Assembly: GCA_965287045.1 (NCBI GenBank) | Contig: OZ336875.1 | Span: forward strand, 54,250,001-54,314,000 | Reading direction: 5' to 3' | Source: Carcharhinus amblyrhynchos | Lineage: Eukaryota | Length of the DNA: 64,000 nucleotides | Shown here: positions 1-64,000 of the stretch, one piece after another | How the letters are laid out: the number at the start of each line of letters is the position of its first letter | Position numbering within the stretch: position 1 is the stretch's first letter | Notes under the pieces: model-generated | What the model saw: only the letters and a program-made list of their open reading frames with translations | The model's database searches: none | What the model was told of the DNA's origin: nothing | Translations under genes and position numbers: made by a program

Positions 1-1084
1 ATACTGACAAAAGAGATCACAGAAAGAACAACATATTAATCCAAGCTGACAGTTCTCTCTAGTTGTCAAAAAAATTATGCAGCTAAGCTTGCATAATGAA
101 GACCAAGTAAGAACTCCACCAGTAAAACTGGGTGGCAACTGTTTGGACAACTGGAGAGAACAGTGAGCATCAGCAGTGGTGGGATAGGCAGTTAAACGGT
201 CATTAATTGTCTACTTTGCAAAATCTACGTATAAAAGATTTGTATTTGCCATTCTTCAGGCGCTAAAATTCAGACATTGTACTTCAATGACAGAGAGAAA
301 AATCAGCCATTTCACGATGGTGTTTCTGATAAGGATTTGTAGCTACCTGTCCATCTGGAGAGAACCATGACCCTTCAGTTGACCTTGTCATGCCTGTATT
401 CATAGAAATTGGACATTCTAGCCTGAAACAGTCTCCTATAGCAGTAGAATATATTCTCCAATATACAGTACAAAGCAATTTTTGCTGACTAACTGTGGAT
501 ATTTGATAATTTATCTACCAATATTTCATCTGTGGGTAGCTTTGGGAATGGTCTTTTAAAAATGGTGAAAAATACTGAGAGAAGGAAACATATGAGCATC
601 AGCATCTCTGCTTACACATAGATTGCAGCTACATCTGTATCCAGTCCTCAGTTATCTGTCAAGTTGTTTATCCAAAGTTCCCACCTGCACTGTTTACCCA
701 ACGACAAATGCTAGTTAAGTGCAACTGCTGATTTGGTTTAACAGAAGTTCTATTATCATACATCCATCAGCAAATACCCAGCCATTTGTAAACTCGTGGA
801 AGCAATTAGATGATGAAAGAGGCAGATGTTTTATCAGGGGAGGGAGAAGGATAATTAAAAGCACGAGCTTAGGTTGAGATTTGTGTCAGAAAATTCAGGA
901 CTTGCAAATGTCATGTTTAGATTCAGAATTAGGGCCCCCAAATCAGATCCATTAAATCCACAATCCATTTCTCAAAATTAACCGTAAACTCTATCCAGAA
1001 AGCTTTCAGCTTTTGAAGCTTCTTCTATGTCATCTTAAGATTTTACTCCAGACTTTGGAAGTGGTAGAGCATCACATCAATCTC

Positions 1085-1338
1085 AAGTTTAAGTTTATTT
1101 AGTGTCACAAGTAGGCTTACATTAGCACTGCAATGAAGTTACTGTGAAAATCCCCTAGTCGCCATACTCAAGTGTCAGTTCGGGTACACTGTAGGAGAAT
1201 TTAACATGGCCAATGCACCTAACCAGCTTGTCTTTGGACTGAGAGGAAACCGGAGCACCTGGAGGAAATCCATGCAGACACAGGGAGAGGCAATTGGTTC
1301 TCTCCAGTTGTCCACACTGATAGTGACCCAAGCCAGGA
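1085..1338 (-). mobile_element. V-SINE/HE1-like tRNA-derived SINE, 3' part (split by CR1 insertion; 5' part at 5249-5303)
   Basis: Reverse complement of the V-SINE core (ctccaggtgctccggtttcctc...gtccaaagac...ggttaggtgcattggccatg); same family and tail as 30265-30570. Confidence 0.85.
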
Positions 1339-1952
1339 ACAAAGAACAATACAGCACAGGAACAGGCCCTTCAGCCCTCCAAGCCTGCGTCGCTCATGCG
1401 CCCAACTAGACCATTCATTTGTATCCCTCTATTCCCAGTATGTTCATGTGGCTATCCAGATAAGTCTTAAACGATCCCAGCATGTCCGCCTCAACCACCT
1501 TGCTTGGCAGTGCATTCCAGGCCCCCACCACTCTCTGTGTAAAATACGTCTCCCTGGCATCTGTGTTGAACCTTGCCCCCCTCACCTTGAACTTGTGACC
1601 CTTGTGTTCATCACCTCCGACCTGGGAGAAAGCTTCCCACTGTTCACCCTGTCTATGCCCTTCATAATTTTATACACCTTTATTAGGTCGCTCCCCATCC
1701 TCCATCTTTCCAGGGAGAACAACCCCAGTTTACCCAATTTCTCCTCATAGCTAAGACCCTCCATATCAGGCAACATCCTGGTAAACCTTTTCTGCACTCT
1801 CTCTAATGCCTCCACGTCCTTCTGGTAGTGTGGTGACCAGAACTGGACGCAGTATTCCAAATGTGGTCAAACCAACGTTGTATATAGCTGCAACATCATA
1901 TGCCAACTTTTATACTCTATGCCCCATCCAATAAAAGCAAGTATGCCATATG
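1337..1952 (-). mobile_element. CR1 LINE 3' end (ORF2 C-terminus + 3' UTR), outer element
   Basis: ORF 1582-1860 EYCVQFWSPHYQKDVEALERVQKRFTRM is CR1 ORF2 C-terminus; 3' tail cctgtgctgtattgttctttgttc on minus strand. Confidence 0.95.
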
Positions 1953-3395
1953 GCGGAGGTGATAGTGGATGCCTTGGTGGTTATTTTCCAGACGTTGCTG
2001 GATTCCGGGGAAGTGCCAGAAGATTGGAAAGCGGCTAATGTTACGCCGTTGTTTAAGAAGGGTGCCAGGCAAAAGGCAGGGAATTATAGGCCGGTTAGTT
2101 TAACGTCTGCTGTAGGTAAAATGTTAGAATCCGTCATCAAGGAGGAAATAGCGAGGCATCTTGAGGGGAATTGCTTGATAGAGCAGACGCAGCACGGTTT
2201 CGTTAAGGGGAAGTCGTGTCTGACAAATTTACTTGAGTTCTATGAGTATGTGTCTAGGGCGGTGGATAGAGGAGAGCCAGTGGATGTGGTCTTTCTTGAT
2301 TTTCAGAAGGCGTTTGACAAGGTACCTCACAAGAGGTTATTGCAGAAGGTCAGGGGACATGGAGTTGGGGGTGGGGGGTTAGTGTGGATAGAGGATTGGT
2401 TGTCAAATAGGAGGCAGAGAGTGGGGGTCAATGGGTGCTATTCGGATTGGCGGTTGGTGACTAGTGGAGTGCCTCAGGGGTCGGTGCTGGGGCCTCAGCT
2501 ATTTACCATTTATATAGATGATCTGGAGGAGGGAACCGAGTGTATGGTGTCGACATTTGCTGATGACACCAAGATTGGTGGAAAGGCAAATTGTACGGAG
2601 GGTGTGGAGAGTCTGCGGAAGGATCCAGATAGGCTGGGCGAATGGGCCAGGAACTGGCAAATGGAATTTAATGTTGGCAAGTGCGAGGTGGTACACTTTG
2701 GTAGGAATAATGGTAGGAAGGATTATTACTTACGTGGAGAAAAACTGCAGCAGGCGACGGTGCAGAGGGACCTCGGGGTCCTTGTGCATGAGTCACAAAA
2801 ACCCAGCTTGCAGGTGCAGCAGGTGGTCAGGAAGGCGAATGGGATGCTGGCCTTCATAGCGAGGGGGATTGAATATAAAAGTAGGGAGGTCTTGCTGCGG
2901 CTGTATAGGGCATTGGTGAGGCCGCAGCTGGAGTACTGTGTGCAGTTTTGGGCGCCGTACTTACGCAAGGATATTTTGGCCTTAGAGGGAGTGCAGAGGA
3001 GGTTTACTAGGCTGATGCCGGAGTTGAGGGGGTTGAGCTATGAGGAGAGGCTGAATAAACTAGGCTTGTACTCATTAGAGTTTAGAAGAATGAGGGGAGA
3101 TCTCATTGAGACGTATAAGATGATGAATGGGATGGATAGGATAGAGGTGGAGAGACTCTTCCCGCTCAGAAAGGACAGTAGGACTAGGGGGCACAGCCTC
3201 AAGATAAAGGGGGGGCGGTTTAGAACAGAGTTGAGGAAGAACTTCTTCACTCAAAGGGTGGTGAATCTCTGGAATTGTCTGCCCGTTGAAGTGGTGGAGG
3301 CTACCTCGCTAAATATTTTTAAGAAGCGGGTTGATGGGTTTTTGATAAGAGAGGGGATTAAGGGTTATGGGGAGAGGGCGGGAATGTGGAACTGA
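1950..3395 (+). CDS. CR1 ORF2 reverse transcriptase domain, uninterrupted 481 aa (5'-truncated element, no endonuclease)
   Basis: Motifs NYRPVSLTS, QHGFVKGKSCLTNL, FLDFQKAFDKVPH, GVPQGSVLGPQLF, FADDTK; no stops or frameshifts. Confidence 0.95.
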   Translation: MAEVIVDALVVIFQTLLDSGEVPEDWKAANVTPLFKKGARQKAGNYRPVSLTSAVGKMLESVIKEEIARHLEGNCLIEQTQHGFVKGKSCLTNLLEFYEYVSRAVDRGEPVDVVFLDFQKAFDKVPHKRLLQKVRGHGVGGGGLVWIEDWLSNRRQRVGVNGCYSDWRLVTSGVPQGSVLGPQLFTIYIDDLEEGTECMVSTFADDTKIGGKANCTEGVESLRKDPDRLGEWARNWQMEFNVGKCEVVHFGRNNGRKDYYLRGEKLQQATVQRDLGVLVHESQKPSLQVQQVVRKANGMLAFIARGIEYKSREVLLRLYRALVRPQLEYCVQFWAPYLRKDILALEGVQRRFTRLMPELRGLSYEERLNKLGLYSLEFRRMRGDLIETYKMMNGMDRIEVERLFPLRKDSRTRGHSLKIKGGRFRTELRKNFFTQRVVNLWNCLPVEVVEATSLNIFKKRVDGFLIREGIKGYGERAGMWN

Positions 3396-3485
3396 GCCAC
3401 GACAGATCAGCCATGATCTTATTGAATGGCGGGGCAGGCTCGAAGGGCCAGATGGCCTACTCCTGCTCCTATTTCTTATGTTCTT
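1953..3485 (+). mobile_element. Young 5'-truncated CR1 inserted into another CR1, 5-bp TSD ATATG
   Basis: ATATG at 1948-1952 and 3486-3490; removing the insert restores gcaagtatgccatatgccttctt (cf. uninterrupted paralog at 50207-50229); 3' tail cctatttcttatgttctt. Confidence 0.92.
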
Positions 3486-3490
3486 ATATG

Positions 3491-5248
3491 CCTTCTTCAC
3501 CACCCTCTCCACCTGTGCTGCCAACTTTAAGGACCTGTGGACTTGCACACCCAGGTCCCTCTGTGTGTCTATACTCCTGATGGTTCTGCCATTGATTGTA
3601 TAGCTTCCCCCTGCATTAAATCTACCAAAATGCATCACTTCACATTTATCTGGATTAAATCCCACCTGCCATTCCTCTGCCCGATTTTCCGGCCTATCTA
3701 TATCCTGCTGTATTCTCTGACAACGTTCATCACTATCCGCAACTCCAGCAATCTTTGTGTCGTCCGCAAACTTACTAATCAGGCCAGCTATATCTTCTTC
3801 CAAATCATTTACATATATCACAAACAGCAGAGGCCCAGTACAGAGCCCTGCAGAACACCACTCATCACAAACCTCCAACCGGAAAAAGACCCCTCCACTC
3901 CACTTGGCCATAGAAGACAGACCCCTCCGTCTGTCTTCTATGGCCAAGCCAGTTCTGAATCCATCTAGCCAGTTCATCTTTGATCCATGAGATTCAACCT
4001 TTTGCATCAGTCTGCCACGAGGGACCTTGTCAAATGCTTTACTAAAATCCATGTAGACGACATCCACTGCCCTTCCCTCGTCAATCATTTTTGTCACCTC
4101 CTCAAAAACCTCAACCAAATTTGTGAGGCAGGACCTCCCTTGTACAAAACCATGTTGTCTATCGCTAATGAGAATATTCAGTTCTAAATGTGTATAGATC
4201 CTATCTCTAAGAATCTTCTCCAACAATTTCCCGACCACGCACGTCAAGCTCACTAGCCTATAATTACCCGGGTTATCCTTGCTACCCTCTTAAATAACTG
4301 GACCACGTTTGCTCTCCTCCAATTCTCTGGGACCTCACCTGTGTCCAGTGAAGAGACAAAGCTTTCTGTTAGAGGCCCAGCAAGGGGGAAAGCCACGGGG
4401 GTATTCTCTGGTACATGACCTTTACCCTTCCCAACCGTGACCCATGTGTCTTCCTCCCGTGGCCCCAGTGTGACTAGCTGCTTGTAACTTCTCTCTATTA
4501 ATTCCTCATTCTCCCTGCCTAAACTATGGTCATTGAACTGCAGCTCCAGTTCCCTAACGCGGTCCCTCAGGAGCTGCAGTTCAACGCACCTGGTGCAGAT
4601 ATGGACTTCCGGGAGGCTAGGCGACTCTATGAACTCCCACATCCGACACCGAAAGCAGCAAACTGGCCTCTCACTCACAATTATCCCTTTCTTTAAATTA
4701 CTGGAAGAACGAAGAACAGAACCTACCCTGCCTCTGCCTGTTTACGCTGAAGCCTGTTGAGCCAAAGCCCTTCAGCCTTCACTCTGCTCCCTCCCGCTCC
4801 GCGCCCGCTCTCAACACTGCCTGCTGTATAGAGTGGCCTGCTCTTTATAGCTCCCGTTCACCACTGGCTGGTGTCAGGTGCCTGCACAGTTTTCCCAGTA
4901 AAAAAACTTTTGCAAAGGGAAAAAGCCTGGGGAAAAACCTACAGATAAATAAATAAATAAATAACCAAACACTAGCTGCCTTACCTTCAGCACAAATCTC
5001 TCCCTCTCAATCTTGCTCTGGTCGCACAATGAGGTTGATTCCCCACGTAAGTAACTTTTATATTAAAATAAAAAACTCAAATTCCCAGAGTACCCCACAG
5101 TCCACTTCCGCTTTCCCAGTAAAAAAAGACTTCTGTAAAGGAAAAAAGCCCGCAAAAAAATTTAACGGATAAATAAATAAATAACTAAACACTAGCTGCC
5201 TTACCCTCAGCACAAATCTTTCCCTCTCAATCTTGCTCTGGTCGCATA
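3491..5248 (-). mobile_element. CR1 outer element: RT region, internally deleted ORF1/ORF2 junction and 5' UTR
   Basis: ORF 3309-4253 has YMDFSKAFDKVP and KFADDTK; ORF 4253-4678 begins with Cys-rich + coiled-coil CR1 ORF1 N-terminus and runs directly into ORF2 (SSLDTGEVPENWRRANV). Confidence 0.9.
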
Positions 5249-5250
5249 AT
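4891..5250 (-). repeat. Two tandem ~140-bp monomers (period ~220 bp) in the CR1 5' UTR
   Basis: tttcccagtaaaaaaa...gataaataaataaataa..aaacactagctgccttacc.tcagcacaaatct.tccctctcaatcttgctctggtcgca.aat at ~4891-5030 and ~5112-5250. Confidence 0.9.
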
Positions 5251-5303
5251 CGAACCTGTGACTCTAGAGCTGTGAGGCAGCAGTGCTAACCACTGTGCCA
5301 CCC
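5249..5303 (-). mobile_element. 5' tRNA-like head of the SINE split at 1338
   Basis: atcgaacctg...gctgtgaggcagcagtgctaaccactgtgccacc, reverse complement of A/B-box head. Confidence 0.85.
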
Positions 5304-6643
5304 AAAACAATGAGTAAGCGCAAAATATCAGTGACAATATAATTGTATCTTCACAGTGGAATGTTCACAAACTAACTCATTCAGTTAATGCATTTCACTG
5401 TGCATCTCCGTATTTCCAGGAAGAACTTTATAGTACAGTTCATCCCAGGAGATGAACCACTGTTGCAGATTAGCTGCCATGCATTATTCAGTTGGGTGTG
5501 GATAAATGTCATATTTGGACAAACAGCATCTATTTCAATGCATCGCAACTCTGATGCACAGAGCAAACAGACTGCCAGAGATTAAATGTGTAACCCCTTC
5601 ACCTCTGTGCAACTAATTCACCCGGCAACTAAAGCCACCCTCGGCGTAAGCACCATAATTTATTTAAAGGGCCAAGGTCAACGATAGGGGAGTCTCTGCA
5701 GAGTCCTTGAAATGTGTTTTTCAAGGAATGCAGCTTGCTTTGAATACTCTATTGCAACTTTGTCACATTGGATACAGTACCATTAACAATTTAATGTTGT
5801 CCAAGATTCGACATCTCTTGGAACACTGCTTCACTTGTCTGTGTCACTGGTGTATAGAATCATTCAGAAGCAAAGATGAAATGTGTTAAGTGAAGAAGTT
5901 AGATTGTGAACATTCTATTTGTGAAGGTATAGGACAAATCCAAAGGCTGAAAGCAAGTTCTAGGCAGGTTTACTGTTAATTTCCCAGACCAGTTACTGTA
6001 AGTTTCCCTAGATCTCGAGTCAAGGACAGACACTGCAGTCTCACCCATGAAAGTGAACTAAGAGAACCAAAGTGTTCTAGAATAAGGAAGATAGAAACAC
6101 CCAAAACTTATCACATGGGCCACAAGCTTACTTCATTAAAAGTAAGAAATTATTTTTGGCCAAATGAACAACTTTTGAATACCACTGAAGGAGAGGAAAA
6201 TTTTGCATTTATATAGGAACCCTGCATGTCTTCAGAATATCCAAAAATGATGTGCAGCCGAAGAATAATTTTTAAACTTTGGTTTAGTGGACAAATATGG
6301 AAACTATTTCACAAGGTCCTATGAGCAGCAAATAAATGCTCAATATTGATGATTTTGGTTGAGGGATGAACGCTGGTTGAGATATCCTGTGTACTCCGTG
6401 CTTGGAATCTTTTATAACAACATGAACACACAGATTGAGCCAGGGCTAAAGTGAGAAAAATATAGATTGCTTTACATAGTGCCATTCACATTCTGAAATT
6501 CTGAGTGCATTTATTTTCAAATGCTTTTACCATTGGCCTATAGACAAACAAGGTAGCTACGTTGTGCACAACAAACTCACACAAATAAGGAATGAGATTA
6601 ACAACCAAAGAATCTGTTTTTCTAGAGGGATTGATATTGACCA

Positions 6644-6853
6644 GGAACTGGAGCTGCAGTTCAATGACCTTAGTTTAGGCAGGGAGAATGAGGAATTAAT
6701 AGAGAGAAGTTACAGGCAGCTAGTCACACTGGGGCCACAGGAGGAAGACACATGGGTCACGGTTAGGAAGGGTAAAGGTCACGTACCAGAGAATACCCCG
6801 GTGGCTTTCCCCCTTGCTGGGCCCCTAACAGAAATCTTTGTCTCTTCACTGGA
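6644..6853 (+). mobile_element. ~210-bp copy of the deleted-CR1 ORF1/ORF2 junction
   Basis: ELELQFNDLSLGRENEELIERSYRQLVTLGPQEEDTWVTVRKGKGHVPENTPVAFPLAGPLTEIFVSSL nearly identical to the 4345-4552 minus-strand translation. Confidence 0.95.
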
Positions 6854-6909
6854 GAACTCCCTGCTCTTCTTCAGTGTCAAAGGTTCTTTTTTAAAAAATA
6901 ATGTGTAGG

Positions 6910-7265
6910 GGCTGTGGGCATCACTGGCTGGGCCAGCATTTATTGCCCATCCCTAATTGCCCTTGAACTAAATGGATTAAGTGGATCGTTAGGCCATTTG
7001 AGAGGGTATTTACAAGTCAACCACATAGCTGTGATCTGGAGTCACATATAGGCCAGACCAGGCAAGGACAGCAAATTTCCCAGAAGGATTTTAAAGAACC
7101 AGATGGTTTTTATGACAATTGACAATGGTTTCATGATCATCATTAGACTTTGAATTTATTGAATTCAAATTTCACCATTTGCTATGGCAAACCTGATTCT
7201 CCAGAGCTTTACCCTGGGTCTTTGAATTACTAGTCCAGTGACAACACCATTATGCCAGTGCCTCC
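6910..7265 (-). mobile_element. tRNA-headed SINE family B
   Basis: Homologous to 18560-18925, 41110-41460, 59545-59895 (gaattcaaat...aaccagatgg...gcccatccctaat motifs). Confidence 0.85.
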
Positions 7266-9055
7266 AGTTTTATAAGAAACTGAATAGGCAGGTGGCGCCT
7301 TAACAATGTCATCCAAAAGTGACCTCTGATAACAGTACTCACTCTTCTGCACTGAAAATCACTGGCTCAATTTTATTTAGGAAAATTAAATGCGAACATT
7401 TTAAATTGGATTCCTTCAACAAGTTTCTGATTAAAGTTCTGGGTTGTTTCAGGCACCAAGAGTTGTTTTTAAAAAAGTTTATACAAACACAACAATAATA
7501 TTTTTAACAGTAATAGTTCACTTAACCTGCAGGGTTGATCCTGGATCTCAATAAGATTGAAGGTTAAGATAGATAGGCCCCAGTTAAACATAATTGGAGA
7601 TGCCTGTTTTAGAAGGTCACTTCTTTACAAGTGTGAAGAACACAAGATTCTCCTGCTACTTAAATCTCTTAATGAGGGTAAATTCTCAACCTTAAAAAAA
7701 GTACTTTCAGTGAACCGTTTTCTGAAATATAGAACTTGATGTGAACAATCTTTTTTTCCTCAGAGACTAAATCAACTTCAAGTTTAACAATATGCTGGTA
7801 GGTTAATGGCATTTTGATATGAAGGTGATGGTGACACTGTGTGATAGCAACATCTACTGAGCCAATTAGTGGGCATGACAACACAAATGTTCCAAACTCT
7901 GCCAGGAAAACTTAACTGCAACTCAGTACTATATACAGTAACACACGCACACACACCCACTCACAAGACATACTCCCACACACACAATCCAGAGACAACT
8001 CAGGTAGTTACCTACATGACAGATTGTAGTGACAGACACAAGACAGAACAAATAAACTCAGAGCTAGACCTGCCTTGATATTGAGGTACATACAGGTTTT
8101 TACTGGACACGGTTGATAGCAAAGCACACTTCTGCACTGTAGGAGTGCTTTAGTCTATTAGCAGTACAGTCTAAAAAACATTAGTTCTCCAAATAGGCCA
8201 CATTCTGAGCACTTCATAGGAAACAAAAATAAAAATCAGCTCTCTGATGATCAACAAGCCTGCTACAGAAAACTAAAATTGATACAATTTTCCACACTTT
8301 TGCTGAGGGCATTCTCTGTGTTTCTTTGAAGAATATCGCTCACATCTATCATGAACTGAAGATTTGTAAAGTATTAAATGTGTGTAGAAGTTGTCAGACA
8401 AAACAATGATGGCCTCACCCTTCTCATTTAGAAGGAAAACTGGAAAACAAAGCACTGGAGTGATCCCTTATGAATGTCAATAGTGGGACTGGCAAAGGTC
8501 TCAGGGCATATTTCCTGCTGGTTAAGTATATACTCCACGTTGTAGAGAGACTATGAAAAATATTATAACATTTTATCAAGTCTCACAACTTTTTAACTCT
8601 GATAAGTTTGGGTTATTCTTGCATTCACAATATGAGCCATTTTTCCTTTAAAATCCTCAATGACTTATCTTTGTAACTTCCACTGTCTTTTCCTTCTTGA
8701 AAACCTACCTTTAATAACCTCATCTATGACCATGTTTTTGGCCAATTCTGCTCATTGTAAATCAATTGGATGTTAATTGTAATCAGTTGATGGATATTAA
8801 CTGGGGACTCATTGTGCTTTTATCTATTAGAACAGGCTAAAATGAGGGTTCTTTCTGTTAGACAAACATTAGTTTAATGTGTGTTACAGTAAATAAAAGC
8901 TTGTCGCTTAATAAAAACTAGGCTCCAGTATTCTATCCTTGACCACCTGACTATCCACATTTCATGATGTGGGTATGCCGGCGTTGGACTGGCGTAAACA
9001 CAGTAAAAAGTCTGACAACACCAGGTTTTAGTCCAACCTATTTATTTGATAATAT

Positions 9056-9096
9056 ACTCACAAGCTTTCGGGGTTAGCCCCTTCGTCAGGTGAATG
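9056..9096 (-). ncRNA. Second copy of the minimal hammerhead ribozyme (inverted arm)
   Basis: actcacaagctttcggggttagccccttcgtcaggtgaat is the reverse complement of 9777-9817. Confidence 0.85.
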
Positions 9097-9776
9097 GAGA
9101 GTTCTGGCCTCAGACAGAGCATATAAAGCACAGACAGTTTAGAGATTACTGATTAGAATGCGAATCCTTACACCTAACCTGCTGTTCAAGACCTGAAGTG
9201 GCTGATAATGTGAGTGGAAGGAGCACTGATCACAGTTAAAAGAGATGTGTATTGTCTCCAGACAGTACAGTAAGTGAGGTTTTGCAAACCCAGGCAAGTC
9301 ACGGGGGTTACAGATAGTGCGACATGAACCCAAGATCCCTGTTGAGACCGTCCTCGTGTGCGGAACTTGGCTATCAGTCTCTGTTCAGTGACTCTGCGCT
9401 GTCGTGTGCCGTGAAGGTCAGCCTCTGACCTTCGGGTAAGCATTCTCCAAGGCGGCCTTCACGACACACGACAGCGCAGAGTCACTGAACAGAGACTGAT
9501 AGCCAAGTTCCGCACACGAGGACGGTCTCAACAGGGATCTTGGGTTCATGTCGCACTATCTGTAACCCCCGTGACTTGCCTGGGTTTGCAAAACCTCACT
9601 TACTGTACTGTCTGGAGACAATACACATCTCTTTAAACTGTGATCAGTGCTCCTTCCACTCACATTATCAGCCACTTCAGGTCTTGAACAGCAGGTTAGG
9701 TGTAAGGATTTGCATTCTAATCAGTAATCTCTAAACTGTCTGTGCTTTATATGCTCTGTCTGAGGCCAGAACTTTC

Positions 9777-9817
9777 CATTCACCTGACGAAGGGGCTAAC
9801 CCCGAAAGCTTGTGAGT
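9777..9817 (+). ncRNA. Minimal type I hammerhead ribozyme in Penelope pLTR
   Basis: attcac-CTGACGA-agggg ctaa cccc-GAAA-gctt-gtgagt: core boxes, stem II, palindromic AAGCTT stem III, stem I tcac/gtga. Confidence 0.85.
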
Positions 9818-10037
9818 ATATTATCAAATAAATAGGTTGGACTAAAACCTGGTGTTGTCAGACTTTTTACTGTGTATCCACATTTCAACAGCCCCTATTC
9901 AATTTCATTTTCTTTAGGTGGCCATTCATTTTCCTAATGCTTATGTAACTTCCTCTTGCCCTGGAATCTCTCAAACTATCCACTGTTCTGACTCCAGTTT
10001 CTTCAGTATTCTTCTCTCCATTCATTCTGCCACTGCT

Positions 10038-10290
10038 GTAGTACAAGGATATTTGGGTTGGTAAGGGTTAATTTGGGATTGGGGAAATAGTACCACCACA
10101 TTATAATGTAGAAAGTCACATGAGGCTAAATTGTGTGGCGAGAGAATCTGAGAGAAGTTGACATCTTGTTAAGACTGTACTTTGATGATATGTATATAGT
10201 TACCTGTTTCTCACTGCTCATCTTCAACCACACAAGCCTTCAGACTGTTTGTAAGACACCAAACAGCCTTAGAACATGGTGAAAGACAGT
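10038..10290 (+). mobile_element. Possible LTR-like sequence
   Basis: Starts tgtagta...gtaagggttaat, resembling Gypsy LTR starts; no partner LTR found. Confidence 0.3.
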
Positions 10291-10339
10291 GAAATATCCC
10301 CAAAATCCTCAGCAGCAGAAGGACATTGAAATCCCAAGG

Positions 10340-12650
10340 CATAAAGAAACAATTTTTGAAAATTGTAGTCTGACCTGAGTAAAGAGCATTTAAATCAAAA
10401 GCACAGCTGAAGTAATCTTAAAAAGGCTCCTTCATAGATTTAGAGGCAGAAGAAAAATCTACTGTACAGCAGAAAGGGACCTGATCAAACGCAGGGTCAA
10501 AGAACCTAGACAGATCACAAAAATAGTGAGCAAAATTCACTAAATGGCTGAACAAAATCTTTAGAAATGGTCAGGGCTAATCAGGCAGAGCATACCAATT
10601 TTTTAACCAGCACAACTAGAAGAACACTATGTTCGAGCCTGGAGTTGGCACAATACCACGTGGTGGCTAAGCCTGACAGAATGCGAAGAAAAATAAAACA
10701 GATGGTAAAACAAAAAGAAAAAATTGCATTCAAATTGATTTTCGAAGCTTAAAGAAGCAAAATGCTGGCTAAGGCTGTAATCCTTCAAGGAACCTTTTCA
10801 ACTAACAAAGTGTTAAAGATGGCTCCAAGTTCCAAGGTAGTCTACCAAGGCCTGACAAGCAAGTGAAGAATAGAAAGAAAATGCTTACTGTGGTTTCATC
10901 TTGAAAAATAATTAAAGCTGCAACTGACCACTATGAAAAGCAGCCATCGATAGTAAACTAAAATCACCGGATGAATTTGTGCTCAAATAAATGCCAAGAT
11001 ACCAGATGCAAAGTGATGTCATGGAGAAGAAAATGTTTCGATTACAGGAGTATCTCAGGTTTAAGCAGGAAATCTGAGGAAGTACAAGATAATACATTCT
11101 TGTACTTACTTGGTGAAATTGCTGACAAGGTAATCATAAGACAAAGTACAGATAAATTCCAAGTCAACATAATGGAGTACGTGCGTCAAAGATTTTGTGT
11201 AGCAGCCGGAAGAGGCTGAGAGTCAGCTGTAAGGCTCAAAAATAGAGCTTTTTGAAAATGCTCGCAGTACCAAAATGGCAATAGTGTGGAGCAAGCAAGT
11301 GGTTGAGAACGAATGCAAGTTGTCTAATGTGATCCAAGAGCAACCAAACTTGCAAAGAGAAAATGAAGCTATTCCACAGGGAAACATTTGTATCAAAGCT
11401 GAGTAGCAAGCACTCAACCAGAAGTACAGCCAGACACAACAACAGGTACTCAAAGAAGTTGCTGCTCTGAAAGACGGTGAAGCATCCCTAAAGTCCCTAC
11501 ATATGTTGGCACTGAAATCCCAACATATGAGGAAGTAATTTTTAAAAACTGCACTCTGACCAGAGTAGAGAGCACCTAAATCAAAGGCACAGCTGAGATC
11601 ATCTAGTGAGGTTCTTTAACTCTGCGTTTGATCAAGTCTTTTCAGCTACACAGAGGATTTTCTTCTCTGGCCTTCAGCCTCCAAATCTATAAAGGAGCTT
11701 TTGAAGGATCAAAACATCAAAGTTGCAATGGAACTATCAGCACTGACAAAGCAATGTCTGAAGCACAGAGTGAGATGACAAGAACTGGACAAGAAACTAA
11801 ACAGCTGAAAGAAAAGCTAATTGTATTTAAGGGATCAAATAAAGAAAAAAGGAGTATATAACTCTTTAGTAACATGAAGAAATGAAATTTGTCTTGAACA
11901 ATAGGGAGAACAGCAGGACAAAGTCAAGGAGACTCTGTTAAATTACAAGAAAACTCAAGGTAAAGCAATTGAACTTTGTAAAAAAGGGAAACCTGTTGAA
12001 GGATCTTCACTATAAAGATCCCTCAGGTCAAACTGTGCTCACCTGGAAGATTATGAAGAGAGGCAAAATTAACTTAATGTCACTCTGGAAGAACTGAAAA
12101 ACCTATTGGCAGAGAAGACTTAGGAATGTTCAATATTCCAAGAAAGAGAGCACAAAGCTGAAAAATACTTAATTTTTCATGATACACAATGGTTGGACAC
12201 TTGGAAAAAACTTGGAAAAACATTAACTTCCAAAGATACATACAAAAATTGGAAGGCAAGTTTGTTAATGTTATTTGTGAAAAGGACAACAGTGGAAAAA
12301 ATGAAGTAGACAGAGGTTGAATTCATAGAATCTCTATAATGCAGAGGAGACCATTTGGCCCATCATGTCTCCATAACCTTTCTTACCTAGGCCTTCTCCC
12401 CTGCCTTTCCCCAAAATGAAAAGTTACAGCAGGAAAATGAAAATATGAAGAATTCTTGTGTACAGGAACAAAATAAAGTCAAAAACTTGCAGCTCCAATT
12501 CAAAGTTAGAGAAAGAGATATTTGTCATTTTTGCAATACATCCAATCGAAAGAAGATGAACATGGATATTGTTAGGCTGAAGAATCAGCTGAATGGAAAG
12601 GGGGAAGCCATAGAACGTTCCAAGCTGGAAGCAGATACTGATGAGTAGCT
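10340..12650 (+). pseudogene. Decayed, apparently intronless coiled-coil coding sequence, UACA/RAI14-like
   Basis: A/G-rich fragments ALNQKYSQTQQQVLKEVAALKD, KETLLNYKKTQ, HLEDYEERQ, EQNKVKNLQLQF, DIVRLKNQLNG resemble recalled UACA/RAI14 C-terminal coiled coil; many stops and frameshifts. Confidence 0.5.
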
Positions 12651-13179
12651 CAATTGCAAAAACTATAGTTCCTATGTTTGGGTGGCAGGATTGGAGATAA
12701 GGCACATTTCAGATGCAGGTGGGCTTTTAAATCATGAGCTGACTCCAGGTTTTGTTGGGCCAGGAGTGTGAAACTTGAACTATGTAGATTAGGTAAAAGC
12801 AGGCCTGTACTTTGTGTATTCGTTTGAACAGCCATGTCAAAGTATTACTGATCAAAGTATGGCAATTACCTCGTTAAGAGAATTGTCAGTAAAACCTGTG
12901 ACACTGGGCCAGAAATAGAAACATTGCAACACTTTGCTGGTTGAGCTCCTTGTAGGCCAGCAGCTCTGACAAAGAGGCTTACCATAAAATAGCTTGAACC
13001 TTAAGGCCATTACCACTCACTGTAAGCAACAAGCCAGGGTATCACTTTGGAAAGGTGAGGTATCTCTTTCTATTTAGTCCTCGACCACTTTTGGGGTAGA
13101 TCAGATGCCCTTTAGTTAAAAGTAGGTATAAATATTTGCAAAAAGTGCATAAACTCATTACTGTTAATCTCTCTGGAGC

Positions 13180-14215
13180 TGTCAATAGATTTGTCAAAAT
13201 TATCAAAAGCACCTGTCAAAATCTACTGTCAAAACTGTCAGAAACACTTATCAAAACTGTTAGCAGCACCAGTTAAAGGGACCTATCAAAGGGAGCTGTC
13301 AAGGCTTTTAAAAGTTCTGCCATTCAAATGTTTGAAAAAGTCAGGAATGTTTAAAAAAATCATTAGATTGAAATAACAAGCATTGACATAAGTCTAAGTA
13401 TTCCCATTACTGAATTAGTGCTGCATGACTGGTATCACAACCATGATTACAGTAAGGTGCCTGCCATTTCACATTTGATTGGCTGGTACAAGCGGTAATA
13501 GACTCTTTGATACAGAACAACAAATTGCTTGTTGTTATAAGGGATTGTGCACTTGAATTAAATGTTTGTTGATATAAGGTTCTATTTAGTTGAAGGAATG
13601 TAAATGCAGTAAATTGATTTTTAGTGTTTTCTTGAACATAGTGAAGCCTGCACTTGACACTTAGAACTTCATTTTTTTGAACTTTATTTTTTCTCAACAT
13701 GGGTCCCAAGGTCTGTCCATGGTGGATACTAGGTGCAAGGACAAAGGATGGTTGGTGGGGGCACAGATTGGCTTAAGTTGGCATTGAGGCTACAAAGATC
13801 AATGGGGGCGGGTGGAGGGATACGAGTTGGCATGGAAGGTATGAGGGGCCTTGGGGGATGGATATTATGACATAGGTTAGCATGAACGATAAGTTGTGGA
13901 ACATAGGTTGGCAAAAGGAAGATAATGAGGGGTATTCTTGGACAAGGAGGGTACAAGGAGATATGGGGGTGAAGTCTGAAGAGCTGTTTCATATTTTAAT
14001 CTTTATTTTTACACTTCAGATATGGTGCCAAAGCCGTGGGACAAGCCTTCTGCCCAGGCCACCTCTATACTTGGCGCCCTCCTTAGTTCTTCCTAGGCAG
14101 CCCACATTTCTAATATAGCCCAATCGACAGCCAATTTTAAAGTTTGAGATCATGGAGTGAGGAAATCCCCTGTCTCTATGCACCCGACCTGACATTGAAA
14201 ATCTGGGTCTGAATT
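13180..14215. repeat. Dispersed non-coding repeat with (c/t)gtcaaa micro-repeats; probable non-autonomous DNA transposon remnant
   Basis: Repeated tgtcaaa motifs 13181-13305; similar inverse motifs (ttgacag) at ~17340-17410 and ~27660-27690; end gaaaatctgggtc resembles local MITE TIRs. Confidence 0.4.
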
Positions 14216-15269
14216 TTTGGACCAATTGGCCACTTGTGGTTGTGCCTATGTATTGGTTGCTGGGAATGCATGTGTTGCAGCAGGAGTAAACCCCACTTTG
14301 GCTGAAAATTCTACAAATAGATTTTCATGAGCCGTATTACCTATCTTTACATATCTTATTCTCTGCCAAGGTATACATTGCAACCTCAAATATATCCACA
14401 TACTGGATCATCAGTTAAAAGCAAGCCTTCTAAGGAAAATTAGAATTAGTCTATTGTCTTTTCTATCACAACCCTTCCCTTTTTAAAAACATCCAAATGC
14501 AGGACTCCATATCTGCTATGTCCCTCCTTTTGCAAAAACTGACCATATAGATCTTGCCTGTCCATGACAGGATGGGGAAAAGCTGGAAGAATTGCATTAG
14601 TAACTGAATATTTCAGCTGGATTGCTATGATTGCTCAGGTTCCCTTTGCCCAACTCACAGCTAAACCACAGAGAGATGGCACTGATCGGATATGTTGGAG
14701 AGTGGGTCTGAAATTGTAACAATGTGCAGCTCCCAGTGATATCAAATGCACACATTAAAACACTGTAAGGGGAGGCTTGGTGAGTGGGCTGCAACAATAA
14801 AACCAATTAATAAAGTTGTATGAGAAATAGTATGTTTGAAATAGCAAGAAGAGCTGATAGGGATCCAACATGAGATCCTGTTGTGCCTACGGATCTGCCT
14901 TAAGAACTTGAGCTTGTAAAGCACTTGAGGTAACGTATCTTTCCTTCGTGCAGTGGACTTGTAGCAAACAGGTTTGCTCGATCCTACCAGATATTAACAC
15001 ATTTTGCTAATTGTACTTGGAATTTTTAAAAAATGAATCAAAGACCTCAGCTAGGCGACAGTCTCAGTTACTGGCAGACAGGTCAACTAAGACATAACCA
15101 AAACAAACTTTTAATCGAAGTGACCATGGGGTAATATCTGGGATACACCGCCTATATCACTTGGAATGAATGGCTATCAGGATAATAGATGGGCTTCCCA
15201 GATTTATAATTCTTCACAGTTGAGTACTTTTCTTTGCAAACAATGTCTCATAGCTTTGGGAGGCTGTCT

Positions 15270-15460
15270 ATGGCTTTCCTCTGGGTCCTCCAGTTTCCTC
15301 CCACAGTCCAAAGATGTGTAGCTTAGGTAGATTAGCCATGTAAATGCACAGGGTTATGGGGATAAGGCGACGGAAGGGCTTGGATAGGATGCTCTCTGAG
15401 GGTCAGTGCAGACTCAATGGGCCAAATGGCCTTTTTCTGCTCTGTAGGGATTCCATGGTT
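15270..15460 (+). mobile_element. V-SINE/HE1-like SINE (5'-truncated) with CR1-type tail
   Basis: ccagtttcctcccacagtccaaagatgtg...gggccaaatggcctttttctgctctgtagggattc. Confidence 0.85.
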
Positions 15461-18400
15461 GGCCCCTTGAGATTTCTATATGTTACAGTTCTAATTATTT
15501 AATGATCTGTGGGGCAAAACAATATTGGAGGATGTATTATCAGAGGGGTGCGGACTCCCTTAAATGTCACTGCTTTCAACTCAGAGATTCCTGATGGACA
15601 CTATGATTAATAACCTCTTTCAGCTGAGTGGAGCTTATACTTGTGTATTAGAAAATAATACAAACAATCTGCTAATCAGCCAACTGCTACATGCTGTGAT
15701 TCTAACTATTTTTATTGTCATTGGCATTTAGTTTTCATTATGTATCCAGTAACTGTTCCACTTTAATGATTAGATGATAAATGTGCCAGTTGTTATTATT
15801 TATTAGGCTCTGGATAGAGAATATGGGAAGAAGTAAAGGCCAATTTTTCATCCCTTCATCTTGCTCCAGCTTCAGATCCAATCTAACCTCTATTTATTTT
15901 TTTTTGAACCTCCAACCCTTGTTGTGAATTCACCAACTGATGCTAATGATCTTTCATTATTTTGAGTTTTGAAAATCTTCTATGGGATTATCCCTTCACC
16001 CTGCTGGTTCTTGCAAAGGAAAACATCAAAGTCTTCCTGCATGACTAAAATCTATTAATCCTGATGTAACTCAAGTGAATCTTCATTGCAACTCCTCTAT
16101 ATCTTCATTGTCATTCCAGCAAAACTTTATTTTTTTTTTGTCAGGTATTTTCTGGAGTTCAGCATCACCAGCCACTCCTATGAGCAGACTCACGATGGGA
16201 ATACACCTTTCGCCACTCACCATCTCATGAACCAACTGCAGGACCCAGAAGTGCAACAGAGAAACCTTGTCCTGTTTACCACCTATTGAAATCTCCCATT
16301 CTGTCATGGGATGAAGACACAGTTTTAACCAAAAACTGGTTAATTTTACCTCACATATGTGGATGAACTCTTGCTGATAACCTCCGACCTCAGTTATGAC
16401 TGGATTCTCCGGTGCTGCTACAAGTGAATGGAGTTTTGGTTGGAACACCAACTTCTCCATCCTCAACTGCAGCAGAGCAGGCATGTATGAGATTGGAGAA
16501 TCCATTCTACATATAAATTTCACAATCTAAACAATCAATTTTTTATATTCCTTATTTTTTAAACAACTAATAAAAATATCAGTCTGGTGTGTCTTTAGGA
16601 AAATGCCAATCTTATTTTAGAGAAGCTACTGCAAACATGAGAAGGCTTTGTGGCACAGTGGGTGGCACTGGGAGTCATGGCAGGTAAGCCCAGATAGTGC
16701 AGAGGCTGCCTGATTCAGAGGTGGGCTGTAGGGGGCACTATGTGGAAGCCTTTTTCAAAAAAACAGCCCTCACCCCTCAGAACTCTCATGTTGTCTCGGT
16801 GCACCCCCATTGTCCGCCATGCCAACCTATGTTATTATAATCATGGGCTTTTATAGCTCTATGCCAAACTCTTCCCTCCACATAGCCCCCATTGCTTTTA
16901 TAGCCCATGTGCAGGTCAACTTATATGAACCCATGAGCTTCACCCAACACCCTTTGTCCATAAACCTCCCTCCACATGCCAACTCAATAGCCAGTCCTCA
17001 GGACCTGTATTGAGATAAAACAAATTTAGGGACCAAATATTCATTAAATAAACATTCCTTCAACTATATAATTTCTTATAACAAAAAAAATTCAAGTGCT
17101 TAATCACATATAAAAATAACACTGGAAATCAAAGAGCCTATAATCACTTGTAGCAGTCAATCAAACTACAAACTGACAGGCACAGTACTGTGACAATGGA
17201 GGTTTTGAAACCAGTCATTCAGCAACAATCCAGTAATGGTAAACTTCCGGCTGATTTCAAGGATAGAATGGAATTGGAATTGCAAACAATTATTAGTTTC
17301 AACATTCCAGTTTTTGCAAAGATTTAAAGAGGAGGACTTTTAAATACCTTGACAACTGGATACTTACTTTTGATAGAACCACTTGACAGTTCCTTTTGAC
17401 AGCTCTCTTGAAAGTTCTTACGCATTTATGCACTTTCTACACACATCCATGTCCAGTTTGAACAATCCCAAAGGATAGCTTACCTTTCCCAAAGGACAAG
17501 TGACTTCCTCCGCAGGTGTTGCAGGAAAAAATATAAAGAGGTACTCTACCCCTCCACAAGGGTATCTCCCCTCTCCAAAGTTTAGACCTGCTCCTAAACG
17601 GTCTAATCTGCACATGCTGGACACAACTTTCCGGCCATGTCATGCCCAGCACAGATTGCGTTGGGGCAGTGAGGGGTCGGAGAAGTGGTCAAGTGCCAGT
17701 GCGTAAGTCGTCTAGTGCCAGTGCAAAATCCCACTGCAATCCTCCCAGCCACTACACCTAGACATAATCTGGTTCCTGCCCATTGAGGACAGAAACCAGA
17801 TTAGCATAATTAAAAACTATTTTTAAGATGCCTTGTCTGTTTGAGGCCACATTCTCTGGCCTTCTGTCAGAGCAGAAACGTGGCAAAAATCACGCCTGGT
17901 TTCCACAAATGGAGACCATGCATGGTGGCCATGCTGGGAGCTCAGAGGCCATTGAAGCACCCAGATAGTCAGGGACATGTGTGGGCATCTGGAAATGCCA
18001 ACCTAGTAGTGCCAACTAGCACCCAGCCAAGAGGGTGCTTGTGAAGAGGATGGGGTCTGAGGCATTGAAGGGTAGCAGGAGGAAGGTTATAAAGGTAACA
18101 GGGAGCATGAAAGAGGACCCACTGGGAAGGCTCAAATGCCCCAAAGTCAGCAATGTATGTTGGGGAGGGTGGGTGGGGAAACATGCCTCTAATGAAGGTG
18201 TGTGTCCTGATGTCCATGGGGGGAGAGCAGGAGTTCTGTATTTTCACTCTTGAGATCAGGGCACCATTTAAACTTGGTCTTGCCGGCATGTTTAGGCTCA
18301 TTCCTCTTAGACCCAGTGCAAAACTCACTCCTTTCCCAAAAAATGACAAGTGTCAGAAAATTGGGATTTAATTTGCACCACACATGCTCACCCAAAATGA

Positions 18401-18559
18401 CACTTCAGGCTGGATCCTCCAATCTTGTCCACAGCTGGGATTCTCTGGTCCCACTGCAGTGAATGGAGATTTGGCTGAGCGCCAATTTCTCCCTTCTGGG
18501 AGCTTTGGATCTTAGTCTCCTCTGCAATGATGGCGGAATGGGGGACTTGGCTTTCTTTC

Positions 18560-18925
18560 ATGGGTTGTGGGCATCACTGACAAAGTCAGCATTTGCTGCC
18601 CATCCCTAATCACCCCCTGAACTGAGTGTCTCAATTTCAGAGGGCATTTAAGAATCAACCACATTACTGTGGGTCTGGAGTCCCATTTAGGCCAGACCGG
18701 GTAAGGATGGCAGATTTTCTTCCCTAAAAAGCATTAGTGAACCAGATGGGATTTTACGAGAGTTGACAATGGTTTCATGGTCATCGTTAGACTTTTAATT
18801 CCAGATTGTTTTATTGAATTCAAATTTCACCATCTGTCATGCCAGTATTTGAACCCAGGTACTCAGGGGATTATCCTAGGTCTCTGGAATACAAATCCAG
18901 TGATAATACCACAATGCCACCGCCT
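18560..18925 (-). mobile_element. tRNA-headed SINE family B
   Basis: Homologous to 6910-7265. Confidence 0.85.
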
Positions 18926-21900
18926 TCTTGCTGGAATGGGAGGGGGAAGGGGGGGGAATGGCTTAATGGCTTATCACAGCTCCATCTAAAGGTTTATCAA
19001 GTATTGCCGATAGACGTTGACACTTTGATAATGAGGTTTTCCAAAGAACCAGGTTGATATCAGAGTTTTGAAAGCATTTTGTAATGAAATGTTATGACCT
19101 ACCTACTAGTAATACATAACACATGCGACAAGGTTTAGTTCTTTAATCTCTCTGCAGTTCATCAGTTTTGAGTACTTCATGCTCCATTACTGATTAATTT
19201 TTGCTTTTTTAATCCATTATTCTAATTGTCATTGCATTACAGCTCAAAACACTAATATGTCAAAAAGAAACTACACAGCGCATCTACTGACATAATAAAT
19301 TGGCACTGAATAATGAGACATTGGAAAATCTAGCTCAGTTATTAAATCTGGTACAAACTCATTTTTCAACGCTCAGCTTTGCTTGATTTATAATATAAAT
19401 TTAATTGGTGCAGTCATAGTAATTTGACTTGAAATAGAAGCTGCAGCTGAGATAATAAAATTTAAGATGTGATTAAATGTTCTTGGAGAGTTAGCCTAAA
19501 GTCTGTAATGCAATTCAAAGAGGAGGGACAGCTTAATTACATTGTGAACTTCAAGTGTGACTCACCACAAGTCAGAGATCCGAAACCAGCACCCTCAGTG
19601 CAAATATTAATTAATGTGAGGTTGTAGTTTCAGAACATTCAATCAAATAGAAGATATTTTACTTTACTCATGTCGCTTGAAGGGTATATATCATAGAATA
19701 TGTAGTACCTTATTTTTCAATCACTAGCATCGAGGTACAATATCTGATTTTCACATTAAATACCAAACCAACTTTCCTCATATGTTTCAGAAGAGACATG
19801 GGTCTGGGTGCTATTGTCCTGCCACCTCTTTCAACTGACACCAAATATCTTCCTGATTGATGGGATGGAAGTCTCTTTCCAGTGACGGACAGGCTGCTGT
19901 GCCTGAACTGGGAGCCTCTGACACCAACAAAAGCTGTTCCATGCCCAACACAGACCTTTCTCACATTAATTAACTCAAGTTTCACCCAAAAACACTTATT
20001 AAAAAATAAACATACTCATGACACCACATTCTCAAAGAAAGGTACTGACTCTTAACAGAGAAATAGGTGACAACCAAACTTGAAAAAAATAATTTGCATG
20101 TAGTATGGATGGAGGCCTTTGTACATTTTTTACTGACAACGGTGAGACTACTAATGTCTGGTCTCTATTGTGTCTCACAGACCTTACAGACTGCTAGTCT
20201 GGTCATTGCTGTTCTTGATCTTTACTTCCTCACTCTTTATTTCCTCAGCCTTTATAGCCTTTCTTTCCTTCCAACTGTTGCAAAATCCTCCTTACAAAGT
20301 GAACAATTGGCTACTCTCATTGTTTGTGACAGGGGTTAACAACTTAATTATTAATACTTGATTGGAGTCTACTGGAAAATGGAAAGGGTGAGGTTCAGTT
20401 TGCCAGGCTGACATGGGCTCAAATTCAAGGTTAACTGCTGATTTCACTTCGATACAAAGCCAAAAGGATTCAAAATTCACGTCTCTCCCCAGTTTTTTCA
20501 GGTGGTGGTGGCAGTGGTAGTGGGTCCTTTTCTTGGACCACTGCAGTTCCTGTGTCCAGAACTTCTTCAATCAGTCTGACATGGAGTCAGAAAGTCTACA
20601 TACGCAAGGCAGTTGGTTTTCCCTTTATTGTCATGTTTGAAATATTGCATGCAGGTTCAGTTAGTTTGAATCTGGACCCCCTGTCCCCATGGTAACCATC
20701 ATGTGCCCTGTTGCAGACCAAGTTGGCAGGAAGTGACAAATCCTTTACCGTTATGTTATTTTATTTTGAATTTAAAGAGACAGTCCAAAATATAATTATC
20801 TCACAAGAACCTTGCATTCGTAAAACCTGCTGCCTCCCTGCTCCCCCCACCCCCACAATGATGAATAATTATTTCTGAAGTAACAATTTTGTACAACACT
20901 ACCAAAGCATAATGTTGGAAACACCTCATCAACTAGTCTGCAACATACAGCATAAGTAATTTTCTTTCCCTTGTCAAATTTTATCATTAAACAGTCTGTC
21001 TTGGCAGTCTTATAAGACTTAACTCGTTACACTTGATCTCATGTGACAATCAGCTTTTAAAGTTCAGCTTGCACAAGTTCTTGGCATTCCAACTTTCTTC
21101 CACACGCAAGTCCATTTTACTTCTGGTGGATTTAGTAGCAAATCTCCTTCCTCACTTTTGTAGGTTTTGCAGCATTGCCATATCCTAGGTTACAAAATTG
21201 TAAACTTGGTTTGGTCTGGTTAACTTTGTCAACAACAACATTGCTGATTTCTATGATCCCTCAGCCTTCTGGTATTGGCAGGCATGAATCATAAACCCAG
21301 AAGATGCTTCTTACCCTCAGGGTTCAGCAATTCCTTTAGTTCTTCTTTAAAGCCAGATGCTACACTGTCACCAGAGTGTTGATCTTTTTAACAGGCTTAG
21401 AACCACCTGGTTGAGGTTTTAATTCCACATCTGAATTCTTTTTCACAGATGTAGGTTTTTCAATCTCCAAGTCTGTGAAAGCAGTCTTAGCTAGCCAGAC
21501 AATTGAATTGCCCTCCTCTTGTTTAAATGGTGGATCTCTGTTCTCCTTAAGTTCATTCCCATGATTTAAACTTTGTGTATTCCTCCAGGAGATGGAGATT
21601 TGACACTGCCTCCTGCTATGCAAGCAATTCATTCTTTTGCTAAATAAAATCCTCCTTAGTTGCTTTAAGAACCTCATTGTCGTTATGTCAGGTAAGGGTG
21701 TTATATGTAGAAACAAACATGAACACCAGCCAATTTCCTACAACATGGCACAAAGGGTTACAAAGTCAAGCATAATCTGCAGGTGAAGTACGGTTAGAGG
21801 GTGCGAATAATTGCATCTAGGAGAACAAAAGTAAGTCACCCACAATTTTTTAACCAAATGTTGTGTTTTTAAATTTATATAATACATGGGTTGGTATTAT

Positions 21901-23359
21901 TTAAAAATAAATGGGAAAAGGTATAGCAATTTGAAAAGCAGATTTATTTTCAGTATGGGATTTATCGTGCCTCCAAAACTGGCAGATGACAAACTGAGGC
22001 ACTACACTGGCACCATTGGCAGAAGGCTATACTTACCATATTTACTTCATTTTGTTTACTCAGTTTTCATTACAAATTATACAGAAAATACAGTTTGCAA
22101 GAAATAAAAACAAAACACTGCTGAAAAAAGTGATGAAACATTAATGAGTAGCGTTCACTGCAGGGAGGTAGCTGACTTGGGGTAAAGTTTGCAGGTATGG
22201 CCCAACAAGTCCTCACAGCTGGTGAGAAAACCCCCCTTAGAACTACTGGTGTCACGTAGTCTTTTTCTATATTATCTTTATTTTAGGGTCAAAGAATCTC
22301 TGACGGACTCTTGTAAAGATGCAGAATGAGCACATATCCTGGGAAAAGGCATTATTGTGTATCAATGGAGCCCGTGGTGTAGCTAGAGATGGGGAAGTAT
22401 GCTTTGGTGCGCAACTAAGCAAGGCTCGAGAATCTTTGGCGAAAGGGCCTTTTCTATATGTTACTGCTTGCATGATTACTTTAACAGCCAGTCACATGAT
22501 TTGATGGTGATGTTATTTAGGTGTTTCACAGATCCTGCCTTAGTTTCATTTTCTACTCTGGTCAGTCAACAGCTCCGAAATAAACCTGTTGTTGTTATTT
22601 TGCATCTACATGTGCAAATGGCATCATTTTCTTTGTGTTTAAAACCCGCAATCCCTAACGTAGGACATTATGGACCCAATTTTGCCAAAACTTCGCGCTC
22701 ATTTTCGGGCGCGAAATCACAGTAAATTTGGGCGTCGGGCCTGCAACGCGATCTGCACCCAAAATCGAGCAGATTGCGCCTTTACCGACATCCGATTTGG
22801 GCACGGACCTGGTCAGGCGGCCCGATGATTTAAATGCATTAACGTGCATTTAAATTGATTTAATGAACCGCGCGCCCAACTTTACCGCCAAACCCCATTT
22901 TACCGTCTTCAGATCTGTTCCGGATCCGTGCTGTTACCAACCTGCAAAATAAAAATCCGAAGCGGATTCCTATTCTGCAGGGGAACCTCCAAATCCCATC
23001 CTCCTCAAACACCCTTCACAGACCCCCTGCTGACCACCCTGGCAGACCCGCCCCTCCCATGATCCAAACCCTCTAGGAGGCAGACCACCCTGGCAAACCC
23101 CCACCCAGTGATTGGACCCTCCCCCGCGATCCAGCCCCCCTGGGAGGCAGACCTGTCCCCACCCCCCACTAAGTGATCCATCCCCCCTGGAAGGCAGGCC
23201 CCCCGGCAGACCCCCACCCCCACGGTCAGACCCCTCCGGGAGGCAGGTGGACCCCACCCCCCACCCCGGGGAAGCAGGCCACCCCCCTTGGCAGAGCACA
23301 CTCCCTACCTACCTCGATTGCTGCTGTCCCTCCACCATCCTTCCGACCTGCACTCGTTG

Positions 23360-23465
23360 ATGTGGAGTTGTTGGTGTTAGACTGGGGTGCACACAGTAAG
23401 AAGTCTCACAACACCAGGTTAAAGTCCTGTTGGAATTTAATCTGGTGTTGTGAGACTTCTTACTG
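23360..23465. mobile_element. Ultra-short Penelope insertion (tail + 34-bp hairpin), TSD ctgcactcgttg
   Basis: cagtaagaagtctcacaacaccaggttaaagtcc matches the Penelope terminus at 9001-9035; TSD at 23348-23359 and 23463-23474. Confidence 0.85.
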
Positions 23466-23633
23466 CACTCGTTGGAGAGCCTGCAGCACCTTCCTGGCCT
23501 TCCGCTGGCGTCTGCCGGAGGAGGGGGTGGACTCAGATGGATCTCTGGTTGGGGGGTGGGGGGTGGTGGAGATGCTCCCAAGTTCATCCTCCCCCGTCCT
23601 CCACCAACGCCCCCCCCCCACCCCCAACGAACG

Positions 23634-23740
23634 CAGTAAGAAGTCTCACAACACCAGGTTAAAGTCCAAGAGGACTTTAACCTGGTGTTGTGAGATTTCT
23701 TACTGTGTTCATCCCAGACCAAAGCCGACATCTCTACATC
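23634..23740. mobile_element. Inverted duplicate of the ultra-short Penelope insertion
   Basis: Hairpin 23634-23667/23672-23705 plus tail; flanks caacgaacgcag / catcgagtgcag correspond to the reverse complement of the TSD. Confidence 0.85.
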
Positions 23741-24499
23741 ATCGAGTGCAGGTCAGAAGGATGCTGGAGGGACAGCGGCAATCGAGGTAGGTTGGGGGTG
23801 TTCTCTGCCGAGGTGGGGTGCCTGCTTCCCAGGCAGGAGGGAGGGGGGAAGGTAGGTCTGATTGCGGGGGGCAGTGTCTGACAGTGGGGAGGGGGGTGTC
23901 TGCTGCGGGGGGCGAGGGGGGTGGATCACAGGTATGGGCTGCCTCCAGGGCTCGGGGGGGGGGAGGCATGCAAGTATATGGGCGTGCTGGAACGGGATTC
24001 TAGGCTCGGATCCGTTTTATGTCCGGATCCGGCCCTTAGCCTCCAACTGGTAAAATCTGGCCCCTTGTGTGTCAATATCCTACATTCCCCTGGATTGAAT
24101 GTATACAGACAGTTATTACATTATAAATCCTGGAAATTATGTGGCATTGTCTCTGCCATCCTGTAAGTGATGGTGTGCACCATTATGCCAATGTACTCAC
24201 GGCTTTATCGCATAATCCAGCTTTCCCCCAATCTCTGAAACAACCTTTCATTGTTTGTATATTTGGAGACACCATTTGTAGTGGTTAATGAATAATCTGG
24301 ACTAATTGCATGCTCTCTTGTCTCTTTCTGTATGTATATGTGGAAAAATTACTTTGTTGTACTGTACCAATCTTTGAGGGTTTGTTACGTTGTTTGTAAC
24401 ATAAAAATATATTTAAAAAACTGGGATCATTTCCTATTGAATGAAGGTCACCTTTTAACTGCCTTCCCCAGCATCCTCCTGCCTCCGTTTCCAACTTCG

Positions 24500-24850
24500 G
24501 TCTTCTTACAGCAAGTAATTAAAAAGGCAAATGGAATTTGGCCTTTGTTGCAAGGAAATGGAATATAATAAACTGTACGAAGCTCACTCCTGGAGTAGTG
24601 TGTATGGTTTTGGTCTCCTTATGTCAGGAGGTATTGTAGAAGGTTAGAGAAGGTTCACTCGGCTGATTCCTGGAATGAAGGGATTGTCTTATGAGGAAAG
24701 GTTGGGCATGCACTGTACTAATTAGAGTTTATGAGCTGTAACCTAATTTGAACATATATAAATCTGAGTGGGCTTGATAGGGTAGTTGCTGAGAGGATGC
24801 TTCTCCTCATGAGGGAACCTAGAACTAGGGGCACAGATTAAAGATAAGGC
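24500..24850 (+). mobile_element. Degenerate CR1 ORF2 C-terminal fragment
   Basis: QQVIKKANGI..LL; ctggagtagtgtgtatggttttggtctcc; agaactaggggcacag. Confidence 0.85.
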
Positions 24851-24859
24851 TCACTTCAT

Positions 24860-25505
24860 TCAGTTTAGTATCCTGTAGGTCCTGCTCACATTGTAGTATC
24901 CACTACACTGGGGAAACCTAATGTAGATTGGGTGACTGCTTTGTGGAGCACCTCCCTTCATTCCACAAGCAAGGCCCTAAACTTCTGAACACTGAGCCAT
25001 TCCCATCTGATGTCTCTGTTTTTGGTCTCCTCCTGATGAGCTCCATCAGCGCTCACTGTAAGTTCTAGGTCCAGCACATCATCTTTCACTTAAACATTTT
25101 TACATGACCTTCTGCATTCAGAGCTGAGATCAAATGTTTCAGATTATAACATCTACCTCCATTTCTTTAGATAGCAACTTTTGACAATAAATCTGATATT
25201 TTCTATTTATATGTCCTGGAGGCCCAACTTTTGTTTTGATATTTTTCCAAGTACAATCTCCTTTTGTTTTGTCCCAGCATTCCTTTTATCATTTAATCTT
25301 TCTGTCTTCTACCCTATTTCGGACTTTCTCTTTTGTTCATAGACTCTGCACTTGTTTAAAACCTGTTGCAACAAAGGATCATCAATTCAAAATATTGCCT
25401 TGGTTTCTCTTTTCACTGAGGCTGCCTGAGCTGCTGGGCATTACCATAATCCTGTCCTTACAATTCATATTCCCAGCAACTGCAGTGCTTTATTATTTGC
25501 ATCTT
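24860..25505 (+). mobile_element. Degenerate Penelope-like element (family 2), GIY-YIG remnant + 3' end
   Basis: CSHCSIHYTGET*CRLGDCFVEHL resembles the GIY-YIG motif YIGET.RRL.DRF.EH; tail gctgcctgagctgctgggcatt...ttcccagcaactgcagtgc. Confidence 0.7.
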
Positions 25506-26274
25506 TTGAAATGGTGCTGGGACTTGGTATGTCCCTTTGTCGTGTCTCGTAGATGAGTGGCTTTCTCTGAGCTTCTCTCTCAGATTGGCCATCTGCAGAT
25601 ATATTCTAATGTCTATGGGGATTGGTTTCATTCAGACACCTCCAAGAATGGGAGTCCAAACTACTTTATATTCTTACAGTCACAGAAGGGGACTTTAGTT
25701 GATATATTTCCCACAGGTCCTTCCTGTGTAGGATGCTGGAATTTTGCCAAAAGGAAGTTTTCATTAGCAATGAAACCTGCAGGTTACAATTGCTCCATGA
25801 TTCTTGAAAGCAACCCCTGTAAGCATGTGGCTGGATTACAATGATCATAGGGCTGGTAGTGGCCTTGTTGATATCTTGGATTGGGTCCCAAAATAACCGC
25901 ATTTGCAAACATAACTCCATTCACACTACTGTTTTCTTTCTCTCTGTGTCTATTAATATTTCCTAACATTGAGGATGAAAACATCTCTACCAAATCCACA
26001 CTCAATTCACTTTTGTGCTCAGTATTAACAGGGTACAACATGTTCACTGACATTGATTGGGCTCATCAATATAGAACTTGGGTCTGACAACTTGGTGACA
26101 GATTGTTCCCATAGCAATGCACAGAGCCAACTCACTTACAGACCTTTCTGTCAATGATTAGCTGGCAGGTCACACATGTAAAGTGGTTAATATATGAAGT
26201 GTGACACTCACACAACACAGAAAACTGGGCCATGTTAAGAGAGGCATAAATTGATGACAATTTCACCGCCAATC

Positions 26275-26582
26275 TTAGAATCATCGAAGCCCTACAGTGC
26301 AGAAGGAAGGCACTCAGCGCATTGGGTCTGCGCTGAAAACAATCACACCTAGGCCTTATCCTCACTGCCCCATTTACCCACTAATCCCTCTAACCTACAC
26401 ATCCCAGGACACAAAGGGGCAATTTTGCATTGCCAATCAACCTAACCTGCACATCTTTGGGCTATGGGAGGAAACCGGAGCACCCGGAGGGCAGAATCTA
26501 CAAACTTCACACAGACAGTGACCCAGCCGGGAATCAAACCCAGGTCCTTGGAGCTGTGAGGCAGCAATGCCACTGGACTGCC
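26275..26582 (-). mobile_element. V-SINE/HE1-like SINE
   Basis: ccaatcaacctaacctgcacatctttgg...ggaggaaaccggagcacccggagg...gctgtgaggcagc. Confidence 0.9.
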
Positions 26583-27977
26583 CAATCGGTACTCAGTTTT
26601 AAGTCTTAAAACACTACTCATTAGAATGTTAATCGTTTACTTTAAATAGTAATCTTGGTAACCAAACACTTAATTGACAGAGCACTGAAATAATCTAGGC
26701 AGATGCAATTGATCAATTTGATACTGGCATGTTGGTGATTACCTTGCCAATGAGTTCCCATGCAAGAGAGTTACCATGTTAATATCACTTACCCCAACTT
26801 CTACGTGATCAGATCCCTTATCATCCTGCTTGTGAAGAACCTCAAAGTAGTATCTTCTTGCAGAAATAACACTGTGGAGAAAGGAAGAGCACCGATGACT
26901 TTTTTTTTAAAGTATGAGTCAGACCCTTTGCTACTGTGTTGGGTCGCTCAAGTCCAGAAATGTCCTGACTGGGCAGCCCAACTCGGTTTAAAGGATCCTG
27001 TCAGAACTAATTTTTGCTGCGAGGAGGCGGGGCCAGATAGCGTCAGGCACACTGACCCTGGAAGCAGATCATAGAAGTGGGCAAATGCCAAGGCTGGCTG
27101 GTTAGATAGCCTTCTTCGGTTCTCAGGGATCTGTCACAATTTGTTTTAGAAATTATTATGCCCTCTAGCCCTCACACCCCTCATGCACCCTTGTTCCCCA
27201 TGGCATCACCTGATGATGACTTCATAATCACTGTTAGTAGACACAATGGGCAGATCTCAGGAGTCACATGGAGATGAAAAAATAAACTTCTAACTCCCTC
27301 ATTCATCTCTCAATCACACACATACTTGATTGTGAAAATAACTCCCATTCATGAACCCCATTAAAAATTTTAAAATCTCACGTGGTTAATCTCTTATAAA
27401 AACAAACCTCCATTTTTACCCCACATGAAAGACAGTTAACCCATTAATCCCTCTTTAAACAGTCAATGAAACTGTTAACCTAGAAGCCCTGAAAATTGCA
27501 TACTTTGAAACTTAGCCAAATACTCATAATGACATAAACATTGCCCTTTTGAAATGACAACAAAAGCCAATATTAAAACTTCTCAACCAGCAGATAACTT
27601 TTTTTTTAACCAACAAAAGATGGCCTATCCATCAAAACAGTCCAGCAGACAGTGTTTTTTAAATTCTCATTGACAGTTTCAGCATGTTCTTTTCATGCTT
27701 AAAGAACAGTGGATTTTTTAAAAACTTCAAATCATGAGACTTAAACAGTATCATGCCCTTCAAGAACATTTACATCTGCTTTAGCAATTTGTGAGTCCCA
27801 CACTGTGGTTTATGGCACTTGGCAATTGCACTCAGGATAAATTCAGAACCTAGTTCAAATTGCCACTCGGGTGAGCTCAGGATTGTGCTTGATTTGACTC
27901 CTTTCTCAGTGGAGCAACCTGTCCAGAATCATACATGAAAATAATTGCCATTTCTTTGAGATATCACCTTTGGAACT

Positions 27978-28292
27978 GTGGTGGCACAGTGGTTAGCACT
28001 GCTGCCTCACAATGCCAGGGACCTAGGTTCAATTCTGGCTTCGGGTCACTGTCTGTATGGAGTTTGCATATTCTTCCCATGTCTGGGGGGGGATTCCTTT
28101 GGGTGCTCCAGTTTCCTCCCACTGTCCAAGAATGTGCAGGTTAGGTTGATTGGCCATGCTGAATTGGCCCTCGTGTTCGGGGGATTAGCAGGGTCACAGG
28201 GTAAATGAGGGTAACAGGAATAGTGTCTGAGGGGATTGCAGTCAGTAGAACTCTATGGGCCGAATGGCCTCTTCTGTACTGTAGGGATTCTA
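27978..28292 (+). mobile_element. V-SINE/HE1-like SINE
   Basis: gtggcacagtggttagcactgctgcctcaca head to gggccgaatggcctcttctgtactgtagggattct tail. Confidence 0.9.
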
Positions 28293-28347
28293 ATCTGTGA
28301 GTACCCCAATAGGAGCTCTTACCTTTACTGAGAAGGTAATAAAATCA

Positions 28348-28670
28348 GTGGGGTGACACAGTGATTGGCACTGGTGCCTCACAGCACCAGAGATCCGGAT
28401 TCAATTCTTGTCCTGGGTGACTGTCTGTATGGAGTTTGCATGTTCTCCCGTGTCTGTGTGGGTTTCCTCCGAGTGCTCTGGTTTCCTCCCACAGCCTAAA
28501 GATGTGCAGGTTAGGTTGATTAGCCATGTCCAAAAATGTGCAGGATTGGGGTTTTAGCAAGTTAAGTACATGGGGTTACAGGGATGGGGGTCTAACTTGG
28601 ATGTTCTGTCAAAGAGTTGGTGCAAATGGGCTGAATGGCCCCGTTCTGAACTAGTGACTCTATGATTCTA
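28348..28670 (+). mobile_element. V-SINE/HE1-like SINE
   Basis: Same head, core and tail as the preceding copy. Confidence 0.9.
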
Positions 28671-29869
28671 GAGTGGTAGAGGATTGGGTGGTGAAAAGAG
28701 AGGATTTAAGAAATCAAAAAATTCCATAGTTTTTGAATCAGATTTAACAAAACATCACCCAGTTACCCCCAGAACAATATATGACCTAACTGTAGTTGGG
28801 TGGCAACTTTGAACATTTTATCTGGGTAATCTTAGGGATTGCACTGGGAAAATAACTTGAAATTTGAAAGCCATTGGGAATGTCATGTGAATATAACCAT
28901 AACCTTTAAGAGCATGACATTTGAAACAAAATCGATTACAATTTGTATAACTGCAACACACGGCTGCACTGAAGAGTCTGTTGAGCTCTGATAGTATTGG
29001 GCTGGAGCTGCCAGCCAATCCATACTATTGCAAAGGCCAACCAGCATCAGGCTTTTAAACAAAAAGCCACTTTCAAAGCAGCAGTTTCTCGAAGACTATC
29101 AACACCAAAGCTGGTTACTGATTGAAGTTTGAAGCTTATGGTCAATAAATCTGTTCCTATTAGACATCTTTCTGGCAAAGGGACAAGGCTGATTTCTGCT
29201 GTGCTCGCGCTCTCACTCAGCTCTATGTTAGTGCGTGTGCCAGCTTCAGATTAAAATTGCTTATTATGTGCATCACTGCAATTGAATTTGAGCTATAGTA
29301 CTGAAAACCATTTGACTGGGAACATCTCAAATTCCCTGGACACAGTTCTTTAACTCTGGACTTAATTGTGTTTGATGGCGAGAGAAATTAAAATGTAATA
29401 AACAGATGTAGCTTAATCAATGCGTAATGCCTTTTAAACTAGCCTTTCCATTAGAATGAAGCAAAATGTAAACTAATAAAGCCATTAAAGCTATGCTGCA
29501 TATCTGTAGATGAACTGGTGGTGCGATGGGTTAACATTTGTCCCATTCTACTTCTACATTTTAGATTTGAATCAGGCCAGACTGATGGAATAAAAATATT
29601 TTTGACATCGGCTGTCATAAATGAAAAGGGCTTGAATGGTTGCAAAACATCAGCAGAACCAAAGCCAAAAATAACTACCTGCTGATCAACAATACAGTGA
29701 TGTCCTTACACCATCAGAGGCTAGAAGGCAAAGGCAGGCGTGCAAAGTTGGCAAAAAAGTGCTTGTTCCCTGAGGTTTGGGTTGAAGCAGTTCGCTAGAT
29801 CAAACAAAAGGGAGCTTCACTCTGTTCAATTCATAAAATACCTGACCTGGACTTGGAAATGATTTAAAT

Positions 29870-30255
29870 TGTTACATTATGAGGATAGTTTGTGTAAGCA
29901 TGGCTTATTTTCCCTTGAGCTCAGAAAATTGAGGCATGATTTGATTGGTAATTTTAAAATATTAGAAGGATTCAATGGGGAGATTCAGAGAAATTGGCTG
30001 AAATTCTCCAGTCTTGCACTTCCTACTAATGCTGCCCGTGAGAATGGAGAATTTAGTGCCCAGCCAAATCTCCATCCACTGCAGCAGGACTAGAGACAGT
30101 GTTGGAGAATTCCAGCCACTATTTCCTCTGGTGAGGGAGTCAAGAACAAGGGAACAATCTTAAAATTAAAGCTCCGCGAAAATCAGATGGCACTTTTTCA
30201 AGCAAAAAGCAGTAGAAATATGGAACTCTCTCCCCCAAAACGGCTGTAAATACTG
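29870..30255 (+). mobile_element. Degenerate CR1 3' fragment containing a 122-bp MITE (29996-30117)
   Basis: YEDSLCKHGLFSLELRKLRHDLIGNFKIL; MITE TIRs ggctgaaattctcc / ggagaattccagcc with flanks att/act. Confidence 0.75.
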
Positions 30256-30264
30256 GAACATCAT

Positions 30265-30570
30265 ACGGTGACACGGTGGTTAGCACTGCTACCTCACAGC
30301 GCCAAGGACCCAGGTTCAATTCCTGGTTTGGGTCATGTCTGTGTGGGGTCTGCGCATTCTCCCTGTGTCTGCTTGCATTTCCTCCCAGTGTTCCGGTTCC
30401 CTCCCACAGTCTGAAAGATGTACTGGAAAGGTGGATTGGCCATGTTAAATTCTCCCTCAGCATATCCAAACAGGTGCCGATGTCTGGCGACTTGGGGATT
30501 TTCACAGCAACTTCATTGCAATGTTAATGCAAGCCTAGCTGTGACACTAATAAATTTAAAACTTAAACTA
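30265..30570 (+). mobile_element. V-SINE-like SINE with alternative 3' tail
   Basis: Standard head and core, then ggggattttcacagcaacttcattgcaatgttaatgcaagcct...gtgacactaataaa, same tail as 1085-1160. Confidence 0.85.
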
Positions 30571-31929
30571 ATTTGGAGCTACACAGGCTGAGATTGACAT
30601 AATTTTATTGGAAAATTGTTTGACATCAACATTCTCTTACTGTCCAAAAAGTATAATTGGATTCCTCATCATAACTGGCATAAAAATCTCACTAATCTCT
30701 CTCCTTAAAATTTATTGTATTGCGGTGCTCCCTTTAAAGACATTGTTTAAAATAACAGATGGTAACGTTCAGCAGGGTTCATTATATCTACAGCTTCTAA
30801 AACTGTGAAATAAAGGACACAGAGCGTTGAACATTTTCCTGTGATGCTGCTCATTGGGTATCCCAGGATTTAGAAGTGTTGTTTTCTGTATAGTAGAATC
30901 CCACAACATCTTAAACATGACAGTGACAGATTAATGGCTGTAATGCAGTAATATGCTGAGGTGATTTATTTTATCACTGACACAACGTAAAAATATTACA
31001 AAGGAAAAGGCCATACAGTTAACTTTTCCTGCCATTTTGAAACAGCTACTTCATGCATAAGTTGTTCTACCTGCTTTAAAATCACTTGGTCTCAAGTTAA
31101 TAATATTTGTCAGTTGCTCTAAATTTACACACAGATTTAGCTCAAATATCAGGGATTTTTTTAATGGTGGGAAGGCAATGGGACAGAATTTTTCATCTGC
31201 TGCTAAAAAGCTATTGTAATCCTCATCTACTTTTCTGGATTGGATTCATTTGTCACATGGCGTGAGCTTTCCCAATACCAAAAAGGAGTGCACTGTTGTC
31301 AGGAAGGGAAACCCTGGTATTAATCCAATGGGTACAGCTGCATGGCAGAAAAGCCCAAAATGTCATGTAAATTTCTTTTCACTGAAGGCCTCAGTTGAGG
31401 TGGAGTCCCCCAGCAGGAGGTGGATCTGATTGTAATGGAAAGAGAAGAGGTTGTTAGGCCTTCACCTTCCATCACGTGCCTCACTATTGCTAGTCCAGGA
31501 ACCACTTTTATGCCACACATGGTGATTGCAGAGGATGGGGCTGATCAGTGAGACGTGGAAACTTGGTTTCAGACTTTCAATTGTCCGCAGTGCCTGGATC
31601 AAGTGCGGGTGCATTTTAAATCTGACATTCCTCAAGGTCGTCTCAGGGTCTCAATGCTGCTGAGGTACATCATTATTTTCAAGTAGAGGGCTAAGTTTGT
31701 TTACCTACAATTAGCAGTCCATTAAGCTCCAAAGAAAGTTGTAAACCAGGCAGAGAGGGCGAGAAGGGATTTTCAAAGGTCAATTAGGCAAACCTAAAAA
31801 AGGCTGCTACATATAGCTGTCAGGTTCATTGTGGGCAGAAGTGAAAGCTTGTTATTAATAATTGAAGACTGACAGTTCTTGGGGCATCTGCATCAGATAG
31901 AGCAGATTATTGTCTGGTGGCTCTGACAT

Positions 31930-32275
31930 CCATCATTATAAGTGCTTTGAAAGGTTAGTCATGGCATAAATCAATTCCAGCCTCTTGGATTGCCTGGATC
32001 CACTATAGTTTGCCTACCGCCGCAACAGGTTCACAGCAGGTGCCATCTCCTTGGCCCTGCACTCAACCTGGAACACCTAGATAACAAAGACAACTATGTC
32101 AGACACCTATTAATTGACAATAGCTCAGCCTTCAAATCCATTATTCCTCCAAAACTCACCTTTAAACTCCATGGCCTGGTCCTGTATGAAAGGTATGCTT
32201 TGTATGATACACAAGAAGCAATACTTTTCACTATATACTAATAAATGTGATAATAATAAATCAAATCAAATCAAA
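31930..32275 (+). mobile_element. Rex1/Babar LINE fragment (internally deleted) with (aaatc)n tail
   Basis: KCFERLVMA, LDPL*FAYRRNR, LEHLDNKDNYVRHLLIDNSSAFKSIIP; tail aataaatcaaatcaaatcaaa. Confidence 0.85.
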
Positions 32276-32899
32276 ACATTACTTTTAAATTGACTGTATG
32301 GTAAGGCCACTTTTCCTTGCCTTAATGTTGCTGACCTTCTATTTGGCAAAGCATTGGCATGCCCTAACAGGGCTGATATCTGCTTTTGGGGCTGGTATCC
32401 TGCCAGCAGCTCCAGCATCTGGAGATGCCTGGCATCATAAATTGTATGCCAAGCTTGCATCTTGCTCCATTAGTGAATTTAGCATTTCAAAATAGTATCA
32501 CTTAAGCGAGAGCCAGACTTCAGCTGGGCTTCAAGTTCCAAGACCCTCGGTTTTGCCTGTCTCATCAGCACTTTTATCCTGTGGTCAGGCAAGCAACAAG
32601 CTGGCAGGGTTAGGAAAAGGCAAATTGAGAAAAAAGGTCAAAATCAGACAGTGGTAGAGTGTTCACTGACTGATTTTATTCTGTTTTCCACTTTTGTTCA
32701 ATATAAGGTAGGACACAAGAGAAAAAATGCAACCCAAGGACTTTATTTGCTTATTTATTTCCTTACTTTCCCAAAAATTTTCTTCTTTTCCTCAATTACT
32801 ACATGAACAAAAATATCTCCTTCTTACTACCCCAGTAAAGATGTAATGCACCAAAATTTATTTGTCTTTGTGTTAGCAGTAGTTGATGAAGCTGTCTTC

Positions 32900-33955
32900 A
32901 GTTGCATCTCTCTTCTAATTCCATCATCAACAAAACAATTGACCCCACCATCCTTGCAAACCAGCACCTCAGCTCCAAGCTCCTTTTCCTCTTCAAGCTC
33001 CTTTTCCTCGCCAAAGTTCTTTAATGCGTCATTGCCTTCCAAATCCACGTCCAAGTTTTCCAGAACTCCATGGGCTGGATTTTATGTCCCCTGGGGGAAG
33101 GAAGGGGAAGGGGGGTATAAAATTGGGCAACATGGCAACACTGCCAGGCCCCATAGATATTCAATATGCAATATGGGGGGTGTTGGGCAGTTAGCATGCC
33201 CAAGAGTCAATTAGGCCTTTAACTGGCCAAATACTGGGACAAGGGGCGTCCACACAAGTGTCCTGGCCAGGCTGGGCAACTGTTCAGCTATCCAATGCCA
33301 AGTGGAAGCCTCCCCCTACAGAATACCTCTGTATGTATTCCTTTCCCCTTGGGCTTCCATTCTATCAACCCAAGCCTCGAGAGCCCTTCATTGAGGCCTG
33401 TCAGCCTGGCTTTGGCTAGATCCTGCTGACAGTTTGCCCTCCATCAGCATCTCCACTCGTCCTGGTGGCACTTCTGGGCCAAGACAGCTGCCACTTGGTT
33501 AGCTAGCAGCTCTTAGAGGTGGAGTGTCTCTCTGTTGGGGCTAGATGCCCCTTTGCAAGCCAGTTGAAGGCCTAACAAATGTTATTGCAGGGTGAGTTGC
33601 CAAGTAACTTTTGCAAGGGGCAGCAACACCACCCTCATACAAAACTCAGCCCCATGTTTGAATCCAACTATCAGCTTTCCATCCTTGCCAAGTGTTACCA
33701 TAACAGGTCTTATCAAAGTCACAAATGAAATCCTATGCAATTGTGACAAAAGTAAACTATCCCTCTTCATGATTCTTGGCGTATCAACTTTGACACAATT
33801 GACCACACCATCCTCCGCCAATGTCTCTCCACTGTCGTTAGCCATGTGGGAATACGCTTAGCTCATTCTATTCTTGTCCCTGTAATCGTAGCCAGCAAGC
33901 ACTTGCAATGGTTTCCCTTCCTGTATCTCTGATTTTCCCCTAAAGATCTATCCTT
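32900..33955 (+). mobile_element. Degenerate L2 LINE RT fragment interrupted by a MITE
   Basis: LIKVTNEILCNCDKSKLSL...FDTIDHTIL resembles L2 RT motif L.KVTND.....LDLSAAFDTVDH. Confidence 0.7.
33072..33652. mobile_element. Harbinger-type MITE with 3-bp TSD CAT
   Basis: TIRs gggctggatttt / aaaactcagccc; CAT at 33069-33071 and 33653-33655; excision restores gaactccatgtttgaatcc. Confidence 0.75.
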
Positions 33956-34815
33956 TTGATTTGATTTATTATTGTCATATGTATTGGGATACAGAGAAAA
34001 GTATTGTTCCTTGCGCACTATCCAGACAAAGCATACCGTACACAGAGAAGGAAAGGAGTGAGTGCAGAAAGTAATGTTACAGTCATAGCTAGGGTATTGA
34101 GAAAGATCAACTTAATATAAAGAAGGTCCACTCAAAAGTCTGATAGCAGCAGAGAAGAAGCTGCTCTTGAGTCGTTTGATACGTGTCCTCAGACTTTTGT
34201 ATCTTTTCCTGACAGAACGTGGTGGAAGGGAGAATATCTTGGATGCATGGGGTCCTTGATTATTTTGGCTGCTTTTCTGAGGCAGTGTCAATGGATGGGA
34301 GGCTGGGCTTCGTTCATGACCCTTTGTAGTAACTTGCAGTCTTGGACAGAACAGGAGCCATATCAAGCTGTGATACAACCAGAAAGAATGCTTTCTATGG
34401 TGCATTTGCTGAGAGTCGTAGTGGACATGCCAAATTTCCTTAGCCTCCTGAGAAAGTAGAGGCATTGGTGGGCTTTCTTAACTATAGCGTCAGCATGGGG
34501 GGAAATAGAACAGGTTGTTGGTGATCTGGATACCTAGAAATTTGATGCTTTCAACTATTTCCACTTCGTCCCCATTGATGTAGACAGGAGCACGTCCTCC
34601 ACTATGTTTCCTTAAGTCAATGGCTGTTTCCTTCCTTTTGTTGATATTGAGAGAGAGATTATTGTTTCCACAACAGTTCACTAGTTTCTCTATCTCTTTC
34701 CTGCACTCTGTTCATCACTGTTTGAGATCTACCCACTACGATGATGTCAACAGCAAACTTGAAAATCGCACTGGAGGGGACTTTGTCCGCAAGTCATAGG
34801 TGTATAAGGAGTATA
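33955..34815 (-). mobile_element. Rex1/Babar LINE 3' part
   Basis: NNNLSLNINKRKETAIDLRK...VYINGDEVEIVESIKFLGIQI; RLKSSFFSAAIRLL; (gattt)n tail. Confidence 0.9.
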
Positions 34816-35589
34816 CACTAAGGGGCCTTAAATGGAATCATACCATGTTAAATTCCTTGCAAAAAGATTAAGTTTTGAGGTGGTGAGGCAAATAGGACTA
34901 GCAAGTTCAAGTAAAAACAAAAATTATATTCATTAAAAATGCAACTGAAAGGTTTAAGTCCCTGTTCATGAATAATAATATTAACAAGAACTTCTCAATG
35001 CAAATTTTGCTTGATGCTGCTCTGAGTCAAAATCACTATCTGTCTGCAAGTTCAAGGCTATACCAGCCAGCTGTAAATTGTGGAATTATTTCATATGATT
35101 CAGCAACTGACAGAGACACACAATGGTAAATTAGCATAAAATTAACACTGAATAGAACAGGATCCCTTAATAGCTGAACAATTATCAAACAGGGCAACAA
35201 GACATAATTTAGGCCTTAAACTCCTTTAAAACATGTCCCATCGTTCATGGAGGAGAACATTGAAAGGGCAAGGAGATTTATGGTTCTCGACATCTGTATT
35301 AAACTGTTGCACCATGTTATACTAAACGATGGTCTGGGAATAAAGGTTGGAAAACTGGGCTCTCAGAGTCATGTCCTAAACTGATTCAGGATCATTTCCC
35401 TGCAGTTCACTCCACATTTTGCGCTCTCCTTAATCTTTCAACTCTTCAAAAAATTATTCCCTTCTCTAAATAGTTTGACTTTAAAAATTGCAGAAGCAGC
35501 AGGTGACAACACTTAACTCCAGTCTGGGCTGTAATACAAGGGCAGATTCCAATCCAGGGATGAAACAATCCAGGGATAAAACTCTAAAA

Positions 35590-36220
35590 TACCAAAGAAA
35601 TATTGCGGATGCTGGAAATCTGAAATTAAAACAGAAAATGCTAGAAAACTGGGGGCAGAACCTGAAGCCCAGAGTGTGGGCTGTAGAAGCACGGGAGACC
35701 AGAAACCTGAGAGAGACAGAAAGAGAGAGAGAAACAGGAGAGCAGAGAAGCAGCAAGAAGCAGGAGCTGAAATCCAACTCTGTTGAGTCACAGCATCAAG
35801 GACGTCAATAGGGCAGCCCAAAGCCTCCGATGGTGGCAGTGGAGCAGGTGAACAGGTGTGGAACAACTAGGCTTAGCGCCTGGATACCATAAATAGAACA
35901 AAAATAGTGATGTTAGAAATCTGAAATAAAAATAGAAAATGCTGGATAGACCATAAGAAATTAGAGCAGAAGTAGGCCATTTGGCCTATCGAGTCTGCTC
36001 CACCATAAAGTGAGATCATGACTGATCTGATGTGATAATCCTCAACAATACTCTCCTGACACTTCATCCCCATATCCCTTGATTCCCTTACTGATTATAT
36101 ATTTGTACAAGATAAACATGGTAGGTCTGGCAGCATTTGTGTCATATGAGCTCAAAATGTTTTCTCGCTCTACAGATGTTGCCAGATCTGCTGAATTTAT
36201 CCAACATTTTCTGTTTTTAT
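35590..36220. mobile_element. Cluster of Penelope family-2 3' termini with an inserted CR1 3' tail (35950-36095, minus)
   Basis: gatgctggaaatctgaaa..aaaacagaaaatgct repeated at 35608 and 35909, inverted at 36170-36220; agtaggccatttggcctatcgagtctgctccaccat is a CR1 tail. Confidence 0.65.
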
Positions 36221-37639
36221 TACACCTGGATGCTACCCCCGACTTCGAGAAGATACTAGAAATGGTGAAATCCCCTTCAAGTATGGGAGTCGAGGTAATC
36301 TGGGTAACGTGATCGTGGGAAGTTAGGAGTCGGAGCTCCTTCAACTGAACTCTACTACCCAATTGATTAGAGATCAGGAGTTAATCACTCGCCGTTATAC
36401 TATTGGATTGAAGCACCAGCCATGAAAAGCCATTGTCAATAGTTGGTCCCTCCAAGTTAAGCTTTTCCATTAATGTCCACGAAGATTTGATGCCAGTGGA
36501 ATAAGAACCCCTGTTAAAATCTTACAGCAGTTTGTGTGCTTGAATCTCATGTAATTGTGGGGTAATTACTGTTCTCCCCCAACCCGTTCTTGTACTTTTG
36601 AACCTTACAACATTTGAAATTGCCAACATCTTTTGCAGCTCCCACCACAAAGGTTGGCAGTCCTCTAGCTCACCGTGCAGACTCACAAAATAAGATCCAT
36701 CAGGAATTCAGTATGATTTTCAGAATATGTAACGTGTTTTGAGAAAACATTGCAGTTCAGTTTTTTTCTCAAAGATTCACACCTCCGATCTAGTTCTGTC
36801 CCAGCCCTGCAAACTTCACTTAGTTCCTCCCCTGTATGGCCCCAGACTACATTCATGCACTCCATTTAATCCAACCTGCCCAATCTCAATGATACCCAAT
36901 GGCTGACTGCACATAGCCCTGTGGCCCAGTGTTTAGCTTTCACTAAATCCTCTTTCTGTCCGTCGTTTGGAATTGAAGACATTTTTTGCATTCTCATTAT
37001 AGCCCGTCCAAGAAATGTCGTTGTGATGAGCATGGGAAGTCTTGGTGCAAATTTATCTGTCCGAATGAGAAATCAATCTGGATGACATTTATGTGATAAC
37101 ACTTCCTGTCACTGTAGGATTCATTTGTCAATTTAGAGTGGTTGTTTTTATTGATAAACTAATGAATTCTGAAGAACAAGAAGTCTTTCTGATTGTATTT
37201 CAATATGTATAGAAATTAATCCCAGTAATATTAACTTAATGAAATATATCTGCATTAACTCAATTGCTTCCCAAACAATTCTATAGGTCATCCATTTAAA
37301 GGAACAGATAATTTCTTGTCAGGAGTTGTTGGCAGTAATCATAATTTATATGAAAAACTGTGCATAATTTTAAGTAACTTATGTTGCTGTCAAACTTTAA
37401 AGAATGACTATATCAGCCTTTCTCCTTGAGAGAAAGTCAAGGCCAACAGAAAACAGCAGTAAAGCTAACCGAATGTAAAAGCTATTGAGGGCGGTATAGG
37501 AGTTTAAGGACACAACCCAAAGGGATGGGTAACGTCAACAGCTACAACTTGCGTTTATTTAGTGCCTATAATGTAGTTAAATGTGTCAAGGTGCCAAATA
37601 GAAGTAAACAAAGTAAGCGTTGAGAAGAGCAACAAGTTC

Positions 37640-39095
37640 TTATTTCCTCCATCATCCTCAACATCCATACCCTTCTCATGACACCTTCCCATGTAATCAC
37701 AGGTCGAGTAAACCTGCTCCTTTATCTCCTCCTTCCTCATTGGCCAAGGCCACAAACAGTCCTCTTGAGTAAAGCAGCGACTTACTGGCACTTCTTTTCA
37801 TTTAGTTTAGATTCCCTACTTCCAATGCAGTCTTCCCTACATCGGGGAGGCCAAACATAGACTGGGTGACCACTTTGCAGAACGCCTTCCTTAAGTCCAC
37901 AAGCATGATCCTGACCCTCTGGTTGCTTGCCATTTCAATTCACAATTTGTTCTTATTTCTGTCCTTGGCCTGCTGCTCCAATGAAGCCCAAAAAAGCTGC
38001 AGGAACAGCCTCTCATCTTCTGGACTCAACATTGAGTTCAACAATACTAACCACAGATTCTGTTCTCCATTTTGATTGCTTTTTTCCTAAGTGCCAATCT
38101 ATATCTTTCAGACACTCTGAACATTGCAGAGTACCATAGCTCTGGTTAGTGGGCAAGGCGTATTCCCACCCAAAAGGCTGGTAGCATAGTATTGACTGGG
38201 GCACATGCAGCGATCCGTCAGTGCGGTGATCAGTGCACGTGCACTGCCTCCCACCCCCCTCCCCGTTCCTATCCAATGCCAGTCTCCTGATCGCTGGCCA
38301 GCCCTGCAACCCTCCTCCAATCACTGGCCAGCCCCATAACCCCCTGATCACTGGCCTTCCAATGCCCTACCCAATTGCTGGCATACCTGGCATTCCCAGG
38401 CCAGCCCTGATGTGTCACACCCGCCCCAGGCCTGACCCACCCCTTACCTCCATGGCCAGCACCAATCATCTCCTCCTCCACTGATCCCAATTGCAGAGTG
38501 GCAGTGTTCCCCCCCCCGCAACCAATTGCCCCCCCCCACCCCACAGTAAACCCATGTATGCCCCACCTCTCGGTGTTTGGTGGGCAGTGCCAAGGTGCCT
38601 TGTGGGTAGTGCCAGTGTGCCCTTGGGCACTACCATAGTGGCACTGCCCAAGAAGCACACTGCCCTTACCCCTGACCTGCCGGGGGACCTCAATGGCCCT
38701 TGTTCCCTCCAGCAGAGTGAGGACACCTGTTTTGCGTTGGTGGGGAGCAGTCATAAACCCCACTGGAGGGAACCACTACCAGTGGATGGGGAGACGGTAG
38801 CAGGCCCAGAGAATACTGTCCTGGGCTCGGTCAGCTCTGTGCCAATTTCCGGCGCAAAGCTGATTGCGCTATAAAAAGTGCTTGGGAAACTCGCGACTGG
38901 CATTACAACCTCGCAAAAGGGCCCCAGATGGTGTCTCCTACCTGCTGCACTGCTTAATCCTGACCATTATGTTTCTACTTCTCTCCCGTGCAAAGAAAGG
39001 TCATGTTGGACTCAAAAATGTTGACTCAGTTTCTCTCTCCACAGATGCTGCCAGATCAGCTGAATTTTCCAGCACTTACTGTTTTCATTTAAGTT
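37640..39095 (+). mobile_element. Degenerate Penelope family-2 element with a GC-rich MITE-like insertion (~38130-38940)
   Basis: LPYIGEAKHRLGDHFAE GIY-YIG remnant at ~37830-37885; 3' terminus ctctctccacagatgctgccagatcagctgaattttccagca at 39033-39075. Confidence 0.65.
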
Positions 39096-39666
39096 CTTAA
39101 TGACCACCGGTGGTGAGAATAAAACTGTTCAGTCATAGAAACATAAAATGAGGAGGGTTAGGCCATTTGGCCCTTCAAGCCTGCACCGCCATTCAATATA
39201 CTTTCATGGCTAATCTTCCATTTCAATGCCACAGTCCTGTGCACTCCCCAAACCCCTTGACACCTCTCGAGTTTAGAAATCTATTTCCTTCTTACGTATA
39301 CTCAGTGATGTGGCCTCCACAGCCATCTGAGGTATAGAATTCCACAGGTTTACCACTCTCTGAGTAAAGAAGTTACTTCTCATCTCAGTCCTAAATGGCC
39401 TTTCCATACCCTGAGACTGTGACCCTTTGTTCTAGGTTCCCCAGCCAGAGTAGACAACATCCCTGCATTCAGTCTGTCCAGCTCTGTTGGAATTTTACAC
39501 ATTTCAGTGAGACCCCCAGTGAATACAAGCCTAGTTGACCCAAATTCTCCTCAGATATCAATCCCTCCATCCCAGAAATCAATCTGGGTGAATCTTCCCT
39601 GACTCCCTGTAGGACAAGTAGACACTTTCTTAAATACGGATACCAAAGCTGCACACAATACTTCAT

Positions 39667-40822
39667 GGGCCCGATTTTACCATTTTGATTCTTAGTGCTG
39701 AATCTGGGAGTGTTTCAGATCCGACTTTTAGCCCCATTCTCCAGCGCCTCCACACACACGCTGCCTGAAAAAAAGCAACAATTCCGAATCATGCTGTAGA
39801 AGTGTGTGGGCGGAGCTTATTGCGCCCAAAACCCTGCAGCTCCGATCAGACCCTTCAACTGCGCATATGCAGTAAAAAAAGTAGAAAAACGCTCCTCTGC
39901 CACAACACTTCTGGGCCCGATATTTCCTCCCCCTGGCCCCCAGAGACATTGCCCCCCCCACCATATAAGTGACCTCCTTATCCTACCCAACCCCCACTTG
40001 CCAGACCAATCGCAGCCCCCGCCCCCATCCCCAGCCCACCGATTGTACGCAGAGTGGCAGGGAATCCCCCTTCGCCGCCACCAATCGCCACAGAGTGGCA
40101 GTGGACCCCCACCAGACAGCTATCTGACCCACTTCCCTCACCCCCCCACCAGACAGCTATCTGACCCACTTCCCTCACCCCCCACCAGACAGCTATCTGA
40201 CCCACTTCCCTCACCCCCCCACCAGACAGCTATCTGACCCACTTCCCTCAACCCCCCACCAGAAAGCCACTTGACCTGCCTTCCTCCTCTCCCCCGACCA
40301 AACAGCAATCTGACCCTCCTCCCTACCTCCTACCAGAGAGCCATCAGACCTGCCTCCCTCCTTCCCCCCACCAGAGAGCCTTCTGACCAGCCTCCCTCAC
40401 CCCCTCCCCGCATTAGACAGACATCTGACCCACCTCTCTCCTTCCCCGCCCCACAACCCCACCGCCAATCTGAGTTAGAGAGCGGCTGGAACCTCTGAAC
40501 TTACCTCCTCAGAAGCTGGAGCATCTGAATCAGACCTTTGCAAACCATGTCTGTTTCGCATCAAATCTGGTCTGGCGAACACAGTGGTAAAGGGGGAAAT
40601 GCCAGTAAGTTTGGGTGTCCAGCCCATTAAGTCAATTTAAATGCATGCAAATACATTTAAATTGATGTTTTCGGTCATGGTGTCAACAGCAGCCATTTTA
40701 GGCCCTTGGTATAGCGAGAACGGGAGCGGAGGCAGTCGCAGATCGCGCTAGTCACTTCACGCCTGACTTTACCAAATTTTTACGCCCAAAAATGGGTGCA
40801 ACTTGATGGTAAAATCGGGCCC
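39667..40822. mobile_element. GC-rich MITE with perfect 17-bp TIR gggcccgattttaccat
   Basis: gggcccgattttaccat ... atggtaaaatcgggccc; same family as 22672-24064. Confidence 0.85.
40111..40440. repeat. Minisatellite, 36-37 bp unit, 4 near-perfect plus ~4 degenerate copies
   Basis: accagacagctatctgacccacttccctca(c)n starting at 40111, 40148, 40184, 40221. Confidence 0.95.
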
Positions 40823-41109
40823 AACGTGTGGTCTAACCAAGGCCCAGTAAGACATCCTTGCTTATGTATGCAAATCCTCTTGGGGAAAAAAGGCCAACAA
40901 ACAATTTGCTTTCCTAACTGCTTGCTGCACCTATATGCTTGTTTTAGTGTTTAGTGTACTGGAATACCCAGATCCCTTTGTACGTCAACATTTCCCCTGA
41001 AAAGGATACCTGTAATTTTTGAGACCAACAACCACTGGCAACTGTATATCGTTAAGAAAATGTAGAACAGTGAGTCAGGTGCATTCTGTAGCACAATGGC
41101 TATTCAAAA

Positions 41110-41465
41110 GATTGAACAGAGACATGGGTTCAAATCCCACCACAGTAGCTGAGGAATTTAAATTCAATAATGGTGACTGGATTGTTTAAAAACCCATCTG
41201 GTTAATGAATATCACTCAGGGAAGGAAATCTGCTGTCCTGACCTGGTCCGAGCAAGGCTCACAACAATGTGATTAACTCTTCACTGGCCTCTGAATCAGC
41301 CCACTTAATGCACTCAGCATTAACCCAGGCACCGGACACATACTGTGGTTGTGCATGTAACACATTGACCGCTGGAATTCAATAATACAGTTCATCACCA
41401 CCTTCTCAAAGGCAATTAGGGATGAGCAATAAATATTGGCTCACTTCCCATGAAGGAATGAAGCA
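41110..41465 (+). mobile_element. tRNA-headed SINE family B
   Basis: gggttcaaatcccacc B-box; ggcaattagggatgagcaataaat tail. Confidence 0.75.
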
Positions 41466-42829
41466 AAAAGTGGATAGGATCATCCTGACCCATTTTATCC
41501 ATCCTGGGGCAATGGATCGATGACTAAAGGAAAACTGCTCATATTCTGGCAGTCCTTCACTAGGAGCTAGACAGGAATGACTGGGCATGAATTGGAGCAT
41601 AACCCCTCGAGTTAGGAAGCATCCAGTTCACTAGGAGTAGCTGACGAAGAGTGGGAGCATCAAGGCCTTGGGACTAACAGGAAAACCCTGCGAGTGTTGG
41701 TCAGGAAGGATAGGGAGGCCAATTGGCTAAAATATATTTTATTCAAGTAGAGGAAGCTTCACACTACATCTGCCTCTGAGCTCAGAGCGTTGCTCCAGAG
41801 TCCCAACTGCTCGAATAGTATCCAACCAGCTGGTTGATCAACATAAACATTCACCCAAAGGCACTTTGCACACACGTGTTGGACAAAACTCTTCTGCAGA
41901 GTAGAAAGGAAATGCAGTTCTGGTAAACATGTGATAAAATTTGAAGTTTTGTTGTCCTATAGTGTCTCAGTTGTACAGCTAAAGCTGGTGGCTACTCTCA
42001 TCTTCAGTAAAGTGCCTCTTGAACTGCTTAATTTGAAGAAGTCCCTGTCCAAAACCTTCAATTGGAAGGAGAACGACTCGGGTAAAAGGCTAAAAGCAGA
42101 AGGAAAATGCTGGAGAAGTTCATGAAGACAATCAGTGGAACAGTTGCAGGCACTACACGCTGCATTATTCATATTGATAACTTCAGACCTTTGACAGCAG
42201 AAAGAAATGAAACTGCAAACCTTCTGATAACATCAATACGACAGCAGTTGCTGTAATACTCGGGTAAGGCAGCTGCTCCCAGGCACCGATAATGAAGTGA
42301 AGAATGCTACATGCCCTTTGCCTGTCCGACTGACAGCTGACATTAAAAGAAAGTTTTTTTTTTGACATTAACAGACAAGAGAGGACAGCTGCCACACCAG
42401 AAAAGCCACTTTGCTCAGCCCCAGTTCCGAATGCCAGAGGCGGACAGCCATCTGATGAATAAACAATCCATTGAGAAATGAACTTTTGTTTCATCAGAGA
42501 ATGTTAGCCATTGCCAGGGGCAATAGACTCTTTGGGAGGGGAAAGACAAGGGTGAGGAAATAATCAACGCACAAACTAATTCCAAATTGCCTGAAAGAAG
42601 TAATTCAAACTTGTGAATAAAATAATACTGTGCAAAAGATACTTAGCAACATACAGAGCACAAAATACTTCCAAATTACAAGTCACCATTCCCTTGCCTT
42701 TGACCCCGTTATATTGGCAGGACTAACCGACCATCTCATCAGGACATGACTAACTGCCTCCCAACCCCACAACCAAACCTGATTATCCACAAACACAACC
42801 CAACTACTGGGTAAATGGGTGATCATGGG

Positions 42830-43165
42830 GATAGACAAATGATTTTGGACGTGCAGAGACTATTTCCTTGGGTGGATGTAGCTGTTACTAGGGGGCATAA
42901 CTTTAAGGATCATGGTGGGAGATATAGGAGGGATGTCTGAGGTAGATTCTTTACTCAGAGAGTGGTTGGGGTGTGGAATGCACTGCCTGCTCTGATAATA
43001 GAGTTGGACACTTTAGGAACTTTCAAGCGGTTATTGGATAGGCCCTTGGAGCACACCAGAATGCTAGGGAGTGGGGTAGGTTGATCTTGGGTTTGGACAT
43101 AGCTCGGCATAACATCGAGGGCCGAAGGGCCTGTACTGTGCTGTACTTTTCTATCTTTCTATGAT
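42830..43165 (+). mobile_element. CR1 3' end
   Basis: ttctttactcagagagtggttggggtgtggaatgcactgcc; gggccgaagggcctgtactgtgctgtac tail. Confidence 0.9.
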
Positions 43166-43566
43166 ATGACTGCCCTCCCCACCAACTCCCCCCCTGCCGC
43201 CCCACCAACTTCTTGGATAGAGTACCATCAATTACCACCCCCACCCCCAAACCCCCCTGTCAATTGGGTGTTCAGGAAGTCTTCAAGCAAATTGGGGGTG
43301 CAAGGTGGTGGAGGGGGACCATGAGGTACAGGGGTGTAGTCAGTTGGCAGAGGGGTTGTTGTAGCACCATGAGAGAGGGAAGTGGTCACTGATTGAGAGA
43401 TTGGCTGTGGAGCTACCCAGGCGTTAGATGAAGTTTTAAACTAACATTTCCTGGACAATTATCCAGGTAAGTACCACAAATATGTCCTAGCTGTCCAACT
43501 GTAACTCGGAATTGGGGGCCTTACAAACAGATAAAAGAGAGTAGGCAGTTCTCAGAGGCATACGAC

Positions 43567-44983
43567 TGTTCAGGATAAGAGTTAACTGCCTTTTAATAAA
43601 GTTAAAAGCCAACTGAATGAATAGTGGGCCTGCATTAGGTGCTGTGTGTGCCAGAGAAAGAGTTAGTTTTAAGGGATTTTATTTGTATGAGTAAACATTA
43701 GAAATAAAGTATAGGTTTAGGTAGGTTTAATTTAATGTTTCTGTGCTCAGTTTTCAGGCTGAACAAATATTTATCTGTGTAGGGATTTCATTTCAATATT
43801 CAGCTGAGACACTATCGTGCTTTAGAGTTTCGGAACGCAAACTGCTGAATTGCCTAGCAACTAGAGTTTGGAATGGAAGGAGCAAGTCGTTTCCTTTGTT
43901 CTGGAATCTGTAGCAAAAGCTAGTTAGTTCAGTTGAAGACTGGAAGAGACAAAGAATGAGTCTCTCAGGTCTGCATGAAGCTGTAACATTATAATGGAGT
44001 AATGGTTCAAACAGCCAGCTAGAGTTCCATGGGGAACAACTGGTAAGGAATTCGTGGAAGTCCAAAGATCCAGAGAGCTGTAACAAGAAGTTTCTGAACA
44101 TCTGAAACTCAGTGACCAGAGACTATTGGAGATCAGACTTCTGTTTCAGAGAACCAGACAAAACTAAAAGAGATAAATATAAAATACTATTGATGCCGGA
44201 ATCTGAAATAAAAACAGAAAATGCTGGAAAATCTCAGCAGGTCTGACAACTTCTGCGGAGAGAGAATAGAGCCAAAGTTTCGAGTCAGGGTGACCCTTTG
44301 GTAGAGCTAAAAGAGATTTGTTGATGAGAAATATTAGAAAAATGGTTTTCTACTGGGAATTCTGATGTTTGAAATGTTCTATTACTCTTTGTCATCAAGA
44401 CCTAAAAGGTAGTGAAAAGTGTGATTTTATTAAGAATGTGGCAGGGGCAAAGATTTAGTTCAAAATCCTGGCAAGGATTCGCTGTTAAAGGTGGAGTGGA
44501 AGCCCTGATCAATTGGGTCTTCGGAAAACGTGCACTACATTTTGGAATGCAGATCGCTAAGTGAATGTTTTGCTACGAGAGAAAATTTTAAAGCCTATTT
44601 CTGGGAATGGAGGCGCTCTCGTATTACAATCATCTGTGGGGGCGGGGTGGGGGGGCGGGTCCGGTTGGATTCAAAGGAGAAATCCACAAATATTGACTTT
44701 GTGTGCTGATGTGACGATCATAGCTTCACATGTATTTGTCATCTGTATTTATCTTAAATCTATGTGCAAGTGTTAATCTAAAGGAGGAGTAGAGGTGTAT
44801 TGTATTCCAATCCATTTCTAGTGTTTGATAATTTTATGTTGTTAATAATTAATTAGCGGTCCTGTGACTCAGTTTCCCCCACGCTTGATAAAAACAAAAA
44901 ATTAAAGTAACTGTTATGATCTGAGCTATGGTTCCATTCTAGGATCATCCTGTCCAGTTACAACAACAACTGGGATCATAACA
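43567..44983 (+). mobile_element. Possible solo LTR
   Basis: Starts tgtt, ends gggatcataaca (TG...CA); no clear TSD. Confidence 0.35.
44175..44306 (-). mobile_element. Penelope family-2 3' terminus with 11-bp TSD and decayed hammerhead
   Basis: TSD ctaaaagagat at 44164-44174 and 44307-44317; minus strand ctaccaaagggtcaccctgactcgaaac. Confidence 0.75.
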
Positions 44984-45669
44984 TATTTGGAATTGAATTC
45001 AGTAATTACTGATGAGGGATGGTTGGTGTCCTTTGTCAAATGTAGGCCTCTACCCATAATAAGCAGGGACAGAGTAAGTGGTGGGAACTGTACTGGAACT
45101 AATTTTCCCCTTGAATTGAATCAGATGTTCAAAGTTGAGATATTCTAAACCAACATGCCATTATACCAGGCTAATTAGCCCTCTCATTGCCTCTGGCTGT
45201 GTTAGAACCAAAGCGCAAAAGATACACAGTGCACCATTAAACCCATTATTTTTTAACCTCTTTACTTAATTAATTTTTAATATGAGGCATAAATGGAGTT
45301 CATTATAAAGAACCATGGGGACTAATTTATATCCAATCCATAGCAATATCTCACATAATACAGAGGTGTCAAGTCAGGCCACTCTCGAGACTAAATATAA
45401 GTCCATTGATCTTTATAATGGGTGGGCTATTAATTTCCTTCCAATTTTATTTTATAATGTTAAGTCATTTCCTCATGACAACCTCCTGTGTATTAGGCAT
45501 TTGTGGGAACTAAGAGATTGCATAATGTGGGGAGGTAACTCTATGGGTGAAGAGCTTTACAGTTAAATCTTTAATTACAACATTACTCATTAACTGAAAT
45601 TCTGCTTATATCTTAGACCATTTTTGTTCGTGGTGTTTATTATTACAGTCCAGAACAGTGACAGTGACA

Positions 45670-46255
45670 TAGGAACAGAAGGATTGGCTCTTGGAGTAAA
45701 GCGCATGAGCCCTTGAGTCTGCTCAAACATTTAATAAAGATGATCCTCAATCACAACTCAACTTCCCCGCCTGAACACCATATCCTTGATTCTTCCAAAA
45801 TCCAAAAGTCTAATGATCGTAACCTTGAACAACTGAGCATCCATAGCCCTCTGGCATAGTGAATTTCAAAGGTTCACAACTGTCTGAGTGTAGACATTTC
45901 TCCACATCTCATTTAAATGACTCCTAGTTTCAGATTCTCCAATCAGGTTGTGGTGATTGCTTCTTTAAGGCCAACACCAGCCATTTGACTCTTATTCTGC
46001 TCTGTTGACCTTAAAGGGACAATCATCACTGATTGGGCCTTTAAGGCTAACATAGGTGAAACAGCCTCTCAGCATTTATCTTGTCAAGATCTCTCAAAAT
46101 CATATGTTTCAATGAACTCATCCCTCATTTTCCTAAACTACAGAGTAAATGCCTATTTCTGCTCAGTCTCTCAGTGGAGAAATTGTATTTGTGAACCTCT
46201 GTTGTCCCTCTCTAAGCTGAGTATATCATTCTGCCAGTACTGCTACCAAAACTAT
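45670..46255 (-). mobile_element. Old CR1 3' fragment
   Basis: gagcccttgagtctgctc tail; gaatttcaaaggttcacaac; tatgtttcaatg..catccctcatt. Confidence 0.7.
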
Positions 46256-46894
46256 GAAGGGGCTTCCCTTCACGCAATCCGAAGAGTCAGCAGGGACACA
46301 TCCTCACAGACTCCGAGTCTCAGTAACTATTTCACGCTTGAACGCACATCAGTTGGCTGCAGGAGGGATTTCCACCCTTCATTCAGGAGGAAGTCTTACC
46401 TTACTGAACTGCCAGCCAATCTGATTGGTCAACAGCTCTCCAGTCCCTATAGTGACAAAGAGCTAGTGTGGACTGAACAGAAAGTATATCAACATACCAG
46501 AGCCTAAGTTCCGTGACTGGAGGGCAAGGTAAGTTTAAGGGGTCCCAGGGTGCAGTGCAGGGAGAGCACAAAAGATCTGCAGGGCAATTGGAATGTTAGG
46601 AGAGAGGCTTGGACGGAGATGGAAGCGAAGTCCAACATCCACTGGACCTTAAGGAGGGGGGAAATGGGGGGATACTACAGTCAGAAGGCAGCTTCTGATG
46701 GAAGCACCCCCTCCCCACCACCTTTCTGCCTGAGACTTAAGCCCATTCCTGTTTGAGCTTTCCCTGCAATAGGCAAACCCTCCTGCTAGCTTAAAAATTG
46801 AGACTGGATGAGAAACTGTCTTGGCCTTTAAGATCCATACCTACTGGGGTATGGGTTCCACGCACAGGGACTCTCACTGGGGTACGGGTTCATA

Positions 46895-47072
46895 AAATCA
46901 TGCAACCACTACAGAGCAGAACGAGACCTTTCAGTCCATTGAATCTGCAACAATTCTCCAAGAGATAATGTTACACAGGCCCAAGCCCCCTGGCCCTATC
47001 CCCATAACCCTACACATTTACCATCCACCTAACCTATACATCTTTGGACTATGGGGGGAAGCCGGAGCACTG
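46895..47072 (-). mobile_element. V-SINE/HE1-like SINE 3' part
   Basis: cacctaacctatacatctttggactatggggggaagccggagcac. Confidence 0.8.
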
Positions 47073-47272
47073 TGACTGGCATGTAATGAGAAAGCTGGGT
47101 AGAGTTTTGACCAGTTAGTTACAGGGTTGTCCCGGTTCAGTTCAAAAATCAGGGACACATCTATAGGCAACTTTCCCTTATTCACAGATATGGGCTCTCA
47201 GAATCCTGGAGTCAGGGATATGCACTTCACCTTGCTCTGCCTGTCTGTAGGTGTGTAAAAGATGCCAGGTGC

Positions 47273-48692
47273 ACAGGGAATTTTTTTTTTCATTTTATAT
47301 TCAATTCAATCCAATCAAGTCCAATTCAAAGTCTCAGCAAGTGAGACATTACTGATCCAAGCTGACAGGCCAGCCTCTTCCTGTCCTGGGCTTGATCTAC
47401 ATGATCCAAGCTGATTGGAGCAGGCATTGCACCACCATCAAGGCTTGATCACATCTGCATCTTAGCCAAATGTGCAGGATGCACTTGGTCTTAACCAAAA
47501 GGCCAAGATGCAACAGGATTTTTTTTTGTTTATATCCAATTCAATCCAAAGTCTAATTCAAAGTCTCAGCAAGTGAGACATTCCCGATCCAAGCTGACAA
47601 GACAGGCTGGCCACTCCTGTCCTGGGCCTGATCTATATGCTCCAAGCTGATTGGAGCAGGCATTGCACCTCCTCCAAGACTTGATCTCATTTGCATCTTA
47701 GCCAAAACACCGAGATGCCACTTTAAAAAATTGTTTCAAATGAAGCCTCATTGTAACCTTATGACTTCAACCAAGTGTAGCACAGCAAAACTACACTTGA
47801 CCTTAACCAAAAGGTCAAGAAGTGACAGGGATTTTTTTTCAAAAATATACTTTATTCATATACTCTGAAACAAACCATTATGGAAACAACATTTCCAATC
47901 ATTACAACCAGTGCAAAACACAATCATATTTACAATTTCCTTAACTTGAACATTTTACAGTGCTTAGTTCCAAGACATTGCATGCATTACAGTTCAGCTT
48001 TTCAGCAAACTATATACATTCCTCACATATCACTGCTTGCTGTTTTTACAGAGTCGCACACAGATACATAGTCCAAGGGTTTGAAGCGACAGGGAATTTT
48101 TTTTGCATATACATCCAATTCAATCCAATCAAAGTCCAATTCAATCCAAAGTCTAATTCACAGTCTCAACAAGTGAGACATTCCCGATCCAAGCTGATGA
48201 GACAGGCCAGCCGCTTCCTATCTTGGGTTTGATTTACAAGATCCAAGCTGATTGGAGCAGGCACTGCGCCACCTCCAAGACTTGATCCCCATTTGCATCT
48301 TAGCCAAAAGGCCAAGATGCCACTATTAAAAATTGCTTCAAATGAAGCCTCAGTGTGACCTCATGACTTTTTTTTAAACTTTATTCCAATCCAATCAAGT
48401 CAAATTAAACCCAATTCAGAGTCCCAACAAGTTGGGACATTCCCGATCCAAGCTGACAAGACAGGGCTCTCACCTCCTGTCTTGGGCTTGATCTACATGA
48501 TCCAAGCTGACTGGAGTAGGTGTAGCTCCTCCTCCAGGGCTTGATCTTATTTGCATCTTAGCCAAATGGCCGAGATGCCACTTTAAAAAATTGCTTCAAA
48601 TGAAGCTGAAATGTAACCCAATGACTTCAACCAAGTGTAGCATGTCGATACTACACTTGATCTTAGCCAAAAGGCCGTGTGACCTCATGACT
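47273..48692 (-). mobile_element. Tandem/nested array of four U2-snRNA-headed, poly(A)-tailed short retroposons (SINEU-like)
   Basis: Units at ~47281-47518, 47519-47831, 48097-48367(+48677-48692), 48368-48676; U2 nt 10-40 exact at 48647-48677; poly(T) at each unit start on plus; TSD gtgtgacctcatgact at 48353-48368 and 48677-48692. Confidence 0.88.
47832..48082 (-). mobile_element. 5'-truncated LINE 3' UTR (probably Tx1/L1 clade) with 13-bp TSD
   Basis: Ends atgaataaagtatatttttgaaaaaaaa; TSD gaag(t/c)gacaggga at 47819-47831 and 48083-48095. Confidence 0.7.
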
Positions 48693-49588
48693 GCTGCAGT
48701 CAAAGGTTTCCCCAATGACTGTGGAATTAACACAATTCAGTGGTGAGCATGCTGCTGGTGGGGAAATGTACTGCCCATTTTTATGGCTCTGACTGACGCA
48801 ATTTTCAAAATTGCCCAGAAACCTCCCTGTTATTCAGCACTTTGCCAAACAAACTGCCTGAAAACAGCAATCATGCTGAGAAGCAAATTGCTTGTTAAGC
48901 CATCAATCCTGATCTAAAAATGACACTTCACTTTAAAAGTATGGCACAGTCAAATCATGCACTGGAAAGGAAAAGATCCAGAGAGCGATGCCTTGCATAT
49001 GTGGCAAGGAACAGTAAATGTCACAGCAAATAAAATCACTGCCGTGCCTTTCAACATGTGAAATGAGTATTTACAGTTTAAAACTGAAGCAATATTAATT
49101 GTGCCTGAAACCATGATAGTAGCACCACCAGACGAAAGCAGAGAACTTCAGGATTTAAAAAGTACACAAAAGAGAATAATTCTGCAATCACAGAACAGGA
49201 GCTGACAGTTATATTACCTGCAACAGTGAGTCAATTTTTAAACTTTTAACAGTTAATTTCATCCAATGTAGTTTCAACCTGAAACACGGTTTCTCATCTC
49301 GCTGTGATGTTAAAAGATATGTTCGAGAGGGCAGCAAAGGCTAGGCCAGAGCACACTGCAACATCAAAACAAAAACAGGGAAGAGAAACAAACGCAAGTG
49401 TCTTATCACATTTCCTACCATATATCCACCTGCTCAGATACACAGCTAATTGAAGCCGTCCGGCTCCCAGCATCTTGCTTTCTGCTACACAGTACACCTC
49501 GGGGAGGTTTTAGATAGCTGGTGCTTTCCAATATTAACCCACTATCCAAATAGAGTATTGTACAATTAATCTCAGGAATCTCTTGCTT

Positions 49589-50880
49589 CATAGAACAAAG
49601 AAAATTACAGCACAAGAACAGGCCCTTTGGCCCTCCAAGCCTGCATTGACCATGCTGCCCAACTTAACTAAAACCCCTACTCTTCCAGGGACCATATCCC
49701 GTTGTTCCCATCCTGTTCATGTACTTGTCAAGATGCCCCTTAAAAGTCACTAATGTATCCGCTGCCAGTACCTCCCCTGACAACGAGTTCCAGGCACCCA
49801 CTACTCTCTGTGTAAAAAATCTGCCTCGTACACCTTCTTTAAACCTTGTCCCTCACACCTTAAACCTCTGCCTCCTAATAACTGATTCTTCCACCCTGGG
49901 AAAAAGCTTCTGACTATCCACTCTGTCCATGCCTCTCATAATCTCATAGACTTCTATCAGGACTCCCCTCAATCACCGTTGCTCCAGTGAGAACAAACCA
50001 AGTTTCTCCAACCTCTCCTCATAGCTAATGCTCTCCATACCAGGCAACATCCTGATAATTTTTTTTTGTACCATCTTCAAAGCCTCCACATCCTTCTGGT
50101 CGTGTGGCAACCAGAATTGAACATTATATAATGTGGCCTAACTACGGTTCTATAATGCTGCAACATGACTTGCCCATTTTTAAACTCAATGCCCCGGCCA
50201 ATGAAAGCAAGCATGCCATATGCCTTCTTGACTACGTTCTCCACCTGCATTGCCACTTTCAGTGACCTGTGTACCTGTACACCCAGATCCCTTTGCCTAT
50301 CAATACTCAGAAGGGCTCTGCCATTTACTATATTTCTTATGTGTATTAGACCTTCCAAAATGCATTATCTCACATATTAAACTCCATCTACCATCTCTCT
50401 GCCCAGTCTCCATCTGATCTAAATCCTGCTGTATCCTCTGATGGCCCTCATTGCAATTCACAAATCCAGCAACCTTTGTGTCATCTGCAAACTTACTAAT
50501 CAACCCAGTTACATTTTCCTCCAAATCATTTATATATATTACAAACAGCAAAGGTCCCTGAGGAACACCACTTGTCATAGCCCTCCATTAGAAACGCAAC
50601 CTTCCACTGCTACCCTCTGTCTTCTTTGACCGAGTCAGTTTTGTATCCATCTTGCCAGCTCACCTCTGATCCCATGCGACTTCCTTCACCTTCTGCACCA
50701 GTCTGCCATGAGAGACCTTATCAAAGGCCTTACTGAAGTCCACGTAGGCAACATCCACTGCCCTAGCCTCATCAATCATCTTCGTCACTCCCTTGAAAAG
50801 TTCGATCAAGTTCATGAGACATGACCTCCCCTTCACAAAACCATTTTGCTTCTCACCAATACGTCCACTTATTTCCAAGT
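49589..50880 (-). mobile_element. Degenerate CR1 RT + 3' UTR
   Basis: YVDFSKAFDKVSH, GVPQGPLLFVIYINDL, KFADDTK; same subfamily as the outer CR1 at 1337-5248. Confidence 0.95.
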
Positions 50881-50989
50881 TTCATTGGGAAATTAAGTCT
50901 AAGGATATCACAGAACAACTTATAGGGGCAAAAGGAACAAATAGCTATGCCCAATGGCAGAAATTATAGGAATTATGTATTAAAACAAA

Positions 50990-53900
50990 AACACATTCAA
51001 AGAGGTGGCCATTTAAGAAGTAATCCAATGTGTTTGTTTGTTGATTGGCACATACATAGGATCACAATACCAACTACATTGAGGCAAAAATATCAAACTT
51101 TAATGCAACCATGGAACATCAGCACAACACAATGAGATAAGATGGCAACACCAACAAGGGAACGCTAGACTTCCAGCTACCAGAAGCCATATCCATAGTA
51201 GTGTGACCGCTTTAGAGTCATAGATCACAGAAACAGGCCCTTCGGTTCACCATGTTGGCCATCAAATATCAACCTATACTAATTCCTCTTAAACTTCCTT
51301 TCTCACCTGTGCAGCTCGTATACATATTGTGATAACAAAGTCCCAAAAGAAAATGAGATTAACACGAGTAAACAATGTGCTTGATCAAAATTACAAGTGA
51401 ACATTTATGGCCAGAGAATGCAACATTGTAAACTTAAGATCTAAAACGTCTTTGTAAAGAGCAGTCCACATACGGCCATAGGAATTCCAACAAATTATGT
51501 GCATACTGGGCACACTCAGGGGTGGGCTTTTTTCAGCACTCGAATACCAGCATCAATCTAGAAGTATGAAATCTACTAAATAGTTTGAGGGGAGCGAAGG
51601 CATCTCTGATGAGTGAAGCTTCTTAAAGCAGGCGCCAATGAAACAGAGCTGGTGGCAGCTATAAATGGCTGGTTAGGAATGCTAAAAGGCAGTGCTATGG
51701 GATCAAGAGCCTGAACTGGCTGTGTAGGCATTAAGGCTGTGGCCTGCATCAGATATCAGTGTGTAAACATCAGAGTGGCAGCTCAGTGATTCACCCTTGA
51801 GGCAGTGATTTAGACAGGACTGTGGTATCTATCATAGGGGTTTATGTGGTTGACCCAAGAGTGGAACTCCTTTATTCTTACAGTCTCTGTTGGAGCATGG
51901 AAAAACAAATTGCCGATCCTGAGAGTCATGTTAATTGTTGCAGTGATCTTGTAGTTCAGCAAGTCCATTTTAAGAAAAGCAAAATGATGTAATGGACCAA
52001 AGGATCTTCTTCTGCGCTGTAGACTTCTACGTCTCTCTCTCTATAAATCTAATGATGTTTTGATAGATACAGGTTTGACTTCTTTTCATGTCTTTTTGAC
52101 ATAAGAGTCTTGAGGAGTTTACCACAATGTCATCAACGAATGTTCGGTGAACAGTGGAAGCTGAGGTCAGGGGTATGAGGAACAGACTTAGCACATGGAG
52201 TCCTCACAATCATGTGCACAGCAGCTTGCAAAACCCAAAGAGGTGTTCTCAGATGGTCTGACATGGGCATTGTGTCGACTGACCGAGTGAAGATAGGTAG
52301 TGACACAGGAACTGGTAGAATCTTCTCCACTGCATAACTTCTCGGAGGCCAATGCAGAAGGTTTGTTGTATGTGAGGGCACAAAGATGGTGGCTGGATTG
52401 CACATATGTGACTTGATGATTACGCCATTTGCCACTGAAAACAAAAGCTGGAAAGTTTGAGTCTGTTGCCACAGGTTACATACAGGATGGATGTGACGTC
52501 ATGTTTCTTAATAGTGCCATCTGTGGCAACCCATAGCTGATCATTAGAAAGGGGAAGAGTAACAGTTTTAGTGGATGGAAGTGTGGACTGAGTCAAGTGA
52601 AAGCCACTGCAGTCCACTGATCTTTTCAATGGACTGTTAATGATAGTAATAGAATCTAAGAGGTAAGGAAAGACTTTTGAAAGCATCCTGTAGGCATCAA
52701 CAAGCAATCTTGTGCAAGAAATTTTCTCTGGTGGAGAGTAGGTTGAGATGCTGGAGACACAATGTGGACTAACTTGAAATGTGTCAGCCAAAGCCATCCT
52801 AGAATGGTCGATTCTTACAGCAGATGATAGTTTTAAAGGCAGAGAGACATGGATCACATCGTGAACGAGCATGTAGTACATGTTGCCAGTTTTGAGAAGT
52901 TCTTCAGGATCCGTACCACCACAGTAGAAGATCACCTGCAGGTTTAACCTCCATTAACAGATCACCTAGTACTCAGCATGTCAATTCCTTAAAAGGTGGT
53001 TTCAGATTCAGGCATGCCCATGTCAGATTGCGTGTATATGCCAACACCTTTGTAGGGTGTGACAACTCCACAGTGTGTCATGGACATTCATGCTAATGGC
53101 TTCCGATAAAAGGCATTGGTTAGCTCTGTTGATATGATCTGTTTCAACTGGACAAGTTGCATAAGGTTTAAACAACGTCTGATATGAATGAAGTTTGTGA
53201 CTTACATCAGCATCCAACATCAGCAGATGCTCTGACAAGTCATAAATCTGTATTGACCACTTCACAAGAAATGATAGATTAAGGTATCCTACAGTGATCT
53301 CCACATCTTCAGGCCAACAGCAGACTCCAAGATTTTCAAGTTTATCAAATCTTTGTTGTTAGTCAACAAGTTTGTCTCTGGCATACTTGGGGAGGCACCC
53401 AGGTTGTACAGGTCTCATGCTGACATTAGCTTTGAAATATCCAGTCTTGCCACTGTAACCTGGAAATGCTGGATTGAAGACATCAGCATAATCCTGGAGG
53501 AATGTAGGGAATGTGTGTGCTGAGGCAAGGTGTGATCTAGATCCACCAGAACGGATTCTGAAAACAACTGATGAAGCTTGAATTTTGCATTGCTTGGTAA
53601 GCAACTGTGCCACATTGTCCTGAGAAGGCAGAGAACCTTGGTTGCTGGGGTTGAAGACACGTCGTATCCAAGCAAAATTCTCATTGTAAGACAGGACCTG
53701 AGGTTTAATGGAGAGGTTCAAGGTGGGAATTTTGTCAGCAATCAGCAAAAAGTATGCAATAGAGGCCATTTGTTGTGTGGCTTGCTGCACTTCGGTCCTG
53801 AAGGAAGAGGGGACAATGCAGTGGCAAATTTTGTGAAGTCTGCAAGATCGTAGGCTTATCTTGATGAAAGCTGCTGGCAGATTGTTGTTGATCTTGAGGG

Positions 53901-55550
53901 AGTGTGAAGTACATGTTCAAGAAGAAGCAAGGAGTTGTGGTGCGCACATATAGGTAGTGGAGTCTACTAGCACTAGATACTTCATCAGTTGAATTGGCAT
54001 CATTAGTTTGCATAATGGGGTGCCTGCAAGTATCTCAACATCAAGATTCTCCATCACTAGGCCTTCAAAGATAAGATTGTGATGATCACTGGACAGGGAG
54101 AAATGTGTTTCATCAACAACATGTTAAAGTGATGAACCATCAGTCTGGTGAGCAGATTCGGATGCCCCTTTGGGACACCAAGTTTCATAGCTGTGGATAC
54201 ACAGACCATTGGCTCCACTGTCAATGATTACTCAAATAGCATAGTGCTCCAAGATTGTGTCTTATTAAGGTGATTAACAGATCTGTACACCGAATGCAGC
54301 AGATTCCAACAAGACGTTAAGTTCCTCATCTCCTTTGTCTAAACAAGCATCCACCATACTATCATTAAGACTGGCATCCAAGACGGCAGCGATCTTATGA
54401 GTTTTATTGGCAGTCTTGATCTGACGGAAAATTACATTTGCTGAGAAAGTATTTACCTGGTTGTTTACATAATAGAAGGACACTTGTCACGTACATGAAG
54501 GAGTTTAGATTTATCAAGTGAAGTTGAAATGATCCAATACTCTTGGAAGGAAGAAGCAGCAGTGCAAAGAGCCTTAGCATTAACAGACATTCAAATCTCA
54601 TCTAGCAGTGAACCTAGTGCTTGGGAGATCTTTAGTTTGATAGAAGCAAAGGTGCACGTCCAGAGCTCGCTGCCATACCTCTGCTTCGCTAAACATGGTT
54701 GGCTAGCGTGAATGCACTGAAGCCAACATAGACCAATGTTCTCCAGTGAGGGCAATGATTCCTTATCATCATCAGGAGGTTGGCCATGATGATAGAAACC
54801 ATCTTTTTGCAAGAGGTTATTCTTCAAAAAGACTGGCAGATTTCAGGACAGGTCCTCATGCCTCTCATCTGATTAAAATATGAAATCAGCCAATATAAGA
54901 GATGGTTCTGTAGTCTGGAAGCCATAATATAGATGAATAGTCTGCCATATCAAAGAGAATGATACAGATCTGTTAGCTATGAAGATGCATGACATAACAA
55001 AGCAGTAATTTGCTGTCTTCTCCAGCATCAGATTTAATACCTACATTTTTTGTTGAGTCCTAAAGCAGTTCTATAACTTTATGTGTCTCTGTGATTCACA
55101 AGGATAGGTTTGCTCCTCTTCTCTCACATGAAACCGTTACCGAGGAAAAGGGCAAAGTTAGAATCAAATGTAAATTAGGTTCGGATACCAATGCTTAAAT
55201 GAATTGACTGTCTTGATCCTTCCTAATCTCCACTGTTTCAGTGCCCAATGCCTGGCTGCCAGTTTCCACTATTACGGAACAGTAATATTTTAGGCTAAAT
55301 TGAGGTCAAAATCTGTGGAACAGTGCCATATAAACTCATCAATGTACTTTGAAGAGGGGCATTAAAATGTTTTGACACTGCCAGCATGCTGGTAGGTTGT
55401 GTTTGCTTGCGGATTGGTACATATTCAGGATCACAATACCAACTATATTGAGGTGAAAACATTGAACTTTAATGGAGCCATGAAACAACGAGACAAGACA
55501 GACCCAAGGAAACCTGGGCTCCAAGCCATCAAAGGACAATGACCTAAAGT
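50990..55550 (-). mobile_element. Old Ty3/Gypsy LTR retrotransposon with both LTRs, decayed gag-pol
   Basis: Direct repeats ~50995-51190 and ~55345-55535 (ggatcacaataccaacta.attgagg); gag LAKQRYGSEL..FASIK.KISQAL; pol [44 protein letters not shown], RNase H LWVATDG. Confidence 0.85.
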
Positions 55551-57361
55551 AGCACAAAGCAAAAGGGATTAGGAATAGTAGCAGTGTATATGTTCTCCAC
55601 CTTAAGTCATGCTTCTACATCGCCTCCCTCCCAGTTGGAGAAGGTACAGGGGCTGAGAAATAAACAAGTGTCAGAGAAGCAGAGGATACACGGGCAGATA
55701 CCTTGCTAATGAAGAAAGTTGAGGTAAGATGGACTAAGACTAAGAGATATATACAGATTACACTCACATTTGAAATGACACATGCATATTGCAGGGTAAA
55801 GATGTATTGCATATTCCTGCTGTTGCAATCAAAACAGTAAATGTTTCCAACCTTTCATTTATTGCAAGAGAGATGTGATTTGTCAGTAACATTAAGTCCC
55901 TCTCATGATCTCAGTTTCCTAGGGGAACACATTTTCTATTTGTACAAATAAGAATAATCGCTTTTGGGTCAGAGAATTCCTGGGAAATATTTATTTAACG
56001 TATGGAGGCACCACTTTAAATTGATAATTTGGGAACCATGTTAAAGCTATCCCACGAATTGATCGCGGGAGGGAAGTAGGGCGGGGGATGGACAGAAGAT
56101 GCTTTGTTCTGAGGGAGCAGTGGTCACTCTTTTTGGGAGATGGAGATTGAGAAAAACTACAACAAATGGATGACTGGGGTCTGTTATGCCAGCATAAAGT
56201 GAAAGGTTATGGATAATGAGTGTTTGCTGGAAGAGAGCAGTAGTTCATGAAGCATGCGCTCTGGGAGTAGCAATAATTTGTAGAGTTATTTATTAGGATT
56301 ATGCTCAGCTTTAGCCCAGTATAGTTGTAACATTGCAGAACTAACCATTTCAATATCCTCTAAAGTGGGAGAGTTTGTGGACTTTAATGCTGGAATAATC
56401 TAATTTTACAGTACATCAGACAACAGCCTAAGACTGCTATACACATTCCAGTAGCAAATTTTATCTTTTTATATAGCTTTCTATTACTAAGATAGTTTGT
56501 ATTGATAGAAATGGAACACCACTTATAATATTTTTATGTAATGCACAGTCTGGAGACTCAGAGGGTGGAACCTTGTGACAGTAACAGAAGCCTTGGCTGC
56601 TGGCTGGAGAGCTGGCAAGATCCCTGCATTGTTACTTTTCAAGTGGCCCACTGCCACTCAGGCCAAAAATCAAGGACTCTGGTGACTGACGTCCCATCCA
56701 CCAAGAGCCACCATCCAATCAGATGTCAGCACCATTTTGTAATTGGCAGTGCCACTATGGAGGACGTGGTTGCTGCTGGCACAACTGAGTGATGATGGAA
56801 AGGGCATCCCAGGGAGGGGTTTGTGGGGGAGGGAGAGAGGTGCATCGGCAGCAAGGACAGGAGGGTGGCTTTCAGCACGCTTCATTCTCCTTTCAACCCC
56901 CCATCAGGCACTACTGAGTGCTTTTGAATGAAAGACACCCTAGGAGTCGGCAAGCAAATGTTCACTGCATGGGACCTTCCGCCACTGACTTAATTGTAGT
57001 GGAGGTGGTGTCCTCTAGCCTGATTAAATGCCCTCATGGCACCAAACTCACCAGGGACAGGGCACAAAATACCACCCAATAACCCTGAAGATTGAGCTTG
57101 CCTTGAGTCTTGTCATCAGGTCTCCATATGTGGTGCTTTGCTTTTCTCACAACAGGAGAAATGCTGTTTGGTCTTCACTGAGAGCCTTGTTCTTTCTTTT
57201 CTCTTTATGTTAACAATTAACTAAGGATCGCTCCTTAAGCTAGAAGAAGTTAGGTTTTATTCCAGCTTTAAAATAGAAGTCTACAGCCCCTCTGTGAGAA
57301 GCTGCAGCTAGTTAGCTTAAACTGGTTTTAAGAAGCTTTAGGCGGTTGTTTTTCAGAAAGC

Positions 57362-58528
57362 GTGGATTTCAGCAAGGCCTTTGACAAGGTCCCCCATGGG
57401 ACGTTAGTTCAGTCACTAGGTATACATGGGGAGGTTGTAAATTGGATTAGACACTGGCTTAATGGAAGAAGCCAGAGAGTGGTTGTGGAAGATTGCTTCT
57501 CTGAGTGGAGGCCTGTGACTAGTGGAGTGCCGCAGGGATCGGTGTTGGGTCCATCGCTGTTTGTCATCTATATCAATGATCTGGATGATAATATGGTAAA
57601 TTGGATCAGCAAATTTGCTGATGATACAAAGATGGGAGGTGCAGTGGACAGTGAGGAAGGTTTTCAAAGCTTGCAGAGGGATTTGGACCAACTAGAAAAA
57701 TGGGCTGAAAAATGGCAAATGGAATTTAACACAGACATGTGTGAGGTATTGCACTTTGGAAGGACAAACCAAAGTAGACCGTACAGGCTAAATGGTTGGA
57801 CTCTGAAGAGTGCAGTTGAACAGAGGGATCTGGAATACAAGTACAGAATTCCCTAAAGGTGATGTCACAGGTGGATAGAGTCGTAAAGAATGCTTTTGGT
57901 ACAGTGGCCTTTATAAATCGGAGTATCGAATATAAAAGTTGGAGTGTTATGGTAAGGTTATATAAGGCATTGGTGAGGCCGAATTTAGAGTATTGTGTAC
58001 AGTTTTGGTCACCTAGTTACAGAAAGGATGTAACTAAGGTTGAAAGAGTGCAGAGAAGGTTCACAAGGATGTTGCCAGGACTTGAGAAGCTGAGTTACAG
58101 AGAGAGATTGAAGAGGTTAGGACTTTATTCTCTGGAGCATAGAAGAATGAGGGGAGATTTGATAGAGGTGTATAAGTTTTTGATGGGTACCGAAGAGTAA
58201 ATGCAAGCAGGCTTTTTCCACTGAGGCTAGGGGAGAAAAAATCCAGAGGGCATGGGTTAAGGGTGAAAGGAGAAAAGTTTAAAGGGAATATTAGGGGGGG
58301 CTCCTTCATGCAGACAGTGGTGGGAGTGTGGAATGAGCTGCCAGATAAAGTGGTAAATGCGGGGTCACTTTTAACATTTAAGAAAAACTTGGACGGGTTC
58401 ATGGATGAGAGGGATATGGAGGAATATGGTTCAAGTGCAGGTCAGTGGGACTAGGCAAAAAATGGTTTGGCACAGACAAGAAGGGCCAAAGGTCTGTTTC
58501 TGAGCTGTAATTTTCTGCGGTTCTATGA
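57362..58528 (+). mobile_element. 5'-truncated CR1 RT + 3' UTR (frameshifted)
   Basis: DFSKAFDKVPH, GVPQGSVLGP, KFADDTK, LEYCVQFWSP. Confidence 0.95.
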
Positions 58529-58659
58529 ATACAGGCTTTCCTTGGTGTTGCTTTGAAATCATGGATTGTAAAATTGGAGTTTGGTGAAGAGGGGAAATAG
58601 CCGGCTTTCATTTTGCTACGGGGGAAGAAGCTGATTGGTGAGTAACTGTAAAGGATAAT

Positions 58660-60800
58660 TTATCTTATGAAAGCACTTTCAGGGAAGAGTGACCATAATA
58701 AGATGGAATTCTATACGATGTTTAAAAATGAGGTAATTCAATCTGAAGCCAGAGTGTTAAATTTGAACAAAGGAAATTATGAAGGTGTGAGGCATTAATG
58801 GAAGAATACATTAAAAGCTCTGACAATGGATTATCTTTAAAGGATTCCTTCAAAGCACAAAAACCCAAAAAGAAAAGTCATTCAACTGTGGCTGACACAA
58901 GAAGTCAAAGATTGTGTAAGATTAAAAGGAAACATTAAGTTGCTAGAAATAATAGTAAACCTGAGGATTGGGAGGACTTTGAATACAGCAAAGAAGGATA
59001 AAGAGAGGGAGAATAGGATGAATGTAAGCTAGCAAAGAAACATGAAACGGACCATAAACCTTCTATAGAGATATAAAAAGGAAATGTTTGGCTGCAGCAA
59101 ATGTGTGTTCATTACAGGTAGAAACAGGCGAATTTCTAATACGGAACAGAGAAATGGCAGAGAGGCGAAACTATTCGTCTACCTTCACTGAGGAAGATAA
59201 AAAAAACTCCCATAATTAGAGATTCAAAGGACGAGGGAAAATGAGGAATTGAAGGAAATTAATATTAGTAAGAAGGTTATATTGGAGAAATTAGTAGGAC
59301 TGAAGGTTAATATGTCTCCTGCACCTGATCTTCTACATCCTAGAGTGTTAAAGATAAAGATAGTGATTATCTTCCAAAATTCCGTCAATTTTGAAATGGT
59401 TCCTGCAGATTGAAAGAAAGCTAATGTCATCTCACTATTTAAAAGGGGAAAGAGAAGACGAAGATCTACAGACCTGTTAGCCTTATATCAACGTACGGAA
59501 AATGCTAGAATCTGTTCCAAAGAATGTGATAAATAGACACATAGGGGAGGCAGTCACCTCCATTATGGTATCGTTACTGGACTAATAATCCAGGATAATG
59601 CTCCAGGGACCTGGGTTCAAATCTAACCATGGCAGATGGTGAAATTTGAATTCAATAAAAATCTGGAATTAAAAGTCAAACCTTGACTATGACACCATTG
59701 TCAACTGTCGTAAAACCTATCCGGTTCACTAATGTCCTTTAGGGAAGGAAATCTGCCTATCAAACCCCATCTGGCCTACATGTGACTCCTGATCCACAGC
59801 AATGTGGATGACTCTCAAATGCCCTTGGAAATGGAGAGCAGTTAGGGATGGGCAATATATGTCGACCCAGCCAGCAATGCCCATATCCCATGAAAGATTT
59901 TTTTAAAAACTTGGCTAATAATGATCTGATTGGGCATAATCAACATGGATTTACAAATGGTTTGATGAATCTGTTGGGAGATTTTTGAGGATGTTACTAA
60001 TAGAATGATGAAGGGGAGTTGTTGAATGTGGTATACTTGGATTTTCAGAAAGCTTATGATAAAGTCCTCCACAGGGAGATTGGTTTGCAAAATTAAAGCA
60101 CATGGGATAGAAGGTAATATACTGGCATTAATTCAAGATTGGTTAACAGGCAGAAGAAACATATGGGTCATTCTCATGTTGGCAGGGGTACTGCTAGGGT
60201 CAGTACTTGTGGCCTTAGCTGTTCACAATATATATCAATGATTTAGGTGTGGGGACCAAATTTAAAATGTCCAAGTGTGCAGGTGAAAAAATTAGGTGGG
60301 AATATGTGCAGTGAGGAAGGTGCAAAGCAGCTTCAGACTTATTTCCAGGATGGCAGGGCTGTGCATGAAGAGAGATTGAAGGGACTGGCCCTGTACTCTC
60401 TCAAGTTTTAAAAATGAGAGAGTACTTATTCAAACTTAGAAAATACTTAAAGGGATAGATAGGGTAAATGCAGGAAAATGTTTCCCATGGTCAGTGAGTG
60501 TGGAACAATTTATCACAATTTCAAAATCAGGAGGAAGTCACTTAGGATGGGTGGCTTGAGAAGAGAATTTGTCTTTACTCACTGTTGTATCTTTGGAATT
60601 CTCTACCCCCGATTGAACGTGTTTAAAGCAGAGATTGACAGATTTCTAAATATCAGTGACATAAAGAGATAAAGGGATTATGGAGATAGTGTGGGGGGGG
60701 GGGGGGGAAGGAGGCATTAAAATGGATGATCATCCATGATTATATTGAATGGTGGAGCAGGCCCCATGGGCTGGATGGCTTTCTCCATTCCTGTATTTAC
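58660..60800 (+). mobile_element. Old degenerate CR1 ORF2 with inserted SINE
   Basis: acagacctgttagcctta, tacttggattttcagaaagc, tattgaatggtggagcagg tail. Confidence 0.85.
59545..59895 (+). mobile_element. tRNA-headed SINE family B
   Basis: gggaggcag...gggttcaaatc..ccatggcagatggtgaaatttgaattcaataaaaatctggaatt. Confidence 0.85.
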
Positions 60801-62639
60801 ACTGAAAAATGTACTGTATCTCAGCAATAGAATCATGGGTTCACAACAGAGTAAGGAAAACAGTTTATGCATCGTTCCTCTAGTTTCTCATTGCTTAGAG
60901 GTCAGTCTCCAATGACCAAAACTGCAGAACTAACAAATATAAAGGCATAGACTCTATTCCATCCCTTAAAGGAATTTTAATTGCCTTAATTTGGAATGGA
61001 AGCAGGAAGAAAAATGAAATGGTAAAGGGGTTTGCACGGAGATTTTTGAGCACCACTCTCTCCAGGTCTGTTTTATATTTGGAAGTAAACTTCATGTGAT
61101 TTGGTAGAGATTAAATAAACACTAATGAGGTTTATAAACTAACTGCTGATCTACATTGGTTTATTTTTGAGAAAAACAGCAGCTTGTGATTTTATATGAA
61201 TCTCTCAATTTTTATGTTTCCTGATTTGAGATGGCTGGGTTGGTTTTACTCAGTGTCATTCAATGCACAGCCATTGGCAATGATTGAGTACTTGAGCAGC
61301 TTAATACATCGGAAAATTAATCCTACACAACATACTGACCAGACCAGGGCAGTCCACCTCCAAATGTACAATGATGGACGGGAGATGGTTCAGAGAAATT
61401 AATTGCAAGCCATGAGGATGGGCTGATAGAATTGAACTTGTCCTTGATGTGGAAAATAACTTTCGGAGATTGCTCTTAAAATGCTGAAATGTCACAGATG
61501 ACATAGCCCAGCTGGGTATTTGATTAAAACACATTTTGAGCTGTAGAAGCATGTAGTAAGAAATTAACAAGACCAAAATGAAACTAGAAATGAGAAAATT
61601 ACCCTTCACCATGTCGCAGATATTTGAAAGAGATTCCCAGCAGAGGCAACTCTGTATTCCAAATAGACAGAAGCCTTTTGTATAGATGTGAACAAAATGT
61701 TCAGCAGTCACCCCACATACAGGTTTGAGAATTGCTCACCATTAGCAGACTGCTTGAAAAGACCATTTATCTCTAGTTGAATAACTGCAAACTTCTTTTT
61801 GTTGAACAATGATTTAAAGATCTTTCTTACAACTATATAACAATGAGTTACATAACCATACATAAATTGTCACTGCTTCCATATGCCTACTTTCTCGTCC
61901 TTGAATCAAAGGTTGTTCTTAACGATGGAACTGCTTACCATTCCTCATCCCTTTACGCCTAGATGTAGCTAAGGACTTGTAAATGACAATCACCATCTTC
62001 CACTTCTAGACATAAAATAGTATATAAAATACACTTGTCACAAACTGTGGTTGCTTCTCCAAGAAATAAACTCAATACCAGACAATACTTGCCTGAGTGG
62101 CATTTGTTCACCTATCATCTGTACTATCCTTTCAACTGGTTTGAAATCCACTGATGCCAAAGTGCATTTTAAAATGCGGTTAAAATTAAAAACTGACCCA
62201 AAGGCTGCCTGCGCACCCTCATCTGACCTGTCCCAAGGCGGTTTTCCCACAGTGCATGTGACAAGTAACTGGCTGCCAGAGGAATCTTCCAGTCTTGCCA
62301 ATGTCTGTCTAGAGGCATTTGCATGGCTCGCCCACCCTGCTGCTGGGAAGCACACTGCGAGGGGCCAATGCTGGTGGGACCGGAAGGACCAGAAAATACC
62401 GCCCAAAGTACGTTACTGCATCTGGGACATAACTGAATGGTGACTCAGCTGGCAGGGAAAGTTGGTAACTTTTATGGCTCAGCCTAATTAACATATCAAT
62501 CGCTGACTTTGCGACAAAAATGAGCTCTCCAATTGTTACAGTTAGGCGACTCGGGATCACAAAGTTCCAGGCTGAAATCCCTCTCCAGGACTTGAGCATA
62601 AAAATTAAAGTTATTTGATGCTTTATTTAAACCTCACAG

Positions 62640-62933
62640 CACGGTGGCACAGTGGTTAGCATTCCCGCTTGGGTCACTGTCTGTATGGAGTTTGTACATT
62701 CTTCCCGTGTTTGCATGGGGCGAATGTACAAACTCCTCCTGGTGCTCCGGTTTCCTCCCACAGTCCAAAGATGAACTGGTTAGGTAGATTGGCCATGCTA
62801 AATTGCTGCTTAGTGTCAGAGAGATTAGCAGGGTAAAACATGTAAGGTTGCAGGGATAGGACTTGGGCGGGATTTTTGTCGGTATATATGCAATGTGCTA
62901 AGTGGCCTTTTTCTACACTATAGGGATTCTATG
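62640..62933 (+). mobile_element. V-SINE/HE1-like SINE inserted into a DeuSINE-like element (~62440-62995)
   Basis: SINE head, core and tail; flanks ccaggacttgagcataaaaatt / tgcagtagtacttagggagtgctgcactgtcagaggtgc (Deu domain). Confidence 0.8.
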
Positions 62934-64000
62934 ATGCAGTAGTACTTAGGGAGTGCTGCACTGTCAGAGGTGCAATATCTTTCAAATGATAGAGAACCCT
63001 GTTAATTGTAGAAATTAAGGTCAAATGGATAAAGGTGGAGGGAGCAGTCATTGGATAGTGACTATAAAGACATACTTATTGACTGGTTAGGGGTGTAGAG
63101 TAAGGAGCTTGTAATGTCCCACTTTGTGAAAAAATCAAGAATGAGTAAAGATTAAGGAACATCCTGTTGTTACCAGGCCACAAGGAAACCTGTCACAAAT
63201 GTAAAATGCACACTTACCTGGATGCATTTGTGCCCTGAATGTGGATCCTGAGTGTCTGATATTGATATATCAAAATGAAAACTGTATGACATGTAAAAAC
63301 AGCATTCAAGTCCAGATGGTGAGACTAAAGCTAATTTAAGAAGGCCCACCTTGCTTGGAGCAGGGTACCTCACCACCTGCAGTCTAAAACTGCCCTAGGC
63401 CCAATTGGGAAGAAGTAGCCTTGCACTGGCCTTCACCCCATTTCAGCGCATTCTGCCCAGTTTCTGATAGGTGGACAAAAATGCTGTCCTGACAGATGGA
63501 ACTTTTCTTTTCTCCCTAAACACACTTTTTTTTTTCTAATTTTAATAAATCCTAATTAATTTTACAGGAACACAAGAATAAGACATTCTCGGGGCTACAA
63601 AGTTCTATCGGTAAAATCAGAAAATAGGGGTTTGTTGGGGGAGTAAGCAGAAGGATTGCATCTTCCATTTTCCTTCCACTTAATCTTCTCAGCTGAAGAC
63701 ACAGCATAAACAATCATTCCCATCAGTCATCTGCTCTTTGTCCCTTTGAATGTGGCTTCCTCAGTGTATTAATAACATATTTTTTTAAATATACTAACAT
63801 AGATTCTTTACACACGGTTGCCTAGAACCACACAAACTCCATAAGTCACAGCCAAGCAGCCTCCTTGGGCTGAGGTTTGTGATTTCATTTTCTGATGTAG
63901 CAAAAAAAACTGCCTCCAGCAATCCATTATCACACATTTATGTCAGGAGCACAGTTAATACACAAGTCTGGTGTTTACAATAAACTCTTTTCCTGTGGAA

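Follow-up and report, generated by a model that had tools for sequence, protein, structure and literature searches.

The segment 47273-48692 of the window, i.e., the whole stretch of 64,000 nucleotides from the shark Carcharhinus amblyrhynchos analysed here, raises the question of how several related retroposon copies, some of which start with the 5' part of U2 snRNA, came to be stacked at one place on the minus strand. The reading we favour, with a probability of roughly 70%, is that this array consists of four copies of a U2-headed SINE and the end of one LINE of the Keno family, that the SINE is likely copied by Keno, and that its heads likely serve as decoy targets.

Re-examination of the minus strand recovers the four related units of the original prediction, D, C, B and A (mean column identity in the alignment, 74%), each of which ends in (GATTG/GAATT)n followed by poly(A). 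They lie in series as described, but not contiguously, the end of a Keno-family LINE (47832-48082) intervening. The array opens with the 5' copy (48677-48692) of the target site duplication (TSD) of unit D, which is identical to the 5'-most 16 nt of unit C. Unit D itself (48368-48677, poly(A) at 48375-48368) is a young U2-headed SINE that is 5'-truncated at U2 nt 10; its head (48677-48647) matches U2 nt 10-40 at 31 of 31 positions, as had been claimed, in both U2 gene types of the same genome. The duplication around D is exact over 16 bp (48692-48677 and 48368-48353); however, D is located at the 5' junction of C rather than within C, as originally proposed, because C is head-less and no C sequence is present upstream of the duplication. 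The older, 5'-truncated unit C (48097-48368, poly(A) at 48104-48097, nearest-neighbour identity of 0.865) is followed by the 5' copy of the duplication of the Keno fragment (48083-48096, the 8-nt target motif plus the first nucleotides of B), by the fragment itself (251 bp, the older, 5'-truncated 3' end of a Tx1 LINE with 3' UTR, poly(A) signal and poly(A)), and by the 3' copy of the duplication (47819-47831). Unit B (47519-47825) is older and near-full-length, with a head of U2 nt 2-37 (31 of 36 positions shared with the U2 genes of this genome). A target-motif spacer (47513-47518) separates B from the likewise older unit A (47281-47511), in which U2 nt 4-33, by comparison with the same genes, are fused to the body; the last copy of the target motif (47273-47280) begins the 3' flank. 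The short form of A looks like a one-off deletion, likely of ~80 nt in this single copy; a short subfamily was considered and rejected, given that none of its 39 other best matches aligns across its first 25 nt.

The 8-nt target motif stands downstream of four poly(A) tails, and "tccctg", which had been assigned to the head of B, is rather target DNA that recurs behind each of these tails. The duplication of the Keno fragment spans 13-14 bp and takes in the first 7 nt of B; since its 3' copy overlaps U2 nt 2-8 of B, the fragment was inserted when B was already in place. Unit C appears to predate both B and A, and D landed on the head-less C, so that the order of the units in the window is not strictly one with the youngest copy at the 5' end. 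At the Rfam gathering threshold, no match is found within the window, with U2 appearing below the threshold only.

The host is confirmed as a shark by an exon of myocardin in the same assembly, which shares 96% identity with a houndshark protein and at most 89% with its counterparts in other cartilaginous fishes. The family extends far beyond this locus. In the assembly (2.92 Gb, about 36 large contigs), a search started with unit D identifies 2703 candidates; the best 39 other copies among them are 99% identical to D, lie on many contigs and represent a young subfamily, and a search started with unit B gives 2826 candidates, the best others of which are 86-89% identical. The exact 24-nt head-body junction of the young type occurs 726 times genome-wide (control, 0). 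A profile derived from 60 copies finds 2 matches in 790 kb of evenly spaced DNA (79 of 80 stretches; reversed control, 0), which translates into an estimate of about 7,400 copies (wide interval, 900-26,700), so the total is probably in the thousands. A TSD (score of at least 7) flanks 47 of 128 copies, compared with a mean of 1.07 and a maximum of 3 in 30 shuffles (2 of 130 copies were excluded for having no tail). The family is ~318 bp long, non-coding, poly(A)-tailed, TSD-flanked and dispersed, with young and old subfamilies, and the structure is shared across 203 distinct aligned copies, which are not independent chimeras. The 726 junctions and the TSDs bear out the predicted SINEU-like family in a shark, and the existence of a U2-headed SINE family appears virtually certain. 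The heads start anywhere between U2 nt 1 and nt 25, with 33 of 128 beginning at nt 1-2, and the homology to U2 is lost after nt 37 in 11 of 56 heads (old type) and after nt 40 in 35 of 56 (young type); the head corresponds to U2 nt 1-37 or 1-40 and ends, as had been pointed out, beside the Keno target site. The dispersed target sites themselves (37 examined) have a weak A-rich|T consensus just at the junction, with little resemblance to the U2 site, and at least 8 As are present in 1 of the 37. Sequence of the element is also present in 20 public runs from 11 studies (at least half of its words in 16 of the 20), which carry 7 coded organism labels and one of which may be the source sample; none of these listed runs is an RNA run.

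From the 5' end, the SINE consists of the U2 head, an inverted copy of U2 nt 25-39, a linker rich in T, another copy of U2 stem-loop I, two duplicated hairpins and a terminal one, after which come the repeat tail, a poly(A) signal and poly(A). In unit D, U2 nt 25-39 and their inverted downstream copy are predicted to form a 15-bp hairpin (48629-48662, minus strand) with several G-U pairs; 94% of these pairs are kept across 72 copies, and the paired part of U2 is the branch-point recognition region. The internal second copy of stem-loop I reported in the original prediction (U2 nt 4-27) is found in D (48555-48578, 22 of 24 positions matching U2), C (48320-48297) and B (47718-47695), and is likely an older head. 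It is followed by two predicted hairpins of ~54 nt that are tandem duplicates (48441-48548; alignment score of 52, against a mean of 16 and a maximum of 32.5 in 1000 shuffles) and by the terminal hairpin (48421-48438), in which one pair shows a compensatory change at the subfamily level (U-A in 40, C-G in 20 and U-G in 7 of 72 copies). In minimum free energy folding, a young copy has a z-score of -6.04 and unit B one of -3.51. Variants shared by at least 8 of the 72 copies fall in 10 of 144 paired and 32 of 123 unpaired columns, and stem variants that keep the pairing make up 7 of 9 shared and 45 of 184 rare ones, in a test that is partly circular. Double changes are seen in 10 pairs, compared with 6.8 after shuffling (a level reached in 47 of 500 shuffles), and some of the kept pairs may reflect CpG decay. 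The consensus fold from RNAalifold is weak (-11.8 kcal/mol, with a double change in 3 of 34 pairs). Given this weak fold and the partial circularity of the variant test, selection on the predicted RNA structure of the SINE is graded as likely and no higher. A Pol III SINE was considered and rejected: the only Rfam family detected across the units is U2, with no tRNA, 5S or 7SL head, and runs of T are present in both head and body.

[quoted passage not shown] A typical representative of the LINE is the copy at L077, in a 407-bp U2 array, with an ORF1 of 419 aa and an ORF2 of 1190 aa (both open, stop to stop); it encodes APE endonuclease, RT and zf-RVT domains, its relatives are Tx1-type proteins, none of the matches carrying a Keno label, and ORF2 is 38% identical to a Takifugu RT over 1121 aligned positions. 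Among 30 young Keno loci, all 13 located in arrays resume at U2 nt 39, which is the reported insertion site of Keno and Utopia in the accessible text of PMC4640811; the other 17 are dispersed outside the arrays. The 5' junctions of Keno in arrays, 12 of which are distinct, end at U2 nt 40-57. The genome contains two types of U2 genes that share about 88% identity; one type occurs in ~10.55-kb repeats (L031-L040, contig C45 and small contigs) and the other in 407-bp tandem arrays (L041-L050, contigs C98 and C334); Keno is seen only in the latter. In a separate locus, L157, a young Keno copy is directly followed by sequence that resembles the beginning of a histone gene.

The original prediction allowed for the SINE being a non-autonomous deletion derivative of a U2-targeting LINE, and one may extend this to an internally deleted Keno or to independent U2 retropseudogene chimeras, given that full-length Keno copies in the arrays likewise begin behind U2 nt 1-57 and that some SINE copies exceed the Rfam threshold for U2. 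However, the body of the SINE resembles neither the UTRs nor the ORFs of Keno, the U2 head and poly(A) signal excepted, so that the SINE is not a deleted Keno, and one structure is common to the 203 distinct copies. An origin of the body from whole U2, to which Rfam alignments over nt 1-192 pointed, was likewise rejected: U2 nt 41-191 align with the body no better than shuffled sequences do, 41-239 of 300 of which score as well. This explanation is thus ruled out, save for a distant Keno lineage with this body as its UTR, and is the least probable of those weighed here by a wide margin. Certain SINE copies, at L393:1528-1720, L395:1536-1734 and L384:612-810, score 53.5-59.1 bits against the Rfam U2 gathering threshold of 46; such copies may be taken for U2 genes when shark genomes are annotated.

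The connection to Keno is stronger than originally proposed, with an exact motif of the Keno tail located at most 64 nt before a U2 head motif at 75 loci (control, 0), and with a SINE at the Keno site itself. Among 30 such tail-head junctions that were fetched, 28, the window included, run on into the SINE body. In 69 independent loci ordered by position (from 70 of the first 71 listed junction matches), the SINE abuts another SINE copy in 6 and has a Keno tail directly upstream in 5; the chance of each of these adjacencies is P about 1e-12, with densities taken at their upper bounds. The suggested self-targeting thus stands for the 11 of 69 stacked loci, far above chance, but the remaining 58 are not directly stacked. 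When 19 further loci from the older Keno family are considered, a SINE lies directly behind in 4 and directly before in 2, and 169 copies collected with SINE-only queries have Keno directly upstream in 9 cases and directly downstream in 2. Thus, it is very probable, from comparison of sequences, that the proteins of Keno mobilise the SINE; the shared target is evidence of the same kind as that used for a Tx1-clade LINE in the paper that defined SINEU.

The SINE might instead depend on another L1/Tx1 partner that prefers A-tracts and encounter Keno through a common preference for poly(A) tails. The targets are A-rich just before the junction, the tail of the SINE shares no sequence with that of Keno, and our survey of L1/Tx1 LINEs covered Keno alone, all of which would fit. 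However, tails of the SINE and Keno account for no more than ~6% of tracts of eight or more As (point estimate, 1.5%), whereas 16% of the copies are stacked, so a preference for A-tracts alone is insufficient to explain the stacking; only the single site among 37 has such a tract. Furthermore, targeting of tails predicts that the younger copy lies downstream, which is opposite to the age order seen, and the insertion point of the SINE at L384 coincides exactly with that of Keno. Another partner therefore seems quite improbable.

The 5' junction of Keno is visible in 21 of the 30 fetched loci, and, judged by eye, the duplication carries head bases of the SINE in 7 of the 21, including the window, which shows that in these loci the SINE was present before Keno; one more locus is probably of this kind and one resembles a single composite event. 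The reverse order is clearly shown by none of the 21, and the remaining junctions are ambiguous. At L320 and L333, Keno likewise came after the SINE, a private variant of L333 being present in both copies of the duplication. In 26 pairs of adjacent SINEs, the upstream copy looks younger in 16 and the downstream one in 3, with 7 ties (one of them a split single copy); the choice of loci favours this bias towards younger upstream copies, which amounts to 16 of the 19 pairs that could be decided (P 0.004). In 8 of 10 loci, the downstream partner starts within the head, at nt 25, 31, 32 or 39, and at L029, L271 and L279 it starts at nt 36 or 39; many other junctions lie 5-25 nt before nt 1 of the head. 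These scattered positions indicate that no fixed register is set by the U2 sequence. On balance, the dispersed U2 heads fairly probably direct new insertions.

A different view of the stacks is that they are single events in which the reverse transcriptase jumps from the end of one RNA onto the poly(A) of another, with the U2 heads acquired by template switching to U2 snRNA, an abundant RNA. Joins without a spacer at L159, L169 and L393, junctions at the A runs of the head, and extra heads at L013, L252 and L386 are compatible with such jumping, and template switching is the explanation favoured for SINEU head additions by Kojima (2015), as given in the accessible part of PMC4494074. Nevertheless, the duplications with SINE head bases, in particular the private variant of L333, need SINE DNA to be there before Keno; neighbouring SINEs within a stack mostly share 78-94% identity and hence differ in age; and the head itself is inherited, because the head-body junction is common to 726 copies. 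Template jumping is ruled out as the general cause and is an improbable account, although it remains for a minority of the joins.

A more serious competitor accepts mobilisation by Keno but attributes the stacks to reuse of rare hot spots, where the nick is determined by the upstream flank and the regenerated TSD, the head is irrelevant and later insertions come to lie 5' of earlier ones. In the window, the identical 8-nt target is found behind four poly(A) tails and D landed on a head-less C; elsewhere, the target motif is kept between elements at many junctions and independent insertions occupy homologous positions in other repeats. Reuse of hot spots does occur, since insertions recur at the same spots of other repeats (4 pairs) and the 5' region of a CR1-like LINE hosts 5 of 169 copies (two of which were used in query building), compared with 0.08% of random points. 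However, this explanation leaves unexplained both the insertions within the head at nt 25-39 that have SINE-derived duplications and the 9 to 2 asymmetry of Keno upstream and downstream. As the sole cause it is unlikely, though less so than template jumping or another partner; reuse of hot spots probably acts alongside the head-directed mechanism.

The CR1-like 5' region, which has tandem ~118-bp repeats before an ORF1-like frame, contains recurrent insertions of the SINE or Keno at L260/L366, L395, L397, L393, L265 and L334, and further ones at L025, L062, L117 and L291, in the same orientation where checked. It is possible that this region is a second preferred target and a source of promoters.

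Under the head-directed mechanism that we favour, the endonuclease and reverse transcriptase of Keno would prime on the poly(A) of the SINE, and a shared tail sequence would not be needed. For L1 and Alu, poly(A)-dependent use of a partner with no tail in common is established. The dispersed U2 heads would then act as decoy targets of Keno, and new copies of the SINE or Keno would land at or inside the 5' end of older ones, giving rise to stacks. The U2 promoter would drive transcription of copies within U2 genes, and the transcripts would begin with U2 nt 1-37 or a longer stretch; such transcription would account for a head that ends at the Keno nick, for the internal older head and for the extra heads on some copies, and would supply a source gene for an element that has no internal promoter.

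A U2 gene unit that carries the SINE is seen at L384, which begins with a truncated Keno and poly(A), continues through U2 nt 38-192, array spacer and U2 nt 1-37 into a whole SINE from nt 1, and then, beyond the SINE, through poly(A) and U2 nt 38-45 into a second truncated Keno and another SINE. This is one locus, located on a large contig, and its U2 unit is 84% identical to the present-day array. Taken together, L384 (G000:C4:96468695-96471756) and L396 present a displaced U2 array unit between two Keno pieces, likely U2 array DNA exported by read-through of Keno, i.e., 3' transduction. The SINE may have entered after the displacement of the unit; either way, its position in the U2 unit is that of Keno insertions. 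At L252 and L397, U2 sequence through nt 51, within the range of the 5' junctions of Keno (nt 40-57), precedes a truncated SINE, as expected of insertion into a U2 gene with a duplication; a template switch to U2 snRNA could fit too. L252 also contains, at 1405-1444 (head-oriented), true U2 nt 9-48 and ~49 nt more before a young SINE, all within one apparent TSD. Two exact, mismatch-free patterns designed to reveal the SINE inside a current U2 gene gave 0 matches each in an assembly in which the arrays may be under-represented, and the fetched U2 array loci contain U2 genes and Keno with no SINE body. Three young copies, at L006, L027 and L123, have in common a 46-bp 5' extension that comes from another, abundant repeat (1013 candidates), which suggests that other sources of transcription probably exist; the extension may point to read-through from a non-U2 promoter, although its source locus is not among the 20 loci fetched of 40 scored. 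We put the case for U2-embedded copies as promoter-supplied source genes at somewhat below even.

More tentatively, U2, Keno and the SINE might form a closed loop, in which a promoter-less SINE would enter U2 genes via Keno, be transcribed there by the U2 promoter and gain a fresh U2 head in each round, thousands of dispersed heads would act as decoys and pull Keno from the U2 arrays across the genome, and the branch-point sequence would be enclosed in a selected hairpin. If true, such a loop would explain the origin and the transcription of snRNA-headed SINEs and would present a SINE that reshapes the targeting of its LINE.

Among non-autonomous elements associated with site-specific LINEs, the SIDEs derived from R2 and other co-transcribed elements are LINE-derived and confined to the target locus. 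The shark SINE resembles them in riding a site-specific LINE and in its likely reliance on the promoter of the target gene, but it is not LINE-derived and has spread genome-wide; co-transcription in R2 is cited in the available portion of PMC4494074. The closest known relatives by class are SINEU-1, -2 and -3, defined in crocodilians and, according to the part of Kojima (2015; PMC4494074) available, found in no other group, with a head from U1 or U2 snRNA and a partner inferred to be Tx1-Mar, of a Keno-related group. The shark family has the features that define this class, namely, a U2 head, a shared dispersed structure, poly(A), TSDs and a link to a Tx1-clade LINE. The likeness to the crocodilian elements, as far as these are described in that part of the source, extends to the length below 500 bp, internal oligo-T, absence of a tail shared with the LINE, nested or repeated snRNA heads, tandems sandwiching TSDs, 5' extensions derived from repeats, and a young subfamily of ~99% identity; it is drawn from these class features. 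By the same text, the shark case differs in its host, in a partner that is Keno itself, still resident in U2 arrays, rather than Tx1-Mar, in the copy within a U2 gene unit, and in its recurrent neighbours (its own head, Keno and the CR1 5' region, with no Mariner-type target among those seen, compared with the preference for Mariner-N4_AMi in crocodilians). It is a second case of SINEU, probably independent of the crocodilian one.

The shark LINE was called Keno from its ORF2 type, APE endonuclease and U2 nt 39 site. It shares with Keno, as portrayed in the accessible sections of PMC4494074 and PMC4640811, the combination of APE endonuclease and RT, the 3' junction at U2 nt 39 and a duplication of at most 20 bp, and differs in being also widely dispersed (the 17 of 30 young loci). 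Utopia has the same insertion site but a restriction-like endonuclease (PMC4640811, same sections), and the APE endonuclease of the shark LINE therefore sets it apart. The reported range of Keno comprises frogs, fish, lancelet and hydra, and sharks are not named in these sections. In listings of the open literature on SINEU, Keno, Tx1 and elasmobranch SINEs, no shark SINEU was found: the parts available of PMC5381603, PMC5786205 and PMC4758252 mention SINEU with no shark case, and in those of PMC5499810, PMC13343379 and PMC10620051 the terms "snRNA" and "Tx1" are absent. The claim that the family is undescribed in sharks holds for that literature; an entry in Repbase or Dfam is plausible.

The transcription of SINEU and the gain of snRNA heads are questions left open by PMC4494074, as far as the available text goes, and the shark case makes both testable, because one subfamily is very young, the ORFs of the partner LINE are open and one SINE copy lies in a U2 gene unit. 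It also bears on the loss of specificity by site-specific LINEs, and the young copies might be of use as insertion markers.

Several further observations concern individual loci. At L013:783-1808, head-to-head SINE copies, one with an extra head of U2 nt 1-36, flank an inverted copy of the target site, and at L274 the SINE body is inverted after the first ~70 nt in a manner resembling twin priming. Outside the array, the window contains remnants of CR1-type LINEs at 1935-3395 (plus strand; an open RT frame of 486 aa, Pfam RVT_1), 3309-4741 (minus strand) and 57332-58200 (plus strand), and a minisatellite at 40106-40404 with ~8 copies of a 37-bp unit.

Follow-up and report, generated by a model that had tools for sequence, protein, structure and literature searches.

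Four related copies of a dispersed element stand in tandem on the minus strand of this locus, and the hairpins that they share differ by compensatory changes. The question is whether the pairing reflects selection on RNA structure in the genes from which the copies derive, as an earlier note on the sequence had proposed. The window analysed here is the whole 64 000-nt stretch of Carcharhinus amblyrhynchos contig OZ336875.1. Within it, positions 47280–48677 (minus strand) hold four related retroposon units, A to D, and one LINE end (Table 1). The two tandem modules and third hairpin described in the note are found on the minus strand in D and C, and likewise in B and A; the interval given for them (48097–48560) takes in the hairpins of C and D but not A and B, which lie outside it at 47280–47826. 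Copy D is 98–100% identical to dispersed copies on many chromosomes and is nested in copy C with a 15-nt target duplication. Its module 1 has a lower stem of 8 bp with a G bulge, followed by a 1x3 internal loop and an upper stem. The hairpin predicted in its head would bury most of the branch-site-pairing stretch; between subfamilies the arm of this hairpin is kept and its loop varies.

Table 1. Positions of the four retroposon copies, their parts and the associated LINE end in the window
Feature	Position	Strand	Description
Copy D	48368–48677	-	Youngest subfamily (Y4); U2-headed retroposon lacking 9 nt at its 5' end; nested in copy C
D head	48647–48677	-	U2 snRNA nt 10–40; 31/31 identical to the genome's U2 genes
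D head hairpin	48629–48662	-	U2 nt 25–36 plus an added complementary arm; pairing predicted by folding
D U4-derived stem-loop	48602–48628	-	Kink-turn motif lost; homologous block of the old subfamily matches U4
D U tract	48585–48594	-	Resembles an Sm site; from its sequence, would stop RNA polymerase III
D second U2 stem-loop I copy	48553–48578	-	Stem extended; alignment to U2 (0/200 shuffles) and predicted fold
D module 1	48499–48546	-	Duplicate of module 2
D module 2	48445–48493	-	Architecture as module 1; from U2 nt about 21–65, refolded
D hairpin 3	48421–48438	-	U2 stem-loop IIb derivative, from alignment of the old consensus to U2
D tail	48368–48420	-	Decayed U2 Sm-site region, AATAAA, poly-A
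Copy C	48097–48370	-	Older subfamily; without head; poly-A tail
C U4-derived loop	48344–48370	-	
C second stem-loop I	48295–48320	-	
C module 1	48240–48287	-	
C module 2	48186–48234	-	Decayed
C hairpin 3	48163–48179	-	
Tx1-type LINE 3' end	47832–48088	-	Same target; between C and B
Copy B	47519–47826	-	Near full-length; middle-aged subfamily
Copy A	47280–47512	-	Older copy, partly deleted
7-nt target motif after each poly-A	48089–48095, 47825–47831, 47513–47518, 47273–47279		

Elsewhere in the window there are a C-rich minisatellite (40106–40404; 37 bp, 8 copies), dispersed repeats that we take to resemble the V-SINE core (15271–15341, 28043–28542, 30264–30458 and 62671–62811) and a repeat that recurs ∼47 kb apart (1935–3395 and 49890–50860), holds an open frame of 486 codons and probably consists of LINE fragments.

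The element whose body carries the hairpins is a SINEU-type retroposon, dispersed in the genome, with a poly-A tail and flanking TSDs. A first look gave at least 3140 candidates, and 0 of 29 random 10-kb stretches contained a copy, which caps the copy number at an estimated 30 000 or so. Full-length copies start at U2 +1 and end in poly-A, and target duplications of at least 9 nt flank 19 of the 29 youngest copies (5/145 in mismatched-flank controls). The idea that the retroposon re-uses the U2 target strictly was rejected: all that appeared was a bias for T after the tail (35/58). A single site often holds several copies of unlike age in head-to-tail order, in some cases separated by LINE ends (L015, L021, L023, L047, L053, L089 and L120), and some copies are found no more than 1.5 kb from U4 genes or pseudogenes (L142, L143 and L147). 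Among the sequencing runs listed, 16 (8 studies, 7 organism labels, one of which may be the source) hold at least half of the sampled words of copy D, so that the family is probably common to related species; runs with small shares were not used, and none of the listed runs holding D is an RNA run.

For the comparison of copies, 250 raw matches were reduced to 204 distinct ones, of which 198 were long enough for alignment. The copies are top BLAST hits, sorted into subfamilies by hand; the older subfamily came to light when a divergent neighbouring copy was used as query. A single genome, and within it a single lineage, accounts for all events. Eight serial subfamilies were distinguished, with divergences of 11.8, 9.5, 7.3, 6.5, 4.7, 2.5, 1.6 and 0.3%, ages that are biased low because only top matches were taken. 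The 198 aligned copies have a common fixed structure and are not independent chimeric retrocopies. The oldest subfamily has the signal AATAAA; the middle subfamilies have it in altered form, and in the youngest it is back, followed by the same three letters as in the LINE tail.

The earlier note had also considered an unknown structured ncRNA; as to origin this finds no support, since the body aligns to the genome's own U2 snRNA. A search of the window with Rfam covariance models (ribozymes, SECIS, IRE, 7SK and others) returned no family at gathering score, and within the element U2 alone matched (E up to 5), at 33–38 bits against a cut-off of 46 bits. The old consensus aligns to nt 36–84 of the genome's U2 over the 3' arm of module 2 and hairpin 3 (0/200 shuffles), hence the identification of hairpin 3 as U2 stem IIb, and its module 2 and tail align to U2 nt 23–112 (0/500 shuffles). 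The C-G state of hairpin 3 is the U2 state. From these alignments, the U2 5' half, in rearranged form, makes up module 2 and the tail, and module 1 is a duplicate of module 2; module 1 alone aligns best to U2 nt 31–55, not significantly (250/500 shuffles). In the lower stem, a repeat of U2 nt 25–31 pairs with a descendant of stem IIa; the fold predicted for U2 nt 1–90 has no such pairing. Three other assignments were discarded: a U4 3' stem-loop identity for hairpin 3 (the alignment is to U2 IIb, not to U4), the module-1 loop as U2 stem-loop IV, as suggested by the Rfam alignment (the module aligns best within the U2 5' half), and a U4 origin of the Sm-like U tract (a 9-nt match, not significant; 107/300 shuffles).

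Judged by alignment, the older subfamilies carry the U4 5' stem-loop (old consensus against U4 nt 23–47, 23/25 matches; 0/300 shuffles); the match is no longer significant in copies B, C and D. A kink-turn (3-nt bulge followed by tandem G·A pairs) is present in the OLD and INT consensuses, has a shortened bulge in MID and is lost from Y0 on, and thus from copy D. The heads of old copies are either U2 or U1-like, the latter giving weak Rfam matches below the cut-off in 4 of 10 loci (E = 0.077–1.5), and a U1 head is likely. Directly 5' of several full-length copies there is a 3'-truncated U2 piece (L244, L247, L249 and L202), as expected from template jumps to U2 RNA, a likely route of head renewal.

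Both compensatory swaps reported between the units are real: D carries C-G in both places, against U-A in hairpin 3 of A–C and in module 1 of B and C. However, each is a single event on one lineage that passed through a C·A mismatch, so that D against A–C represents one branch with two events and not replicates. More swaps are found deeper in the family. Over the subfamilies, the first upper pair of module 1 was successively C-G, C·A, U-A, C·A and C-G and its neighbour G·U, U·U and U-A; pair 4 of hairpin 3 was C-G, U-A and C-G with a few C·A copies between, and module 2 gained a C-G from U·G. The loops, said to vary freely, do so in module 2 but not in module 1, where the loop is near-unchanged from the oldest subfamily to Y0 and changes only later. 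The 1x3 loops and bulges were never erased across subfamilies. None of 100 shuffles folds as well as copy D (z = −6.7), and the fold of copy C is weakly above chance (8/200 shuffles as good; z = −1.7).

Substitutions fixed between successive consensuses from INT to Y4 were compared with mutations private to single copies. The former number 9 in stems and 20 at unpaired positions (80 and 46 sites, respectively) and the latter 392 and 191 (P = 1.7e-4), private mutations being counted in 168 non-OLD copies with columns containing shared variants dropped. This test takes its structure from the youngest consensus (Y4) and includes two artefactual CpG changes, both of which were removed in a repeat with the structure fixed from INT (12 stem and 15 unpaired against 424 and 159 private; P = 0.0035); both tests leave out the OLD-to-INT step. 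All 39 pairs of Y4 are Watson–Crick, a state reached by none of 20 000 neutral simulations, and for the two noted swaps alone, 44 of 100 000 simulations of four stem changes keep all pairs. With the INT structure, 39 of 44 pairs were kept (reached by 72/3000 simulations), the five lost being at loop-closing or end positions. Folding energy was likewise kept (−52.6 against a simulated mean of −33.9; 0/600 neutral simulations). Decay of inserted copies is neutral, at 3.2% for stem and 2.9% for unpaired positions. The interpretation given in the note is supported in part: a constraint on structure in the source lineage persists once subfamily history is accounted for, the check by which the note would have been refuted, with stems depleted in changes and broken pairing restored. 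The constraint on source-lineage structure is real but soft, because sources with a mismatch (C·A, U·U) were active as well: C·A is carried by 23/23 INT and 9/9 Y3 copies, as first grouped.

Could pairing have been kept by mutation instead? Fold-back template switching may repair imperfect inverted repeats, and A-to-I editing would turn C·A into C-G before reverse transcription. Both noted swaps end with A to G opposite C, and template switching is described as able to create and fix RNA stems (10.1101/2021.04.15.439925). However, inserted copies display no such repair: Watson–Crick pairs show 527 one-sided departures against 9 two-sided pair-keeping changes, decay is equal in stems and loops, and A>G is about as frequent as T>C (68 and 63). 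Furthermore, no copying event ever removed the asymmetric loop beside the repaired pair, the remaining repairs (C>T, T>A, G>A and T>C) are not of the editing type, and C-G occurs in 0 of 7 C-bearing copies of the older marker background. We regard this explanation as improbable.

A constraint acting on DNA would be a further possibility, either through hairpins of first-strand cDNA during priming or synthesis or through the invariant lower stem as a transcription-factor site. All three resolved swaps pass via C·A and not via the G·U expected under sense-RNA selection, and a sense C·A is a T·G on the opposite strand. The antisense strand also folds 1–5 kcal/mol better from Y0 on, and lower stems never change, so that sequence and structure constraint are indistinguishable there. 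Against this stand the better folding of the sense strand in the three oldest consensuses, the long-lived G·U pairs on the sense strand (head hairpin and U4-derived stem) and the derivation of the element's parts from RNA genes; we hold a constraint on DNA to be improbable as well.

All subfamily consensuses contain T4 and T6 runs, which argue against transcription by polymerase III, as for SINEU (PMC4494074). A source gene was sought in the U2 arrays. A variant U2 gene forms a 407-bp tandem array (C98 and C334), separate from an array with a 10.5-kb unit (C45), of which one unit was seen. In near-complete readings of contigs C98 and C334, 487 U2 heads were counted (a few of them twice), and the body follows none of them. 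A pattern search for full-length copies with three given upstream bases gave 8 matches, none with a full promoter upstream. Among these, all 5 with a one-base gap share the next base of the 407-bp array as well, and thus the same four upstream bases; three of the five follow a 3'-truncated U2 piece. Given the selection built into the search pattern, these bases are a weak hint of a U2-type promoter.

The same upstream bases, the start of full-length copies at snRNA +1 and the near-linear succession of subfamilies with falling divergence would fit a source that is one domesticated cellular RNA gene, its shape held by host function and the copies being by-products. BC1 is an analogous source gene for rodent ID elements. 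On the other hand, over the history of the family the head was replaced (U1-like to U2), the kink-turn was lost and the tail was rewritten several times, several loop variants coexist in the middle subfamilies, and no source gene was found among the 487 array heads. A single domesticated source appears unlikely.

A first look gave 485 candidates for the family of the LINE end between copies C and B; 17 of 19 loci of this family align at 67–84% to a LINE inserted in U2 genes, the window fragment itself doing so over two short pieces only. The LINE in the 407-bp arrays has intact ORF1 and ORF2, with Pfam domains of a zinc-knuckle ORF1 and an endonuclease-RT ORF2; ORF1 (L282:923–2179) matches both ZCCHC3 RNA-binding domains of Pfam. 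It interrupts 43 of 409 U2 heads examined (one counted twice), and 44 of 44 poly-A junctions are at U2 nt 39. In part of the array ∼1 in 10 U2 genes is interrupted in this way, with target duplications of 0–19 nt, and another stretch is near-free of insertions (1/78). The retroposon lies within 3.2 kb of 6 of 19 dispersed LINE relatives (0/29 random 10-kb stretches), and a LINE piece is present at 11 of 176 retroposon loci (0/20 random stretches). No body sequence is common to LINE and retroposon, only the AATAAA neighbourhood being shared (oldest and youngest subfamilies), and the oldest head stops at ∼U2 nt 35 and does not reach the LINE site. The mobiliser is likely the Keno-like Tx1 LINE found in the U2 genes.

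On balance, we lean slightly towards the explanation that the source lineage kept its hairpins paired because folded RNA is what the Keno-like Tx1 LINE copies well. The source copy would be transcribed by RNA polymerase II, probably from a U2-type promoter, and its RNA would fold into two like modules, in each of which the 1x3 loop and bulge may form a protein-binding or stabilising unit; the modules would also bury the stretches of U2 that pair in the spliceosome. The ORF2 protein of the LINE would then prime on the poly-A tail, and better-folding sources would out-reproduce others, which places selection at the level of the element and not in inserted copies. Folded RNA is, on this model, likely needed for copying, and the suggestion that the hairpins are protein-binding or RT-recruitment modules is plausible. 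Counting against copying by the LINE as the cause are the C·A route of the swaps, the better antisense folding in young groups, the missing source and the loss of the kink-turn without loss of activity. A bolder proposal, which we make with considerable doubt, is that the tandem bulged hairpin, a new fold arising from duplicated U2, is a module that loads a polymerase II retroposon RNA onto the U2-targeting LINE or a host RNP. Spliceosomal parts would in that case have given rise to an equivalent of Alu's SRP9/14 domain, which possibly now serves as a cellular shark RNA.

The available part of Kojima (2015, PMC4494074) leaves transcription and recognition of SINEU open, with old crocodilian copies only and no transcript. 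These questions become testable in the shark, whose family is very young (0.3% divergence): its U2 arrays hold an intact LINE that is a candidate partner, and its source sequences form a dated series with natural mismatch intermediates. The same series documents clearly how an RNA fold arose from a known snRNA and was maintained by stepwise compensation.

In the same part of that study, SINEU-1, -2 and -3 are found in crocodilians and none outside. The shark element resembles them in several respects: (i) U1- or U2-derived heads, repeated 5' snRNA additions, partial duplications and a length <500 bp, (ii) internal T runs, poly-A tail, target duplications and tandem insertion and (iii) a Tx1 partner related to Keno, here a likely one. 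As far as that part of the study goes, it differs in its U4 piece and in a duplicated U2 body predicted to be refolded into new hairpins under measurable constraint, and these features set it apart from a plain further SINEU member. A Mariner target, another possible difference, was not noticed for the shark element. The likeness is one of features; the shark element may have arisen independently of crocodilian SINEU. Our search of openly accessible literature listings yielded no shark SINEU and no study of compensatory changes in SINE source genes; a prior annotation of the family, for example in Repbase or Dfam, is possible.

Like Keno Tx1 as described by Kojima (PMC4494074), the array LINE inserts specifically in U2 genes and has a zinc-knuckle ORF1 and an endonuclease-RT ORF2, a likeness by description. 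With U2 snRNA the element shares, for the upper stem of module 2, the nucleotides that close the branchpoint-interacting stem region (BSL; PMC13019295). It also has stem-loop I twice and stem IIb as hairpin 3 (RF00004). Unlike U2, it scores below the Rfam gathering threshold, its modules are without the branch-site sequence, stem IIa is replaced by a new long-range pairing and the 3' domain is absent. Alu, with its SRP9/14-binding fold, and BC1/ID are likewise derived from small RNAs, and in both the source lineage keeps the RNA fold while copies decay, as here; however, these are polymerase III transcripts that keep the fold of the parent RNA, whereas the fold of the shark modules differs from that of U2.
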